DNA of 62,107 nt, the filler included. It is 9 parts of 9 records of this genome, joined end to end, with 100 filler letters (N's around TTAATTAATTAA, not from the genome) between each part and the next. Parts side by side here need not be neighbours in the genome. Positions count along the whole stretch, not along the records: positions 49,042 to 54,803 come from SRR31156797_38071; 8 more parts are not named here. One strand, written 5' to 3'. Below are positions 1 through 62,107 of this stretch, in pieces. Each line of letters opens with the position of its first letter. The first letter of the stretch is position 1. The notes under the pieces are model-generated. The model was given only the letters and a program-made list of their open reading frames with translations. It had not been told where the DNA came from and did no database searches. The translations under genes and the position numbers were made by a program.

Positions 1-251
1 TCCTTTTCCAGATTTCTGATCACCACCGTCATGTTACCCCCTGTCGAGAGGGTTTTCTCTATGATCTGTCCTATCTTCAGCTCGCCCAGATGGTACAGCG
101 CCTCCAGTACGCCGAACTGGGGCAGGGTGATGTTGAAGCGCGAGAGGAGGGCCGATGTGGTTCTCTGTTCCCTGTTGATCGTCCTCGACAGTCCCACAAC
201 GATGCGCAGATTCTTTCTGTCCTCTTCATCATAGCTCTCTTTTCTGGTCAT
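1..251 (-). CDS. MarR-family transcriptional regulator (3' end runs off the window; missing from the ORF track)
   Basis: My translation of the minus strand from ATG at 251: MTRKESYDEEDRKNLRIVVGLSRTINREQRTTSALLSRFNITLPQFGVLEALYHLGELKIGQIIEKTLSTGGNMTVVIRNLEK. This has the MarR winged-helix pattern (LTxxQFxVLEALYH...STGGNMTxVIxNLEK). The two + strand ORFs here are shadows. Confidence 0.88.
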   Translation of the reverse strand, partial: MTRKESYDEEDRKNLRIVVGLSRTINREQRTTSALLSRFNITLPQFGVLEALYHLGELKIGQIIEKTLSTGGNMTVVIRNLEK

Positions 252-581
252 ATTGGGAATATAATACTAGTTAGTAATAAATGCAAGAGAAAAATCGTTG
301 CAGACTGATTTTCGCAGAGGGATAGCCCCTTTCTGTGACGGGGAGGCGCCGCAGCCGCAGCGCCTCCCTCCCTTAACCGGCTATGACCTTGCTGTGGGCA
401 TCGGCCAGATCGTACATGGCGATCATATAGGGGTGATCAGGATCGTACTGGGTCAGGGTTATCATGCATTTCGAGTACCGTTCCGAACGGATCCTCGGAA
501 GGGCGATGTTCAGGACAGATTAACCCGTTCCAAGGTAATAATTCCGGATCAGACCTTGTCAGTATGGACAGAGGTGATGCG

Positions 582-1658
582 ATGAATAACAGAACTGCCA
601 TTATTATCTTATCTCTGTTACTGATTTCGCTGCCCTTGCCGGGGAGCGATTTCTCCGTTCCGGGATTTAAAACGGACTGGTCCCGGATCTCCATCGATCC
701 CGCCGAGATCCGCTCGGGCGGGCCGGACAAGGACGGGATCCCGGCTCTGAGCGATCCCGCCTTCGTATCGGCGGACCAGGCCGACGGCTGGCTGGGGGAG
801 AAGGAGGCGGTGATCCTGCTGCGCAGGGGAACGGAGGCCAGGGCCTATCCCCTTCAGATCCTGGTATGGCATGAGATCATCAATGACCGGATAGGGGGCG
901 TTCCCGTGGTGGTGACCTGGTGCCCCCTCTGCAACAGCGCCGTCGTCTTCGAGGGAGGGGAGCGGAATCTCGAATTCGGTACCACCGGACGGCTCCGGTT
1001 CAGCAATATGCTGATGTACGACCGCCAGACCGAGAGCTGGTGGCAGCAGGCCGAAGGGCTCGCTGTCATCGGAAGCCTGACGGGTGCGAAGCTGGAGCTC
1101 TATCCCTCCCTGATGCTTCCCTGGAAGGATGTGCGTGATCTGGAAGGGCTGAAGGTCGTCTCCCGGGAGACCGGTTACAACAGGCCCTACGGGAGGAACC
1201 CCTACGAGGGCTACGACGGGGAGGGAAACGCGCCCTTCCTGCTGGACAGGGTCAGGCGGAGCCTTGTAGACACCGCAGAGAACGATCTGCTTGACCGTGT
1301 GCTGCTTGTGCCCCGCGAGGGGGAGGATCTCCTTTTCTCCTATAAGGAGCTGAGGCAGAGTCCCGTCGCAAACAGGGAGGGCGTCGTCATTTTCTGGGAG
1401 GCGGGAACGGCCTCCCCCCTGGACGGGAAGCGCATCGCCGGCGGGCGGGATGTGGGCAGCGCCAATGCCTTTTCGTCATCCCTGGACGGCAGAACGCTGA
1501 GCTTTGAGTCACGGGGCGGCGCTATCTACGACAGGGAGACGGGATCGCGCTGGAGCGGTAGAGGGGTAGCCGAGGACGGCCCTCTGGCGGGACGGAGCCT
1601 GGACGCCGTCCCCTCCATTCAGCACTTCTGGTTCTCCGGCAGTCTGCTGGCCTACTGA
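582..1658 (+). CDS. DUF3179 domain protein (exported, CxxC)
   Basis: Signal peptide, then GGPDKDGIPAL, TWCPLCNSA, FGTTGRLRFSNMLMYDRQTESWWQQ and a C-terminal HFWF. RBS GAGGTG precedes ATG 582. Confidence 0.85.
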   Translation: MNNRTAIIILSLLLISLPLPGSDFSVPGFKTDWSRISIDPAEIRSGGPDKDGIPALSDPAFVSADQADGWLGEKEAVILLRRGTEARAYPLQILVWHEIINDRIGGVPVVVTWCPLCNSAVVFEGGERNLEFGTTGRLRFSNMLMYDRQTESWWQQAEGLAVIGSLTGAKLELYPSLMLPWKDVRDLEGLKVVSRETGYNRPYGRNPYEGYDGEGNAPFLLDRVRRSLVDTAENDLLDRVLLVPREGEDLLFSYKELRQSPVANREGVVIFWEAGTASPLDGKRIAGGRDVGSANAFSSSLDGRTLSFESRGGAIYDRETGSRWSGRGVAEDGPLAGRSLDAVPSIQHFWFSGSLLAY

Positions 1659-1740
1659 AGGCCTGCTCTCCGGGGAGCGATGCCTCTGATGGGGAAGGAC
1701 GCCCGGCGTCACGCGGATGCCGGGCCGCTGTGGGAGAACC

Positions 1741-2832
1741 CTAAGACTCGATCAGGCCGAGTGCGGACAAGGCGGAGACGATCTCTTTCTTCGGGGACTC
1801 TGAAAGAGCGATACTGGTACCGGTGATCCTCTCGGCCAGATCGATATAGAGGCGGCTGACCTCCATCATCTGCTCGTCCTTCAGGCGGAAGGTGTCGGCC
1901 AATGCCTTCCGCTCATCCATCCTGTCCTTGTTCAGCAGGACATCCTTGTCGGGAACGCTTGCCTGGAGCATCTCCCTGAAGAACTCCTTCGAGTCCTCCC
2001 TGATCTCGCCCTGCGCGTAGAGCTCGCTGTCCCAGTAGCGGGAGGAGTCGGGGGTTCCAATCTCATCGATATAGATCAGCCGGGACTCATCGCCCTCTCC
2101 GATATAGCCGAACTCGAACTTGGTGTCCACGAAGACCTTGCCGATCTTCTCCAGTTCCCGGGAGATAAGATTGAATCCTTCGGTCAGGAGCTTTTCATAC
2201 TCCGCCACATCCCCGGCGCTGCGGAAGTTGAAGGCTTCCAGATTATCCGTGATCTGAGCGCGCGTTATATTCACGTCGTCAATCTCGGGAATCCCGTCCA
2301 CTCCGCTAATAACGCCCTTGGTGGAGGGAGTGATCAGGAGCCCATCCAGTTTCTGGTTCTTCTTCAGGCCTTCGGGAAGGGTGATGCCGCAGATCTCCCG
2401 GTCCCCCTTCTCATAGGAGCGCCACATGCTTCCGGTGATGTACTGCCGGGCGATGGCCTCAACCATAACGGGCCGGGCCTTTCTGACCACCCAGACGAGG
2501 GGATGGGGGGCGTCGATGATATGGTTGCCCGCCAGACCCTCTTCCTCGAAGCGGGTGAACCAGTAACGGGCGATGGCGTTCAGGGCGGTTCCCTTTCCGG
2601 GGATCCCCTTCAGACCGCCCTCGCTCTGCCAGATGCATTCGTAGGCGGATATCCGGTCGCTGATGACCATGACAGCCAGCTCCTCATCCTTCAGGCCGTA
2701 ACGGGCGCACAGACGCTTGTTGTCTTCCTCCGTAAGCCAGTAGACGGAACGGACCTTTCCGGAGTGGACCTCTCCCGCATGCCTGATGGGCAGGTCGTCC
2801 GTCTTCACCAATGCCTTGTCTGTGATCGCCAT
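1741..2832 (-). CDS. purC: Phosphoribosylaminoimidazole-succinocarboxamide (SAICAR) synthase, long Vibrio-type
   Basis: [43 protein letters not shown] and SKEFFR motifs. Confidence 0.93.
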
Positions 2833-3024
2833 ATGTTTATCCCCCGTTATAGAATGTATGAATTGATCTCCTTTTATACTACTTGTCTGACCTCTGTATC
2901 AATAGCTCGATGGTCATGATTTCATCCATTTCCCGTCGGCTCCCGGGAAAAAAATCTCCTGAGGGGCCGGAGGAGTCGTTCAGAGCCTATCCGCAGGTCG
3001 GATTAAACTGCTATTATCCGTAAA

Positions 3025-3813
3025 ATGGATAAGGTCGTTGCAGGCGGAAAACAGGTTTATATTGTCCGCTCACACAATCAGGTTCTGGAGGCATGGGAAG
3101 CGCGGCCCGGGCTGAAGGTCTTCTCCCTGGACTTCCACACGGATACCAGGGAGGCCCTGGGCAGCTACGCCTACTGGAGGACGGACAGCGAGGTCAGGGC
3201 GGGGAGATGCGATGATCCGGAACAGCGAAAGAGGGAGCTCCGGGATGAGAAGATCCGGGCCTACCTTGAGGGCGACGCCACCATAAGAGGCATTAACGAC
3301 AATTTGAAACATGACGAGCATCTGGACTTCGCCGTACGCTGCGATATGATCGAAAAGGCTTTCGTCCTGTCGAAGAACAGCAATCCGAGTTCCTCCAATC
3401 CCAATGTGCACATCGCCCTGGGAACGGAGGAGTTCGCAGGGCAGCGGATCATCGAGTATTCGCCTCCCTGCGTTCCCGGCTGCCCCGAGTCGGTCCATGA
3501 TGACGACTGCCGCAGGCTGCTGGCGGATGCCTCCCTGGAAGATACGGTCCTGGGGGATGCCGTTTCGACGGCCGAGTCTTTCGATCCCTTCTTCTTTGAC
3601 GGCTACATCCTCGACATCGACTGCGATTACTTCAATACGGAGAAAAGTCTCCGGCCCGAGGGGGCCGGCGTTTTCAGAAGACTGGTCAGAAACGCGGCGC
3701 TTATCACCATCGCCCTTGAGCCGGAGTGCGTGAGGATATGCCGTTTGGAAGACAGCTTCCTGGAGAGCGGGAGGATACTGGAAGGGCTGATCGCCCTCAT
3801 CGAAAAGGCCTGA
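3025..3813 (+). CDS. UPF0489-family protein (arginase/deacetylase-like metal-binding fold)
   Basis: SHNQVL, LDFHTD, ILDIDCDYF and ITIALEP motifs. Confidence 0.7.
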   Translation: MDKVVAGGKQVYIVRSHNQVLEAWEARPGLKVFSLDFHTDTREALGSYAYWRTDSEVRAGRCDDPEQRKRELRDEKIRAYLEGDATIRGINDNLKHDEHLDFAVRCDMIEKAFVLSKNSNPSSSNPNVHIALGTEEFAGQRIIEYSPPCVPGCPESVHDDDCRRLLADASLEDTVLGDAVSTAESFDPFFFDGYILDIDCDYFNTEKSLRPEGAGVFRRLVRNAALITIALEPECVRICRLEDSFLESGRILEGLIALIEKA

Positions 3814-3969
3814 CCTCCCTCATCGGCTCTCTGGGATTCCAACAGGGCGGAACCGGGGATTTCCTGTCCCCTTTTTGAGTTTCCCGGACCCCTGCCGGCG
3901 GGAAGTGGAGTATAATAGTATTAGTGGTCACTGCATGCTGTACTGAATCGTTTTCAGGAGGTGCGGGTT

Positions 3970-4143
3970 ATGAGAGAGATGGCGGGTCAATGGTTCATCG
4001 TCGAGGGATTAATGGACTACCGGGGCGTTCAGCAGGTATTGGAATTCCAGAAACACGGCGATCATCGCAGGTTCGGAGAGATCGCCCTGTCCAGGCATCT
4101 GATCAACGGAAAAGAGCTGAAACGGTACATAAAGAGCCTCTGA
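3970..4143 (+). CDS. 57-aa small protein made of two MshEN-like 24-residue motifs
   Basis: RBS AGGAGG at 3956-3961, ATG at 3970, TATAAT at 3911-3916. Sequence MREMAGQWFIVEGLMDYRGVQQVLEFQKHGDHRRFGEIALSRHLINGKELKRYIKSL. Confidence 0.7.
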   Translation: MREMAGQWFIVEGLMDYRGVQQVLEFQKHGDHRRFGEIALSRHLINGKELKRYIKSL

Positions 4144-4236
4144 AAAAACCTTCGATCCTCCCTGGAACAGGATCTTCCCCATCCTCGGAACTGCTCGGGA
4201 GGGGAAATGCTTCCAGGGAGAAAAACTTGTGAATCC

Positions 4237-5004
4237 TCAGGACCAGATATAGCTGAGAACCTCTTCTCTCAGTCTCACGAACTCGGGGAGGGACTTCAGC
4301 TCCCGGCTGTCCCTGTCCATGTACTCCGTACTGAAGGGCGTATCCACCTTCTGGAGGATCTGTCCCGGCAGTTCGGACATCACGTAGACCGAGGTCGAAA
4401 GGTATATGGCCTCTTCCACGCTGTGGGTGATCAGGATGACCGTCTTGTGGGTATCCCTCCAGATCTTGAGCAGCTCCTCCTGCATATGCTCCCGGGTGAG
4501 AACGTCCAGGGCGCCGAAGGGCTCGTCCATCAGGAGGATCTCGGGATCGTTGGCCAGGATGCGCGCGATGGCCACCCTCTGCCTCATCCCGCCCGACAGT
4601 TCGTAGCAGTGCATGTGACCGAAGTCGGAGAGCTTCACCCTTTCCAGATTCTCCCTGACGATGTCCCTTCTTTTTCTCTTCTCCACCCCGTTCACCTTGA
4701 GGCCGAAGGCGACGTTCTGCTCTATGTTGAGCCAGGGATAGAGGGCGGGCTTCTGAAACACCACCCCCCTGTTTCTGCTCGGACCTTTCAAGGGGCCCTC
4801 TCTGTCAAAGATCTCCCCTCTCGTGGGCGGAAGGAAACCGCCCATCACGTTCAGAAGGGTGGACTTCCCGCAGCCCGAGGGACCGACGATGCTTATAAAA
4901 TCGCCCTTTCCCACGGTCATGGATACATCCTTGACCGCCGTGAGCAGTCCTTTCTGAGTATTGAAATCGACGGAGATGTCCTTCAGTTCAAGCAGATTAT
5001 CCAA
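4237..5004 (-). CDS. ABC transporter ATP-binding subunit, TauB/SsuB/NitT family
   Basis: Walker A GPSGCGKST, signature LSGGMRQR, Walker B LLMDEPFGALD, H-loop ITHSVEEA. Confidence 0.9.
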   Translation of the reverse strand: MDNLLELKDISVDFNTQKGLLTAVKDVSMTVGKGDFISIVGPSGCGKSTLLNVMGGFLPPTRGEIFDREGPLKGPSRNRGVVFQKPALYPWLNIEQNVAFGLKVNGVEKRKRRDIVRENLERVKLSDFGHMHCYELSGGMRQRVAIARILANDPEILLMDEPFGALDVLTREHMQEELLKIWRDTHKTVILITHSVEEAIYLSTSVYVMSELPGQILQKVDTPFSTEYMDRDSRELKSLPEFVRLREEVLSYIWS

Positions 5005-5007
5005 GTC

Positions 5008-6033
5008 TTATTGCTCCAGAGCCTGTTGTATGTACTCGGGGTGCAGGGCCTCTTTGAAGACCTCCACGTCCGGCGCCGACTTGATCGTCTTCTGCTCCAC
5101 CAGGAAGTCCGCCGTAGCCTTCAAAACGGAGGCCAGGTCGCCGATGGCTCCCCGGGTGCCCATGAAACGGGATTCCAGCTGCTCTTCGCCGCTGAGGAGG
5201 ACGAGGCTGTTCATCTGCCTGAGGGCTTCCTCAACGGGGATATCGAACTGACGGCTGACCGCTTCGGCCGCCTTTGTCTCATCGCTTCTGTAGAGTTCAA
5301 CGGCCCTGATTTCCGCAGCCAGGTACTGGACGACCAGCTCGGGGTAGTCCTTGGCAAAGCCCTTTCTGGCGACGGTGATATCACCGGTCAGGTATCCCGC
5401 TTCGGCAAGCCTGCGGGAGTAGATCAGAACCTCTCCGCCCGACTCCAGCATCTTGGCCAGGGTGGGTTCCCAGATAAAGCTTCCGTCCACGTCTCCCCTG
5501 TGCCAGGCGGCCAGGGCGTCGGGGGGCTGCATATCGAATATCTGAACATCCTCGGGGTTCACCCCTTCCAGCTCCAGAGCCGCCAGCAGATGATAGTGGG
5601 TGGTGGCTCCGTAGGGCACGGCTATCTTCTTGCCCGCCAGGTCCCGGACCGATTTGATGCCCGCGTCCTTCTTCACCACAAGCCCTTCGTTGTCGCCGAT
5701 GATATCGTGGATCCAGATGACGTCGAAGGGGACCGAGTTGGCGATGCCCGCGGCGATGCCGCTGCTTCCGGACAGACCGATGTCGATGCTGCCGGCGGCC
5801 AGGCCCGTGTTGAGTTCGGAACCCGAGTTCACCTGCACCCATTCCACCGGGACGCCCGCGGCTTCCTCGAACCAGTTGAAATCCTTGGAGATGATCTGGC
5901 CGTTGGGGATGGCCTGATAACCGATGACGATCTTCCCGGGCAGTCCGTCGGTCTCACCCTGTCCGGCTGCGGAAACAGCCGCGATGGAGATGCTGAACAA
6001 CACCGTCAGGAAAAGCACAATTCTCTTTGTCAT
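5008..6033 (-). CDS. Taurine/sulfonate-type ABC substrate-binding protein (TauA-like)
   Basis: Signal peptide, IGYQAIPN, DLAGKKIAVPYGATTHYHLL and AAWHRGDVDGSFIWEP, all typical of TauA. Confidence 0.82.
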   Translation of the reverse strand: MTKRIVLFLTVLFSISIAAVSAAGQGETDGLPGKIVIGYQAIPNGQIISKDFNWFEEAAGVPVEWVQVNSGSELNTGLAAGSIDIGLSGSSGIAAGIANSVPFDVIWIHDIIGDNEGLVVKKDAGIKSVRDLAGKKIAVPYGATTHYHLLAALELEGVNPEDVQIFDMQPPDALAAWHRGDVDGSFIWEPTLAKMLESGGEVLIYSRRLAEAGYLTGDITVARKGFAKDYPELVVQYLAAEIRAVELYRSDETKAAEAVSRQFDIPVEEALRQMNSLVLLSGEEQLESRFMGTRGAIGDLASVLKATADFLVEQKTIKSAPDVEVFKEALHPEYIQQALEQ

Positions 6034-6139
6034 TATTAAGGCTCCTTTACCAGCTTTCGAGCACTTTTCTTTGAAAAGCCTCTGTCGCTTGTACGATCAA
6101 AAAGGGATCCGACGCTAAGGGTCGCCCTTTATCTCATTT

Positions 6140-6928
6140 CTAACACTCTCTTCCCTTCCAGGGAACGACGATCTTCTCTACGACTCTGATGAGCCGGTCC
6201 AGTATTATTCCTGTGATTCCCATCACGATAATACCCATAAACATAACATCCCCCCTCAGGAATTTGCCCGCGTCCAGAACCATCCATCCGATACCCGATG
6301 TCGCCGCGACGATTTCGGAAGAGACCAGGGTGGTATAGGTAAAGCCGATGCTGACGCGCATGCCCGTAAAGATACCGGGCAGGCAGGAGGGGAAAATCAC
6401 ATGGCCCAGGATGTAGCCCTTGCTCGCCCCCAGGGACTGGGCCGTGTATATCTTCTCCCTTGAAACGGAGGCGACGGCCGACATGGCGCTGATGGACAAG
6501 GGGGGAAAGGCCGCCAGAAAGAGCAGGGTGATCTTCGATTCGTTGCCGATTCCCAGCCAGATCACCAGAATGGTGTAGTAGGCCAGGGGGGGGAGGGGGC
6601 GGTAGAACTCGACGATAGGGTCGAAGAAAGCCTTCACCTTCCAGTTGAAGCCCATCATCATCCCCAGGGGGATGGCTATAAGGCAGGCGAAGAGGAACCC
6701 CGTTATGACCCTGAACAGGCTGTCTCCCAGGTGCTGCAGAAGGGTGCCGCCTCTGTATCCGTTCAGAGCGATCTCGGTAAAGGCTTCCAGCACGCTGGCG
6801 GGTGTGGGGATGAAGTACTCGGGAAATATCTTGAGTCCGGCAACGATAAACCACAAAAGGAATATACCGAGAACACAGGCCGAAGAAATGGATAGTTCTA
6901 TGATTTTTCTTTTTGTGTATGCGTTCAT
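6140..6928 (-). CDS. ABC transporter permease, TauC/SsuC family
   Basis: RPLPPLAY motif, EAA-like loop AQSLGAS and SEIVAATSGIGWM; six TM segments. Confidence 0.88.
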   Translation of the reverse strand: MNAYTKRKIIELSISSACVLGIFLLWFIVAGLKIFPEYFIPTPASVLEAFTEIALNGYRGGTLLQHLGDSLFRVITGFLFACLIAIPLGMMMGFNWKVKAFFDPIVEFYRPLPPLAYYTILVIWLGIGNESKITLLFLAAFPPLSISAMSAVASVSREKIYTAQSLGASKGYILGHVIFPSCLPGIFTGMRVSIGFTYTTLVSSEIVAATSGIGWMVLDAGKFLRGDVMFMGIIVMGITGIILDRLIRVVEKIVVPWKGREC

Positions 6929-7015
6929 TGAATTACATTATAGAAAAATCGGACAACACAAACAATTCGGAAATAAGGATTTGTTCGCATTGCCCGATCA
7001 TATGTCAGCGCTTGA

Positions 7016-8278
7016 CTAGCTGGGACAGCTGTCGCTTGTCATCTTGCTGGTCTTGGCGGCGATGCCTGCGGCAACCTTGTTGCCGATGATTCCGCCCAGG
7101 GTCAGGAAGATGAAGAACCCCCAGCCCGAGAGGGAGAAGTTGGCGATCGGCGTGTAGAGGGCCCCGACGTTACAGCCGTTGGCCAGCCTGGTTCCGAAAC
7201 CCATGAACAGTCCGCCCATGGCGAACAGAAGGATCTCACCGGGTTTCACCTTTATTTCGGAGAAGAAGGTGGCCTTGAAGGTCCCCGCCAGGAGCAGGGC
7301 GATCATGGTGCCCAGTACGATCCCTATGTTCTGAACCGAAACGGGGTTGACGAAGATGGATGTCTCAAAGAAGGACGCCGGAAAACGGGTGAACCCGGCC
7401 AGGGCTTCTGAGGACACTCCGAAGAGCATCATAACCTTTCCGAACCAGTAGCCGTAGATGGTGGAGGCGCCCCATCCCGCTCTGGTGATTCCCATGAGCA
7501 TGATGAAGACCATACCGATGACCACGGCGCCCGTTCTCATCTTCCAGGGTCTGACGAAGAGGATTTCGTAGGTCCTGGCGCTGAGGATCCTGAAGGGGAC
7601 GTCCGCGTCACCCTCGATGACCTTGTCCTGCTCGATCTCCGAGCCCACGCCTGTGAAGCTGCCGTTGGCTTTCTGCTTGTCCTCATAGCGTTTGGCCAGA
7701 TAGGCGAACAGGGAAGCCAGGGCGGCGGTCACCAGGATCGCTCCGATATAACCGCTCATTCCGTCCCACATAAAGAGGTCGGGTAGGAAGACGCCTCCGC
7801 CCAGCTGCTCTCCCGTGGGGGACGAGACCAAGGAGTCTGTTACCCAGGACGCCGTCTTCTGTACGGGGAATCCGAGGAAGACGCCCAGACCGAAGAAGAT
7901 CAGGGTGGTGAAGGCTCTGGGGAGTCCGGTCACCAGGTCGGTCAGCACGCCCGAGGCGCAGCAGACCGAGAAGGTCATGCCGAAGCCGAAGAAGAGGCCT
8001 CCCAGGACCATTCCCAGGTTGATGGGATTGATCCACAGCTTGAAGCTTGTGGCGTCCTTGCCGTAGAGCAGGGCGATGGAAACGGCGGCCGTTCCGAGGA
8101 ACATCCACATAAGCACTCTCATCAGCTTGGTGGAACCGGTCCTGTAGGAGCGGTTGACGCTGCCGGCGAAGCCCATAAACGCTCTGGTCAGGGCATAGCC
8201 GAAACCGATTCCGGCCAGCAGCCGGAAGTAGAGCATCTGGCTGCCCAGAAAGGCCTGGGCGAAGACCAGGATCAGCAG
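7016..8278 (-). CDS. YeeE/YedE (sulfur/thiosulfate transport) family membrane protein, 5'-truncated
   Basis: GFGMTFSVCCASG and GFGTRLANGCNVGA motifs. The frame stays open (LLILVFAQAFLGSQMLY...) up to the linker. Confidence 0.85.
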   Translation of the reverse strand: MLILVFAQAFLGSQMLYFRLLAGIGFGYALTRAFMGFAGSVNRSYRTGSTKLMRVLMWMFLGTAAVSIALLYGKDATSFKLWINPINLGMVLGGLFFGFGMTFSVCCASGVLTDLVTGLPRAFTTLIFFGLGVFLGFPVQKTASWVTDSLVSSPTGEQLGGGVFLPDLFMWDGMSGYIGAILVTAALASLFAYLAKRYEDKQKANGSFTGVGSEIEQDKVIEGDADVPFRILSARTYEILFVRPWKMRTGAVVIGMVFIMLMGITRAGWGASTIYGYWFGKVMMLFGVSSEALAGFTRFPASFFETSIFVNPVSVQNIGIVLGTMIALLLAGTFKATFFSEIKVKPGEILLFAMGGLFMGFGTRLANGCNVGALYTPIANFSLSGWGFFIFLTLGGIIGNKVAAGIAAKTSKMTSDSCPS

Positions 8279-8378
8279 NNNNNNNNNNNNNNNNNNNNNN
8301 NNNNNNNNNNNNNNNNNNNNNNTTAATTAATTAANNNNNNNNNNNNNNNNNNNNNNNNNNNNNNNNNNNNNNNNNNNN
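8279..8378. other. Artificial contig linker
   Basis: 44 N + TTAATTAATTAA (stops in all six frames) + 44 N. Confidence 0.99.
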
Positions 8379-8830
8379 ATCCGCCCTTTCTGAACCGTCT
8401 GAACAACCATACGGTGAACCGTACTTAAGTAAACGGTTTCCGGAATAACAGAAGAGCGTTCCTCTTCTTCGAAAACCCGGTAGTTAAGGGAGTCATCCTT
8501 CTGGTTGTAAAAGGCCAGTAGAATTCGATCCACCGGAACCCGGCTGGCAATCGCCCGGTGAAAGACCGTAATAATGGCATCGAGTTCCAGGGTTCCGGTC
8601 AGCTGTCTGCCGATTTCATTTATGAACTGCTCCCGCCGATGAGCCTCTTTCAGCTGGGACTCCAGGCTGACCAGCTCCTGATCTTTAAGTTCACATATCT
8701 GCCCTTCCCGGTTTGTCCACTCCTGCTCCAGGGCGAGGAGAGCTTCCTTTAATTCAGGAAAATCCGGACCGCCCTGTGAAAGGCTGCCTTTGAGGAGAGC
8801 GAGGAATTTTTCAGTCGTGATAGTATCCAT
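8379..8830 (-). CDS. GAF-domain signalling protein, N-terminal part (3'-truncated)
   Basis: Coiled coil followed by INEIGRQLTGTLELDAII...VDRILLAFYN, a GAF start. Its ATG overlaps the feoB stop (TGATG). Confidence 0.65.
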
Positions 8831-11082
8831 CACTTCTTTTGTCGGCGTGTTACCTTTCCAATTGAGAAAAAGAGGAGATAAATAAAGAGAATTCCCCCGA
8901 TCCCGGCGGCAATGAAGGCGGGATTATGCCCCTCGACAATTTGATAGAAGAGGGTGGCAATAGACCAGCCGAGAACCGTCAGATATATCGCCTGCAGAAT
9001 CCCGTAGCCGACGCCCATCTGCCGGACGGAAGCGGCAAAGGCAGCCACACAGGGAAAGTAGATCAGGACGAAGAGAAGATAGGCGTAGGCCGAAGCGGGG
9101 GTAAAATTGAGTCTTAAATTCCGGAATATACCCTCATTCTCTTCAGAACCCGCACCCTCGGTATCTCCGGCAAAACCAAAGACCCCGACCAGCCCGGCGG
9201 GAATGGAGGCAAAGGCCTCGACAATGCCTCGGCCGAAGGAGAACTCCTCGGTCTCATCTGTATTCCTGGCCGCCTCATCCTGACCATAGAGGACAGAGAG
9301 GGTTCCTACAATCGACTCCTTGGCCAGAACACCGGTAAAGAGTCCCACCGTGGCTGGCCAGTTCTCTTTTTCGATCCCCATAGGTTTGAATATGGGGGTC
9401 ACCTTCTGCCCGGCCACGGATAGGAGAGCCTTTTCGCTGTTTTCATTCCCCATGGTTCCATCGGTCCCCATGGAGGAGAAAAACCCCAGGACAAAAACAG
9501 AAAAAACGATGATCTTTCCCGCCCGCAGGATGAAAGCTTTCAGTCGGATCCAGGTATGCAGGAGGATATGGTGAAACCGGGGCGAATGGTAACGGGGCAA
9601 TTCCATGATAAGATGGGAGGGCTCTCCTTTGAAGAGCGTTCCCTTTACCAGAAAACCGGTTATCACCGCAAGAACAATTCCAATCAGGTAGAGAGAAAAG
9701 ACAATCCCGCCGCTCCGCCGTTCAAAAAAGGCGGCGGCAAAGAGGGCATACACCGGAAGCCGGGCCCCGCAGGACATAAGAGGGGTCATAAAGATCGTCA
9801 TCTTCCTGTCTTTTTCCGTATCCAGGGTCCGGGTGGCCAGGATGGCCGGGACGGTGCAGCCAAAACCAACAAGCATGGGAACAAAGGCTTTTCCCGGAAG
9901 CCCTAAAAAACCCATGAAATTGTCCATAACGTAGGCGGCCCGGGCCATATAACCCGAATCTTCCAGAATAGACATCATGAAAAACATAAAGAAAATAAAC
10001 GGTACAAAGGTTGCTACCGCCTGTATTCCCGAACCAAAGCCACCGGCCAGGATGACAACAAGCCAGTCCGGCGTATTAAGACCCGCCAGAAGGGCACCCA
10101 GACCATCGACAAAAATCGTTCCGAAAAGGATATCAAAAAAATCAGCGAAGGCACCACCCAGGTTGATTGTCACCCAGAAAACGACATACATTGCCGCCAG
10201 AAAGACGGGAATTCCAAGAAAACGGTGCATCGCTATTGCATCGATCCTGTCTGTCCGGGACCGCTTCTCTTTTTCGATCCGGATGACCTCTTTTCCGATG
10301 GAATTGGCCATTCCGAATTTGTAATCGGCAATCACCACATCAGGACTGTCTCCGAGGAGCGATTCTATCCTCTCCAGTGACTCCCGGTACTCTTCCAGGG
10401 GAAACTGATCATCGTTTTCCACCGTTGTCAGAACATCAGGATCCTCCTCCGCCAGCCTGACAGCCATCCAGCGGGGAGCAACTCCCAGCCGATCAGCCTC
10501 TTCCGTCAGGTAGGGACTCCATCGGGAAAAAAGGTCTTCCAGTTCATTGGGGTAGTGGATAAAAAGATCAGAGATCGGCGGTTCCTCCAGATGATTGGAA
10601 ATATGCCCCTTGATCCGTTCCACATCCTTCGGTTCAATCGCGCTGCCCCCGTAAACGGGCGCCTTCAGATGGGTCGTCAGATGGTTTTTATCAATCCGGA
10701 TCTTCCTTTTCTCCGCCAGGTCGGTCATATTAAGAAGAACAATGACAGGGATTCCCATCTCGATAATCTGGCTGGTCAGATAGAGATTCCGGGTCAGATT
10801 AGTGGCATCAAGAATATTAACAACGAGATCCGCCTCTTTGGTCAGGAGATAATCCCGGGCAGCACGCTCATCTTCGGAATTGGCGGAAAGGGAGTAGATT
10901 CCCGGAAGATCGACGACCTTGATCGAGGTCTCCCCATAGTCATAATGACCTTCTACCTTCTCTACTGTGACCCCCGGCCAGTTTCCTATTGTCTGATCGG
11001 AACCGGTCAAGGCATTAAAAAGTGTACTCTTACCACAGTTGGGATTGCCCGCCAGGGCGATTGTATATGTCTTATTATTCAT
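8830..11082 (-). CDS. feoB: Ferrous iron transport protein B
   Basis: GNPNCGKS, GNWPGVTVE, DLPGIYSL and NMTD G-motifs; gate motifs GFGCTVPA, MSCGARLPVY and YFPCVA. Confidence 0.96.
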   Translation of the reverse strand: MNNKTYTIALAGNPNCGKSTLFNALTGSDQTIGNWPGVTVEKVEGHYDYGETSIKVVDLPGIYSLSANSEDERAARDYLLTKEADLVVNILDATNLTRNLYLTSQIIEMGIPVIVLLNMTDLAEKRKIRIDKNHLTTHLKAPVYGGSAIEPKDVERIKGHISNHLEEPPISDLFIHYPNELEDLFSRWSPYLTEEADRLGVAPRWMAVRLAEEDPDVLTTVENDDQFPLEEYRESLERIESLLGDSPDVVIADYKFGMANSIGKEVIRIEKEKRSRTDRIDAIAMHRFLGIPVFLAAMYVVFWVTINLGGAFADFFDILFGTIFVDGLGALLAGLNTPDWLVVILAGGFGSGIQAVATFVPFIFFMFFMMSILEDSGYMARAAYVMDNFMGFLGLPGKAFVPMLVGFGCTVPAILATRTLDTEKDRKMTIFMTPLMSCGARLPVYALFAAAFFERRSGGIVFSLYLIGIVLAVITGFLVKGTLFKGEPSHLIMELPRYHSPRFHHILLHTWIRLKAFILRAGKIIVFSVFVLGFFSSMGTDGTMGNENSEKALLSVAGQKVTPIFKPMGIEKENWPATVGLFTGVLAKESIVGTLSVLYGQDEAARNTDETEEFSFGRGIVEAFASIPAGLVGVFGFAGDTEGAGSEENEGIFRNLRLNFTPASAYAYLLFVLIYFPCVAAFAASVRQMGVGYGILQAIYLTVLGWSIATLFYQIVEGHNPAFIAAGIGGILFIYLLFFSIGKVTRRQKK

Positions 11083-11332
11083 GCGCTTCAGTAACTAATA
11101 CGTGAGCCGACATACCGGCTCCCAGAACAACACGGGAATGCTGGACCTCCAGAACCATCGGATATCCGCCGCCGCCCCGGATACAGATCATATGAACTCC
11201 AGGTACAATTCCCAGATTAAGGAGTCTCTGCCGCAGGGTGCGGCCTCCCCGGATCTGCACAACTTTAACGAGGTCATTCGGTTTGGATGATGAAAGGGAG
11301 AAGGCTTCCCCCTGGACCGTATGATGATTCAA
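11075..11332 (-). CDS. feoA: Ferrous iron transport protein A
   Basis: LRQRLLNLGIVPG...SRVVLGAGMSAHVLV SH3-like motif; overlaps the feoB start. TTG at 11332 follows RBS AGGAGG. Confidence 0.88.
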   Translation of the reverse strand: MNHHTVQGEAFSLSSSKPNDLVKVVQIRGGRTLRQRLLNLGIVPGVHMICIRGGGGYPMVLEVQHSRVVLGAGMSAHVLVTEAHE

Positions 11333-11391
11333 GAAATCCCTCCTGAAGAAACTGCTAACCATTTCTCAGTTAGTTAGCCTCTCCTTTTTGA

Positions 11392-11420
11392 AGATTATCG
11401 ATAATCTGCCCTAAAGTCAA
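11392..11420 (-). promoter_or_regulatory. feoA promoter (-35 TTGACT) with a perfect 16-bp palindrome over the -10
   Basis: Minus strand reads TTGACT-N17-TAATCT. Palindrome AGATTATCGATAATCT lies at 11392-11407. Confidence 0.5.
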
Positions 11421-11532
11421 GTTTATTGACCTTAACTGAAGCCCTTATTATCAGAAAATAAAACAAAGAAATCAGTAATCTTTCGTTAGCATCTTCCTTT
11501 CGATTTTTTATGAGCAAATGTAAACAAAATAA

Positions 11533-11581
11533 TTGACATTTTATGAACTATAGTGTAATTTAATATTGTGCATATGCACAA
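11533..11581 (+). promoter_or_regulatory. Sigma70 promoter and palindromic operator of the DUF134 operon
   Basis: TTGACA(11533)-N17-TAATTT. Perfect palindrome TTGTGCATATGCACAA at 11566-11581, between the -10 and the RBS. Confidence 0.6.
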
Positions 11582-11591
11582 AGGAGGTCCA

Positions 11592-11891
11592 ATGTCCCCC
11601 TGTAGGAAGAAAAGATTCTGCCGGGACCTTGAAGGGCAGAGAGGATTCAAGCCCATGGGTATTCCCGGGCTGGGCCTGCCGGTGAATCACATTGAGCTTG
11701 ATGAATTTGAAGCCATACGACTCTGCGATCTGGAAGGAAAGAATCAAATTGAAGCCGGTGAGGCCATGGGTGTCTCCCGGGGAACAATCCAGAGGCTCCT
11801 GACCTCTGGAAGAGCTAAAATAGTGCAGGCCCTGTTGGAAAACAGGATAATAATAATTGACAATCCAGAGGAGGATGTTAGTAATGAGTAG
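11592..11891 (+). CDS. DUF134 domain (HTH) protein
   Basis: FKPMGIP...DEFEAIRLCDLEGKNQIEAGEAMGVSRGTIQRLL. RBS AGGAGG precedes ATG 11592. Confidence 0.88.
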   Translation: MSPCRKKRFCRDLEGQRGFKPMGIPGLGLPVNHIELDEFEAIRLCDLEGKNQIEAGEAMGVSRGTIQRLLTSGRAKIVQALLENRIIIIDNPEEDVSNE

Positions 11892-12261
11892 TATCGACAC
11901 AAGGGCGGCGGTGCCCACCAACGACCAGGCAACGGTCTCGGCCCACTTCGGCCACTGCAAATACTTTGCCGTTTACAATATCAGTGAAGGAAATATAATC
12001 GAAACCGAATACCTCGATGCCCCCAAACATGCACCGGGTGTTCTGCCCAAATACCTGGCCGATCACAAGGTAAATGTAATCATCGCCGGGGGAATGGGTG
12101 CCATGGCCAAAGACCTCTTTGCCCAGAACGACATCGAAGTGATTATGGGAGCCGACGGCCGGCTGGAAGACAATATGAAAACCTACCTGGAAGGGGAACT
12201 CTACTCCAGGGGTACGGTCTGTGATCACAATCACGGCGACCACGACGGCTGCGATCATTAG
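11884..12261 (+). CDS. NifB/NifX-family (MTH1175 / Orange-protein-like) protein with a His/Cys-rich tail
   Basis: VSAHFGHCKYF, VIIAGGMG and tail CDHNHGDHDGCDH. Confidence 0.85.
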   Translation: MSSIDTRAAVPTNDQATVSAHFGHCKYFAVYNISEGNIIETEYLDAPKHAPGVLPKYLADHKVNVIIAGGMGAMAKDLFAQNDIEVIMGADGRLEDNMKTYLEGELYSRGTVCDHNHGDHDGCDH

Positions 12262-12286
12262 AACAACTGTCAAAAAAGGAAAAAAG

Positions 12287-12655
12287 ATGAAAATTGCATT
12301 TTGCTTAAAAGAGAATAATTTTGAATCGGTATTGGACGGACGCTTCGGCCGGGCCGAATTCTACGGGCTCATCGAGGAAGACACCGGAGAAGAGCTGACA
12401 GTCCTGGAAAACTCAGCCAAAACGAATCCCTCGGGTGCCGGTTCCGGAGCTGTACAGCTCCTGGTTAATAACGGTGTGGAAGCTGTGGTTGCACCCGAAT
12501 TCGGACCGAAGGCTTTTGACGCCCTGAATAGATTTGGAATTGTAACTTACAAACAGGGAAGCTGCACATCGGTGACCGAAGCCATGCAAGCCTACCGGGA
12601 GGGAATTCTGGAACAGCCGGCAGCCCCCGGTCACGGCGGACTTCACAAAGCGTAA
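12287..12655 (+). CDS. NifB/NifX-family (MTH1175 / Orange-protein-like) protein
   Basis: LDGRFGRAEF, SGAGSGAVQ and FGPKAFDAL motifs. Confidence 0.85.
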   Translation: MKIAFCLKENNFESVLDGRFGRAEFYGLIEEDTGEELTVLENSAKTNPSGAGSGAVQLLVNNGVEAVVAPEFGPKAFDALNRFGIVTYKQGSCTSVTEAMQAYREGILEQPAAPGHGGLHKA

Positions 12656-12669
12656 GAAAAAGGCGAAAA

Positions 12670-13542
12670 ATGGAAATAGCGGTATTAAGCGGTAAAGGGG
12701 GGACGGGAAAGACGACCGTCTCCCTGAACATGGCCCGGGCGGCAGGTGAAACAGAGCTCTTCGACTGCGATGTGGAAGAACCCAACGGTCATATATTTCT
12801 CAAGCCCGAGGTGGTGGAAGAGAAGAGAGTCGCCATCGAAATTCCTGAAATCGACAGGGAAAAATGCACCAACTGCGGCGCCTGTGCCCGCTTCTGCCGG
12901 TTCAACTGTTTTATCTCCTCTCCGAGCCTGACCATCGTCATGCCCGAACTCTGCCACTCCTGCGGCGGATGTGAAATGGTCTGTGAGGCCGGAGCCATAT
13001 CCTATAAAACCAGAGAGACCGGATCGATCCTGCGGGGGAAAACCGGTCAGATAAACCTCTCCTGGGGACTTCTGGATGTCGGCGAACTCTCGGGGGTCAA
13101 GATCATCGGTGAACTGCGGAGAGGAGAGCCCTCCACAGCTTTAAGAATCACCGACTGCCCCCCGGGAACCGCATGCTCAACGGTAGAGGCGGTGGAGAAC
13201 GCCGATTTCGCCCTGCTCGTTGCCGAACCGACCCCCTTCGGGATCAGCGACATGCTGATGGTCGCCGCAATGTTGAAAGCCCTGGAAGTTCCCACAGGGC
13301 TGGTCATCAACAAGGCCGGCCTGGGGGATGACAAACTGAAAGAGGTCTGCCGGAAAGAGGGAATTCCCATTCTGGGAGAGATTCCCTTCTCCAGAGAGGC
13401 CGCGTCCATCTACGCCCGGGGAGGTCTCCTCTACGATGAGTCGGAAGCACTGCGGAGCCTTTTTGATCAACTCCTTGAAAACGTTCAAAATAAAGCTGAG
13501 GAAGCCGTGGAAGAAAAAAAACAGCGGCAGGATGTGAAATGA
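12670..13542 (+). CDS. MinD/CobQ-like P-loop ATPase with inserted 2x[4Fe-4S] ferredoxin domain (COG1149)
   Basis: SGKGGTGKTT, DCDVEEPN, CTNCGACARFC, CHSCGGCEMVC and DCPPGTAC. Confidence 0.88.
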   Translation: MEIAVLSGKGGTGKTTVSLNMARAAGETELFDCDVEEPNGHIFLKPEVVEEKRVAIEIPEIDREKCTNCGACARFCRFNCFISSPSLTIVMPELCHSCGGCEMVCEAGAISYKTRETGSILRGKTGQINLSWGLLDVGELSGVKIIGELRRGEPSTALRITDCPPGTACSTVEAVENADFALLVAEPTPFGISDMLMVAAMLKALEVPTGLVINKAGLGDDKLKEVCRKEGIPILGEIPFSREAASIYARGGLLYDESEALRSLFDQLLENVQNKAEEAVEEKKQRQDVK

Positions 13543-14144
13543 AAAAGGTCAAAGAAATAGTCATCATCTCCGGAAAGGGCGGAACAGGAAAAACAACCCT
13601 CACCGCCTCAATTATCCCTTTTCTGGACAATCCGGTTCTAGCCGACTGCGACGTCGACGCTCCGGATCTTCACCTGCTGCTGAAACCGGAACTGAAAAAC
13701 CGGGAGGATTTCATCGGCACCCATAAGGCAGAGGTCGATCCGGCCCTTTGCACATCCTGCGGGCTCTGTGAAGAGAAGTGCCGCTTCGGGGCCATAACCG
13801 TCAAAGGAGAAGCTGCCGGGGTCAACAGGATCAAGTGTGAAGGCTGCGGTGTCTGTGAATTTGTATGCCCTGCCAAAGCGGTGGTTCTGAAAGAAGCGGC
13901 CGTCGGAGAAATCTATGAATCGGACACGATCTACGGCCCCATGCACCACGCCCGGCTTATTCCCGGAGAGGAAACCTCGGGTAAACTGGCGGCCGCCGTA
14001 CGAAACAGAGCCAAAGAGAACGCCAAAGCCGAAGACCGTCCCTTCTCCATTGTTGACGGTTCCCCGGGAATCGGCTGCGCCGTTATTTCCTCGATCACCG
14101 GTGCCTGGAAGGCCGTCATTGTCACCGAACCGACCCTCTCGGGC
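13539..14144 (+). CDS. Second COG1149 Fe-S P-loop ATPase (3'-truncated)
   Basis: SGKGGTGKTT, DCDVDAPD, CTSCGLCEEKC, CEGCGVCEFVCP and DGSPGIGC. ATGA overlap with the preceding gene. Confidence 0.88.
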
Positions 14145-14244
14145 NNNNNNNNNNNNNNNNNNNNNNNNNNNNNNNNNNNNNNNNNNNNTTAATTAATTAA
14201 NNNNNNNNNNNNNNNNNNNNNNNNNNNNNNNNNNNNNNNNNNNN
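14145..14244. other. Artificial contig linker
   Basis: 44 N + TTAATTAATTAA + 44 N. Confidence 0.99.
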
Positions 14245-14337
14245 CTAAGAAACAAAGCTTGGTTCGACCGCGGGCGACACCTCAAAAACTTTGTTACTTC
14301 AATTTTTTAGCTACACCATAGATGTAGCTCAGCTACT
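14245..14337 (-). repeat. Dispersed non-coding element, copy A (MITE-like; truncated by the contig end)
   Basis: Reverse complement starts AGTAGCTGAGCTACATCTATGGTGTA, identical over 26 nt to 22897-22922, and stays colinear with that copy for ~93 nt. Confidence 0.8.
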
Positions 14338-14345
14338 CGTGATGG

Positions 14346-14846
14346 TCATGTCCCTGATTGTTCCTCGGCCAACCGTGCGGCCGCATCGGCCCGAATAAGG
14401 GCCGCGAACGCCTCCTCTTCGGCAAAGATCAACGCGCCGGTAGGACAGGCGGCTGTGCAGGCCGGCGACTCCCGGTCCGGACACCGGTCGCACTTGACCG
14501 CCACACGACGTTCCTGCAGCCGTCCAACCACGCCGTATGGGCAGACCATCACACACATCCAGCACCCGATGCACCTGTCCGTATCCTGGGTGACCAGCCT
14601 GGTGAGCTCGTCCTGAAGCAGGGCGCCGGTCCGGCAGGCGCGGACGCATGGGGCGTCTTCACAGTGCCGGCATAATAACGGCACTTTTTGTTCCTCGATG
14701 TACAAACGCTTGCGGGGCGCCGGAGTCTCCGTCATCGCCCCGAATAGCGACTTGCTCTCAGAATGCTCGACCGCGCAGGCCAGCTCGCATGAATGGCAGC
14801 CCACGCAACGGTCCAACCTGACGAAAATTTCTTTTGATCCGGACAT
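14346..14846 (-). CDS. cooF: CO dehydrogenase Fe-S electron-transfer subunit (4x[4Fe-4S])
   Basis: CVGCHSCELAC, CRHCEDAPCVRAC, CIGCWMCVMVCPYG and KCDRC...PACTAACPTGAL; directly downstream of cooS. Confidence 0.85.
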   Translation of the reverse strand: MSGSKEIFVRLDRCVGCHSCELACAVEHSESKSLFGAMTETPAPRKRLYIEEQKVPLLCRHCEDAPCVRACRTGALLQDELTRLVTQDTDRCIGCWMCVMVCPYGVVGRLQERRVAVKCDRCPDRESPACTAACPTGALIFAEEEAFAALIRADAAARLAEEQSGT

Positions 14847-14867
14847 ATTTCGCTCCCCTCTCCGAGA

Positions 14868-16766
14868 CTAAAGCCCCAGACCTGCACGGCGTTCGTCAAT
14901 GGCCGCCAGCAGTTTGTCGGCCGCCGAATCCGGATTCAAATCAACTATGAAATAACCGCCGGTCAGGTCCTTGACCGTCGAAGTCAACACTTCGGCCACC
15001 GCGGCCGAGCCCAGGACCGGCAGCATCACTCCCACGTGAGTGGGCAGACCCGCGGCAACAGCATAGGCCCCTATAGAAACCGCCTTTTCCGAAACCGCCT
15101 CGGCCGCCGAAGCAACCACCGGAATCTTGTCCGTGTCCACGCCCAGTTTATTGGCCACGGCAACGGCCAGGGCCACGGCCCGTGAATTATCCACGCAAGA
15201 TCCCAAGTGAAGGATCGGGGGCAAAGGTCCACCCAGGTCGTTGGCCTCGCCGATGGCCGTCAGCACGGCCTTGAGGCCCTCGCCGCACAACTCGTCTACC
15301 CGGCCCGGATCCATGAAGCCATGACGCATCAGGGCGCCGGCGCCGCAACCCGTGGCAACCACAAGAACGTTCTCTTTGAGCAGCCTTTTGGCGATGGTTA
15401 TAAAATTGAGGTCCTGGGGAACCTTGACATTGTTGCAACCGGCAAACAAACAGACGCCCCGGATGTTTCCGGCTGCAATGTTGTCGATGACGGGTTTGAG
15501 CGGGTCTTCGGCATCAAGCTTGGACAGGGCGCCGACAATGGTTTCCACCGAAAAACCCGCTACGACCGTGCTGGATATTTCCGGTATGTCAACGGTCTTG
15601 CCTTTCCTTTTATTGAAATTGCCTATGGCCAGGCGGACAATTTCCATTGCGGTCTCGGCTGCCTGCTCCTCTTTAAACTCAACATGCGTCGCGCCCGGGA
15701 TCTTGGCGTTGGCCATGGTGGTGATCACGGTGGAACCCGTGCATTCCGCGATCTGGGTCACGGCAGGCATAATGCATTGGTAGTCAACGACCATGGCGTC
15801 CAGGGTGCCGGTGACCAGGGCCATCTCCTGGCTGACCGAATGTGTGCAGGCCGGCACGCCGTGGCGCATCATAACCTCGTTGCCCGTGCAGCAAATCCCC
15901 ACAATATTGACCCCTTCCGCCCCGGCCGCCTTGGCTTCAGCCTCCATCTGAGGGGCGGCGGATACAATCAATTCCGACAGGACCGGATTATGACCGTGGA
16001 CGGCGATGTTGACCGACCCCGTCTTGAGCACGCCCAAATTGGCGCTAGTCACTTGCGGTCCTGGAATGCCGAATAGGATGTCGGCCAGATCTGTGCCCAT
16101 GTAGCACCCAGCCAGGTCGGCCACGCCGCAGCGCAAACCGGCCAATAGCAGGTTAACCGGGTCCGCGTCCACACCGTACAAAGTCCGGTGCATAATGTCG
16201 GATATCTCGTAATCAATACCTTTTGGTACAATCCCCAACTCGGACAACACTTTGACCCTGCCTTCGGTTACAACCGTTGCCGCCCACATGACCGGGGTTT
16301 CTTTCTCATGAAAGTCGGCAAGGGCGGCCAGGGCTACGTCTTTTGCAATTTCATTGTCAGCTCGACCTTCGACTTCGATCCCGTGGCGCTGGGCCACGGC
16401 CCTTAGTTTGTCTGGTTCCTTGATCTGATAGGCCGGGGCCTGGCCGTCCGCCATCTTGAGCATGGTGTGGGCCAAGTGACGGGCGTGACCGGCATGGGCG
16501 GCCGTGCCGGCCGCGATAGCCCGGTCGATGCCTCGTGCGACCATGGTGTCGGCGCTCGCCCCGCAGATGCCTCTCTTGGGTTCATCTCCAAAAGGATTGA
16601 TGCGGCAGGGCCCCTGCAGGCAATGGCGGCAGCAGAGGCCCGTTTCACCAAAACCGCATTGAGGCTGCATGGCATTGTGCCGATCCCAGACTGTATTCAA
16701 GCCCAGGACATCGGCCTTGGCGATCATCTTTCGGACTGCAGGATCCATACTTTTTTCGTTGGACAT
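14868..16766 (-). CDS. cooS: Anaerobic Ni,Fe carbon monoxide dehydrogenase catalytic subunit
   Basis: D/B-cluster motif CGFGETGLCCRHCLQGPC...CG; HAGHARH; all C-cluster ligand motifs (HGHNP, CCTGNE, DYQC, GCNN, TGCG, GSCVD); SEKA lysine. Confidence 0.96.
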   Translation of the reverse strand: MSNEKSMDPAVRKMIAKADVLGLNTVWDRHNAMQPQCGFGETGLCCRHCLQGPCRINPFGDEPKRGICGASADTMVARGIDRAIAAGTAAHAGHARHLAHTMLKMADGQAPAYQIKEPDKLRAVAQRHGIEVEGRADNEIAKDVALAALADFHEKETPVMWAATVVTEGRVKVLSELGIVPKGIDYEISDIMHRTLYGVDADPVNLLLAGLRCGVADLAGCYMGTDLADILFGIPGPQVTSANLGVLKTGSVNIAVHGHNPVLSELIVSAAPQMEAEAKAAGAEGVNIVGICCTGNEVMMRHGVPACTHSVSQEMALVTGTLDAMVVDYQCIMPAVTQIAECTGSTVITTMANAKIPGATHVEFKEEQAAETAMEIVRLAIGNFNKRKGKTVDIPEISSTVVAGFSVETIVGALSKLDAEDPLKPVIDNIAAGNIRGVCLFAGCNNVKVPQDLNFITIAKRLLKENVLVVATGCGAGALMRHGFMDPGRVDELCGEGLKAVLTAIGEANDLGGPLPPILHLGSCVDNSRAVALAVAVANKLGVDTDKIPVVASAAEAVSEKAVSIGAYAVAAGLPTHVGVMLPVLGSAAVAEVLTSTVKDLTGGYFIVDLNPDSAADKLLAAIDERRAGLGL

Positions 16767-17259
16767 TTTTCCCCAATACCTCCCTGAACCGAAACCCGAA
16801 AGCCGAAAACCGCCGCGGAAACAACCCCGGCCTTCGGGGAAGGATGTGGATATGACTGATATCCGCCCACTGGAGAGGGCGTTCTTTTTTTTATCTTTTT
16901 ATCTCGAATTATGCAGCCTTCACCGCGTTTTTCATAGTCCGGCAAGGTTGCGCTGCATCTTACCTTTGAAATAGGCAATTATTTATATCGGTGGGAATTT
17001 AACTTCCGGCCAAAAGGAGGTTATGGCAAAACAAACTGAAAAGAATCTTTTCCCCTATACAATAAGGTAATCTACTGCTGCCAACGATGCAAACCTAATT
17101 TGCAAAGGCGTAGGGTCTTCTGTAAACGGTTGATGGTCGGCCCAAACTTCGGCCGAAGACCCGCCCCATTATTTGACAATGTTAACAATATGGTATTTAC
17201 TATCAATCTGAAAATCGGCTGTCTGTTTTTATAGAGACAACAGCCCCTTTGGAGTCGCC

Positions 17260-18666
17260 ATGACCGCAACTGTCGCCAAAACAAGCATCCCCTTTTTCGA
17301 CGTAATCATAGTGGGCGGAGGCCCGGCCGGGCTTTTTTCCGCTTATTATCTGAGCGAACACACCAATTTGAGCATTTTGCTTATCGATAAGGGTAAGGCG
17401 CCCCAAAGAAGAAAATGCCCCATCGGTTCCACTCAGAAATGCAAAAAGTGCAAGCCCTGCAATATTTTGTGCGGCATCGGCGGCGCAGGACTATTTTCCG
17501 ACGGCAAGCTCAATTACATTTACAAACTGGGAAAAACCGACCTGACCCAATTCATGAAAGTCGATGAAGCCTCCAGGCTGATTGATGAAACCGAAGAAAT
17601 ATTCAACATGTTCGGCATGGACGCCCCGGTTTATCCAACCGACATGGCCGCGGCCCAAAGCATTCGAAAAACAGCCAAACGCCATGGCGTCGACCTTCTG
17701 CTGATAAAACAAAAACACCTGGGCAGCGACAACCTGCCCGGTCATATTACCGGCATGGCCGACCACATCAGATCCAAAGGAGTAGTCTTTCACACTTCCG
17801 AAGAAGCCAAGGACATTGTCGTGGAAAAAGGCCGAATTAAAGGCCTGGTCACCAACAGACGGCAATACCAGTGTGACAATATAATCATGGCCCCCGGAAG
17901 AGTCGGCGCCGACTGGATCGGGGGCCTGGCCTCCAGGCACGGCCTCGGCCTTGAACAACGGGGCATAGAGGTCGGAGTCCGGGTGGAAGTCCACAACGAT
18001 ATCATGCAGGACCTGTGCGACATAATTTACGACCCGACTTTCTTCGTTCAGACCGCCAAATACGACGATCAGACCAGAACATTCTGCACCAATCAAGGCG
18101 GATATGTGGCCCTTGAAAACTATGCCCGGTTTGTCTGTGTCAACGGCCATGCTTTTTCTAACGTAAAATCGGAAAATACAAATTTCGCTTTTCTTTCCAA
18201 GGCGGTTTTAACCGAACCGGTCACCGACAACCAGGCTTACGGCGAAGCCATCGGCTCCCTGGCCACCCTTATCGGCGGAGGCCGTCCCATACTGCAGCGG
18301 TTTGGAGACCTGAAAAGGGGCCGCCGCAGCACATGGCACAGGGTCAACAAGGGCTACATTCAGCCAACCCTGACCAATGTCGTTTGCGGAGATATAGCCA
18401 TGGCCCTCCCGGAACGGATAATGACCAATATCATAGAAGGCCTGGAAAAACTCAATTATGTCGTGCCCGGAGTATCCAATGATGAAGCTCTGCTATATGC
18501 TCCGGAAATAAAATTTTTCGCCACCCAGATCGACACGGACAATAATCTGGAAACAAAGATCAAGGGCATGTACGTGGCTGGAGACGGCCCCGGCGTGGCC
18601 GGAAATATCGTCTCGGCCGCGGCCACCGGCATCATCCCGGCCAAGGAGATTGCCTCGAAAAGATGA
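17260..18666 (+). CDS. FAD-dependent oxidoreductase (COG2509 / HI0933-like)
   Basis: GGGPAG Rossmann motif, CPxxxxxxCKKCKPC, GGAGLFSDGKL, RTFCTN, VNGH, YAPEIKF and GDGPG. Confidence 0.82.
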   Translation: MTATVAKTSIPFFDVIIVGGGPAGLFSAYYLSEHTNLSILLIDKGKAPQRRKCPIGSTQKCKKCKPCNILCGIGGAGLFSDGKLNYIYKLGKTDLTQFMKVDEASRLIDETEEIFNMFGMDAPVYPTDMAAAQSIRKTAKRHGVDLLLIKQKHLGSDNLPGHITGMADHIRSKGVVFHTSEEAKDIVVEKGRIKGLVTNRRQYQCDNIIMAPGRVGADWIGGLASRHGLGLEQRGIEVGVRVEVHNDIMQDLCDIIYDPTFFVQTAKYDDQTRTFCTNQGGYVALENYARFVCVNGHAFSNVKSENTNFAFLSKAVLTEPVTDNQAYGEAIGSLATLIGGGRPILQRFGDLKRGRRSTWHRVNKGYIQPTLTNVVCGDIAMALPERIMTNIIEGLEKLNYVVPGVSNDEALLYAPEIKFFATQIDTDNNLETKIKGMYVAGDGPGVAGNIVSAAATGIIPAKEIASKR

Positions 18667-18929
18667 ATCCAGACCTTTTATTTAGAAAAACTTTAAACCG
18701 CAATCCTCGCGTCCGGCCTCTCACCTGACGCCCATTGGAAAAGCAAATCCTAAAGACTTGATATTGCAGTTTCACTCGATTGAGACGAACAATTGGACAG
18801 ATGGCCACTGCGCCCTTAACAGGTTATTTTCATTACAGTTAGAGGCGCATACCCCTTTTCAAAATTCACACCAAATCTTTTATAACAAAATTTCACATTT
18901 TCTTTATCTATACTTTCAATATGCAAGTC

Positions 18930-18957
18930 TTGACATGAGGTAATAGGCATATATACT
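18930..18957 (+). promoter_or_regulatory. Sigma70 promoter upstream of the HD-GYP gene
   Basis: TTGACA-N16-TATACT. Confidence 0.55.
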
Positions 18958-19093
18958 TATACTACTTCAAAGGAAAAGAGAGCCGTCCATAGTTTTGGGG
19001 CGCTAGGAAGGCTGTAACCCATAGCGTGAAAGCATAACCTAAAGTTTTTATTGTTAGTGACGCTCCTTGAGGCGTTATATCAAGGTGATCGAT

Positions 19094-19878
19094 TTGAATA
19101 AAAATGAACCCAGGTTGATGAAGATTAAAACCAAGGAATTAAGAGCCGGCATGTTTGTTCACGACGTCGGCAGAAGTTGGCTGTCCCATCCTTGGGCGAC
19201 CAAACGCAAGAAAATCACTGCCCAAACAGAAATAGACCAGCTTATTCAACATGGCATTACGGAAGTTGTCATAGACCTGGAAAGAGGCGACCCGGCTGTT
19301 GTGGACAGCGTGCAGGAACATGGCATTACCCAAAGGACGGTGGCCCGTTCCAAAAAAATAGATTCAGCGGATTTATTTCACGAAGTTAAAGATAAAGGAC
19401 AAGATCACAAACCGGAAAACATTCAGGATGTGGAACGCCGTAAAAAGCCCAGGCCCGATTCCGCCGCCGATTCAACTTCCTTTGATGAAGAACTGCCCAT
19501 GGCCCAAAAGACTTATCAGCAGGCCTTGAATGTAACCAGGGAATTCATGACCGACGCCCGGTTGGGAAAAAAGATAGAAGTCGGAAAAGTCCAGGAAAAT
19601 GTCGAAAACATGATCGACAGCGTTTTCAGAAATCGCGACGCCATGCTTTCTCTGCTCAAACTCAAACAATACGATGAATATACTTTTACCCACTGCCTTA
19701 ATGTAGCCGTCCTGTGCCTTTCCATGGGCCGGCACATGAATCTTTCGCGAGAAAGATTGAGCCGGCTCGGCGTAGGCGCCATTTTTCACGATGTGGGCAA
19801 ACAGTTGATTCCCAGTGAAATAATCAACAAGCCCGGTAAATTGACCGACGAAGAATTTGCCGTGATCCAGAATCATCC
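19094..19878 (+). CDS. DUF3391 + HD-GYP c-di-GMP phosphodiesterase (3'-truncated)
   Basis: KELRAGMFV...WLSHPW (DUF3391); YDEYTFTHCLNV, FHDVGK and IINKPGKLTDEEF (HD-GYP). TTG at 19094 follows RBS AAGGTGA. Confidence 0.85.
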
Positions 19879-19978
19879 NNNNNNNNNNNNNNNNNNNNNN
19901 NNNNNNNNNNNNNNNNNNNNNNTTAATTAATTAANNNNNNNNNNNNNNNNNNNNNNNNNNNNNNNNNNNNNNNNNNNN
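19879..19978. other. Artificial contig linker
   Basis: 44 N + TTAATTAATTAA + 44 N. Confidence 0.99.
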
Positions 19979-20007
19979 TTGGGTTACGCTGCGCTAACCC
20001 AACCTAC
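19979..20007 (-). repeat. GTAG-family REP element at the contig end
   Basis: Minus strand reads GTAG-G-TTGGGTTA-GCGCAGCG-TAACCCAA: a GTAG head followed by a palindrome. Confidence 0.7.
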
Positions 20008-20078
20008 CTTCCTGCCGTTCGATTTTGGGAACAAATTCCGGGTATGGCTTATAAAAACAGGTTGAAAATTTGGTAGGC

Positions 20079-20100
20079 GCCCGGCCCTTTCGGGCCGGGC
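20079..20100 (-). terminator. GC-rich hairpin downstream of the thiolase gene
   Basis: GCCCGGCCC-GAAA-GGGCCGGGC, a 9-bp stem with a GNRA loop. The U-tract is weak on this strand. Confidence 0.5.
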
Positions 20101-20164
20101 TTTTCGGCTCAAGGGGAAAACAAGGCCGATATTTAATCCCGTAAGGGATGGATGGTGTCGTTTA

Positions 20165-21361
20165 TTACAGTCCGACCAGGTTGATGCTGACCAGGTTCAT
20201 GGCCGGGAAACCGCCCATGTTGTGGGTCAGGCCAATCTTGGGGTCCTTGATCTGCCGTTCGCCGGCTTTGCCCTGCAGCTGTTTGTACATTTCGTACATC
20301 ATGCGCAGACCGGAAGCGCCGATGGGATGGCCGAAGCACTTGAGGCCGCCGTCGGGCTGGCAGGGGATTTTTCCGTCCAGGTTAAAAAAGCCGTCCCGAA
20401 CGTCGTTGCCGGCCTTACCGCGTTCGGAAATGCCCAGGTCTTCCATGGTTACCAGCTCGGTAATTGAAAAGCAGTCGTGGACGTCCATCATGCTGATTTC
20501 TTCGCGGGGATTCTTTACTCCTGCTTCTTCATATGCCTTGGCCGCGCACTTGGTCCCGGTCTTGACGTAGGTTCCGTCCCAATTGGTGGACATCAGCTCT
20601 TCGCCGGAACTCAAGGCAATCTGCATGGATTTTACGTAAATCGGGTCAGCCCTGAAATTTTTGGCCATATCGGCCCGGCAGACAATGGCCGCGGCCGCGC
20701 CGTCGGAAACGCCGCAGCAGTCAAAAAGACCCAGGGGCCAGGCGATCATGGGGGCCTTCATTATCTGTTCAACGGAAGCTTCCCGCCTCAAATGGGCCTT
20801 GGGGTTCTTGGCGCCGTTGGCATGGCTCTTGGCGGATACGTGGGCCAGGATTTCCTTGCCTTCTTCCGCGGAAAGGCCGTACTTGGCAAAATACCGGGTG
20901 GCCATCATGGCGAAGGAACCCGGAGCGGTTATATTCGGGAAGATCATCCGGTTTTTGGTGCCCATGACCTGAGAAAACTCGGGCAGGCCGCCGTAACCGG
21001 TGTCCTTTAGCTTTTCCGAGCCAACCGCCAGGCAGATGTCATAAGCGCCTGACGCGACCGCGTACACGGCCCCGCGCAAAGCTTCCGAACCGGTGGCGCA
21101 GAAGTTTTCAACCCTGGTTACGGGGATGAAAGGCAGTTTGAGGGCCAGGCTGAGAGGCGTGGCCGATTTGCCCACATTGACCTCGTCAAAGCAGGACCCG
21201 AACCAGGCGGCCTGTATGTCTTTCTTCTCCAGGCCCGCGTCGGTAATTGCTTCCTGGAATGCTTCGACAATCAGCTCTTCCGCGCCGGCGTCCCAACGTT
21301 CTCCGAACTTGGTGCAGCCCATCCCGATGATGGCTACTTTATCTTTTATGCCTTCGGCCAT
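20165..21361 (-). CDS. Acetyl-CoA acetyltransferase, SCP2-type thiolase
   Basis: VENFCATGS (catalytic Cys), SDGAAA, VHDCF and GHPIGASG. Confidence 0.9.
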   Translation of the reverse strand: MAEGIKDKVAIIGMGCTKFGERWDAGAEELIVEAFQEAITDAGLEKKDIQAAWFGSCFDEVNVGKSATPLSLALKLPFIPVTRVENFCATGSEALRGAVYAVASGAYDICLAVGSEKLKDTGYGGLPEFSQVMGTKNRMIFPNITAPGSFAMMATRYFAKYGLSAEEGKEILAHVSAKSHANGAKNPKAHLRREASVEQIMKAPMIAWPLGLFDCCGVSDGAAAAIVCRADMAKNFRADPIYVKSMQIALSSGEELMSTNWDGTYVKTGTKCAAKAYEEAGVKNPREEISMMDVHDCFSITELVTMEDLGISERGKAGNDVRDGFFNLDGKIPCQPDGGLKCFGHPIGASGLRMMYEMYKQLQGKAGERQIKDPKIGLTHNMGGFPAMNLVSINLVGL

Positions 21362-21400
21362 TTTAATATTCCTCCTTTAAGAATAGTTCCTTCACGGGGC

Positions 21401-22849
21401 TCATTCGCTTGCCGGAACGGCTTTCCAGAAATAGCCGTGAACGCCGAACTTGTCATCCACATATTTTTTACGGAAACTCATTTCCACGGGCATGCCCACC
21501 TGGACGGCGTCCAGGTCCGCATCGGTGATGTCGAACCAGAAGCGGCCGCCGCCGTCAAAGTCTACCATGCCGTATATCGCGGGCGGATTGAGGCTGAAGG
21601 CCAGGTTGTCGCCGGTATATGTGAAAAGTGTTCCTTTTTTATCGGCAAAGCTGTAAGGCTCCATTTGATCGACCGCGCCGCATTCGGGTTCGACGCAGAC
21701 CACCTGTCTCGGGAACTGCGGGGTGTTGCAGGCCGTGCATTTGCAGCCTCTCAGGCCTATAATCTGGTCCCGTGAGCGCCACATGTCGGACAGGGCGGTA
21801 AAGGCGACCATTTCGCCGCGAATGCCTTTTTCCACTTTCAAAAGTCCGCGCCACGCGACCATCTTTTCATAGCTGGTCAGTTCACGCTTCGCGGCCAGGT
21901 TCTTGGCCACGCCTCTGTGTTTGGCCTTTTCGGCTTCTATTTTGTCGGTCACTTCAAACAGGAGCGCATCCGCGCCGCTGCCGAAGCTGACCACCGCGAT
22001 CTTGTCGCCCGGTTTGGCTTCTTCCAGGGCCTTGACCAGGTGCACGGCCGTGTCCGCGGTTCCCATGTAACCGATCACGCCCAACAGGGGCTCGACAATC
22101 TGGGTCGGTTCAAGACCGGCGATCTTGGCTATCTTTTTAAAGTCGCCGCCGTACAGGCAGGGGTATACCACCTTGGCCAGGTCCTTTACTTCCAGACCCT
22201 GCTGTTTCATCAATCCGCCCATGGCTTCCAGGATAAACTTGGTGTACCCTTCGTCGCGGATGAAACGGTCTTCCCACTGATGGTCGTAAGTTTCGCCGGC
22301 GCCGCGCCAGTGATCCGGAAAGTCGTATGAAACCGAGTAAGATCCTAAAAAGTTAGCGATCGGATCTTCGTCGCCAATCAAAAGGGCTGCGGCGCCGTCG
22401 CCGAATATTTCTTCCTGGGCGCTGCCCGCCTTGGCGTTCCTGGTGTCGGCCGCGCAGACCAGGCAGGACTTGGCCGAACCGGCTTTTACGGAATCAAGCG
22501 CGGCCAGAACGGCTGTTGTGCCGGATTTGGTGGCGTCGGTAAAGTCGGCGCTCCGAATATTCGCGGGCGCATCAACCGCCGTGGCTATTATTTCAGCAAC
22601 CTGCCTTTCCACGTATGGCGAAGTCGTGCTGGCAAAGTACACGGCGCTGATATTGTTCTGATCGCAGCCGGCCAGGCAATCCTTGCCCGCGGCCACGGCC
22701 ATTGTAGCGCTGTCTTCGTCGAAATTACAGACTGCTCTTTCACCGGGCATGAAAGTCGCCGGATTGAGCCAGCCCATGCTCTTGTAAATAAGTTTTCTGT
22801 CAATCCGGTACTTGGGGATGTAGGCCCCGTACGAAACAATACCTGTCAT
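21401..22849 (-). CDS. HMG-CoA-synthase-like domain (catalytic residues lost) fused to a DUF35 Zn-ribbon/OB-fold domain
   Basis: GIVSYGAYIP, DEDSATMAV, GDGAAA and SFGSGA (HMGS-like); C-terminal CTAC...CVEPEC, GTLFTYT and GMPVEMSFRK (DUF35). Confidence 0.85.
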   Translation of the reverse strand: MTGIVSYGAYIPKYRIDRKLIYKSMGWLNPATFMPGERAVCNFDEDSATMAVAAGKDCLAGCDQNNISAVYFASTTSPYVERQVAEIIATAVDAPANIRSADFTDATKSGTTAVLAALDSVKAGSAKSCLVCAADTRNAKAGSAQEEIFGDGAAALLIGDEDPIANFLGSYSVSYDFPDHWRGAGETYDHQWEDRFIRDEGYTKFILEAMGGLMKQQGLEVKDLAKVVYPCLYGGDFKKIAKIAGLEPTQIVEPLLGVIGYMGTADTAVHLVKALEEAKPGDKIAVVSFGSGADALLFEVTDKIEAEKAKHRGVAKNLAAKRELTSYEKMVAWRGLLKVEKGIRGEMVAFTALSDMWRSRDQIIGLRGCKCTACNTPQFPRQVVCVEPECGAVDQMEPYSFADKKGTLFTYTGDNLAFSLNPPAIYGMVDFDGGGRFWFDITDADLDAVQVGMPVEMSFRKKYVDDKFGVHGYFWKAVPASE

Positions 22850-22896
22850 TACTTTTCCTCCTCCGGCCTTAAGGCCCGATTTTCAATTCAACTGCA

Positions 22897-23004
22897 AGTA
22901 GCTGAGCTACATCTATGGTGTAATTTACATATTTAAATTAACAAAGCTTTGGCGACGTCATCCGCTTCCGAAGCAAGCTTTGTTCCTTGGTTAACGCAGC
23001 TTCA
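22897..23004 (+). repeat. Dispersed non-coding element, copy B (MITE-like)
   Basis: Homologous to 14245-14337. Internal 10-bp inverted repeat AACAAAGCTT/AAGCTTTGTT; imperfect terminal inverted repeat (9/13 nt). Confidence 0.75.
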
Positions 23005-23340
23005 AGCTTCAAAATTCACCTGCTGGACATACTCGGATTCTTCCAGCATTTTTTTAATCCTGCCTCGAATGTCCGGGTCGGCGATCGGTTCGACTTCAGA
23101 CACCCAACGGCCGTCGTCGTCCTGCCTGGCCCGGTATTTTTTTAAAAAACCGGGAACGTGGGCGAAACGGCATCCGCCCACGCCGCAGCATGAAGAATCA
23201 ATTACCCCGTGACCTAGAAAACAGAGGACTTCGCGTCCGTCGATTTCAAGCCTCTTTTCCTCGTCCATGGTATACCCGCCGGAAATAGACCGGACTTCCT
23301 CCTGGTCGGGGTGCTTGAATTCCTTGATTGAATCAGCCAT
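23002..23340 (-). CDS. Hypothetical protein (112 aa) with an SSCCGxGGC motif
   Basis: ATG lies 2 nt after the ACAD stop. MADSIKEFKHP...VIDSSCCGVGGCRFAHVPG...WVSEVEPI. Confidence 0.72.
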   Translation of the reverse strand: MADSIKEFKHPDQEEVRSISGGYTMDEEKRLEIDGREVLCFLGHGVIDSSCCGVGGCRFAHVPGFLKKYRARQDDDGRWVSEVEPIADPDIRGRIKKMLEESEYVQQVNFEA

Positions 23341-23342
23341 GA

Positions 23343-24488
23343 CTAAAACCCCATGGATTTTCCTATGATCTGTTTCATGACCTCGGTCGTGCCGGCGAAA
23401 ATGGACAGAACTCGCACGTCCCTGTACCAGGCGCATATCGGGTATTCTTCCATGTATCCGTATCCGCCGTGCAACTGGACCCCGTGGTAGGCAACGCGGT
23501 TTACCATTTCAGACGTCCACCATTTGGCCATGGATACTTTCTTGACAATGTCCAGTCCCTTGATGTGGTCGTCTATCAAATCGTTAAGGAATGTCCGGCC
23601 CAACTGCACTTCCGTGGCCATTTCGGCCAGCTTGAACGTGTTGTGCTGCAAGGACCCGATAGGCGTTCCGAAGGCTTCTCTTTCCTTGCTGTACTGAACG
23701 CTGATATCGAGGATGGCCTCGGCGGCGGACTGGTTCATCATCGAACTGACCAGCCTTTCCTGTTGGAGCTTCATCATCAGGTATAAAAAGCCCTTGTTTT
23801 CCTCTCCCAACAGGTTGGCCGCCGGAATGCGGCAGTCTTCAAATATCAGTTCGGATGTGTCCGACATGCGCCAGCCCATTTTGTCCAGCTTGCGGCCCTT
23901 GATGAATCCGGGCGTCCCGTTTTCGACCAACAGCAGGCTGATGCCCTTGTGGGCCGGTTTGGCGTTCGGATCGGTCTTGGCCGCGACTATGACCAGGTCG
24001 CATTCCTGGCCCAGGGAAATAAAGGTCTTCTGGCCGTTAATGACGTATTCGTCGCCGTCCTTGACCGCGGTGGTGCGGATGGCCTGCAGGTCCGAACCGG
24101 TGTTGGGTTCGGTCATGGCCACGGCCACCAGGGTTTCGCCGGAAACAGCGCCTGGAAGATATTTTTTCTTCTGTTCTTCGTTACCGAAAGAATTCAGATA
24201 AGGAACCACGATGTCGGAATGAAGACTGACCATGAAGCCCATGGCCCTGACCCGGGTAAGTTCTTCGCAGATAATGACCGAATAATGAAAATCCGCGTCC
24301 AGGCCGCCGTATTCCTCGGGCAGCCATGGGCACAAATACCCCTGTTCGGCCAGTTTGGTCCAGGCGCTCCTGGGAATCTTGCCATTGGCTTCCCATTCTT
24401 CCAGGTTGGGGACGATTTCCTTTTCCACGTATTTGCGAAAGGCGTCCCGGAAGATCTGGTGTTCTTCAGAATATAAATCTTGAGTCAC
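23343..24488 (-). CDS. Acyl-CoA dehydrogenase (LCAD-type position of the catalytic Glu)
   Basis: AMTEPNTGSD, INGQKTFIS, LQQERL, QLHGGYGYM, and IFAGT in place of IYEGT. Confidence 0.92.
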   Translation of the reverse strand: MTQDLYSEEHQIFRDAFRKYVEKEIVPNLEEWEANGKIPRSAWTKLAEQGYLCPWLPEEYGGLDADFHYSVIICEELTRVRAMGFMVSLHSDIVVPYLNSFGNEEQKKKYLPGAVSGETLVAVAMTEPNTGSDLQAIRTTAVKDGDEYVINGQKTFISLGQECDLVIVAAKTDPNAKPAHKGISLLLVENGTPGFIKGRKLDKMGWRMSDTSELIFEDCRIPAANLLGEENKGFLYLMMKLQQERLVSSMMNQSAAEAILDISVQYSKEREAFGTPIGSLQHNTFKLAEMATEVQLGRTFLNDLIDDHIKGLDIVKKVSMAKWWTSEMVNRVAYHGVQLHGGYGYMEEYPICAWYRDVRVLSIFAGTTEVMKQIIGKSMGF

Positions 24489-24518
24489 AATGACCTCCTC
24501 CAGGCTAAATATCCTGTA

Positions 24519-25355
24519 TCAGGCTGTTTCAGCCAGGGCGTTGCCCAGGACCATTCTTCCGTCTCCGGTTTGGGTCCTGATGATGTATTTTCCTTCTTCG
24601 GCCTTCCACCCTTCGGTGATCAGGGTTTCGCCGGGCCAGACCATGCCGGTGAAACGGGCGGATAAGGATTTGAAACGGGCCGGGTCGCCGCCGCAAACGC
24701 TGTTTACAATAGCCCGGCCGGCTACTCCGAATGTGCAGAGGCCGTGTAAAATCGGCTTGTCCAGCCCGGCCATCTTGGCGAATTCCGGGTCTATATGCAG
24801 GGGATTCTTGTCGCCGCTAAGGCGGTAAAGCGCGGCCTGGTCCGGAGAAGTGGCGAATTCGACCTTGAAATCGGGCGCGATCCCTTCGGGCGGAACGATC
24901 TTTTCCGGCTTGGGTCCGGGGTCTCCTCCGAAATTGCCGGCCTTGCGGTCCCAGATGCCGGCGATGTTTTCAAAAACCAGCTCCCCGTTTTCATCGCGGG
25001 TTTCGTAAGAAACAATGGCCAGTGCGCCCTTGTCGCCCATGTCGCGTATTTCCTTGCACCCGCCCGTGGTTTGCAGGGTCCCGGCCGTAGGAATGGGCTT
25101 GTGCACGATAATCTTCTGGTCGCCGTGGAGCACGCTGGTCAGATTGAACCCGGATTCCTTGACAAAGACAAAAATAACCTCCATCAAAGGGGCCACCGCG
25201 AATGTGGGCAGAACCTTGAGGTTTTTTTCATAGATAAAATCAAGCTCGTCTACTCCCGCCCCTACGCCGAGGGCGTAAAGAATGGCCGTATCCTGGTTGT
25301 ATTTAAAGGGTACGGGCCCCAGGGTTTTTCCGATTACGTCTAAATTTACAGCCAT
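24519..25355 (-). CDS. MaoC/MFE-2-type (R)-specific enoyl-CoA hydratase, double hot-dog fold
   Basis: ILYALGVGA, LPTF, VLHGDQ and YRLSGDKNPLHIDP...PILHGLCTFG. Confidence 0.88.
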   Translation of the reverse strand: MAVNLDVIGKTLGPVPFKYNQDTAILYALGVGAGVDELDFIYEKNLKVLPTFAVAPLMEVIFVFVKESGFNLTSVLHGDQKIIVHKPIPTAGTLQTTGGCKEIRDMGDKGALAIVSYETRDENGELVFENIAGIWDRKAGNFGGDPGPKPEKIVPPEGIAPDFKVEFATSPDQAALYRLSGDKNPLHIDPEFAKMAGLDKPILHGLCTFGVAGRAIVNSVCGGDPARFKSLSARFTGMVWPGETLITEGWKAEEGKYIIRTQTGDGRMVLGNALAETA

Positions 25356-25448
25356 GGCATTCTCCTTGATTTTTTGGAACCGTTTAGTCAGGCGCCGGCG
25401 AAACAGTTGTTGTTTGAACCGGATTTCGCGGGCGCCTGTCGGATTGTC

Positions 25449-26276
25449 TTACATTGAAAAACCGCCGCCGGCGATAAGCACCTGCCCGGACACGTAGTTG
25501 GACATGGGCGAGGCAAAGAACAGTATTGCGTTGGCTGCCTCCTCGGCGGTTCCGGGGCGGCCCATGGGTATCATCTGGATGAAAATGTCCCGTTGAGCCT
25601 TGGGGATGCCCAGGGCGACTTTGCTGTCCCCGGCTTCAACGGCCGCGCCTTCTTCCTTATCCTTGGTCAGGCGGGTGTCGATCAGGCCGAAGGCCACGCA
25701 GTTGCTCTGCACGTTGTAACGGGCCCATTCCTTGCTTATGGACTTGGTCAGGCCGATAACCCCGGCCTTGGCCGATGAATAGTTGGCTTGGCCCACGTTG
25801 CCGCCTACGCCGGCAATGGATGAAATGTTCACTATTTTGCGGGCCCTGTTGCTTCCGGCCTTCATTTCTTCCTTGGCCGCATCGCAAAAATAGGGCTTGG
25901 CCGCACGGATCAGTTTAAAAGGAGCGCGCAGGTGGATATCCAGAATCTTGTCCCACTGGTCGTCGGTCATTTTATGGGCCATGCCGTCCCAGGTGAAGCC
26001 GGCGTTGTTGACCAGAATATGAATGGCTCCCCATTCATCAGCCGCCGCCTTGACAATACCGGGAGCAAAGTCGGGCGCGGTTACATCGCCGACGTAAGCT
26101 ATGGCCTCGCCGCCTTCTTTTTTTATTAGTTCAACGGTTTCTTCCGCGGGCGCCGGGTCGATATCGCTGATTACAACATTGGCCCCATGTTTGGCGAACA
26201 TAAGAGCTGCGGCCTGGCCTATGCCCCGGCCGGAACCTGTAATAATGGCTGTTTGGTTTTCGAGCATCCTTTCCAT
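25449..26276 (-). CDS. SDR-family 3-oxoacyl / 3-hydroxyacyl-CoA oxidoreductase (FabG-like)
   Basis: TGSGRGIG, NNAG, NISS and YSSAK. Confidence 0.9.
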   Translation of the reverse strand: MERMLENQTAIITGSGRGIGQAAALMFAKHGANVVISDIDPAPAEETVELIKKEGGEAIAYVGDVTAPDFAPGIVKAAADEWGAIHILVNNAGFTWDGMAHKMTDDQWDKILDIHLRAPFKLIRAAKPYFCDAAKEEMKAGSNRARKIVNISSIAGVGGNVGQANYSSAKAGVIGLTKSISKEWARYNVQSNCVAFGLIDTRLTKDKEEGAAVEAGDSKVALGIPKAQRDIFIQMIPMGRPGTAEEAANAILFFASPMSNYVSGQVLIAGGGFSM

Positions 26277-26388
26277 TGTCTTCCTCCTGATTCCGTTGCA
26301 TCCGGATGTTTTATATTTTCAGCAGTGGGCGATAGAATGTAGTTATTGCCTGTCCATGAATGGTTCTTTTTCCCAATCTCTTTGTCGA

Positions 26389-26488
26389 NNNNNNNNNNNN
26401 NNNNNNNNNNNNNNNNNNNNNNNNNNNNNNNNTTAATTAATTAANNNNNNNNNNNNNNNNNNNNNNNNNNNNNNNNNNNNNNNNNNNN
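26389..26488. other. Artificial contig linker
   Basis: 44 N + TTAATTAATTAA + 44 N. Confidence 0.99.
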
Positions 26489-27442
26489 TTTGTTATTATA
26501 TAGTTGATATTTAGCTCTATGCTCAGCAACTGTTGTAATCGGCATCAGGATATTTGCTCCTGCTTTTAATCCCTTTTCTCTTCCTAAGGGATCAAGCGCC
26601 TGAAGTGCAGTCGTAGCAGCGATATTTACATCTTTCATAACTATTCTCGTTACAGCTATCATTTTAAGCCCTAACTGAACTCTTCTTTGTCTTTCTTCTT
26701 TAGTATTTACAGCTGTTTCTCCCATTGGAGTATCATCTGAGATAATATAAGGCCCCATACCTATCATATCTATATCCATATCTCTATAGAATATTACATC
26801 ATTTGCAAGGTCTTCAACAGTTTGTCCGGGTAAACCGATCATTACACCTGTTCCTACTTGATAACCTATATTTTGTAAATCCTCTAAGCACTGTACTCTT
26901 GCTTTGAAGTCATGATTTTTATCTTTAGGATGAAGTGAATTATAGATTTCTTCGTTTGAAGATTCTATTCTAAGAAGATATCTGTGTGCTCCCGCATCAT
27001 ACCATCTTTTATATGTTTCATAAGTCTGTTCACCAAGAGAGATTGTAATTCCTAAATCACCGATTTTTTTAATCTCTTTAATTATATCCTCTACGAAATC
27101 AATATACTCAGCATCTTGTCTTTCGCCAGATTGAAGAGCTATCGATGCATAACCATTGTCATTTATCCATTTTGCAGTCTCTAAAATATCCTTCTTAGTC
27201 ATATCGAAACGTTCAACACCATGTGCATCTTTTCTAATCCCGCAATATAAGCAGTTTTTTATACATCTGTTACTGAATTCAATTAACCCTCTATAATATA
27301 CGTTTTTACCGATAAACTCTTGCTTTACATTATATGCTTTTTCAAATAACATATCTAATTCATCTTGTGCCTCTATACTTAATAAAGAAACAATATCACT
27401 TTTCGCCAGTTCAGATTTATTCAAAATCTCTTTGATACTCAT
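26489..27442 (-). CDS. hydE: [FeFe]-hydrogenase maturase HydE, radical SAM (3'-truncated)
   Basis: RGLIEFSNRCIKNCLYCGIR, RYLLRIE, MIGMGPYI, ATTAL, GANILMP and the YxxY motif YQLY. Confidence 0.85.
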
Positions 27443-27653
27443 TAATTCCTCCCAAAATCACTCACTAAGTTTTAAATTATTAAACTCATAAGCTTTCTCA
27501 TAATTTATGTTAATTTATTGTCTGCGTTTCATATTTCACAATGTATATAGTTAAAATATTTTTATACTATATTGATAAACTATTATATCAGATTGTTAAT
27601 TTATTTGCAAAAGAATTCTTGAGTTTCAGAGTCAGAATTAATTGATTTGTTCT

Positions 27654-28508
27654 TTAAAGAGTTACAGGCTCTATTGTTGCTTTAATATCACATGGTTTAC
27701 CAAAGTATAGAGAAGATGTCACTAATACAGGAACTCCACTTTTAGCATATTCTTCCAAATTATTCTCATTTATTCCTCCTGCGGCAACTATTGTAACATT
27801 TTTATTTATTCCTTTGACTTCTTTCATGAACTCTTTAATTTCAGCAGCAGGAAATTTATCAAGCTGTACAAAATCAAAGCCCATTTTAACATATTTGATT
27901 CCTTCCTGATATGTTTGAGCTTCTATTCCTATTTTCTTTTCCAAAATTTTTGATCTCATATACTTTAATTTTTGCATAAGTTCCTGATCATTCTCCAGAA
28001 ATTTCAAATGTTGATCAAAAATTAGAATAGTTTCCTGTAAACCCATTCTATGAGGTTGAGCACCTCCGGCTATTACTGCTTTTAATGCCATTTTTTTAGT
28101 TCCAGCAAGGTTTTTTCGTGTAGTTACAACATTAATATTTTCATCTATCACTTTTACTCTATCAACAAATTCTCTCGTTCTTGTTGCCATAGAGGAATAA
28201 CCTTCAAATAACCTCAATAAAGTTTTCCACGCTAGTTGAATTTTATCTGCATCACCTGAAGCTTCAAAAAAAATTGTCTCCTTTTCAACTGCAGTCCCAC
28301 TCCTTAGTATTAATTCTGTTTTTAACCCAAGAAGTGTACATATTCTCTCTGCCTCTTCGGTACAGCATATCACCATTCTGTGTCTTGCTTTATAATTTAT
28401 TTTAGCTTGATACTTATTCAATTCTAATAATTCTGTAGTTAAATCAATGGGGTTTACATCCTCTTCAATTATTCTTTCTAATTCATAATTTGTTATATAG
28501 AATGACAT
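27654..28508 (-). CDS. modD: ModD protein (NadC/QPRTase-like)
   Basis: EEDVxxxDLTT, TTRK, HRMGLQETILIFDQH, VQLDK, AAGGIN and PCDIKA. Confidence 0.85.
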   Translation of the reverse strand: MSFYITNYELERIIEEDVNPIDLTTELLELNKYQAKINYKARHRMVICCTEEAERICTLLGLKTELILRSGTAVEKETIFFEASGDADKIQLAWKTLLRLFEGYSSMATRTREFVDRVKVIDENINVVTTRKNLAGTKKMALKAVIAGGAQPHRMGLQETILIFDQHLKFLENDQELMQKLKYMRSKILEKKIGIEAQTYQEGIKYVKMGFDFVQLDKFPAAEIKEFMKEVKGINKNVTIVAAGGINENNLEEYAKSGVPVLVTSSLYFGKPCDIKATIEPVTL

Positions 28509-28718
28509 ATTAATCCTCTCCTTTATATTATCTCTATTTTGAAAACCAGTTTTATTCTCACGCGCACATTTTTATAGCATATGCTATTTTAACATTTTTG
28601 TTAGCTTATATTAAATATACTGTTTTTCTGCAATCGATCACTTATATATATAGTTAATCTATTTATTGGTTTGTTTCTCTTTGCTTTTTACGGCGTATTA
28701 TAGATAAATTTTAGTTTC

Positions 28719-28818
28719 TTTTTGACTTGTAAATAAATTTACACATAACACAAAAATATAATTCAAATAAAAAAATAAGCTAAGTATATACAGGAATCAG
28801 TATATACTTAGCTTATTT
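28719..28818 (+). repeat. Direct-repeat copy 1, including a bidirectional terminator hairpin (28773-28818)
   Basis: TTTTGACT...ACACAAAAATATA...AGCTAAGTATATAC-AGGAATCA-GTATATACTTAGCT; homologous to 30967-31068. Confidence 0.8.
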
Positions 28819-28831
28819 AATTTTAAGAGGT

Positions 28832-30631
28832 TTAACTATTATCTTTAATTGAAAATAATTTAATTTTATTTTCTTTACCTCGAATCTTTGTTTCTCCGAG
28901 GTACTCCAAATCATGATTATCTAATAAACTTGCTACTTCTTCACTAAACACAAGAGGTCTGCCCACTTCTTTAGTCAGAGATTCTAATCTAGAAGCAGTA
29001 TTAACTGTATCAGAGATCACCGTACTTTCTATTCTTTCATTTTCTCCAATTATTCCCAGCATCGTTTTACCCCGATGTATTCCAATTCCAATTGTAAAAT
29101 CAATTTCATTATTATTCTCCAAACTTGAAATCATTTCCAAAGCCGCATTCACTGCATCTTCAGCCTTTACAGGAAATAAAGCCATTACTGCATCTCCTAT
29201 ATATTTATCAATAAATCCGTTATTTTTTCTAATAATTGGACCCACGACAGCTAAATATTTATTTAATTTATCAAATATCTCCTCCGGGCTTAAATTTTCG
29301 CTAATAGAAGTAAATGAACGAATATCAGCAAACAATATAGTAATCTCTTCTTCCTTTTGATCTCCAAGTCGAATTTCTGTTATAGATTCTTTCGATAGAA
29401 AATTTAAAAACTCTTTTGGAACAAATTTTTCGAACATAATATTTTGCTCAATGATTAATGCAGCCTGTCTATTAAATGTAAGTAAAGGAATTAAACATAA
29501 AAAAAAGAAAAATAATGCAAAACCTATATTCAGAGATGTATCTGCAATTAACTCTCCGAATATATCTTCAAATTGTAAAAAATAGGTCACAGCAATTGAT
29601 ATAAATGCGTATCTAAAATATTGAGCAGGAAACTTCTTTTTAACTTTTATAGTCAAATGAAACCAAATAAAAATATACTCTATTGCAGGATAAAAAAATG
29701 ATATAAATTCACGTGTATCAATAAACTGACCTGTAAAAGTAAAAATAATATTTTGAATCAAAATTAATAAATGAAAAGCAATAAATATATGAAAGTACTT
29801 TCTCCATGAATCAGAAAAATAACTAATATAAAACATAATCAGGATAATTGATAGTAAATCAAATGCAAATATCTCAATCAATTCTTTGCTCAGAGAAGAG
29901 ATTGGAAAAAATGTAACTAGTATATCTGTTGATAAAGCGTGTGAAACTCCTAGTATTACCGCAAATATCGAAAACCACAATAAATAGATTATCTTTTTCT
30001 TTCTATTAAATAGATAAATTAAAATACCTGTAACTCCTATTAAAAATATAATAAAGGCTATTAGAAAGTCACTGGTTTCAGCATGAAAAGTTTGCAAGAT
30101 GAATCTATCCTTATTATTAAGCAAATCCTCACTGTTTGATATATAAATCTCATGTTCATTATAAAGCGTTAATCCCAATTTCAATAATATCTGATCGCCA
30201 GATTTTATTTTATCCAAATAAATAAAAACATATCCTATTTTATTATTTCTTTTTTCCATCGAATAATTTTGCTTTATACCATTTATATAACACTCCAGAC
30301 TATGCCCATGAAGTTTGAGTATAAGATACTTATTATTATCAGAATCATTAAGCTCTTCTATATCAGGATAAGATATTCGCAGCCACATATACTCATGGTC
30401 AAAATAATCTGAATAATCATTGTCTTCTTCTAACTCCCACTCTATATCATTTATTATATTTTCAAAATTCTCAAACGCTGCTTTATTCAGATTAATTTCA
30501 TCAAAAGTTATCAGGTAATCTTCTCTTGTTAAAAGGTAAGCATCTAAGTCATCATCAAATTCAATCGGATAAATTTTTACTATAAAGTTTCCCAGAATAA
30601 AAAATAGCATAATAATATGTATTTTTTTCAT
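28832..30631 (-). CDS. Membrane-bound class III adenylate/guanylate cyclase (extracellular domain + ~7 TM + cyclase)
   Basis: LFADIRSFT, IDKYIGDAVMALF, GIGIHRG, TVISDTVNTASRLE and IRGK. Confidence 0.92.
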   Translation of the reverse strand: MKKIHIIMLFFILGNFIVKIYPIEFDDDLDAYLLTREDYLITFDEINLNKAAFENFENIINDIEWELEEDNDYSDYFDHEYMWLRISYPDIEELNDSDNNKYLILKLHGHSLECYINGIKQNYSMEKRNNKIGYVFIYLDKIKSGDQILLKLGLTLYNEHEIYISNSEDLLNNKDRFILQTFHAETSDFLIAFIIFLIGVTGILIYLFNRKKKIIYLLWFSIFAVILGVSHALSTDILVTFFPISSLSKELIEIFAFDLLSIILIMFYISYFSDSWRKYFHIFIAFHLLILIQNIIFTFTGQFIDTREFISFFYPAIEYIFIWFHLTIKVKKKFPAQYFRYAFISIAVTYFLQFEDIFGELIADTSLNIGFALFFFFLCLIPLLTFNRQAALIIEQNIMFEKFVPKEFLNFLSKESITEIRLGDQKEEEITILFADIRSFTSISENLSPEEIFDKLNKYLAVVGPIIRKNNGFIDKYIGDAVMALFPVKAEDAVNAALEMISSLENNNEIDFTIGIGIHRGKTMLGIIGENERIESTVISDTVNTASRLESLTKEVGRPLVFSEEVASLLDNHDLEYLGETKIRGKENKIKLFSIKDNS

Positions 30632-30815
30632 TTCAACTCTCCTCCATTTTTGCTCTTATTTTATTTTAACTGTATAAATCATGACTTGTCAATTTTAATT
30701 AAGATATGGAACTGTAAAAAATCTATTTTTATACTTAAAATCTGATTTTCCTTCGGATTTATATCATTTTTTTACTACCTCAGTACTATTTTTTTACAAA
30801 ACTTTTAAATTATTC

Positions 30816-30844
30816 TTGTAATTTTTTACAGCGTATGATAAAAT
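30816..30844 (+). promoter_or_regulatory. Sigma70 promoter with an extended -10
   Basis: TTGTAA-N17-TAAAAT with TG-n before the -10. Confidence 0.6.
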
Positions 30845-30910
30845 ACCATTTGTTGGTTAAATAATTACCAATAATACTGTAAGAACGAAAACGAAATGAG
30901 GTATAGACAA

Positions 30911-31027
30911 ATGGAGCAATTGAAATTTTGCTTTGAGTACAAATTCCATAAGTACAAATTGAAGTATTTTGACTCGGGAATAAGTCTATACACAACACAA
31001 AAATATATAATAAACAATCATGAATGA
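30911..31027 (+). CDS. Candidate 38-aa small protein (below the ORF-track cutoff)
   Basis: RBS GAGGT 8 nt upstream. MEQLKFCFEYKFHKYKLKYFDSGISLYTTQKYIINNHE*; the stop abuts a terminator and a promoter lies upstream. Confidence 0.45.
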   Translation: MEQLKFCFEYKFHKYKLKYFDSGISLYTTQKYIINNHE

Positions 31028-31068
31028 CCTAAGTATATACAGGAATTAGTATATACTTAGGTTTTTTT
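30967..31068 (+). repeat. Direct-repeat copy 2, including an intrinsic terminator (31027-31068)
   Basis: ACCTAAGTATATAC-AGGAATTA-GTATATACTTAGGT followed by a T tract; homologous to 28719-28818. Confidence 0.8.
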
Positions 31069-31129
31069 AATTAAAATATTAATATATCTATGATATAAAC
31101 ATACCAAAAAAGTTTTAGGGGGAATTGAT

Positions 31130-31663
31130 ATGAATTACAAAATTGACACTATGATCTCAAAAGAAGATATTGCAGCAAAAGTTAAAGAGTTAGCTGATGC
31201 TATCACTAATGATTATAATGATACTGATGAAATTATCCTTGTAGCCTTACTTAGAGGTTCTGTAGTATTCTTATCTGATCTGGCTAGAGAGATCGGAATT
31301 GATGATGTTAAGCTTGATTTCATGGTAGTATCTAGTTACGGTAACTCAATGGAGAGTTCAAGAGATGTTAAAATTAAAAAAGATATTGAAGATTCAATCG
31401 CAGATAAAAATGTTATTATAGTTGAGGATATCATCGATACAGGATTCACTCTTAGCAAAGTTAGAGAGATTCTAAAATTAAGAGAACCTAAATCACTTAA
31501 GATTTGTACTCTTTTAGACAAACCTGAAAGAAGAGAAGCAGAAGTAGATGTAGATTACGTAGGTTTCACTATCCCTGATGAATTTGTAGTAGGATATGGA
31601 ATCGACTATGCGGAAAAACACAGAAATTTACCTTATGTTGGTAAAGTAACTATATTAGACTAA
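31130..31663 (+). CDS. hpt: Hypoxanthine phosphoribosyltransferase
   Basis: [23 protein letters not shown] and [11 protein letters not shown]. Confidence 0.95.
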
Positions 31664-31679
31664 TAAAAAAAACAAAAAC

Positions 31680-31730
31680 GTAGGGGCTTGCCGGTGGCAC
31701 GCCCGGGCGAGGCATCGCCATCGCCCCTAC
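31680..31730. repeat. Inverted GTAG-REP doublet (REPIN-like)
   Basis: GTAG-GGGC-TTGCC-GGT-GGCAC-GCCC followed by an inverted GTAG-GGGCGA-TGGCGATGCC-TCGCCC. A GC-rich island in AT-rich DNA. Confidence 0.75.
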
Positions 31731-31757
31731 ACAATCAAATAATAAAGAAATTAATAA

Positions 31758-32705
<948 letters not shown>

Positions 32706-32805
32706 NNNNNNNNNNNNNNNNNNNNNNNNNNNNNNNNNNNNNNNNNNNNTTAATTAATTAANNNNNNNNNNNNNNNNNNNNNNNNNNNNNNNNNNNNNNN
32801 NNNNN
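32706..32805. other. Artificial contig linker
   Basis: 44 N + TTAATTAATTAA + 44 N. Confidence 0.99.
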
Positions 32806-33001
32806 AAATATTCTATATATTTTTTTAAGTCAGAAAGGTTCAGTCTGACTTTGGTCTAAAAAATATTTTATTCTTAAAATAAGTATATTTATGATGAAAA
32901 GTAACTTTATTCGCGCTCTAAATTATACCACAATTTTATAGGCATAGGTAGTTTTGAATATAAGAATCCCCTCTCTTTTCATAAAGAAAGGGGAAGTATG
33001 T

Positions 33002-34594
33002 TTAATTTATTGCTTCATCAGTTTTAGCTATTAAATCTTTAAATTTATCTAATATCCCGGTTATTACATCAAAATACTCATGAATATTGATATTTAATAA
33101 CTCTTTATCCGACTCTTCAAGCCACATATTATCTGTTAAATTCTGCTCAATTACATTTTTTCTATTTTTTATATCATTATAGTGTTCTTCTAATAAAACA
33201 AACTCTGCTTGAATATTTCTTTTTAGATTTTCAAGTAACTGTACTTTATTATCACTAAGTTCAATATTTTTCGTTTTAAACTCATCATAGTTTTTTATTA
33301 AAGCTGGTTTCAGATCATCTTTCACAGTTAATTTTTCATAATCAGCCATATTCTGTGCTTTATTTTTTTCAACTTTTACATTTGAAAATTCATAAGTATA
33401 AATTGCCTCACCAGTTATAGTTTTTATTCCCGTATCCTGATAATTATGATCCCAGGTAGTTGTTACCGTTCTAATATATTCTCTGTGTCCACTGAAAAAC
33501 AGATAATTTCCCAGCTCATCTCTCAGGTGTACGTCTCCTTTTGTTTCAATTACTTTAGCACCATTTATATCTAAAAATAAAGGGTGTCCCTCTTGATCTA
33601 TTTCCTGAATTTTGAAGATATCTTCAAAAACTTCATTCCAAGATTCAAATAAAAGATTCATCTGTTCCTGTTTTCCGTTTTCTCTGCCACATATATTTTT
33701 CACTATTATTTCTCTGATCTCATCCATGTTCATTGGATCATTCCAGTAGATATTCTCCAGCAGAATCAAGTCATCTAATGTTATTTCTGACTTACCATTA
33801 GAATAAGCAGCTACTTTTAGGAATTTTATTGATTTAACAAATTTCCTGTCTGAAATAATTTCATTAATTTCATTTTCCGAATCATAAAACTCTCTCTCAA
33901 TATCTTGTTTGATATTCACCAGCGCTTTGGCTATCTCTTCATCTATTTTTATATCTTTTGCCCTTTCGAGTATTATTTCCAGTTCATCTATATCCAATTT
34001 CAATTCTTGAGCTAACTCTACTTCCTCTTCATCTATATATACAAGAGATAATGGGTTATCCACATAATCAATCACTATTCTCGTTAAAAACCTGTCATAG
34101 AGCGCCAGTAACTCCGTGTCGCCTATAGGCAGTTCATTTGAGGCAGCTATTATTGATCTCAGTTTACTCTTCTCCAACTCAGCACCATTATGATATATTC
34201 GCTCGTTTAAAATTGTTAATAGGGAATTAAGTATCGAAGAGTTAGCTTTAAATATCTCATCTAAAAATACTATATAAGATTTAGGAATATAACCGTCAGT
34301 TTGTCTTTTAAATATATCATTTTCCAGATTTTTAATTGATATCGGACCAAATATCTCTTCAGGAGTTGTAAATTTAGTTAATAAATATTCGAAATATTTT
34401 TCCCCGTCTATTATACTCGAAACTCTTCTAGAAATCTCACTTTTAGCTGTTCCCGGAGGCCCTATTAAGATCAAATTTTCACCTGATAATATCGTAAGAA
34501 CTGCTAATTTAATATGTTTTTCTCTCTGAATTAAGCCTTTATTTAAATCTTCTAATATCTTTTCTATTCTATTTTTTAACTTCACAATCTTCAC
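33002..34594 (-). CDS. RavA-like MoxR AAA+ ATPase
   Basis: GPPGTAKS, YLLTKFTTPEEIFGP, FLDEIFKANSSILNSLL, ASNELP, ALYDRF and ISDRK. Confidence 0.85.
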   Translation of the reverse strand: MKIVKLKNRIEKILEDLNKGLIQREKHIKLAVLTILSGENLILIGPPGTAKSEISRRVSSIIDGEKYFEYLLTKFTTPEEIFGPISIKNLENDIFKRQTDGYIPKSYIVFLDEIFKANSSILNSLLTILNERIYHNGAELEKSKLRSIIAASNELPIGDTELLALYDRFLTRIVIDYVDNPLSLVYIDEEEVELAQELKLDIDELEIILERAKDIKIDEEIAKALVNIKQDIEREFYDSENEINEIISDRKFVKSIKFLKVAAYSNGKSEITLDDLILLENIYWNDPMNMDEIREIIVKNICGRENGKQEQMNLLFESWNEVFEDIFKIQEIDQEGHPLFLDINGAKVIETKGDVHLRDELGNYLFFSGHREYIRTVTTTWDHNYQDTGIKTITGEAIYTYEFSNVKVEKNKAQNMADYEKLTVKDDLKPALIKNYDEFKTKNIELSDNKVQLLENLKRNIQAEFVLLEEHYNDIKNRKNVIEQNLTDNMWLEESDKELLNINIHEYFDVITGILDKFKDLIAKTDEAIN

Positions 34595-34814
34595 GTCCTA
34601 TCATTTTTCACTTTATATAACTCTAAGAGAATTATATCATATTTGTAATAGCTATAACAATAATATCTGTTTATGATTTCTTCTTACTCCTTGACAAAAT
34701 TATTTTCGCGAGGTATACTTTGTTTAGAAAAAGAAATTTATTTTATTTTTTCTTTTTCTAAAAAGAAAAAACTTGAATCGACCTACTTAGCTAATTTAAG
34801 GGGGATGAATTAAA

Positions 34815-35459
34815 ATGGGGATAAGAAACACACTTAGTCTTAGTAAAGGTGAAAAACAGTATTTATGCCGAATTGATGATTACAAAGAGGAAGATGAAAA
34901 AATTAAATTACAAATTTTTGGAGGAGATTCTGTAAGATACTGTTCGATTCACCAATATGATATGATCAAACTTGAAGTTCCTATGCATGGTAATATCTGT
35001 GAAATGGAGTGTAAAGTACTTTATATAGACAAAGTTGAACATAAGCTAATTATTGAAAAACCTCAAAAAGCTGTTAAAATCAACAGAAGAAAAAATAAAA
35101 GAGTCGAAATACATATGGATATGAAAATCACATCGGGAACTAAAGAGATTAAAGAAAATGAATGTTTAATGGGAAATAAGAAAACAAATGCTGTTGCCTT
35201 TGATGTAAGTATCGGTGGTATAGGAATTTTTTCCTCTCACAAATTTAAAGAAGGAGATGAATTAATTTTCAACTTCTCTCTTCCGGATGGTAAAGTTTTA
35301 AACGACGTTATTGGAGAGGTTAAATCAATAAGAAAAAGTGATTTTGAGTTTATTTTAAAATATGGAATAAGTTTCAAATCATTAAATGCTGAGCAAAATG
35401 AATATTTAAAAGATTTTCTTGATCACTATATTGATGGCTCAGAAGATAATATACAATAA
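34815..35459 (+). CDS. PilZ-domain protein (YcgR/DgrA flagellar-brake-like)
   Basis: RRKNKR (RxxxR) and DVSIGG (DxSxxG) c-di-GMP motifs after an N-terminal beta domain. Confidence 0.85.
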   Translation: MGIRNTLSLSKGEKQYLCRIDDYKEEDEKIKLQIFGGDSVRYCSIHQYDMIKLEVPMHGNICEMECKVLYIDKVEHKLIIEKPQKAVKINRRKNKRVEIHMDMKITSGTKEIKENECLMGNKKTNAVAFDVSIGGIGIFSSHKFKEGDELIFNFSLPDGKVLNDVIGEVKSIRKSDFEFILKYGISFKSLNAEQNEYLKDFLDHYIDGSEDNIQ

Positions 35460-35491
35460 AAGCTTTATATATCAAAATCAAATTATTTTTT

Positions 35492-35518
35492 AAAAGGCAT
35501 TTTTTATGCCTTTTTTTT
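35492..35518 (+). terminator. Intrinsic terminator
   Basis: AAAAGGCAT-TTTTT-ATGCCTTTT followed by a T run. Confidence 0.75.
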
Positions 35519-35666
35519 ATTAATTATCTATTTCTATACCAAATTAGTCAAAAATATGTTTTTTCATATTTTTCTAATTTTTTCGCATTTCAGTAACATA
35601 AGTTACCAATTTAAAAAAATAATATGTTATAATAGCATATGACATATATCATTTAGGAGGGATTTT

Positions 35667-36146
35667 ATGACTACGGGAATATTTTTTTATATTGTTGCAT
35701 TAATTTTACTTAGTATCTCATTTTTTAAAGATAAAAAGAAAACTAAAAAAGCTTTAAAAAAGGCTTACAAATCATTTATGAATCTGGTGCCGGCACTATT
35801 ACCAATGGTTTTAATTGTTGGGATTGTCCTCACATTCATTACACCGCAGACTATCAGTCAGATATTAGGGAAAGATGCAGGGATTTTAGGTGTTGTACTT
35901 GGGCTTACTATTGGTTCATTCTCATTTATTCCGGGATTTGTAGCATTTCCATTAGGTGGTACTCTATTGCAAAATGGTGCAGGATACCCACAAGTTGCCG
36001 CATTTTTATCCTCAGCAATGGCTGTTGGTGTAGCAAGTTTAGCAGTTGAGATCAAATATTTTGATAAAAAACTGGCAATTATGAGAAATTCAATGGCTTT
36101 AGTAGCCTCACTACTATTTGCTTTTATTATATGGGCGGTGATGTAA
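35667..36146 (+). CDS. Permease, DUF318/ArsP-like, subunit 1
   Basis: Hydrophobic; IPGFVAFPL...LLQNGAG...AAFL...EIKYF. Confidence 0.72.
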   Translation: MTTGIFFYIVALILLSISFFKDKKKTKKALKKAYKSFMNLVPALLPMVLIVGIVLTFITPQTISQILGKDAGILGVVLGLTIGSFSFIPGFVAFPLGGTLLQNGAGYPQVAAFLSSAMAVGVASLAVEIKYFDKKLAIMRNSMALVASLLFAFIIWAVM

Positions 36147-36683
36147 ATGAATTTTATTAAAAAATATCGGACAACACTTGTTTTTTTATTAATAACTTTA
36201 ATTATAATGATCTATCAATTTGATTCGGGAATAAATATACTCAAAGTAGCAGGAAATAATCTGAAAACTATGATGTTTCTTATTCCGCCAATTTTTGTTT
36301 TTATTGGCTTAATAGATGTATGGGTTCCCAGAGAAGTTATGATTAAACACATGGGAGAAGATTCAGGTATGAAGGGTTTATTCTATTCTTTTTTAATGGG
36401 TACAATCGCTGTAGGCCCTCTGTATGCAGCTTTTCCAATTGCAGGTTTATTACTTAAAAAAGGGGTGAGATATGCAAATGTAATATTTTTCCTCTGTATG
36501 TGGATGTCATCGAAGCTTCCACTAGTATTAATAGAAACAGGAGCGATGGGTATAAAATTTACAGCGATTCATGTTGTATTTATGGTCTCAGTATATTTAA
36601 TAGGGGCATTTATTATAGAGAAAGCTCTTAGTCATGAGGAGAAAAAAGTTATCCTAAAAAATATTAAAAGAATGGAAAATTAA
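36147..36683 (+). CDS. Permease, DUF318/ArsP-like, subunit 2
   Basis: IPPIFVFIGLIDVWVP, GPLYAAFPIA and KLP; TAA-ATG junction with the upstream gene. Confidence 0.72.
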   Translation: MNFIKKYRTTLVFLLITLIIMIYQFDSGINILKVAGNNLKTMMFLIPPIFVFIGLIDVWVPREVMIKHMGEDSGMKGLFYSFLMGTIAVGPLYAAFPIAGLLLKKGVRYANVIFFLCMWMSSKLPLVLIETGAMGIKFTAIHVVFMVSVYLIGAFIIEKALSHEEKKVILKNIKRMEN

Positions 36684-36700
36684 AAAAATTTACTATTAAA

Positions 36701-36741
36701 AAAATCGCCTGTTTGATATATTTATCAAAGGCGATTTTTTT
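36701..36741 (+). terminator. Intrinsic terminator of the permease pair
   Basis: AAAATCGCCT...AGGCGATTTT followed by a T run. Confidence 0.75.
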
Positions 36742-36745
36742 CTTT

Positions 36746-36775
36746 TCTGACAAAATCTAACAAAATCTGACAAAA
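36746..36775 (+). repeat. Three tandem 10-bp repeats TCT(G/A)ACAAAA
   Basis: TCTGACAAAA TCTAACAAAA TCTGACAAAA. Confidence 0.7.
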
Positions 36776-36951
36776 AATGAGTAAACTTCCCGGGGTTAGG
36801 GGAAGTTTACTGATAGTGTGTGTATGGTAGAGTCCCAAAAGGGGAAAGAATTTTGGGGGTTAGGGATATTCATCTCCTTACGTCGATACATATCTTAACA
36901 TGAAAACTAATTTGGGGAAAAAATTTTCAACAATAATGTATCAACTCTCTT
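36772..36951 (-). ncRNA. Candidate trans-acting sRNA (~180 nt) with C-rich loops
   Basis: Has its own promoter, four hairpins (three with CCCC-containing loops) and a 12-bp terminator stem plus U tract; no credible ORF. Confidence 0.6.
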
Positions 36952-36957
36952 AGTAAT

Positions 36958-36990
36958 ATATTACTTGAAGAATCTTAAAATTGTCTTAGA
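36958..36990 (-). promoter_or_regulatory. OmpR/CiaR-type direct-repeat promoter
   Basis: Minus strand reads TCTAAG-N5-TTTAAG-N10-TAATAT. Confidence 0.6.
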
Positions 36991-37103
36991 AATTTATTCT
37001 TTTTTAGAAGTTTTTATATTTTTTCCGAACCTTTAGACTCAAAACAGAGCAGTCCAATCTCGAGACATTGAAAAATAAGGATTTGTGGTCATTTTAAAAT
37101 ATC

Positions 37104-37137
37104 AAAAAAGAGGAAGTAAATTTTTACTTCCTCTTTT
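37104..37137 (-). terminator. Intrinsic terminator after the carbonic anhydrase
   Basis: AAAAGAGGAAGTAAA / TTTACTTCCTCTTTT inverted repeat with flanking A/T runs. Confidence 0.75.
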
Positions 37138-37139
37138 AT

Positions 37140-37793
37140 CTATTCTTGACCTATTATTTTTTCATGATTACCTATTAATTCAAAAACTTCCTCTTCGATA
37201 TTATAATCATAAACCTCTCCGGTTTCGATTATATAATACCAGCCATATATATTTAGCTCACCCATCATATATTTAGTTTCAATATTCGGGTAAGTGAATA
37301 AATTGTAAACTTGTTCAACTATATTGTATTGCTCAGTAACCCAGTTTCTCTCTGCAGTATCAACTTTTTCTTTTCCCTCAAAGTATTTATTTACACTTGC
37401 TTTTACTCTATCTGTGAGTTTCAGCCATTTATATGTATTTGGCGCTGTCTTTTCCAGCTCCTCATCCCAAATAGCCGAACAACCTCCACAATTTGAATGT
37501 CCGCAAACTACTATATTCTCAACATGAAGATGATTTACTGCATACTCTATTGCAGATGTAACAGATGAAAACGCCTGTGACTGATCAAATTTTGGTACGA
37601 CATTAGCTATATTTCTAAGTACAAATAATTCTCCCGGCAGTGTACTTGTTATCATATTTGGCACTACTCTTGAGTCTGCACAACCAATAAATAATGTATG
37701 AGGTTTTTGAGAACTTTTTAGTGTATTAAAATGTTCTTTTAAACGTGAAAAATCCTTATTTTTAAAGTTTAAAACACCATCTAGCAGTTCCAT
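37140..37793 (-). CDS. Beta-class carbonic anhydrase
   Basis: GCADSRV, GELFVLRNIAN, IEYAV and CGHSNCGG. ATG at 37793 follows AGGAGG. Confidence 0.93.
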   Translation of the reverse strand: MELLDGVLNFKNKDFSRLKEHFNTLKSSQKPHTLFIGCADSRVVPNMITSTLPGELFVLRNIANVVPKFDQSQAFSSVTSAIEYAVNHLHVENIVVCGHSNCGGCSAIWDEELEKTAPNTYKWLKLTDRVKASVNKYFEGKEKVDTAERNWVTEQYNIVEQVYNLFTYPNIETKYMMGELNIYGWYYIIETGEVYDYNIEEEVFELIGNHEKIIGQE

Positions 37794-37955
37794 AATTCCT
37801 CCTTTCAAATAAATAAAATCGATTAATTAATCAGATTCAAACATTATAGCATAAAAAAGCTTTCAATTTACAAAAAAATTAATTTTTTTATATCAAATAC
37901 CCCTTCAAGACTATTATACCTCATTAGGCCTGAAAGGGTATTATTTTTCTTATTT

Positions 37956-39992
37956 TTACTTTATCTTAAATCCTATCAATGTTATATCATCTCGTTGAGC
38001 TTCAGTTCCTTTGAATTCATCAAACTCTTTAAGCAGCAACTCTTTCTGTACTCTCAACTCTTTATCAGACGATTTTGCTAAAATTTTAAGTAACCTTTCC
38101 TTTCCAAACCATACCTGACTATTTTCTCTATTTTGATCTGTTATCCCATCACTAAACATATAAAATGTCTTAGCATCAGCTAGTTTAATTTTATGATCCG
38201 TATATTTATAATCTTCTTTGGATTTTGCATATCCTATACTCTGTTTATTTCCTTTTATTAGGTGAATTCCATCTTCATCATGATAAATAAGCGGAATCTT
38301 AGCCCCACTGTAGATCAGTTCATTTTCATTAGGCTTAAGCAGACATAAACCTATATCTAAACCGTCATCGGATCTTCTTTCTTTTTTTCTACCCTGTTCT
38401 TTCTGTAGAGTTCTTTTAATCAGAGCATTTAATTCACTCAATATTTTCGAAGGACAATCCTCACAAATTTCATCTATAATATGATGTAGTATCGAGTTAG
38501 CCATCATAGTCATAAAGGCCCCGGGCACACCGTGACCAGTACAATCAATAACCGCTATAAACAATTGATTATTGTGAGTCTCTTTATACCAATAAAGGTC
38601 TCCTCCAACGATATCTCGCGGTCGCCATATAATAAAGTTATCAGGTAAACGCTTTATGATTCCATCTTTATGTGGTAAAATAGCCGTTTGTATTTTTTCT
38701 GCATAATTAATACTCTCCAGAATTTTATGATTTTGATTTTCAAGTTCTCTGTTTTTCTCCTCCAACTCATTTGTAACTACTTTTACCAAATGAGTTAAAG
38801 CTCTAATATTTGCCATACTCTTTTCATCATAATACTCTTTCACTTTCCCTATTTTCTCTTTTTCTATTTTGTTGTCAAAACCTTTTTCAGACATTGCCAA
38901 CATTGTCATAGTCATATTCAGAGTTTCATTTCTTTTATTCAGATGAAAAAACTCACCATATGTAAAAAATCCCGCCGTTGTTGCAATCTTTTCTACAGGT
39001 TCTATTTCACTTAACACTTCATTTTTTAAGAAAGCTTTTCTTGCAGCACATGAATAGATAAATACTGTTTCAGGTTTTAGCCTATTTAGCTCCTTCGTTA
39101 TCTCTTTAATATTTTGCAATACTAAATTAACGTTACCATATCCAAACTGTATCTTTTCTCCTTTATACAGCTTTCCACTATAGATAATCGATCCATCATC
39201 GTGAACTGTAAGTGCTTCTCTGGCAATTTTTACACCGTCTCTTTTTATTATTATTGGAAATTCCGCGCCGGCAAAATTCATTAGATTATCCGATATCTCT
39301 TTCCCCAGATATTTTTTATACATTTCAAAAGCAGGAATTCCATTTAAAGTATATAATCTGTTTTCATCGACTTCCGTTACTTCCATCAGTTTACCTATCT
39401 CTTGCCATCCCATGCTGTATGTTGTATGGACTTCTAATCGAGCACTATTAAGTGATACTCCTACTATTCCGCTTCCATTAGATATAATTTTAGAGCCGAT
39501 AAATACTTTCCCACCGACAATTTCGAAATTATCCCCTGCAACTCCTCCAGCTACAATTAAATCTTTTTTTACTGATTCAATTCCCTTTAAAAGATCCTCT
39601 CTATTAGCATGTAGGGTATCCGAAAATAAAATTATCGCTTTAGTATTACTTTCTATTAATTCATTTGCGATTTTGATTCCCATATTAAAATAATCATTAC
39701 TTTCACTATCAATATAAGAGCTTTTTATACTTGTTGCTTCAAAAATTGTAAATGAAATAACAACCGAATTATCCGAAATCCCTCCGTTTATTATTTCACC
39801 TGCAGTTGTTGTTCCTATTATTGTTGCTAAAGGTAATAACTCCGCAAGATCACCTGTAGCTTTTTTTATTAGATCGTCATCTAGACTTCCAACAAAAACC
39901 TGAATTAACATCTCTTGATTTTTGATACTGTTTTTTTTAATAAAGTCTTTAAGCTTTTCAACATTCTCATATAACATATTTAATGTTTTCAT
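37956..39992 (-). CDS. FIST_N/FIST_C sensor fused to a PP2C (SpoIIE/RsbU) phosphatase
   Basis: GTTTAGEI, AGGVAGD, YSCAARK, GFFTYGE (FIST); VGGDLYW, DCTGHGVPGA, FSDG and QRDDIT (PP2C). Confidence 0.9.
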   Translation of the reverse strand: MKTLNMLYENVEKLKDFIKKNSIKNQEMLIQVFVGSLDDDLIKKATGDLAELLPLATIIGTTTAGEIINGGISDNSVVISFTIFEATSIKSSYIDSESNDYFNMGIKIANELIESNTKAIILFSDTLHANREDLLKGIESVKKDLIVAGGVAGDNFEIVGGKVFIGSKIISNGSGIVGVSLNSARLEVHTTYSMGWQEIGKLMEVTEVDENRLYTLNGIPAFEMYKKYLGKEISDNLMNFAGAEFPIIIKRDGVKIAREALTVHDDGSIIYSGKLYKGEKIQFGYGNVNLVLQNIKEITKELNRLKPETVFIYSCAARKAFLKNEVLSEIEPVEKIATTAGFFTYGEFFHLNKRNETLNMTMTMLAMSEKGFDNKIEKEKIGKVKEYYDEKSMANIRALTHLVKVVTNELEEKNRELENQNHKILESINYAEKIQTAILPHKDGIIKRLPDNFIIWRPRDIVGGDLYWYKETHNNQLFIAVIDCTGHGVPGAFMTMMANSILHHIIDEICEDCPSKILSELNALIKRTLQKEQGRKKERRSDDGLDIGLCLLKPNENELIYSGAKIPLIYHDEDGIHLIKGNKQSIGYAKSKEDYKYTDHKIKLADAKTFYMFSDGITDQNRENSQVWFGKERLLKILAKSSDKELRVQKELLLKEFDEFKGTEAQRDDITLIGFKIK

Positions 39993-40221
39993 TTCCTATT
40001 ACCTCCACAACAGCATATCTTAGCGACATTTTTATTATTTAAACCTTTATTATCTCTACTTAGTAAAATCAACATTCCCTTTATTATTTTTTAGTTTACT
40101 GAGTTTTTGTGTAGAAAAAAACTTGATTTCTATAAAAATATGTAGTATAAATTGAGTGTGAATAAATAGCGTGCAATTTAATTGTTTAAAAGTTTATTAG
40201 TTTTATAGAGGAGAGATTAAT

Positions 40222-41607
40222 ATGAAAAAATATGATCTAGTTGTTATCGGTGCAGGTGCAGGAGGTTTATCAGCTGCATATACAGCAAAGGGTTTTGGGA
40301 AAAAAGTTCTGCTTATTGAGAAAGAAAAACCCGGTGGTGAATGTACATGGAGCGGTTGTGTACCAAGTAAAGGATTGATTAATCTAGCTAAAGAGATTCA
40401 TCATGTTAAGAAATGGGTTCCTGATTATGAAGTAGATACAACTGAGATATTAAAAAGAGTTCGGGATGTTATACAAAATGTATATTCTGGAGAAACTCCG
40501 GAAAAACTGCAAGCTGATGGGATCGAATATTTAAATGGTACTGCAAAATTTATCTCGGAAAATACAGTAGAGGTTAATGGAGAAAAAATAAGTGCTCATA
40601 AAATAGTTATTTCAACAGGTTCATCACCATTTGTACCACCAATCGAAGGAATAAATGATGTTGAGTATTTAACAAATGAAAATCTGTTTTATCAGGAAAA
40701 ATTGCCTAAAAGCATTCTTATCCTGGGTGGTGGAGCGATTGGAGTAGAAATGGCTCAATCACTTAACAGATTAGGAGTAGAAGTTAGTTTAGTTGAGATG
40801 ATGGACACTATTCTATTCAGAGAAGAGCAGGATTTGGTTAAGATGCTTAGAGATGAACTGGAAAAAGAGGGTGTGAATTTTTATGAAAAGCATAAAGCTG
40901 TCAAAGTAGAAAAATCAGATACAGGCGTAACTTTAACTGTTGAAAAAGATGATATAAAATCACAATTATCTGCTGAGTCAATATTAGTTGCAGTTGGAAG
41001 AAAAGCTAATATGTCGGGAATTGGACTTGAGGAAGCAGGCATCAAAACAAACAGAAGAGGAATTGAAGTAAATGAAAAACTTGAAACAAGTTTAAAAAAT
41101 GTATATGCTGTTGGAGATGTCGCAGGACCATACCAATTCTCACACATGGCAAATGTACAGGGAATATTAGCTGCCAAAAATGCTATTTTACCTATTAACT
41201 CCAAGATAGATTACACTCATGTAGCATGGTGTACATTTAGTGATCCTGAGCTTGCAAGAGCAGGTATGTCAGAAGAGGAAGCTAAAAAATCTCATGAAGG
41301 AGTAAGAGTATACGAGCATAGTTATGAACATTTGGACAGAGCCAAAACAAAAGCTGGAAGCATCGGTAAAGTTAAATTAATTTTAGATAAAAAAGGAAAA
41401 GTACTCGGAGCATCAGTACTGGGAGACAGAGCAGGGGAGATCATCTCTGAGATTCAGGTTATCAAAACTCTGGGACTTAATTTTGCTAAATTAACAAATG
41501 TTATTCACCCTTACCCGACTTATTCTGAAATATTAAATAAAATCTCTAAAAGAGTAACTGTAGATAATATCTTAGAAAATCCGGTTGTTAAGTTAGTAAG
41601 AAAATAA
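40222..41607 (+). CDS. Class I pyridine nucleotide-disulfide oxidoreductase (Lpd/MerA-like, no C-terminal CC)
   Basis: GAGAGG, GGECTWSGCVPSK, GGGAIGVE, YAVGD and HPYPTYSE. Confidence 0.88.
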   Translation: MKKYDLVVIGAGAGGLSAAYTAKGFGKKVLLIEKEKPGGECTWSGCVPSKGLINLAKEIHHVKKWVPDYEVDTTEILKRVRDVIQNVYSGETPEKLQADGIEYLNGTAKFISENTVEVNGEKISAHKIVISTGSSPFVPPIEGINDVEYLTNENLFYQEKLPKSILILGGGAIGVEMAQSLNRLGVEVSLVEMMDTILFREEQDLVKMLRDELEKEGVNFYEKHKAVKVEKSDTGVTLTVEKDDIKSQLSAESILVAVGRKANMSGIGLEEAGIKTNRRGIEVNEKLETSLKNVYAVGDVAGPYQFSHMANVQGILAAKNAILPINSKIDYTHVAWCTFSDPELARAGMSEEEAKKSHEGVRVYEHSYEHLDRAKTKAGSIGKVKLILDKKGKVLGASVLGDRAGEIISEIQVIKTLGLNFAKLTNVIHPYPTYSEILNKISKRVTVDNILENPVVKLVRK

Positions 41608-41648
41608 AAAATATAATGAACTATATATATTTTAATTAGTTTCTTGTA

Positions 41649-41748
41649 NNNNNNNNNNNNNNNNNNNNNNNNNNNNNNNNNNNNNNNNNNNNTTAATTAA
41701 TTAANNNNNNNNNNNNNNNNNNNNNNNNNNNNNNNNNNNNNNNNNNNN
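41649..41748. other. Artificial contig linker
   Basis: 44 N + TTAATTAATTAA + 44 N. Confidence 0.99.
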
Positions 41749-42853
41749 ATGAATTAAACTTGTAAGTAAAACTTTTATCAGATAGTGTTGTGTCATTTTC
41801 TAAACTCCATAAATAATTTAACGATCCGGTATTTGTTGTTGAATTGTTCGTAAATTTCACTTCGTTTGAAAAACAATCGATCATTTCCCATGAAAAATCA
41901 GCTTTAGGATCGTATTGAATTATATCTGCAGAAAGTACCATTTCGCAACCCGTTTCCGATTCCATGTGGCAGTAATATTTTTCACCTTCCTTAGGGGCAG
42001 TTAATATCAAATCCTGCTCTGTACCAATTATCGTTAGGCTATCTGTGTCAAGCCACTCGTAAGTTGCAAACCCCTCAGGAGCCTCCAATACAGCCATTGA
42101 ATCGCCGGTGCAATAATCAACAGTTATGTATAATGGCATACAGTCTAAAACAAAATAGGCGTAGCCAAAATGAAATTGTCCCTTACAATCGGCAGCCATA
42201 AATTCAATGGTAATTTCCTGTCCAAGGTATTTGGTCAAATTAGCACCTACCGTTGTCCAATCTCTCCACATTACCGGATCATTGGCTCCAGAAGGAGTAT
42301 AAGATTTAAAGCCTTCAATACTTGAAGAAGAAAAAACATCGTAATTGGCACAATCCGAGATTTTATTCTCAAACTGATCGTAAAGAGTAAGTTTAAAACG
42401 AGGCTCCATTTCCTCTGTATGATCGCTGGCATATTCCATCACGCATGCAAATTTCATTAACAAAAAAGCGTTGGAAGAATCTACAGTCATGGTGTAACGC
42501 AGGCTTTGTTCCCAGCATCTGGGCCTTGAATCAGAGCTTTTTATTTCATCTCCTAACCTTGCGGAATAAATATATCCTTCGGGTATCATTTTTAAGGCAT
42601 TGCCGGTATTTGCATCGTAGGCCGACTGATCTGAAATAAGAACATGACGGCGTGAAGTGGGTAATGTAACTTCTGCAGGTGACGTATTAATTGATGTCAC
42701 ATCCACGCTTTCTCTCCAGGCATATCCCTTCCAACCGGAGAAGTTCCCATTTTCAAAGCCAAGGTTCTTTGTTTCTACGGATTGAGCATAAACCACCTGA
42801 GCTAAAAGGAATGATATTACAACAACAATGAGTACCCGATTTACATGAATCAT
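41749..42853 (-). CDS. Secreted PKD-domain protein, probable T9SS cargo (3'-truncated)
   Basis: Signal peptide (VYA-Q), NLGFENGNFSGW, SARLG, HFGYAY, APEGFATYEW and a PKD start PKADF...VKFTNNST...YLW. Confidence 0.7.
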
Positions 42854-43069
42854 AAATGGTTTTATTATGGTTATAGATCTATTTGCCTGGCAGTTTTATA
42901 TTATTATTAAAAAATATAACAAGTAATAATATTAACCACCTATTGTATTACAGGCCATTTGCAATAATCCCTATTTTTGTTTTGCTACATAATGTCCCTT
43001 GTTAAAATTCAGGGGAAAGCTTAGGTGTACAAAAAATTTGTACGACAATTCTTAGCAACCTATTTTTCT

Positions 43070-43077
43070 TACATTTG
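43070..43077 (+). promoter_or_regulatory. Bacteroidota -7 promoter element
   Basis: TACATTTG matches TAnnTTTG, 23 nt before the peptidase ATG. Confidence 0.55.
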
Positions 43078-43100
43078 CGAATGACAAAATTTATAGCAAA

Positions 43101-45314
43101 ATGAATAAAATACCTGGTTTACTATTTTTATTAATTCTGGCTTTCTCAGCCGCTGCGCAATCGCAAAAAATTACACTCGAAGACATATTTGTAAAAGGGA
43201 CCTTTCGGGCCCAATCGGTATACGGACTACGTTCGATGAACGATGGAATACATTATACCACATTAGAAGGGGGCAAAAAGATTGTAAAATACAGTTACCC
43301 AACAGGAGACGAGGTAGACGTATTATTCGATATTTCAAAAGTGAAAGATGCGCCAATTTCTTCATTTATAGCTTACGAATTTAGCAATGATGAAACCAAA
43401 ATATTACTCACTACTCAGCGAAAAGCAATTTATCGTCGTTCTTTCACTGCCGAATACTATATTTGGAACTCGGTTTCCAAAGAGTTAAGTCAGCTTTCAG
43501 ACAAAGGTGCACAACAAATTGCCACCTTTTCACCCGATGGAACCAGAATTGCCTATGTACGCAACAACAATATTTTTATTAAAAACCTAAAATTTGGAAG
43601 CACACATAAAGTAACTTCCGACGGAAAGTTCAACGAAATAATTAATGGTGCACCAGATTGGGTTTACGAAGAAGAATTTGGTTTTAACAAAGCTTTCTGG
43701 TGGTCGCCCGATAGTAAATTCCTGGCATTTGTACGTTTTGATGAAACAGCCGTGCCTGAGTTTACAATGCCAATGTATGCCGGAGCTGCACCAACACTTA
43801 GCGACAATATACTGTATACCGGCCAGTATACTTTTAAGTATCCGAAAGCAGGAGAAACGAACTCTACCGTTACTGTTCATTCGTACGATGTAAAATCGAA
43901 AACTACGGTTAAAGTTGACATAGGTGAAAAAACAAATATTTATGTACCTCGGTTAAAATGGACACCTGATGCCAACGAATTGATAGTAATGCGCTTAAAC
44001 CGTCATCAAAATAAAATCGACATTCTTTATGCAAATCCCTACACCGGAGATAGTCGCAATTTTTATACAGAAAAAAATAACCGGTATCTTTCAGAAGATT
44101 TCCTTGATGCATTTACTTACCTTGAAAACGGAAATTTTGTATTAAAAAGCGAACGGGATGGTTATTCACATTTGTATTTATATGACAAACAAGGTTTTGA
44201 AATAACACAACTTACAGAAGGAGAATATGATGTGACTGATTTTTATGGTTACGACCCGATTAAAAATTTATATTACTATCAGGCTGCAGCTGAATCCCCT
44301 CTGCGCAGGGAAGTTTACTATGTAGGTTTCGATAAAAAGAAAAAGGTTAGTGGCAAATTGTCAACGCTCGAAGGAACAAACAGAGCAGTATTCAGTAAAA
44401 ATTACAAATATTTTATTAATTATTACAGTAATGCTCAAACCCCTAATTATATTACTCTTCATTCGAACGGTAAAAAAGTTGAGCAAATCCGATTTCTTCA
44501 GGACAATACTGTTCTTAAAAACACAATAGAGTCATTAAAGATTCCACAGAAAGAATTTTTCACATTTAAAACCTCAGAAGGAATTGAACTTAATGGTTGG
44601 ATGTTAAAACCCGTTGGATTCCAGGCATCAGAAAAATACCCTGTGCTAATGACGCAATACAGCGGCCCCAATTCGCAAAGTGTAACCGACTCCTGGGGGC
44701 GTGGAATTGGCTGGAATGAATACCTGGCCCAGGAAGGTTTTTTGGTGGTTTGTATTGATCCTCGCGGAACCGGAGCCCGAGGTGAAGAATTCAGGAAATT
44801 AACTTATCAACAATTGGGGAAATACGAATCGGAAGATCAGGTTGAAGCGGCAAAATACCTGGGTACCTTACCTTATGTTGATGCCTCAAACATTGCCATT
44901 TTTGGTTGGAGCTACGGTGGTTTTATGACCCTGCTTTCGATGGAGAAAGGAGGAGAGCTGTTTAAAGCCGGTATTTCGGTTGCCCCGGTTACAAGTTGGC
45001 GCTTCTATGACACTGTTTATACTGAACGTTTTATGCGAACTCCTCAAGAAAACCCCGAAGGATATGATGATAATTCACCGCTTAGTCATGCAGCAGATAT
45101 TAAAGGACGTTTATTAATTGTGCATGGAACTGCTGATGACAATGTTCACGCTCAAAATACTTATGAAATGACTGAAAAACTTGTACAGGCAGGTGTTCAG
45201 TTCGAAATGGCCATTTATACCAACAGAAATCATGGCATACGAGGAGGTAAGACAAGTATACATTTGTACACTAAAATGACAAACTTTTTAAAAGAGAATT
45301 TAATGCAGAAGTAA
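43101..45314 (+). CDS. S9B dipeptidyl-peptidase IV
   Basis: DWVYEEE, GWSYGG (Ser), HGTADDNVH (Asp) and NHGI (His); signal peptide. Confidence 0.93.
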   Translation: MNKIPGLLFLLILAFSAAAQSQKITLEDIFVKGTFRAQSVYGLRSMNDGIHYTTLEGGKKIVKYSYPTGDEVDVLFDISKVKDAPISSFIAYEFSNDETKILLTTQRKAIYRRSFTAEYYIWNSVSKELSQLSDKGAQQIATFSPDGTRIAYVRNNNIFIKNLKFGSTHKVTSDGKFNEIINGAPDWVYEEEFGFNKAFWWSPDSKFLAFVRFDETAVPEFTMPMYAGAAPTLSDNILYTGQYTFKYPKAGETNSTVTVHSYDVKSKTTVKVDIGEKTNIYVPRLKWTPDANELIVMRLNRHQNKIDILYANPYTGDSRNFYTEKNNRYLSEDFLDAFTYLENGNFVLKSERDGYSHLYLYDKQGFEITQLTEGEYDVTDFYGYDPIKNLYYYQAAAESPLRREVYYVGFDKKKKVSGKLSTLEGTNRAVFSKNYKYFINYYSNAQTPNYITLHSNGKKVEQIRFLQDNTVLKNTIESLKIPQKEFFTFKTSEGIELNGWMLKPVGFQASEKYPVLMTQYSGPNSQSVTDSWGRGIGWNEYLAQEGFLVVCIDPRGTGARGEEFRKLTYQQLGKYESEDQVEAAKYLGTLPYVDASNIAIFGWSYGGFMTLLSMEKGGELFKAGISVAPVTSWRFYDTVYTERFMRTPQENPEGYDDNSPLSHAADIKGRLLIVHGTADDNVHAQNTYEMTEKLVQAGVQFEMAIYTNRNHGIRGGKTSIHLYTKMTNFLKENLMQK

Positions 45315-45339
45315 ATACAATCAACCAATCCTTATATAA

Positions 45340-45376
45340 AAAAATGCCCTTAAGGTTAAAACTTTAGGGCATTTTT
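45340..45376 (+). terminator. Intrinsic terminator
   Basis: AAAAATGCCCT...AGGGCATTTTT. Confidence 0.7.
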
Positions 45377-45605
45377 CATATAACACATTAAGAATTATAC
45401 TCTTATAATTATGTTTGATTTGAGAAAAGATATTTCTTTTTATTATCCAATAAGAAGCCCCAAATTAGCCAACCTGGGTATTTTGCAAAACTGAAACAGG
45501 ACATTCTGCTTTATTGTTTTTCTACAGTTTCATAATCAGTTAAATTATATTATCTTTCCCTGTAATTGCTAAGCAAGTAAGAACAATATTATATTAAACT
45601 ACCAA

Positions 45606-46763
45606 ATGATTTACAAAATGCAATTCCAAATGAGAAGTTTATTTTTTATGATGGCAGTAATAGTACTCGCCTCATGTTCGGTTGAAACACAAAAAAAAAT
45701 GCCGCCTCAACAGGTTAAAATCGTCGAGGTTGAACAAAGAGATTTAGTTGACAAAATGGATTTTGTTGGTCAGGTTTATGGCTATCAAGATATTTCAATC
45801 AGGGCCCGTGTTCCGGGATACCTCGAAGGAATACATTTTCAGGAAGGTTTTCCCGTAAAAAAAGGACAATTATTGTACACCATTGATGCTCAGCCCTACG
45901 AAGCAGAAGTTGCTGCTCAGCGAAGTTTATTGGCTGAAGCAAAATCGGTTTTTGCGAAGGCACAAAACGATTTAAACCGATACAAACCTTTGGCAGCCAC
46001 CAATGCGGTGAGTCAGTCTGACCTGGACGGTGCTCAAACCCAGTTTGAAGCAGCTGAAGCAAATGTAAAGGCCGCTGAAGCCAATCTGGAAATCTCCAAA
46101 ATAAAACTCAGTTATACCCGTGTACATTCTCCAATCAATGGGCTAATAGGCAAATCAATGGCATATGTGGGTGACCTGGTAGGTCAGGCTCCACTAGTAG
46201 AATTAAATACAGTTTCAAAAATGGACAACATCCATGTTGACTTTTTCTTGCCTGAGAACCTTTACCTTCAAATTATCAGAGTGCTTCAAAATAAGGAAAT
46301 GCTTAATGAATACAGGGCAAAAAAGGATTCTACACTGGAATTGGTTTTGGCCGATGGAAGCATACACAAACACAAAGGTTATGTTAATTTTATCGACCGG
46401 GGTGTTGACAGTAACACCGGAACAATATTGGTTCAAACCATGTTTCCAAATCCCGACATGGTAATTCGCCCCGGACAATATGCAAAAGTTCGTATCCCAA
46501 TAACTCACCGGAATGCAATTATCATCCCTCAAAAATGTGTAAAAGAACTACAAGGACAGTTTTCGGTATTTATTGTAAACGAAGAAAATAAAATAGAAAC
46601 CAGACAGATTACCGGAGGTAATAAAGTAAACGATTATTGGATTATTGAAGAAGGACTTCAGAAAGGGGAAAAAGTGCTAATCGACGGTCTTCAGAAGGTT
46701 CGTAACGGAGTTCCGGTTGTAGCCGAAACAGTAGAATTTAAAAGTCAGTTTCCAACCCTCTAA
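45606..46763 (+). CDS. RND efflux periplasmic adaptor (AcrA-like lipoprotein)
   Basis: Lipobox LASC; IRARVPGYL...VKKGQLLYTID; SPINGLIG; IRPGQY. Confidence 0.92.
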   Translation: MIYKMQFQMRSLFFMMAVIVLASCSVETQKKMPPQQVKIVEVEQRDLVDKMDFVGQVYGYQDISIRARVPGYLEGIHFQEGFPVKKGQLLYTIDAQPYEAEVAAQRSLLAEAKSVFAKAQNDLNRYKPLAATNAVSQSDLDGAQTQFEAAEANVKAAEANLEISKIKLSYTRVHSPINGLIGKSMAYVGDLVGQAPLVELNTVSKMDNIHVDFFLPENLYLQIIRVLQNKEMLNEYRAKKDSTLELVLADGSIHKHKGYVNFIDRGVDSNTGTILVQTMFPNPDMVIRPGQYAKVRIPITHRNAIIIPQKCVKELQGQFSVFIVNEENKIETRQITGGNKVNDYWIIEEGLQKGEKVLIDGLQKVRNGVPVVAETVEFKSQFPTL

Positions 46764-46772
46764 TATTCAATT

Positions 46773-48941
46773 ATGTCAGATAATAAAGGTAACTTTTTTG
46801 TACACCGCCCTATTGTAGCTATGGTTATTGCCATAGTTATTGTAATTGTAGGCTTTGTAATGCTCAGTGGGCTACCTATTGAGCAATACCCTAATTTAAC
46901 ACCCCCCATTGTTCAGGTTCGAGGTACCTATACCGGGGCTAATGCCTTAACCGTAGAGGAATCCATGGCAACTCCGTTAGAACAACAGGTTAATGGTGTT
47001 GATAATATGATCTACATGAAGTCAACCAACGCTAACGATGGATCCATGAATATCCAGATTTCGTTTGATGTTGGTACCGACCCGGACATGAATACAGTAC
47101 TGGCTCAAAACAGGGTTTCAGCAGCTACTGCTAAATTACCTGAGTCGGTAAAAAGATTTGGAGTAGCAACCGAAAAATCATTGCCCAATGTTCTAATGCT
47201 GATTACACTTACTGCAGACGGTCGTTATGACCAGGATTTTCTGGGTAACTATGGCTTAATTAATATCAAAGACCAATTGGCCCGAATTAAAGGAATTGGA
47301 CGGGTAAATGTGATTGGTGCTTCTGATTATTCGATGCGGATTTGGGTAAAACCAGACCGGTTAGCTGCCATGGAACTAACAATTCCTGAAATTTTAAATG
47401 CAATCAATCAACAAAACACCATAGTTCCGGGGGGTAAGTTTGGTGCCGAACCATCACCTGCCGGAACCGAGTTCACTTATACCGTTCGTATGCCTGAGCG
47501 CTTTAACTCTCCCGAAGAATTTGGAGAAATTGTGGTGCGTACCCAATCTGATGGTTCTCAGGTAAAACTAAAAAATGTGGCCAACATTAGTCTTGGAGTT
47601 GAGACTTATAGTGCTTTCACTCGCCTGAATGGTGAAGCCTGTTCAATTATCGCTTTGTATCAGGCTCCCGGATCAAATGCAACAGAGCTTGCTGCCCAGA
47701 TAAAAGAAGAAATAGAACGTTTATCGGGTTCTTTTCCCGAAGGAATCAAATACGATATTTCCCTCGATTCAACAGCTGCTATTACTGCAGGTATTAACGA
47801 CATTGTGGAAACACTGATAATTGCACTGTTACTGGTAATACTGGTTGTTTTTATTTTTATTCAAGACTGGCGTGCGACATTGATTCCAACCATTGCGATC
47901 CCGGTTTCTTTGGTTGGTGCATTTATTTTCTTCCCTTTTCTTGGCTTTACCATCAACGTTTTATCGCTTTTAGGATTGGTATTGGCCATTGGTATTGTAG
48001 TAGATGATGCCATTGTTGTTGTGGAAGCCGTTCAAGTGAATATTTCAAAAGGTATGACCGCCAAAGAAGCCACCATAGATGCAATGAAAAAAGTAACTGC
48101 ACCAGTAATTGCAACAACACTTGTTTTAGTTGCTGTATTTATTCCGGTAGCAGGAATGGCAGGAATAACAGGACGTTTATACCAGCAATTTGCAATTACA
48201 ATCGTAGTTTCAGTAATTGTATCTTCAGTAAACGCATTAACCTTAAGTCCTGCCCTGTCGTCGTTGTTATTAAAAGAACCTAAACCTTACAAAGGACCTT
48301 TGGGTTGGTTCTTCGGAAAGTTTAATAAGTGGATGGGCAAATCAACTGAAGGCTATATGAAGTTGACCAGCATCTTTGCACGTAAAATTAAACGCGGAGT
48401 AGTATTTATAATTGTTATTACCGTGGGCATGGGACTATTTGGAAAAATTGTTCCCGGAGGTTTTATTCCTGCAGAAGATATGGGATATTTCTTTGTAAAT
48501 ATGCAATTACCAGATGCATCATCCTTGCAGCGCTCTGATGTGGTGGCAAAACAAATTGAAAACATCCTGGCTGATTATCCTGAAATTGAATACGTAACCA
48601 ATGCAACCGGTTTTAGTTTGTTGTCGGGAGCTATGGCGACCAATACCGGTTTTATGTTTGTTGCTTTAAAAGACTGGGACGAAAGGGATAAAACAGCAGA
48701 TGAACTTATTCAGGAAGTTAACAAACGCTTATTTGTACAGATAAATGGTGCACAGGCTTTTGCTTTTGGGCCACCTGCCATTCCAGGTTTGGGTAATGGC
48801 TCCGGATATAGTATCATGCTACAGGACAGAGGCGGAAATTCACCGGATTACCTTGCTGAATATGCCGGCAAATTTATCCAGGCTGCCAATGCACGTGAAG
48901 AAATAGGTAATGCGTTTACCACCTTCCAGGCCAATGTACCA
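46773..48941 (+). CDS. RND efflux permease, HAE1/AcrB family (3'-truncated)
   Basis: FFVHRPIVA, LPIEQYP, YSMRIW, GIVVDDAIVVVE and LTLSPAL. Confidence 0.94.
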
Positions 48942-49041
48942 NNNNNNNNNNNNNNNNNNNNNNNNNNNNNNNNNNNNNNNNNNNNTTAATTAATTAANNN
49001 NNNNNNNNNNNNNNNNNNNNNNNNNNNNNNNNNNNNNNNNN
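48942..49041. other. Artificial contig linker
   Basis: 44 N + TTAATTAATTAA + 44 N. Confidence 0.99.
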
Positions 49042-50362
49042 CAAATCCATAATCAAAACACATGGGGCCCAGAATATCCTGAACATAAGACTTGTATCGA
49101 AAATCAATTCCATTATTAGCCATGATATCGGCTCCTGCACGTGAAGCTTCCAGTAAAAATGCATTACCGTAATCGAAGAAATAGGTTCCCTGCATGGTGT
49201 GTTTGTTGATAGCTGCAACATGACGTCTGAGTGATTGTTGCACCTTTTCTTTAAATAACTCAGGTTCTTCACGAATCAAGCGGTTTGATTCTTCAAAACT
49301 AACATCAACGGGGTAATAACCCCCGGTCCATGGAATGTGCAACGATGTTTGGTCGGAACCCACATGAACAAAAATATCTTCTTTGTGAAAATGTTCCCAC
49401 ACATCAACCACATTTCCTATAAAGGCAATAGAAACTACTTCTTTGTTTTTTTGTGCCTTTTTAACGCTGGAAATAAGTTCATCCATTGAGTCAATAAGAA
49501 CATCCACCCAACCTTGGTCGTATCTTTTTTTTGCGGCGTTTGGATTAACCTCTGCACATACAGATATACACCCGGCAATGTTTCCGGCCTTGGGCTGAGC
49601 ACCGCTCATCCCACCTAATCCGGCAGTTAAAAATATTTTACCAGCTGTTTTCTCGTCTTTTTGCAGAATTTTTCTGAAAGCGTTCATTACCGTAATGGTG
49701 GTTCCGTGTACAATGCCTTGAGGGCCAATGTACATAAACGAACCGGCAGTCATTTGTCCATATTGAGAAACACCAAGGGCATTAAATCTCTCCCAGTCAT
49801 CAGGTTTCGAATAATTCGGAATTACCATGCCATTGGTAACCACCACTCGGGGAGCCGACTTTGAAGATGGAAACAGTCCCATTGGGTGGCCCGAATATAA
49901 ATGCAAAGTTTGCTCATCTGACATGATGGCGAGGTATTGCATCGTAAGTAAATACTGGGCCCAGTTTTGAAAGACAGCGCCATTTCCTCCATAAGTAATC
50001 AGCTCTTCAGGGTGCTGTGCTACTGCCGGATCCAGGTTGTTCTGAATCATTAGCATAATGGCTGCTGCTTTCTTGCTTATTGCAGGATATTTTTCAATCG
50101 GACGGGCAAATATCTCATATTCCGGTTTAAACCGGTACATGTAAATACGGCCATATTCTTTTAACTCATGAGCAAATTCCTGGGCCAATTCTGCGTGCCA
50201 ATCTTCAGGGAAATAACGCAAAGCATTTCGAATGGCTAGTTGTTTTTCGTCAATACTTAAAATGTCTTTTCGTTTTGGAGCATGATTGGCCCGTTGATTA
50301 TATGCCTTTTTTATAGGTAGTTCAGATGGAATACCTTGCAATATTTGTTCCTGGAATGTCAT
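49042..50362 (-). CDS. hutU: Urocanate hydratase, long type (3'-truncated)
   Basis: NNLDPAVAQHP, YGQMTAGSFMYIGPQGIVHGT, GLGGMSGAQP, SDQTSLH and FDYGN. Confidence 0.95.
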
Positions 50363-50399
50363 TGTTTTAGCCTTTTGGATTTTCAGATGAATAGTTTTG

Positions 50400-51890
50400 T
50401 TAACGTACGATAAATGCTCTGTTTTTTACAAGCTCTACCATATTGCTTATGTCTTCTTTTATCAGGCGGTCATCCTCCAGTTTTTCTACCTTTTCTCGAA
50501 TAATAGCAAAGTTTTGCTCAATTACCGGCGAAAATTTATTTGGACGGCGGAATTCCATTGCCTGAGCAGCGTACATTAGCTCAATGGCAAATATCTTTTC
50601 GAGGTTGCTCAGTATCTGGTTGAATTTTCTGCCAGAAATACTACCCATTGAAACATGGTCTTCCTGTCCCAAAGAAGTGGGAACACTATCAGCAGAAGGA
50701 GGAAAACACAACGATTTGTTTTCAGTTACCAAAGCTGCAGTAGTATACTGTGGAATCATAAAACCAGAATTCAATCCTCCGTGAGCAGTTAGTAACCGAG
50801 GTAGCCCATATTTGCCTTCCAGCATTAAATAACATCTTCTGTCTGAAATATTTCCCATTTCAGCAGCAGCTATAGAGCCATAGTCAAGGGCCATTGCCAA
50901 AGGTTGTCCGTGGAAATTCCCACCGGAAATAGCTAACTCATCGGTTAAAACAATTGGATTATCCGTAACCGAGTTCATTTCAATCTCGGCCATCTCATTT
51001 AAATGAATCCAGGCATTCCGGCTTGCTCCGTGTACCTGAGGCATACAACGAATGGAGTAGGGGTCCTGTATACGTTGGCAATGTTCATGTACTTTTATGT
51101 TTTCTGAATCGGTTAAAAGAAAACGGATACGTTCGGCAACCCTTAAGTTGCCTTTAAACGGGCGTATGGTATGTATCTCTTCCCGGAAAGGTGAGGCACT
51201 TCCCATAAAGCCTTCAAGACTCATGGTTCCTGCTACGTCGGCCAAATCAAGCAAATATTCCATCCGGTATAAACCCAAAATGGTGTGGGCCAGAATAAAT
51301 TGGGTTCCGTTTATCAGACCTAGACCTTCCTTGGCCTTTAGTTTTAAAGGCTTAAGATTTACCTTCTTGTAGTAATCTTTTGTTGAAACAATTTTGTTGT
51401 CGATCCACAGTTCTCCTTCTCCTAAAAGGGGTAAAAACAAGTGAGACAAAGGTGCCAGGTCTCCGGATGCTCCAACCGAACCTTGTTCAGGAACTACAGG
51501 CAATACATCGCTGTTAATAAAATGCAGAATACGTTCAATTACTTCCAAACGCACTCCTGAAAAGCCTTGGCTTAATGCGTGTACTTTGCAAATTAACATT
51601 AACTTTGAGAGCTCATTATCAATGGGTTTTCCAACACCAACTGCATGAGTAATCAGCAAATTCTCCTGTAGTTTACAGGTTTCTTCCGGTGTTATCTGGG
51701 TGTCGCACAAGGGACCAAATCCTGTGTTTATACCATAAACCGGTTCGCTGCCCTTAGCCATTATTTCTACTTTTTGTCGACAACAGTTGATCTTCTCAAT
51801 AGCTTCATCAACAAGCGTAGCATACAATTCGTTTTTGGCTATGGCCATAGCCTTGTTAACTGTTAAATGGTCTATCCCGTATTTAAACAT
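50400..51890 (-). CDS. hutH: Histidine ammonia-lyase
   Basis: VYGINTGFG, MIO-forming GASGDLAPL, INGTQ, QDPYSIRC, GGNFH and QEDHVSMG. Confidence 0.96.
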   Translation of the reverse strand: MFKYGIDHLTVNKAMAIAKNELYATLVDEAIEKINCCRQKVEIMAKGSEPVYGINTGFGPLCDTQITPEETCKLQENLLITHAVGVGKPIDNELSKLMLICKVHALSQGFSGVRLEVIERILHFINSDVLPVVPEQGSVGASGDLAPLSHLFLPLLGEGELWIDNKIVSTKDYYKKVNLKPLKLKAKEGLGLINGTQFILAHTILGLYRMEYLLDLADVAGTMSLEGFMGSASPFREEIHTIRPFKGNLRVAERIRFLLTDSENIKVHEHCQRIQDPYSIRCMPQVHGASRNAWIHLNEMAEIEMNSVTDNPIVLTDELAISGGNFHGQPLAMALDYGSIAAAEMGNISDRRCYLMLEGKYGLPRLLTAHGGLNSGFMIPQYTTAALVTENKSLCFPPSADSVPTSLGQEDHVSMGSISGRKFNQILSNLEKIFAIELMYAAQAMEFRRPNKFSPVIEQNFAIIREKVEKLEDDRLIKEDISNMVELVKNRAFIVR

Positions 51891-51922
51891 GACTTTTTTT
51901 ATGCGCATTACTCATATATATG

Positions 51923-51990
51923 CAAAGTTACGAGTTGTTTTGATGCGGAATAAGACCATTTATTTGTATATTTGATAACCGTGAGTAATC
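51923..51990. promoter_or_regulatory. Divergent hutH / lysR control region
   Basis: TAACTTTG on the minus strand (51923-51930) and TATATTTG on the plus strand (51967-51974) are -7 elements. LysR-type box GATAAC-N5-GTAATC at 51974-51990. Confidence 0.55.
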
Positions 51991-52865
51991 AAATAGGGTT
52001 TCGTCATTACAAATATTTCCTGGCTGTTGCAGAAGATTTACATTTTCGAAAAGCTGCCGAACGTCTATTTATTTCCCAACCCGGTCTTAGCAGGCAGATC
52101 AAACAAATGGAAGAAGAATTAGGGATAAAACTGTTCAGGCGACACAATAGGAAGGTTGAATTAACTGAAGCAGGAGAATACCTTAAACAGGAGCTGAAAA
52201 ATAATTTTAGACGACTTGACGATGTAGTTGCTCATGCCAGGTTATTGAACGATGGTGTGAACGGGCATCTGAACCTGGGATTTGTCGGTTCTGCAATGCA
52301 AAATATTATTCCGGATTTGCTTGTAGAGTTCCGGGATTCGCATCCAAAAGTTTTGTTTAGCCTGAATGAAATGGATAACAAGCAACAGTTAAAAGCTTTG
52401 CTCAACCATGAGATTGATGTCGGTTTTGTACGGCTTGAAAGGGTGCCACGTGGAATGCAGATTAGAGCCTTGCATGAAGATACTTTTTCTCTGGTGTTAC
52501 CAAAAAATCACCTGTTAAATGCATCGAATTTTAAAAACCTGGCTCAGCTAAAAGACGAACCTTTTATTCTTTTCGATTCTTCTTATAGCGAATCATATTA
52601 CGAAAAAGTAATGCAAATTTTCGATGATAGTGGATTTGCACCCATTGTTTCACATTCAACCGTTAATGCCAGTTCTATTTATCGTTTAGTAGAAAATCAT
52701 TTGGGTGTTTCTATTGTGCCAACATCTTTAAAGTATGGTTTTGATTTGGATATTAAGTTTATTGAACTTAAAAATATTCCGCAACGCACTACATTACGAA
52801 TGATTTGGAACTCGGAGAATACCAATCCGATTTTAGAGCATTTTATCCAAACATCCTTTTCGTAA
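51981..52865 (+). CDS. LysR-family transcriptional regulator
   Basis: YFLAVAEDLHFRKAAERLFISQPGLSRQIKQMEEELG HTH; divergent from hutH. Confidence 0.93.
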   Translation: MSNQIGFRHYKYFLAVAEDLHFRKAAERLFISQPGLSRQIKQMEEELGIKLFRRHNRKVELTEAGEYLKQELKNNFRRLDDVVAHARLLNDGVNGHLNLGFVGSAMQNIIPDLLVEFRDSHPKVLFSLNEMDNKQQLKALLNHEIDVGFVRLERVPRGMQIRALHEDTFSLVLPKNHLLNASNFKNLAQLKDEPFILFDSSYSESYYEKVMQIFDDSGFAPIVSHSTVNASSIYRLVENHLGVSIVPTSLKYGFDLDIKFIELKNIPQRTTLRMIWNSENTNPILEHFIQTSFS

Positions 52866-52898
52866 GGAAAACGTAATCTCTTGTTTTTTGTTGGTTGA

Positions 52899-54803
52899 TT
52901 AATTACTCCCGACTACTTCCTTTATTTCTGCAGGATCGATAAGATTTGGGATTGGATCGCTAAAATCAACTTCAATTCTTAACGCCCGTAAACCTGATGC
53001 TCCCTTTAAATCCTCCAGCTCCAACTCTTCAATATTGGATTTTATAAATCCCTGTGCAATCATGTAATCGAGGTATTTTTTGTATTCCCTTATTTCATTA
53101 GCATGAGAATAAATAATAGCTATTTTACCTACTTGAGTTACGCGTTCGTTGGTGCCGTTAATCAAAGCCTTATCAATACGTTTCTTGGTGATTTCGTAAC
53201 GAATGTTGTAAGCACCTGCTACATCAAACTTTTTTTCATCTTGCCTAAAAGTAATACTTAAAGGATTTGAATGCACGAGGATTAATTGCGTAATATCAAG
53301 TTTTGTTGGAAGTTGTGGTTGCAGTTCCCTTATTTTACGTGCCACTTTTACCTTAACAAGCAGTTGCCATAAACGAATGTTTTTCAGATAGATTTCATTG
53401 TACTCCAGGTCTCTAACCAGAGATTGGCCGATGTAGGCATTGTATTCCAGTCCATCTGTGCGGTATTTTTCAAAATAATGAGGAAATACATCCTGTGCTT
53501 TAGTTTGTTCCTGATCAATTATCTCTCCAACCTTATCGTTTATAATTGTTAGGCTATTTTCAAAATCTTTACGCTTTTTGTAAAGTACATGTAACTCCGG
53601 ATCTAAGGTATCAAAATAGGCCTGAACAATTTTTTCCAATTCAGCATAGCGCAATTTTAATAACATTAACAGCGGATCAACATCTCGTTTCAAAAACTCC
53701 AGAATTACCACTTCATCACCAGCTTTTAAGCCACTCTTCACGGTTTTAATGTGTTCGCTTATTTTATACGACACATCGTCGAGCAGAGGCATGTCTTTGA
53801 TTGATTTACCTTGCTCTAGAATCTTTTTGGCGTGTTCCAGTTGTTCGGTTAAGTCGGCCTGAATTCCTTTGTTGCGTTCAATAGATGAACCTCGAATATC
53901 GGAAGCTCCATAAATTGGTACAACATCGGGAAAAACAATAGGTTCTACAGCTACGCTTTCGCTTTCGGGATTATTTTTGGCCTGGTGGGCAACAGCTTCT
54001 CGGAAACGCCATTCAACAGTGGGATGTATGGCTGTAAATTCTTCCTGTATTATGGCACTAATCCGGGTTTGCCATTCTTCTTTCGAGCGCTGAAGAGCCA
54101 GTGCAAAAGTTGGGAAAACCTCGTGTAATCTTTTTACGTGCATTATACTGATCGATTCCGGTTTTTTACACGCAAATTCCAGCATGCCAACAGGAGTTTC
54201 ATCAATCAGTAAAGGAACAATTGCGTGGCTGCGAATGCCTTTTTCGAGAAATGCTTTGGCCACATGGTCTTCTTTAATTTGCTGTATGTCGGTGTTCTGG
54301 ATAATCCTGTTTTCCATAAAAGCCTTTTCATAAAAAGTTCCCCTGTATTCGGTACACTTTAACTTTGTACGTGGAATTATGGTTCTCCAAACCAGTTCTT
54401 CATTTAACGAAGCATCCATGTCGGGTGTAACAGCCATGCCAAATTCAAGATCGGGATTTTCAAAAAGAGCACGCATACGTTTTGTAATCTTTTCGAAACC
54501 TGCGTCTGTTACCACCGTGTTTTTATCCAGTAAATCAGACTTGAGTTGCGAAATGACATAATCCTGTGTAACATTAATGTAAGAGAAGGGGAGAAAGCCA
54601 CTGAACTCAAAATGCTCAAGAGGTATTTTTTCATTCCATAAATTAAGGTCTTCCGTATTGTCGAAAAGGGTGGTTATATCCTCTTTCGTAAGTTTTGGTC
54701 GTTTTTTTAAGACTTTTACTTTTAAATATTTGGTTGAAAAATTTTTCTTGAAATAGCAAATTGAATTATCTTTTTGATCAGTTACACGAAATGTAAATGG
54801 CAA
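52899..54803 (-). CDS. GAF-domain protein with a divergent class III cyclase-like C-terminal domain (5'-truncated)
   Basis: GAF: GIRSHAIVPL...VGMLE. Then TAIHPTVEWRF, YGASDIRGSS, FEKYRTDG, FDVAGAYN and DLKG. The cyclase assignment is my inference. Confidence 0.75.
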   Translation of the reverse strand: MPFTFRVTDQKDNSICYFKKNFSTKYLKVKVLKKRPKLTKEDITTLFDNTEDLNLWNEKIPLEHFEFSGFLPFSYINVTQDYVISQLKSDLLDKNTVVTDAGFEKITKRMRALFENPDLEFGMAVTPDMDASLNEELVWRTIIPRTKLKCTEYRGTFYEKAFMENRIIQNTDIQQIKEDHVAKAFLEKGIRSHAIVPLLIDETPVGMLEFACKKPESISIMHVKRLHEVFPTFALALQRSKEEWQTRISAIIQEEFTAIHPTVEWRFREAVAHQAKNNPESESVAVEPIVFPDVVPIYGASDIRGSSIERNKGIQADLTEQLEHAKKILEQGKSIKDMPLLDDVSYKISEHIKTVKSGLKAGDEVVILEFLKRDVDPLLMLLKLRYAELEKIVQAYFDTLDPELHVLYKKRKDFENSLTIINDKVGEIIDQEQTKAQDVFPHYFEKYRTDGLEYNAYIGQSLVRDLEYNEIYLKNIRLWQLLVKVKVARKIRELQPQLPTKLDITQLILVHSNPLSITFRQDEKKFDVAGAYNIRYEITKKRIDKALINGTNERVTQVGKIAIIYSHANEIREYKKYLDYMIAQGFIKSNIEELELEDLKGASGLRALRIEVDFSDPIPNLIDPAEIKEVVGSN

Positions 54804-54903
54804 NNNNNNNNNNNNNNNNNNNNNNNNNNNNNNNNNNNNNNNNNNNNTTAATTAATTAANNNNNNNNNNNNNNNNNNNNNNNNNNNNNNNNNNNNNNNNN
54901 NNN
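54804..54903. other. Artificial contig linker
   Basis: 44 N + TTAATTAATTAA + 44 N. Confidence 0.99.
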
Positions 54904-55267
54904 ATCTCATTTCGGTGCTCTGCTGAAAATGGCTTTTTTTAAGATATCTCTCTCCATTTCAGCATCTTTTAGTTTCTTTTCAAATTCATGAATTCTCTTT
55001 TCCGGCTCTGTTAACGATTCCTTACCACGACCAGGGAATGCCCCTTCATATTTTGAACGATGTTCTCTTCGCCAACGATAAAGAAGGTCTTTGCCAATAC
55101 CAAGATTTTCTGCACCTCTTTTACTGTGCGCCTATGGGGCATCTGTTAATTGAACTACGTTACGCTTGAAACCTGAAGCATATTTTCTTCTTTGAACACT
55201 CATGTTTCCCTCCTGCCACCCCTTTAAATATTAGCTTAACTGAGCGTCCACTTTTAAAGCAAGATCA
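54904..55267 (-). mobile_element. IS3-family insertion sequence, left end (remainder beyond the contig end)
   Basis: IRL-like TGATCTTGCTTTAAAAGTGGAC starting at 55267; RBS AGGAGG; orfA; A7G slippery site; ATGA overlap into orfB. Confidence 0.8.
54907..55203 (-). pseudogene. IS3 transposase OrfA pseudogene
   Basis: MSVQRRKYASGFKRNVVQLTDAP*...AENLGIGKDLLYRWRRE...AFPGRGK...EMERDILKKAIFSRAPK. An in-frame TAG lies within a short compensated frameshift. Confidence 0.8.
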
Positions 55268-55386
55268 TGCATTTGCTCCTTGCAAACAAGAACGACAACA
55301 TCCGCTAAACAATGTGGTGTAATACTGGGCAAGCAGGTAAAAACCGGGATAGGCATGCTCTACAAAACTACTCTTAGTTTAAAGAA

Positions 55387-55842
55387 TTAAGACGTTATAT
55401 CTATGGAAGGCGTCACGTCACTCTTTTGGAGCAATTCCAGCACCTGCTCCACCATATCCTCCTCGCTATTTTGAGCGTAGGCTGAAATAGCCTCTTCAGA
55501 TGAAACAGAAGGTGGTGGTGGCATGGCGGGTGCAAGCCCTCCCTCACCTGCAGCAGATGAAGGTGGAGTGAACCCATAGCTGTTCAACATCTTAAGTAAT
55601 TCTTCTCCGCTTAACTCACTATTTCCATCGACGTCGAAATTGTTGAGAATAGTTTCAGAATCAATTTCCGTATTTGTAGTTTCTTTAATACCTCCTAATA
55701 GGGTTTCTAACTCAGTTCCGCTCACAAGTCCGTCACCGTCAGTATCTGATAGTTGAAAAACATCCTTCTCCGGCGGTGGAGTTTGCTTTTGCGTCGCCTG
55801 CATGGTCATAGTCGACATAGCACTATTTATACTGCTGATCAT
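55387..55842 (-). CDS. EF-hand domain protein with Pro-rich linkers
   Basis: DTDGDGLVSGTEL and DVDGNSELSGEEL loops; MPPPPS; ATG at 55842 follows GGAG. Confidence 0.78.
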   Translation of the reverse strand: MISSINSAMSTMTMQATQKQTPPPEKDVFQLSDTDGDGLVSGTELETLLGGIKETTNTEIDSETILNNFDVDGNSELSGEELLKMLNSYGFTPPSSAAGEGGLAPAMPPPPSVSSEEAISAYAQNSEEDMVEQVLELLQKSDVTPSIDITS

Positions 55843-55972
55843 ATATTTTCTCCAAAACGTATTTATCCTGAAATGAGACAAAAAAACCGACTATCCCGAT
55901 TTCACTCATTGTTGCCCTTCCATCGAGATGCACATTTTTTTTATGCTCTAAAAATATTCTCAGACAAGAATG

Positions 55973-55992
55973 TGAAGAGAATAAGGAGAAAT
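55973..55992 (-). promoter_or_regulatory. BaeR-like direct repeat upstream of the EF-hand gene
   Basis: Minus strand reads TTTCTCCT-TATTC-TCTTCA, an 11-bp-period TCTCCw repeat. Confidence 0.45.
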
Positions 55993-56193
55993 GCATTTTT
56001 AGAATCTTTGCAACACCAACCTGTTTCCATAGACATAGAACACAATTTCAGACAGGTACGAATCACCGAGGCACAAAATAAAGTCATCCTATACTTTCTT
56101 TTTTATTTGGAACATTCCATATTCACTCCATATTTCTAGTGTATATTTGTTCTGGACAAGCATTTTTCGATAAAAATAACCTGCCTATTACAT

Positions 56194-57660
56194 GTGAAAC
56201 TCAAGATCCGACACAAGCTATTTTCAGCTCTGCTGTTAACTAGTCTGATGGTTGCAGCGGCACTCTTTCTGTTCCTCCAGTGGAATTTTGATCGTGGTTT
56301 TCTCAATTACGTCAAAAAACAGGAAACCAAAAAAATTGACCTTTTGGCAACACTCCTCAGTAAGGAGTATGGCACTCATGGTGACTGGCAATTCATGGTT
56401 AACAACTATGAACTTTGGATCCATCTGCACGCAATAATAGCGGAAAAACCACTCCCTTTTGACTTGCCCCAACCGGGCCGAAATAATCGTCCCGGCGGTC
56501 CACCCTTCCATGATAAACACATCCCTCCCCCTCAAGGTCATGAACGACCGCCAAAAGGTGACTCTTTCATAGGGCCTCGATTACTTCTTCTCAACGTTGA
56601 TAAACAAAAAATTATCGGTGCCCAGGGGCAGATTCAAGATAAGAAGAAAATGGCATTTCACCCGATCAGCTACCAAGCCGAAACAGTCGGCTACCTGGGA
56701 TTGGTGCCAGCGGAAGAACTTTCAGAGGCTGGTGATCTACTTTTTGTAGAGGAACAAACATTGTCTTTTGCAATGGTAACGGCTGTGATGGTTATCTTTT
56801 CTTTTCTGGTATCTTTTCTCGTTACCAGTCATCTTATACGACCGATCAACGAACTCATTGAAGGTACAAGAAAACTCATTGGAGGCTGGTTTTCAACGCG
56901 TATCCCCATAACAACGAGAGATGAGCTTGGCACCTTGTCTGAACATTTTAATAACCTCGCCAACACCTTGGAAGAAAATGAAAAAGCCCGACAGTTATGG
57001 GTGGCAGACATTTCCCATGAACTCCGCACACCGCTGGCTATTCTCCAAGGTGAAGTTGAAGCTATGCAAGATGGCATTCAAGTAACAGATTCGCAGAGTC
57101 TCGCTGCGCTGCATGGTGAAATTCTACATTTAGGACGGCTGGTGAGTGACCTCTATGAACTTTCGATGACGGATATCGGGGCACTCAATTATAAGAAAAT
57201 CAAAGTTGATACCTGTCAAATATTGCTGGAAACTGTAGACCTTTTTAAACAACGGTACGCAAAAAAAGGTATAGATCTGAAGGTGCTGCCTCAAGAACTT
57301 CCTTCTATCATCCTGATTGCCGATCCAGACCGCTTGCAGCAGCTTTTTACCAATATATTGGAAAACAGCCTGCGCTACACATCCGCACCAGGGAAAGTCG
57401 AGATACATGTTGCATGGACAGCTAAAAACATCTCTTTTCAGTGTATGGACAGTGAACCGAGTCTTTTGCCGGAACAGCTCCCCCACTTATTTGATCGGTT
57501 ATTTCGTGCAGATGCCTCCCGGAACCGTAAATCGGGCGGTGCTGGCTTGGGAATGGCTATTTGTAAAAATATTATTGAGGCTCACCAAGGATATATAAGT
57601 GCTGAAAAATCGCCCCTCGGCGGACTTCAGCTTACTATGAGATTACCTCGAACCACATGA
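56194..57660 (+). CDS. BaeS-like sensor histidine kinase
   Basis: Two TM segments, HAMP (DELGTL), H-box ADISHELRTPL, N-box NILENSLRY and G-box GGAGLGMAI. Confidence 0.9.
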   Translation: MKLKIRHKLFSALLLTSLMVAAALFLFLQWNFDRGFLNYVKKQETKKIDLLATLLSKEYGTHGDWQFMVNNYELWIHLHAIIAEKPLPFDLPQPGRNNRPGGPPFHDKHIPPPQGHERPPKGDSFIGPRLLLLNVDKQKIIGAQGQIQDKKKMAFHPISYQAETVGYLGLVPAEELSEAGDLLFVEEQTLSFAMVTAVMVIFSFLVSFLVTSHLIRPINELIEGTRKLIGGWFSTRIPITTRDELGTLSEHFNNLANTLEENEKARQLWVADISHELRTPLAILQGEVEAMQDGIQVTDSQSLAALHGEILHLGRLVSDLYELSMTDIGALNYKKIKVDTCQILLETVDLFKQRYAKKGIDLKVLPQELPSIILIADPDRLQQLFTNILENSLRYTSAPGKVEIHVAWTAKNISFQCMDSEPSLLPEQLPHLFDRLFRADASRNRKSGGAGLGMAICKNIIEAHQGYISAEKSPLGGLQLTMRLPRTT

Positions 57661-58338
57661 ATGGAATACTTTATGAAACAGATGGTACTTGTTGTTGAAG
57701 ATGAACCTCGGCTTGCAGAAATCCATCGAAAATATCTAGAGCAGGCAGGCCATGAAACGCACATTCTGGATGATGGAAATGCAGTTACGACCTGGGTCAG
57801 AAAAAACGATCCTGCCCTTATTCTGCTTGACCTTATGCTGCCGGGATGCGACGGACTCGATATTTGCAAAGAAATCCGTCAGTTTTCCAACATCCCAATC
57901 ATTATGGTAACCGCACGTATAGAAGAGATAGACAGACTCCTTGGCCTGGAGTTGGGAGCTGATGACTATATTTGCAAACCCTTTAGCCCGCGTGAAGTTG
58001 TGGCAAGGGTTAAGGCTGTACTGCGTCGTAATTCTCCAACCCTGAAGAGTGAAGAATTATTAGTCCTCGACCAAGAATGTTACACGGCAAGGGTTAAGGG
58101 GGAAAAACTCGATTTAACCGCGGTAGAATTTCGCCTGCTGAATATTCTTGCCGCCAGACCTGGGCAAATTTTCTCCCGTGATCAATTGATGGACCGTATT
58201 TATACAGACCAACGCGTTGTGTATGACCGGACGATTGACAGCCATATAAAAAATCTACGTCGCAAAATAGCAGCTATTGACCCGAACCTGGAAATTATTC
58301 AGTCTGTTTATGGTGTTGGGTATAAATATGAATTTTGA
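57661..58338 (+). CDS. BaeR-like OmpR-family response regulator (start may be 57673)
   Basis: VVEDE, LLDLMLP, GADDYICKPFSPREVVARV, RTIDSHIKNLRRK and SVYGVGY. Confidence 0.92.
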   Translation: MEYFMKQMVLVVEDEPRLAEIHRKYLEQAGHETHILDDGNAVTTWVRKNDPALILLDLMLPGCDGLDICKEIRQFSNIPIIMVTARIEEIDRLLGLELGADDYICKPFSPREVVARVKAVLRRNSPTLKSEELLVLDQECYTARVKGEKLDLTAVEFRLLNILAARPGQIFSRDQLMDRIYTDQRVVYDRTIDSHIKNLRRKIAAIDPNLEIIQSVYGVGYKYEF

Positions 58339-58392
58339 AAATGACGCATGATAATCTTATTCACTGAGCGTACGTTGTTGCAGGGGTGGCCT

Positions 58393-60531
58393 TCAGGAGG
58401 CCCACTCACTGAGCAACATATCTATCTCTTTACCTGGTAAAGGTCTGCTGAGTAGGTATCCCTGTAAATCATCACAGTTCATTGACCGCAAGGCTGAACG
58501 TTGACTCTCTGTCTCAACGCCTTCAGCAACAACATTTAAGTTAAAACTTTTTGCAATACCAATGATCGAGTGAAGCAGAGTCAGGCTATTGTCTTCTGTA
58601 TCGATTCTTTGCACAAAAGACTTATCTATTTTAAGGGTGGTGAGGGGGAAAAGCTGCAAATGACTTAAAGCAGAATAACCGGTGCCAAAATCATCAATGG
58701 CAATGGAGATGCCCATCTCTTTGAGTTGAAGCAGCATCTTGACCGCTTCATCGGTATTGTCCATCATCACCCGCTCGGTCAACTCTACTTCGAGGTAACA
58801 AGGGGCCAATCCGGTCTCGTGCAGGACGTCGACAATAAAATTAAGGAGTTTATCAAACTCGATATTATTGCCCGACAGGTTAATTGCCATGCGGCAATCT
58901 GTAAATTTACCCTCTACAACCCATTGTTGTGCTTGCATGCACGCTTCCCTTATCACCCACTCGTTAATGTTGTGAATAAAGCCACTTTCCTCGGCAAAAG
59001 GCAGGAACTCATCGGGCGAGACCAACCCTCTTTGCGGGTCGATCCAACGAATGAGAGCTTCTACCCCGCTAAGTTTGCAGGTATCATTGGTGAATTGTGG
59101 TTGATAAAAAAGGGCTAGCTCTCCATTCTCAAGGGCATTGCGAAGACGATTTCCTAACAGAAAACGTGCCTGGACAGTATCATTCATGCCCCGTTGAAAA
59201 AACATGAATTTATTGCGCCCAGCCTCCTTAGCCTCATACATGGCAGTATCAGCATTCTTCAAAAGCACGTCAATATCTCCTCCATCCTCAGGATAGAGAC
59301 TTATTCCGATACTGACGGTCAAGTGCAGGCTCTCTTTTTCGAGCTCGACAGGTCTACAGACAGTTTCAATAATCCTTTCTGCCAGTTTTGCGGCACAATC
59401 AGGTTCCTCAATATCCACAGCGATAATGGTAAACTCATCCCCGCCAATCCGAGAGATCAGAGAGGTTGATTGATCGCTGCCGGAACGGGAAATGAGATCA
59501 GCATTTCGAAATACAGCCTTGAGTCGATCAGCAACAGTAATCAGAACCTTGTCGCCAGCCGGATGTCCCAAAGTATCGTTGATGCGTTTAAAATGGTCTA
59601 AGTCGAGAAAGAAGACAGCGATCTTATTATTGTTTCGCTTTCCATTGGAGTACATTTTTGACCAATGTTCTCTAAAAAGGGCGCGATTTGCCAATCCGGT
59701 AAGATTATCATAAAAAGCTAGGTACCTAATTTTATTTTCTGCCTGTTTCAGTTCGGTTATATCTTGGACAACACCAAGAAGTAACGGACTTTTACTGTTG
59801 TCACCCTGAACAGTCTCCCCCTGATTGAGAATAATTCTCTCGGACCCGTCTTTTAGGACAATCCGATAATGGACGTTGAACGGCTCGTGAGTTTCACATG
59901 CATCAGCAATAATCTTTTGCACATGTTCCTTATCTTCCTTAATTATTTTAGAAAAAAGCATCTCATAGGTACACGGTTTGCTGAGGCCAAAAGTTTCCGG
60001 AGAAGGACTAGTGAACTGAAAATTTCCCGTGGTAAGATCCTTTTCCCAGTGACCAAGACGAGCAATATCCTGAGCTTTAAAAAGATGCTCCTGGCTCTTT
60101 TGCAATGCCTGTACCATTGCCCCGGTACGTAGCCAGTAGTGCACCCTGTAACCAATCACCAGCATATTTATCGGTTTACTAACAAAATCAGTAGCACCTG
60201 CATTGAATGCTTTGGTAATGGTCTCATCATCTTCGAGTGCTGTCACCATTATTATTGGAAAATGTTCACCGCCTGGGGATTCCCGCAGCGCCCTGCATGC
60301 GGCAAAACCGTCCATTCCCTCCATGATGACATCTAATAAAACCAGGTCTGGCAGATGGGTTTCTGTTTGCGCGACGGCATCTTCACCACTTGCTGCCTCA
60401 ATGATATTGAACCCTTCATTTTCTAAGGTGAATTTCATCTGTAACCGCGCTGAAAAGTCGTCATCGACAATTAAAACCAGTGAGGCTACAGGCACTACTG
60501 CTTGGTTTTCGTGCGTAATATTGTTGGTCAT
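58393..60531 (-). CDS. REC-PAS-GGDEF-EAL c-di-GMP turnover protein
   Basis: IVDDD/LLDVIM receiver, PAS/PAC, intact GGDEF, EAL and DDFGTGYS. Confidence 0.93.
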   Translation of the reverse strand: MTNNITHENQAVVPVASLVLIVDDDFSARLQMKFTLENEGFNIIEAASGEDAVAQTETHLPDLVLLDVIMEGMDGFAACRALRESPGGEHFPIIMVTALEDDETITKAFNAGATDFVSKPINMLVIGYRVHYWLRTGAMVQALQKSQEHLFKAQDIARLGHWEKDLTTGNFQFTSPSPETFGLSKPCTYEMLFSKIIKEDKEHVQKIIADACETHEPFNVHYRIVLKDGSERIILNQGETVQGDNSKSPLLLGVVQDITELKQAENKIRYLAFYDNLTGLANRALFREHWSKMYSNGKRNNNKIAVFFLDLDHFKRINDTLGHPAGDKVLITVADRLKAVFRNADLISRSGSDQSTSLISRIGGDEFTIIAVDIEEPDCAAKLAERIIETVCRPVELEKESLHLTVSIGISLYPEDGGDIDVLLKNADTAMYEAKEAGRNKFMFFQRGMNDTVQARFLLGNRLRNALENGELALFYQPQFTNDTCKLSGVEALIRWIDPQRGLVSPDEFLPFAEESGFIHNINEWVIREACMQAQQWVVEGKFTDCRMAINLSGNNIEFDKLLNFIVDVLHETGLAPCYLEVELTERVMMDNTDEAVKMLLQLKEMGISIAIDDFGTGYSALSHLQLFPLTTLKIDKSFVQRIDTEDNSLTLLHSIIGIAKSFNLNVVAEGVETESQRSALRSMNCDDLQGYLLSRPLPGKEIDMLLSEWAS

Positions 60532-60616
60532 TTTTCCAAAACAGTTATTTTAAGCATTTAATTTTCAAGCACGTAGACAGCATCTGCCCAGATATGAAGA
60601 ATTTACCTTGGGTGGA

Positions 60617-60649
60617 GGTAAGCGTAGACTCCGGGTAAGCGTAACTCCG
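60617..60649 (+). repeat. Short tandem duplication in an intergenic region
   Basis: GGTAAGCGTAGACTCCG followed by GGTAAGCGTAACTCCG. Confidence 0.6.
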
Positions 60650-60665
60650 ATATCAAGCACACCCA

Positions 60666-62107
60666 TTACCCGACAGAACTCTTAGTATCTTTTACCTCAC
60701 TGCAAAAACCTTTCACATCAGCTTTGAGACGTTCAAGCAGTTCCCAATAGGGTAAGTCGAGTCCCTCCCTCGTCCCCTGGTGAATATTTTCAGCCTGTTC
60801 GGCCATTTCATTTAAACCCAGTTGCAGCAGCGTCCCCTTAAGAGTATGAGCTGAAATACCAAGAGTCGAAAGGTCCTTCTGCTGCAGCGCTGAAGTCGCT
60901 TTTTCCAATTGAGTAGTAATACTTAAGTAAGAGGCGTAAAGAATTTGAGATATTTGATCAGCTGACAATTTGGTCGCATCCTTAAGGAAAGCAGCTACAA
61001 AAGCAATGGATGCGTCCTCGGTACCGGTCTTGTCCAGCGAAGCACCAGAATCAACAGCAGGGAGCTTTTCCGCTGCGCCAAGATATAGGAAACGTTGTTC
61101 CTTAAAGGCTAACTCCTGCATAACAGCAATCAGCTGTTGGGGCTTAAATGGCTTGGTGATGTAATGGTCCATTCCTGCGCTAAAACATAATTCCTTATCC
61201 CCTGCCATGGCGTGCGCTGTCATCGCTATAATGGGGATATGTTTTGACTGCAGTTTTTCTTGCAAACCTTGGACAAGTCCTGCTGGCAGGTCACGGGGTA
61301 TCTTCTCTCCTTTTTCCAACGACCGGATGATAGTAGTAGTTGTCAAACCATCCATCCGCGGCATTTGCACATCCATAAAGATTACATCAAATGAATGTAT
61401 ACTCAATTGCTTAAGAGCTTCCATCCCGTTACCCGCGGTCGCTACGTCATGATCATCCTCCAGGATCATACTAGCCACCTCCCGATTCACCACATTATCA
61501 TCAACCACGAGAATGCGCAAAGTACCAAGGGAGTCAGCCTCTGAAAGCTGCGCACGAGAAACAATCGGTTCATTGGCAGTACGCTCCAGCGGCAAGGTAA
61601 AAGAGAACGTGCTCCCCGAGCCGATGTGACTATCCACATTTAACTCGCCTCCCAATAACCCAACCAGGTGTTTGCTAATAGCAAGCCCCAGACCGGTACC
61701 CCCATATTCCCTTGTATAAGAATTATCAGCCTGTTCAAAACAGTTAAAAATGTTGGATAAATTCTCTTTCGATATCCCGATACCGGTATCGGTAACACTA
61801 AATTGCAAACGCACGTTTTCAGCCTGCACATCCTCTGCATCAACAAAGATGGTGACCGACCCTTCATTGGTAAATTTCACTGCATTACCGACAAGATTGA
61901 TGAGCACTTGCTGCAGACGGAGTTCATCCCCCATAAATGTTGAAGGAATTCCCTGGCCCTTACGGGCCCTGAGTTCTAACCCTTTTTCATCGGCGTGAAC
62001 ACCTATTGTCGCAATTATGTTATCCAGCAGATGATCAAGATTGAAAGGCTGGCGATCAATCTGTAACTGACCTGCCTCAATTTTTGAAAAATCAAGGATA
62101 TCGTTGA
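60666..62107 (-). CDS. Hybrid sensor histidine kinase (HisKA end-HATPase-REC-HPt), 5' end beyond the window
   Basis: Frame is open to the window end (NDILDFSKIEAG). NLVGNAVKFT, DTGIG, GGTGLGL, MDVQMP and HPt AHTLKG. Confidence 0.93.
   Translation of the reverse strand, partial: NDILDFSKIEAGQLQIDRQPFNLDHLLDNIIATIGVHADEKGLELRARKGQGIPSTFMGDELRLQQVLINLVGNAVKFTNEGSVTIFVDAEDVQAENVRLQFSVTDTGIGISKENLSNIFNCFEQADNSYTREYGGTGLGLAISKHLVGLLGGELNVDSHIGSGSTFSFTLPLERTANEPIVSRAQLSEADSLGTLRILVVDDNVVNREVASMILEDDHDVATAGNGMEALKQLSIHSFDVIFMDVQMPRMDGLTTTTIIRSLEKGEKIPRDLPAGLVQGLQEKLQSKHIPIIAMTAHAMAGDKELCFSAGMDHYITKPFKPQQLIAVMQELAFKEQRFLYLGAAEKLPAVDSGASLDKTGTEDASIAFVAAFLKDATKLSADQISQILYASYLSITTQLEKATSALQQKDLSTLGISAHTLKGTLLQLGLNEMAEQAENIHQGTREGLDLPYWELLERLKADVKGFCSEVKDTKSSVG

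Follow-up and report, generated by a model that had tools for sequence, protein, structure and literature searches.

A putative class III cyclase domain with a helical insert in a widespread family of GAF proteins of Bacteroidota and related bacteria

The window analysed here is a stretch of 62,107 nucleotides, filler included, which mixes metagenome contigs across eight contig joints. On one of these contigs, beside hut genes and a LysR gene, lies an open reading frame on the minus strand (52899..54803) of 634 codons plus a stop, which lacks its 5' end and opens directly at a joint. Its residues 1-634 are 69% identical to residues 156-789 of a 789-aa homologue (P0011), and members of the family are about 790 aa long, which places the loss at ~155 N-terminal residues; the lost part does not turn up anywhere else in the window. 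The nearest homologue (P0001) is 81% identical. The window also holds a recognised cyclase (28832..30631, minus strand), which an earlier note on this DNA had used as its bona fide reference, rightly by its Pfam Guanylate_cyc match (E 2.5e-23). It probably comes from a different organism than the GAF protein, since it lies on another contig with a GC content of 30%, against 39% for the contig of the GAF protein. The features of the locus are as follows, with residues numbered along the truncated frame.

52899..54803, minus strand: truncated open reading frame with N-terminal domain, GAF domain, helical linker and insert-bearing cyclase-homology domain (homologue alignment)
54804..54903, no strand: contig joint, N44 + TTAATTAATTAA + N44, at which the gene loses its first ~155 codons
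54576..54803, minus strand: tail end of a predicted N-terminal alpha/beta domain, residues 1-76 (offset to P0011 and model of the homologue L001)
54072..54575, minus strand: predicted GAF domain, residues ~77-244 (Pfam, PDB profile match, homologue model)
53943..54071, minus strand: predicted helical linker, residues 245-287, with a conserved T-A-I-H-P-x-V-E-W-R-F motif (model helices 2-11 and 17-33)
53847..53942, minus strand: predicted cyclase-homology domain, first part, residues 288-319 (conservation, model)
53529..53846, minus strand: predicted helical-bundle insert, about residues 320-425 (model helices 62-91, 95-113, 119-141, 143-154 and 166-195)
52956..53528, minus strand: predicted cyclase-homology domain, second part, residues 426-616 (conservation, model, structure searches)
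52902..52955, minus strand: C-terminal tail, residues 617-634, weakly conserved (pLDDT 74-83)

The N-terminal domain of the family spans ~230 residues, and the structure-search listing for the homologue model was filled by GAF matches. Sequence profile and predicted fold agree on a GAF domain in the window protein: Pfam GAF_2 matches residues 157-238 (E 2.6e-5, under the gathering score), the family profile finds the GAF chain 3p01_A in the PDB at E 2.8e-6, and residues 232-405 of the homologue model match GAF structures, with 3k2n_B at the top (Z 13.8, 160 residues aligned). A long helix follows the GAF domain in the homologue model (L001). The helical linker, in which W265 and F267 are invariant, looks in the model like the element found ahead of cyclase domains as a signalling helix or transducer. 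When the model is aligned to sGC, AC9 and a phytochrome-cyclase, the match begins at model residues 1-15 and takes in the pre-domain helices of those proteins. In the first part of the predicted cyclase domain, strand beta1 ends in D302 (codon 53898-53900); D-I-R-x-S-S comes next, then helix alpha1 begins, and S306, R310 and D317 are invariant here. Counting the lengthened helices alpha1 and alpha2 in full extends the insert to residues 306-439, its size being about 105-133 residues, and it matches generic helical bundles only in structure search (Z 7.6-9.8). The second part opens with a beta2-beta3 hairpin that carries D450 (codon 53454-53456) and goes on through strands beta4 and beta5, and later beta6 to beta8; it includes F-D-V-x-G-A-Y-N with D527 (53223-53225) and N533 (53205-53207), and helix alpha4 with invariant K540, R542, D544 and K545.

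The earlier note had read the C-terminus as a cryptic cyclase on the strength of seven short strings resembling the motifs of the recognised cyclase. All seven occur in the frame in the order described, and the wide spacing noted for the two aspartates holds, with 148 residues between D302 and D450 against 44 in the recognised cyclase (D436-D480). At the level of sequence, this resemblance does not exceed chance. Comparing the GAF protein with the 28832..30631 cyclase by BLASTP returned unrelated scraps only (best E 0.29), PF00211 is absent from the Pfam scan of the GAF protein at E<=1, and a PDB search with a profile of 146 family members gave only GAF chains and, at E 0.53, an unrelated tail-fibre chain. 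The score of a forced global alignment was 5.4, with the null at 3.4 +/- 2.5, and 14 of 60 block shuffles scored as high. The note had also held that the insertion is what hides the domain from HMMs, and had proposed a profile search with the insert taken out. Three variants, one with its insert intact and two lacking residues 64-195 or residues 76-181, were compared with 121 cyclase domains by hhalign, and none of them gave a signal (probability 1.3% with the insert, 2.5% without). That search thus lent the cyclase reading no support, and because removal restored no profile signal, the insert alone is not what hides the domain. By sequence, then, the domain has no significant match to the PF00211 profile, and because no sequence method sees a cyclase, the case for one rests on predicted structure. 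A search of the ESM Atlas with the entire C-terminal part returned only clusters of the same kind, in which 23-33% of members carry the label PF27174 'YeeD', and searching with the segment behind the insert gave no usable match. No paper was found in the literature for the accession PF27174; the sole relevant mention of 'YeeD', a putative toxin-antitoxin pair of B. subtilis, was set aside. Should Pfam 38 describe PF27174 as cyclase-like, the novelty of the family reading would drop.

Structure prediction gives a far clearer picture. AlphaFold2, given 146 sequences and no templates, modelled the C-terminal 390 residues with a pLDDT of 95.0 and a pTM of 0.90, and the five models agree (pLDDT 93.8-95.0). 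With Foldseek against the PDB, the best 50 matches listed are all class III cyclases (E 1.9e-5 to 5.9e-3; target-normalised TM up to 0.66), as are the best 50 entries listed after re-scoring by VIA-align (Z 10.4-12.2), headed by 2w01_D (Z 12.2, rmsd 3.0, 184/199 residues). A search of 48,161 chains that is independent of Foldseek places class III cyclases at all of ranks 1-11, among them the Pycsar cyclases 8jsz (uridylate, Z 11.3) and 8jsf (cytidylate, Z 10.1). The aligned part covers about 180 of the about 190 residues of the cyclase targets. Palm structures of the GGDEF, Cas10 and polymerase types are absent from the matches listed in all three structure searches; such an absence is compatible with a distant relationship to them. 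The predicted order of elements is beta-alpha-alpha-beta-beta-alpha-beta-beta-alpha-beta-alpha-beta-beta, and the order of the motifs is that of the secondary-structure elements in the model. The last ~330 residues are thus predicted to form the class III cyclase-homology palm fold, whose absence from the model the earlier note had named as grounds for giving up its reading. Two copies of the C-terminal 390 residues folded together with ATP and Mg, with the alignment unused, scored 0.01 (mark 0.32), a score that speaks neither for a dimer nor against one.

Conservation was read from the alignment of 146 sequences and from a second alignment of 12, consisting of the window protein and 11 members at 33-41% identity. 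Invariant in both (146/146 and 12/12) are D302, S306, R310, D317, D450, G451, G530, K540, R542, D544, K545 and R554, so the two aspartates pass the conservation check on which the earlier note had staked its claim. In the model, D302 ends the strand at 46-60 and D450 sits in the turn at 205-207, between strands 199-204 and 208-214. By the alignment ranges (model 39 = chain 377), D302 falls on D396 of AC5 C1 if beta1 is ungapped; D396 and D440 are the metal-binding aspartates of AC5 C1 according to section 5.3 of PMC9223806. D302, at the end of beta1, and D450, in the beta2-beta3 turn, therefore occupy putative metal-binding Asp sites of cyclases in the model, and we infer their proximity from topology and alignment ranges.

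Other positions depart from the textbook site, and the invariance that the note expected of D, K, D, D, N and R stood for D302 and D450 and failed elsewhere. Class III cyclases select their base with a Lys/Asp pair for ATP or Glu/Cys for GTP. The proposed base-specifying Lys is not conserved as such, position 446 being K in 107, R in 21 and another residue in 18 of the 146 sequences (M in 6, and others), and position 527 is D in 125/146. A basic residue at 446 with D527 would fit adenine best, in a candidate pair placed by motif and topology only. The transition-state Asn and Arg of class III cyclases form N-x-x-x-R on helix alpha4, and this canonical motif is not conserved in the family. As the note had described, it is rearranged: N533 is kept (N in 139/146, D in 7/146), the canonical Arg position four residues on is Glu in 142/146, and R535, two positions past the Asn, is R in 143/146. 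The Lys of LEDLKG, a string that the note had paired with ETKIRG, is replaced by Gln in the family consensus, and the place of the phosphate-binding Lys of the beta7-beta8 K-G-K motif is taken by Gln in 113/146. Helix alpha4 carries an invariant K-K-R-I-D-K. The active site of the putative cyclase domain is, on its residues, non-canonical, and the Glu at the Arg position together with K-K-R-I-D-K would argue for altered chemistry or regulation.

The family is widespread in Bacteroidota and related bacteria. It is matched by 1127 cluster representatives at 50% identity (E<=1e-3), with relatives encoded in at least 588 species genomes and in 47 of the 301 genomes of a phylum sample (about one in six); it is not confined to Bacteroidota, the group to which the earlier note had assigned the protein. 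Its members are currently labelled 'GAF domain-containing' or 'hypothetical', and no source name, Pfam or NCBIfam model checked says cyclase, in keeping with the novelty that the note had assumed. Literature searches found no description of the family. A preprint on F. johnsoniae RgzA was rejected as a description of the family, since it deals with a GAF histidine kinase. A search for longer, fused forms of the C-terminal domain found none, which is weak evidence; a 1383-aa open frame (in G039) was not taken as a fusion because the DNA around it is GC-rich and crowded with spurious ORFs.

The companions of the gene in relatives are genes for an HD-PycTM membrane protein, for a Metallophos-Omp85 outer-membrane protein and sometimes ppk1 (seen in L009). 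The HD-PycTM neighbour joins an HD hydrolase to PycTM (PF18967, E 1.6e-35), and Pfam finds no cyclic-nucleotide-binding domain in it. Full-length HD-PycTM is present in 42/47 genomes with the family and in 26/254 without (odds ratio 74, Fisher 9e-28, uncorrected for phylogeny or shared ancestry). The two genes lie <=2 kb apart in 24/47 genomes, and in 20/24 of these the pairs are convergent and therefore not co-transcribed; one genome (L085) has a same-strand operon with gaps of 3 bp and 18 bp. In another (L005), the gene that directly follows the family member codes for a canonical PF00211 cyclase, and the two proteins could be non-redundant. The genes are single-copy and have housekeeping-like surroundings, beside ppk1 and outer-membrane genes and outside defence islands. 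PADLOC gave no match. Neither HD-PycTM nor any other partner gene is present in the window, and in the nearest named genome the HD-PycTM genes are 396 kb off or on another contig.

These observations point to an undescribed, putative nucleotide-signalling enzyme. On balance, we consider it probable that the protein carries a C-terminal class III cyclase domain with a helical insert and acts as a GAF-gated generator of a cyclic nucleotide. Class III cyclases work as dimers with active sites at the interface and make 3',5'-cNMP from NTP. By analogy, ligand binding to the GAF domain would start the signal, the helical linker would pass it on, and the cyclase domain would act as a dimer in which D302 and D450 hold two metal ions on the NTP while the D-I-R-x-S-S turn and N533 place the triphosphate and ribose; attack of the ribose 3'-OH on the alpha-phosphate would then yield the cyclic nucleotide and pyrophosphate.

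That there is no cyclase domain at all, the motif resemblance being chance and the fold an artefact of prediction, fits the insignificance of the motif matches as sequence. It is nonetheless most improbable, given a high-confidence, template-free model on which five predictions agree, two independent structure searches whose leading ranks are all cyclases, aligned over about 92% of the target domain, and a motif order that fits the order of secondary structure. Fold similarity leaves the reaction unfixed either way. The domain might be a pseudo-cyclase that retains the fold along with a site for nucleotide or metal and serves as a regulatory or binding module without producing a messenger, much like the non-catalytic half-sites of heterodimeric cyclases. 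The missing PF00211 match, the Glu at the Arg position (142/146), the Gln for the K-G-K Lys (113/146) and the variable position 446 would all suit such a protein. Yet the two putative metal ligands D302 and D450, the Ser-Ser turn that follows beta1, and the Asn show little or no variation over 146 sequences and down to 33% identity, whereas pseudo-enzymes tend to lose just such residues, and we regard this explanation as quite unlikely.

A palm-fold enzyme could also use the same two-metal site for another reaction, a nucleotidyl transfer or phosphohydrolase step that does not make a 3',5'-cNMP and might instead yield an oligonucleotide, linear or cyclic, or be linked to polyphosphate. The invariant K-K-R-I-D-K on alpha4 and the conserved Glu for the transition-state Arg lean this way, as do the phosphate-handling neighbours in relatives (the HD hydrolase, the Metallophos protein and, in L009, ppk1) and the canonical cyclase downstream in L005, which could mean that the two enzymes are not redundant. 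The best structural matches, however, are all mononucleotide cyclases, covered almost completely, with no GGDEF, Cas10 or polymerase palm among the matches listed, and a different chemistry appears unlikely, if credible.

For a GAF-gated cyclase, the company of HD-PycTM, Metallophos-Omp85 and sometimes ppk1 suggests that the protein would supply the signal in a routine envelope or phosphate circuit and not in phage defence. A fuller version, which we put forward tentatively as one possibility, is a housekeeping second-messenger circuit of the FCB group in which the insert-bearing cyclase makes a possibly non-canonical signal that the inner-membrane HD-PycTM protein reads or degrades, coupled to Metallophos-Omp85 and polyphosphate metabolism. 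If so, the Pycsar-type effector domain would have an everyday relative; the close genomic linkage with HD-PycTM hints at housekeeping relatives of immune effector modules, and an HD hydrolase fused with a Pycsar-type membrane module makes a testable partner. Were the domain active, a large family (1127 clusters) would gain a catalytic function, and Bacteroidota and related phyla an unrecognised source of cyclic-nucleotide signalling. The case also illustrates how an insertion and general divergence can make the textbook fold of an enzyme invisible to any sequence profile.

Among known systems, the likeness to Pycsar/Pucsar lies in the fold of PycC (8JSZ, 8JSF, 7R65; Z 9.2-11.3) and in the PycTM domain (PF18967) encoded by the neighbouring gene of relatives. 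Unlike in Pycsar, that neighbour is an HD + PycTM protein with no cNMP-binding domain by Pfam, and the genes are mostly convergent and lie beside ppk1 and outer-membrane genes; the family does not belong to Pycsar, which pairs a cyclase with a cyclic-nucleotide-binding effector in an operon in a defence context. The cyanobacterial CyaB1 and CyaB2 join tandem cAMP-binding GAF domains to a canonical PF00211 domain. They share with the family a GAF sensor N-terminal to a class III catalytic domain (here a predicted one), whereas the family has a single GAF domain, an extra N-terminal domain of ~230 residues and a divergent, insert-bearing cyclase domain. Compared with class III cyclases at large (Cya2 2W01, CyaB 3R5G, CyaC 1WC1, Rv1900c 1YBT, AC C1/C2 1CS4), the family differs in having no detectable sequence similarity, a predicted helical-bundle insert (about 105-133 residues) that parts beta1/alpha1 from alpha2/beta2, Glu for the transition-state Arg, Gln for the K-G-K Lys, and a longer helix alpha4 with its invariant K-K-R-I-D-K. 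What the two have in common is the whole predicted fold (Z 10.8-12.2, with 164-185 residues aligned to target chains of 167-201), an Asp that closes beta1 and another in the beta2-beta3 turn, a turn of small residues after the first Asp, an Asn at the start of alpha4, and a sensor domain with a helical linker upstream.

The gene lies on a contig of 39% GC (49042-54803) that also carries a LysR regulator, a histidine ammonia-lyase and a truncated urocanase. Nine contigs make up the window, with N44 + TTAATTAATTAA + N44 linkers between them, and because contig GC spans 30% to 58% the window is a metagenome record mixing several organisms. Genes from separate contigs are to be read neither as neighbours nor as parts of one genome. 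The canonical cyclase used as comparator sits on a contig of 30% GC and for that reason probably comes from another organism than the GAF-cyclase gene, and its named relatives are mostly from Leptospiraceae/Spirochaetota and cyanobacteria, not Bacteroidota. The features concerned are as follows.

8279-8378, 14145-14244, 19879-19978, 26389-26488, 32706-32805, 41649-41748, 48942-49041 and 54804-54903: linkers at the contig joints
28832..30631, minus strand: canonical 7TMR-DISM and class III cyclase, the comparator (Pfam PF00211, E 2.5e-23)
48986-50362, minus strand: urocanase gene, 3' end cut by a contig joint; the listed ORF crosses the N-run and has X residues
52899..54803, minus strand: GAF-cyclase ORF, 634 codons, N-terminally incomplete
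54907-55203, minus strand: IS3-type transposase orfA fragment (Pfam HTH_Tnp_1, E 9.9e-6), in-frame TAG at 55132-55134
55387-55881, minus strand: small EF-hand protein, last contig, upstream of the histidine kinase/response regulator genes
56194-58338, plus strand: HAMP histidine kinase and OmpR-type response regulator, last contig

The GAF-cyclase ORF starts right at joint 54804-54903, and its residue 1 falls opposite residue 156 in a homologue of 789 aa that is 69% identical across all 634 residues. Nearly all homologues in the family are 780-820 aa long, and the missing N-terminus is absent from the rest of the window. The IS3-type fragment occupies the extreme end of the contig adjoining the same joint, and is a possible cause of the assembly break.

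A cryptic class III cyclase had been proposed here from seven motif strings and two metal-binding Asp. The strings occur in the order described, the two Asp codons are correctly placed, and the Asp (D302 and D450 in ORF numbering) are 148 residues apart vs 44 in the window cyclase. Judged as sequence, the likeness to cyclases is no better than chance. BLASTP between the two proteins returned scraps only (best E 0.29), Pfam found GAF_2 alone on the ORF (E 2.6e-5) and no cyclase at E<=1, and NCBIfam, PADLOC and PHROGs gave no meaningful match to the protein. A profile of 146 family members retrieved no cyclase from the PDB, only GAF chains and an unrelated tail-fibre chain (E 0.53). Compared with 121 gathered cyclase domains, hhalign gave a probability of 1.3% for the family with its insert and 2.5% once the insert was removed. 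When a global alignment was forced, its score was 5.4, while block-shuffled columns gave 3.4 +/- 2.5 and 14 of 60 shuffles reached the score. Deleting the insert thus regained no cyclase signal, and the idea that the insert is what hides the domain from HMMs does not suffice: since the sequence tests fail with the insert removed, the core itself has diverged past profile reach.

The predicted structure gave a different result. AlphaFold2, run without templates on the C-terminal 390 residues (52902-54071 in the window, minus strand), returned a model with pLDDT 95.0 and pTM 0.90 (93.8-95.0 across five models), comprising, in model numbering:

before residue 46: two helices
46-60: strand beta1, followed by five helices at 62-195
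199-204 and 208-214: hairpin strands, then a helix at 226-253
259-265, 271-276 and 281-284: middle strands, then a helix at 288-301
316-321: strand, then a helix at 325-339 and strands at 343-352 and 362-368

In this model the order of elements is that of a cyclase-homology domain with extra helices following the first strand. Foldseek against the PDB listed class III cyclases in all rows among the matches listed (E 1.9e-5 upward), as did VIA-align re-scoring of that list in all 50 matches listed (Z 10.4-12.2), the best being Cya2 2w01_D (Z 12.2, rmsd 3.0 Å, 184/199 residues aligned). A Foldseek-independent search of 48,161 chains placed class III cyclases at ranks 1-11, among them two Pycsar enzymes, the uridylate cyclase 8jsz and the cytidylate cyclase 8jsf; the remaining rows were generic helical bundles matching only residues ~60-170, the insert. 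The structural check proposed in the earlier note therefore returned a cyclase fold, with three structure searches in agreement.

Conservation was assessed in an alignment of these C-terminal 390 residues of the window protein with 145 homologues (41-86% identity to it; 18 of 120 from one listing and 127 of 150 from another, short fragments and the last 13 identifiers left out). The predicted family conservation of both Asp was borne out: D302 and D450 are invariant (146/146), along with S306, R310, D317, G451, Y457, G530, K540, R542, D544, K545 and R554, while D527 is kept in 125/146 and N533 is Asn in 139/146 and Asp in 7/146. In a second alignment of the window protein and 11 more divergent members (33-41% identity; locus L089, a fetched homologue with an in-frame stop, was dropped), all of these residues, D527 and N533 included, hold in 12/12. 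In the model D302 stands at the C-terminal end of strand beta1 and D450 in the beta2-beta3 turn, sites which, from the topology, would adjoin in a ferredoxin-like palm fold.

Aligned to AC5 C1 (1cs4_A), the model has its residue 39 opposite chain residue 377, which would put D302 on D396 if the strand is ungapped. PMC9223806 gives D396 and D440 as the metal-binding Asp of AC5 C1 (section 5.3) and R1029 of AC2 C2 as the transition-state Arg. At the place of that Arg, N533+4, the family has Glu (142/146), and an Arg is kept at N533+2 (143/146), so that of the NxxxR motif, described earlier as rearranged, the Asn stands and the Arg is replaced. The suggested base-specifying Lys446 is Lys in 107/146, with R 21, M 6, N 4, L 3 and others, and is mostly Arg in the divergent set; the string L-E-D-L-K-G is present in the window protein, but its Lys is Gln in 113/146. 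The active site is therefore not canonical. F-D-V-x-G-A-Y-N may correspond to mammalian C2 Y-D-I-W-G-N-T-V-N with one residue deleted, which we take as a lead.

Given the cyclase fold together with the invariant two-Asp site, the explanation that fits best is a nucleotidyl cyclase that is active and GAF-gated, in our view a probable one. The altered Arg and Lys positions keep two other readings alive: catalysis of a different palm-fold reaction, which seems unlikely, and a pseudo-enzyme, which seems unlikelier still. The reading as a GAF protein with a cyclase fold is supported by the model and by the conserved site. For L001, the closest named homologue (from a Sunxiuqinia MAG, 70% identical to the window protein in the C-terminal part), residues 1-405 were modelled with pLDDT 94, and residues 232-405 form a GAF domain (best match 3k2n_B, Z 13.8). 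It ends with a long helix continuing into the two pre-cyclase helices, which bear a conserved T-A-I-H-P-x-V-E-W-R-F motif, and alignments to sGC, AC9 and a phytochrome-linked cyclase start at model residues 1-15, spanning their pre-domain helices. This layout fits a predicted sensor, signalling helix and cyclase.

Among representatives of clusters at 50% identity, the C-terminal part matches 1127 with E<=1e-3, of which 606 reach E<=1e-30, and relatives are encoded in at least 588 genomes (one per species). Among the matches listed most are Bacteroidota (several orders), Ignavibacteria and Rhodothermia, and some MAGs labelled Rokubacteria/Methylomirabilota, Gamma- and Deltaproteobacteria, Poribacteria, Longimicrobiales and Binatia also carry a relative. 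Sources name the homologues just 'GAF domain-containing protein', the name also given in the earlier note, or 'hypothetical protein'; a minority have a precomputed Pfam 38 match to PF27174, called 'YeeD' by Atlas. No description of the family was found in the literature; one candidate preprint is unrelated.

In 301 genomes drawn evenly from the phylum of L001, the gene is present in 47, nearly always as a single copy. Its commonest neighbour (22/80 fetched loci) encodes a ~400-aa HD domain and PycTM protein (PF18967, E 1.6e-35), and the second commonest (15/80) a ~1230-aa Metallophos and Omp85 protein. Among matches listed, and leaving out thirty weaker ones, full-length single-piece HD-PycTM occurs in 42/47 genomes with the family vs 26/254 without (odds ratio 74, Fisher 9e-28, a statistic that ignores shared ancestry); of the five others with the family, G052, G201 and G260 have the match in two pieces. 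It lies <=2 kb from the GAF-cyclase gene in 24/47 genomes (20 convergent, 4 same strand) and within 15 kb in 7 further. The window itself has no HD-PycTM gene, and the L001 genome has two copies, one 396 kb away and one on another contig. Many sampled genomes (e.g. G039, G131, G179, G087) encode stand-alone proteins of ~190-260 aa matching the PycTM half only (query residues ~210-393) or the HD half only, so these modules also exist split.

In locus L085 a 402-aa ORF comes first, followed on the same strand by the GAF-cyclase gene, then by HD-PycTM after a gap of 3 bp and Metallophos-Omp85 after one of 18 bp. The gene set of L009 (Reichenbachiella) adds an SdiA-regulated-type propeller and ppk1 (4542-5984, minus strand), which lies between the HD-PycTM and GAF-cyclase-like genes. 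In L005, a Bacteroidales MAG, the GAF-cyclase-like gene is directly followed by a canonical Guanylate_cyc protein (9199-10311, plus strand; 370 aa, PF00211, E 1.2e-12), then by SdiA-regulated propeller, Metallophos-Omp85 and HD-PycTM genes. These partners point to a circuit of everyday envelope or phosphate housekeeping rather than to phage defence; PADLOC gave no match, the GAF-cyclase gene is single-copy and its chromosomal setting is conserved.
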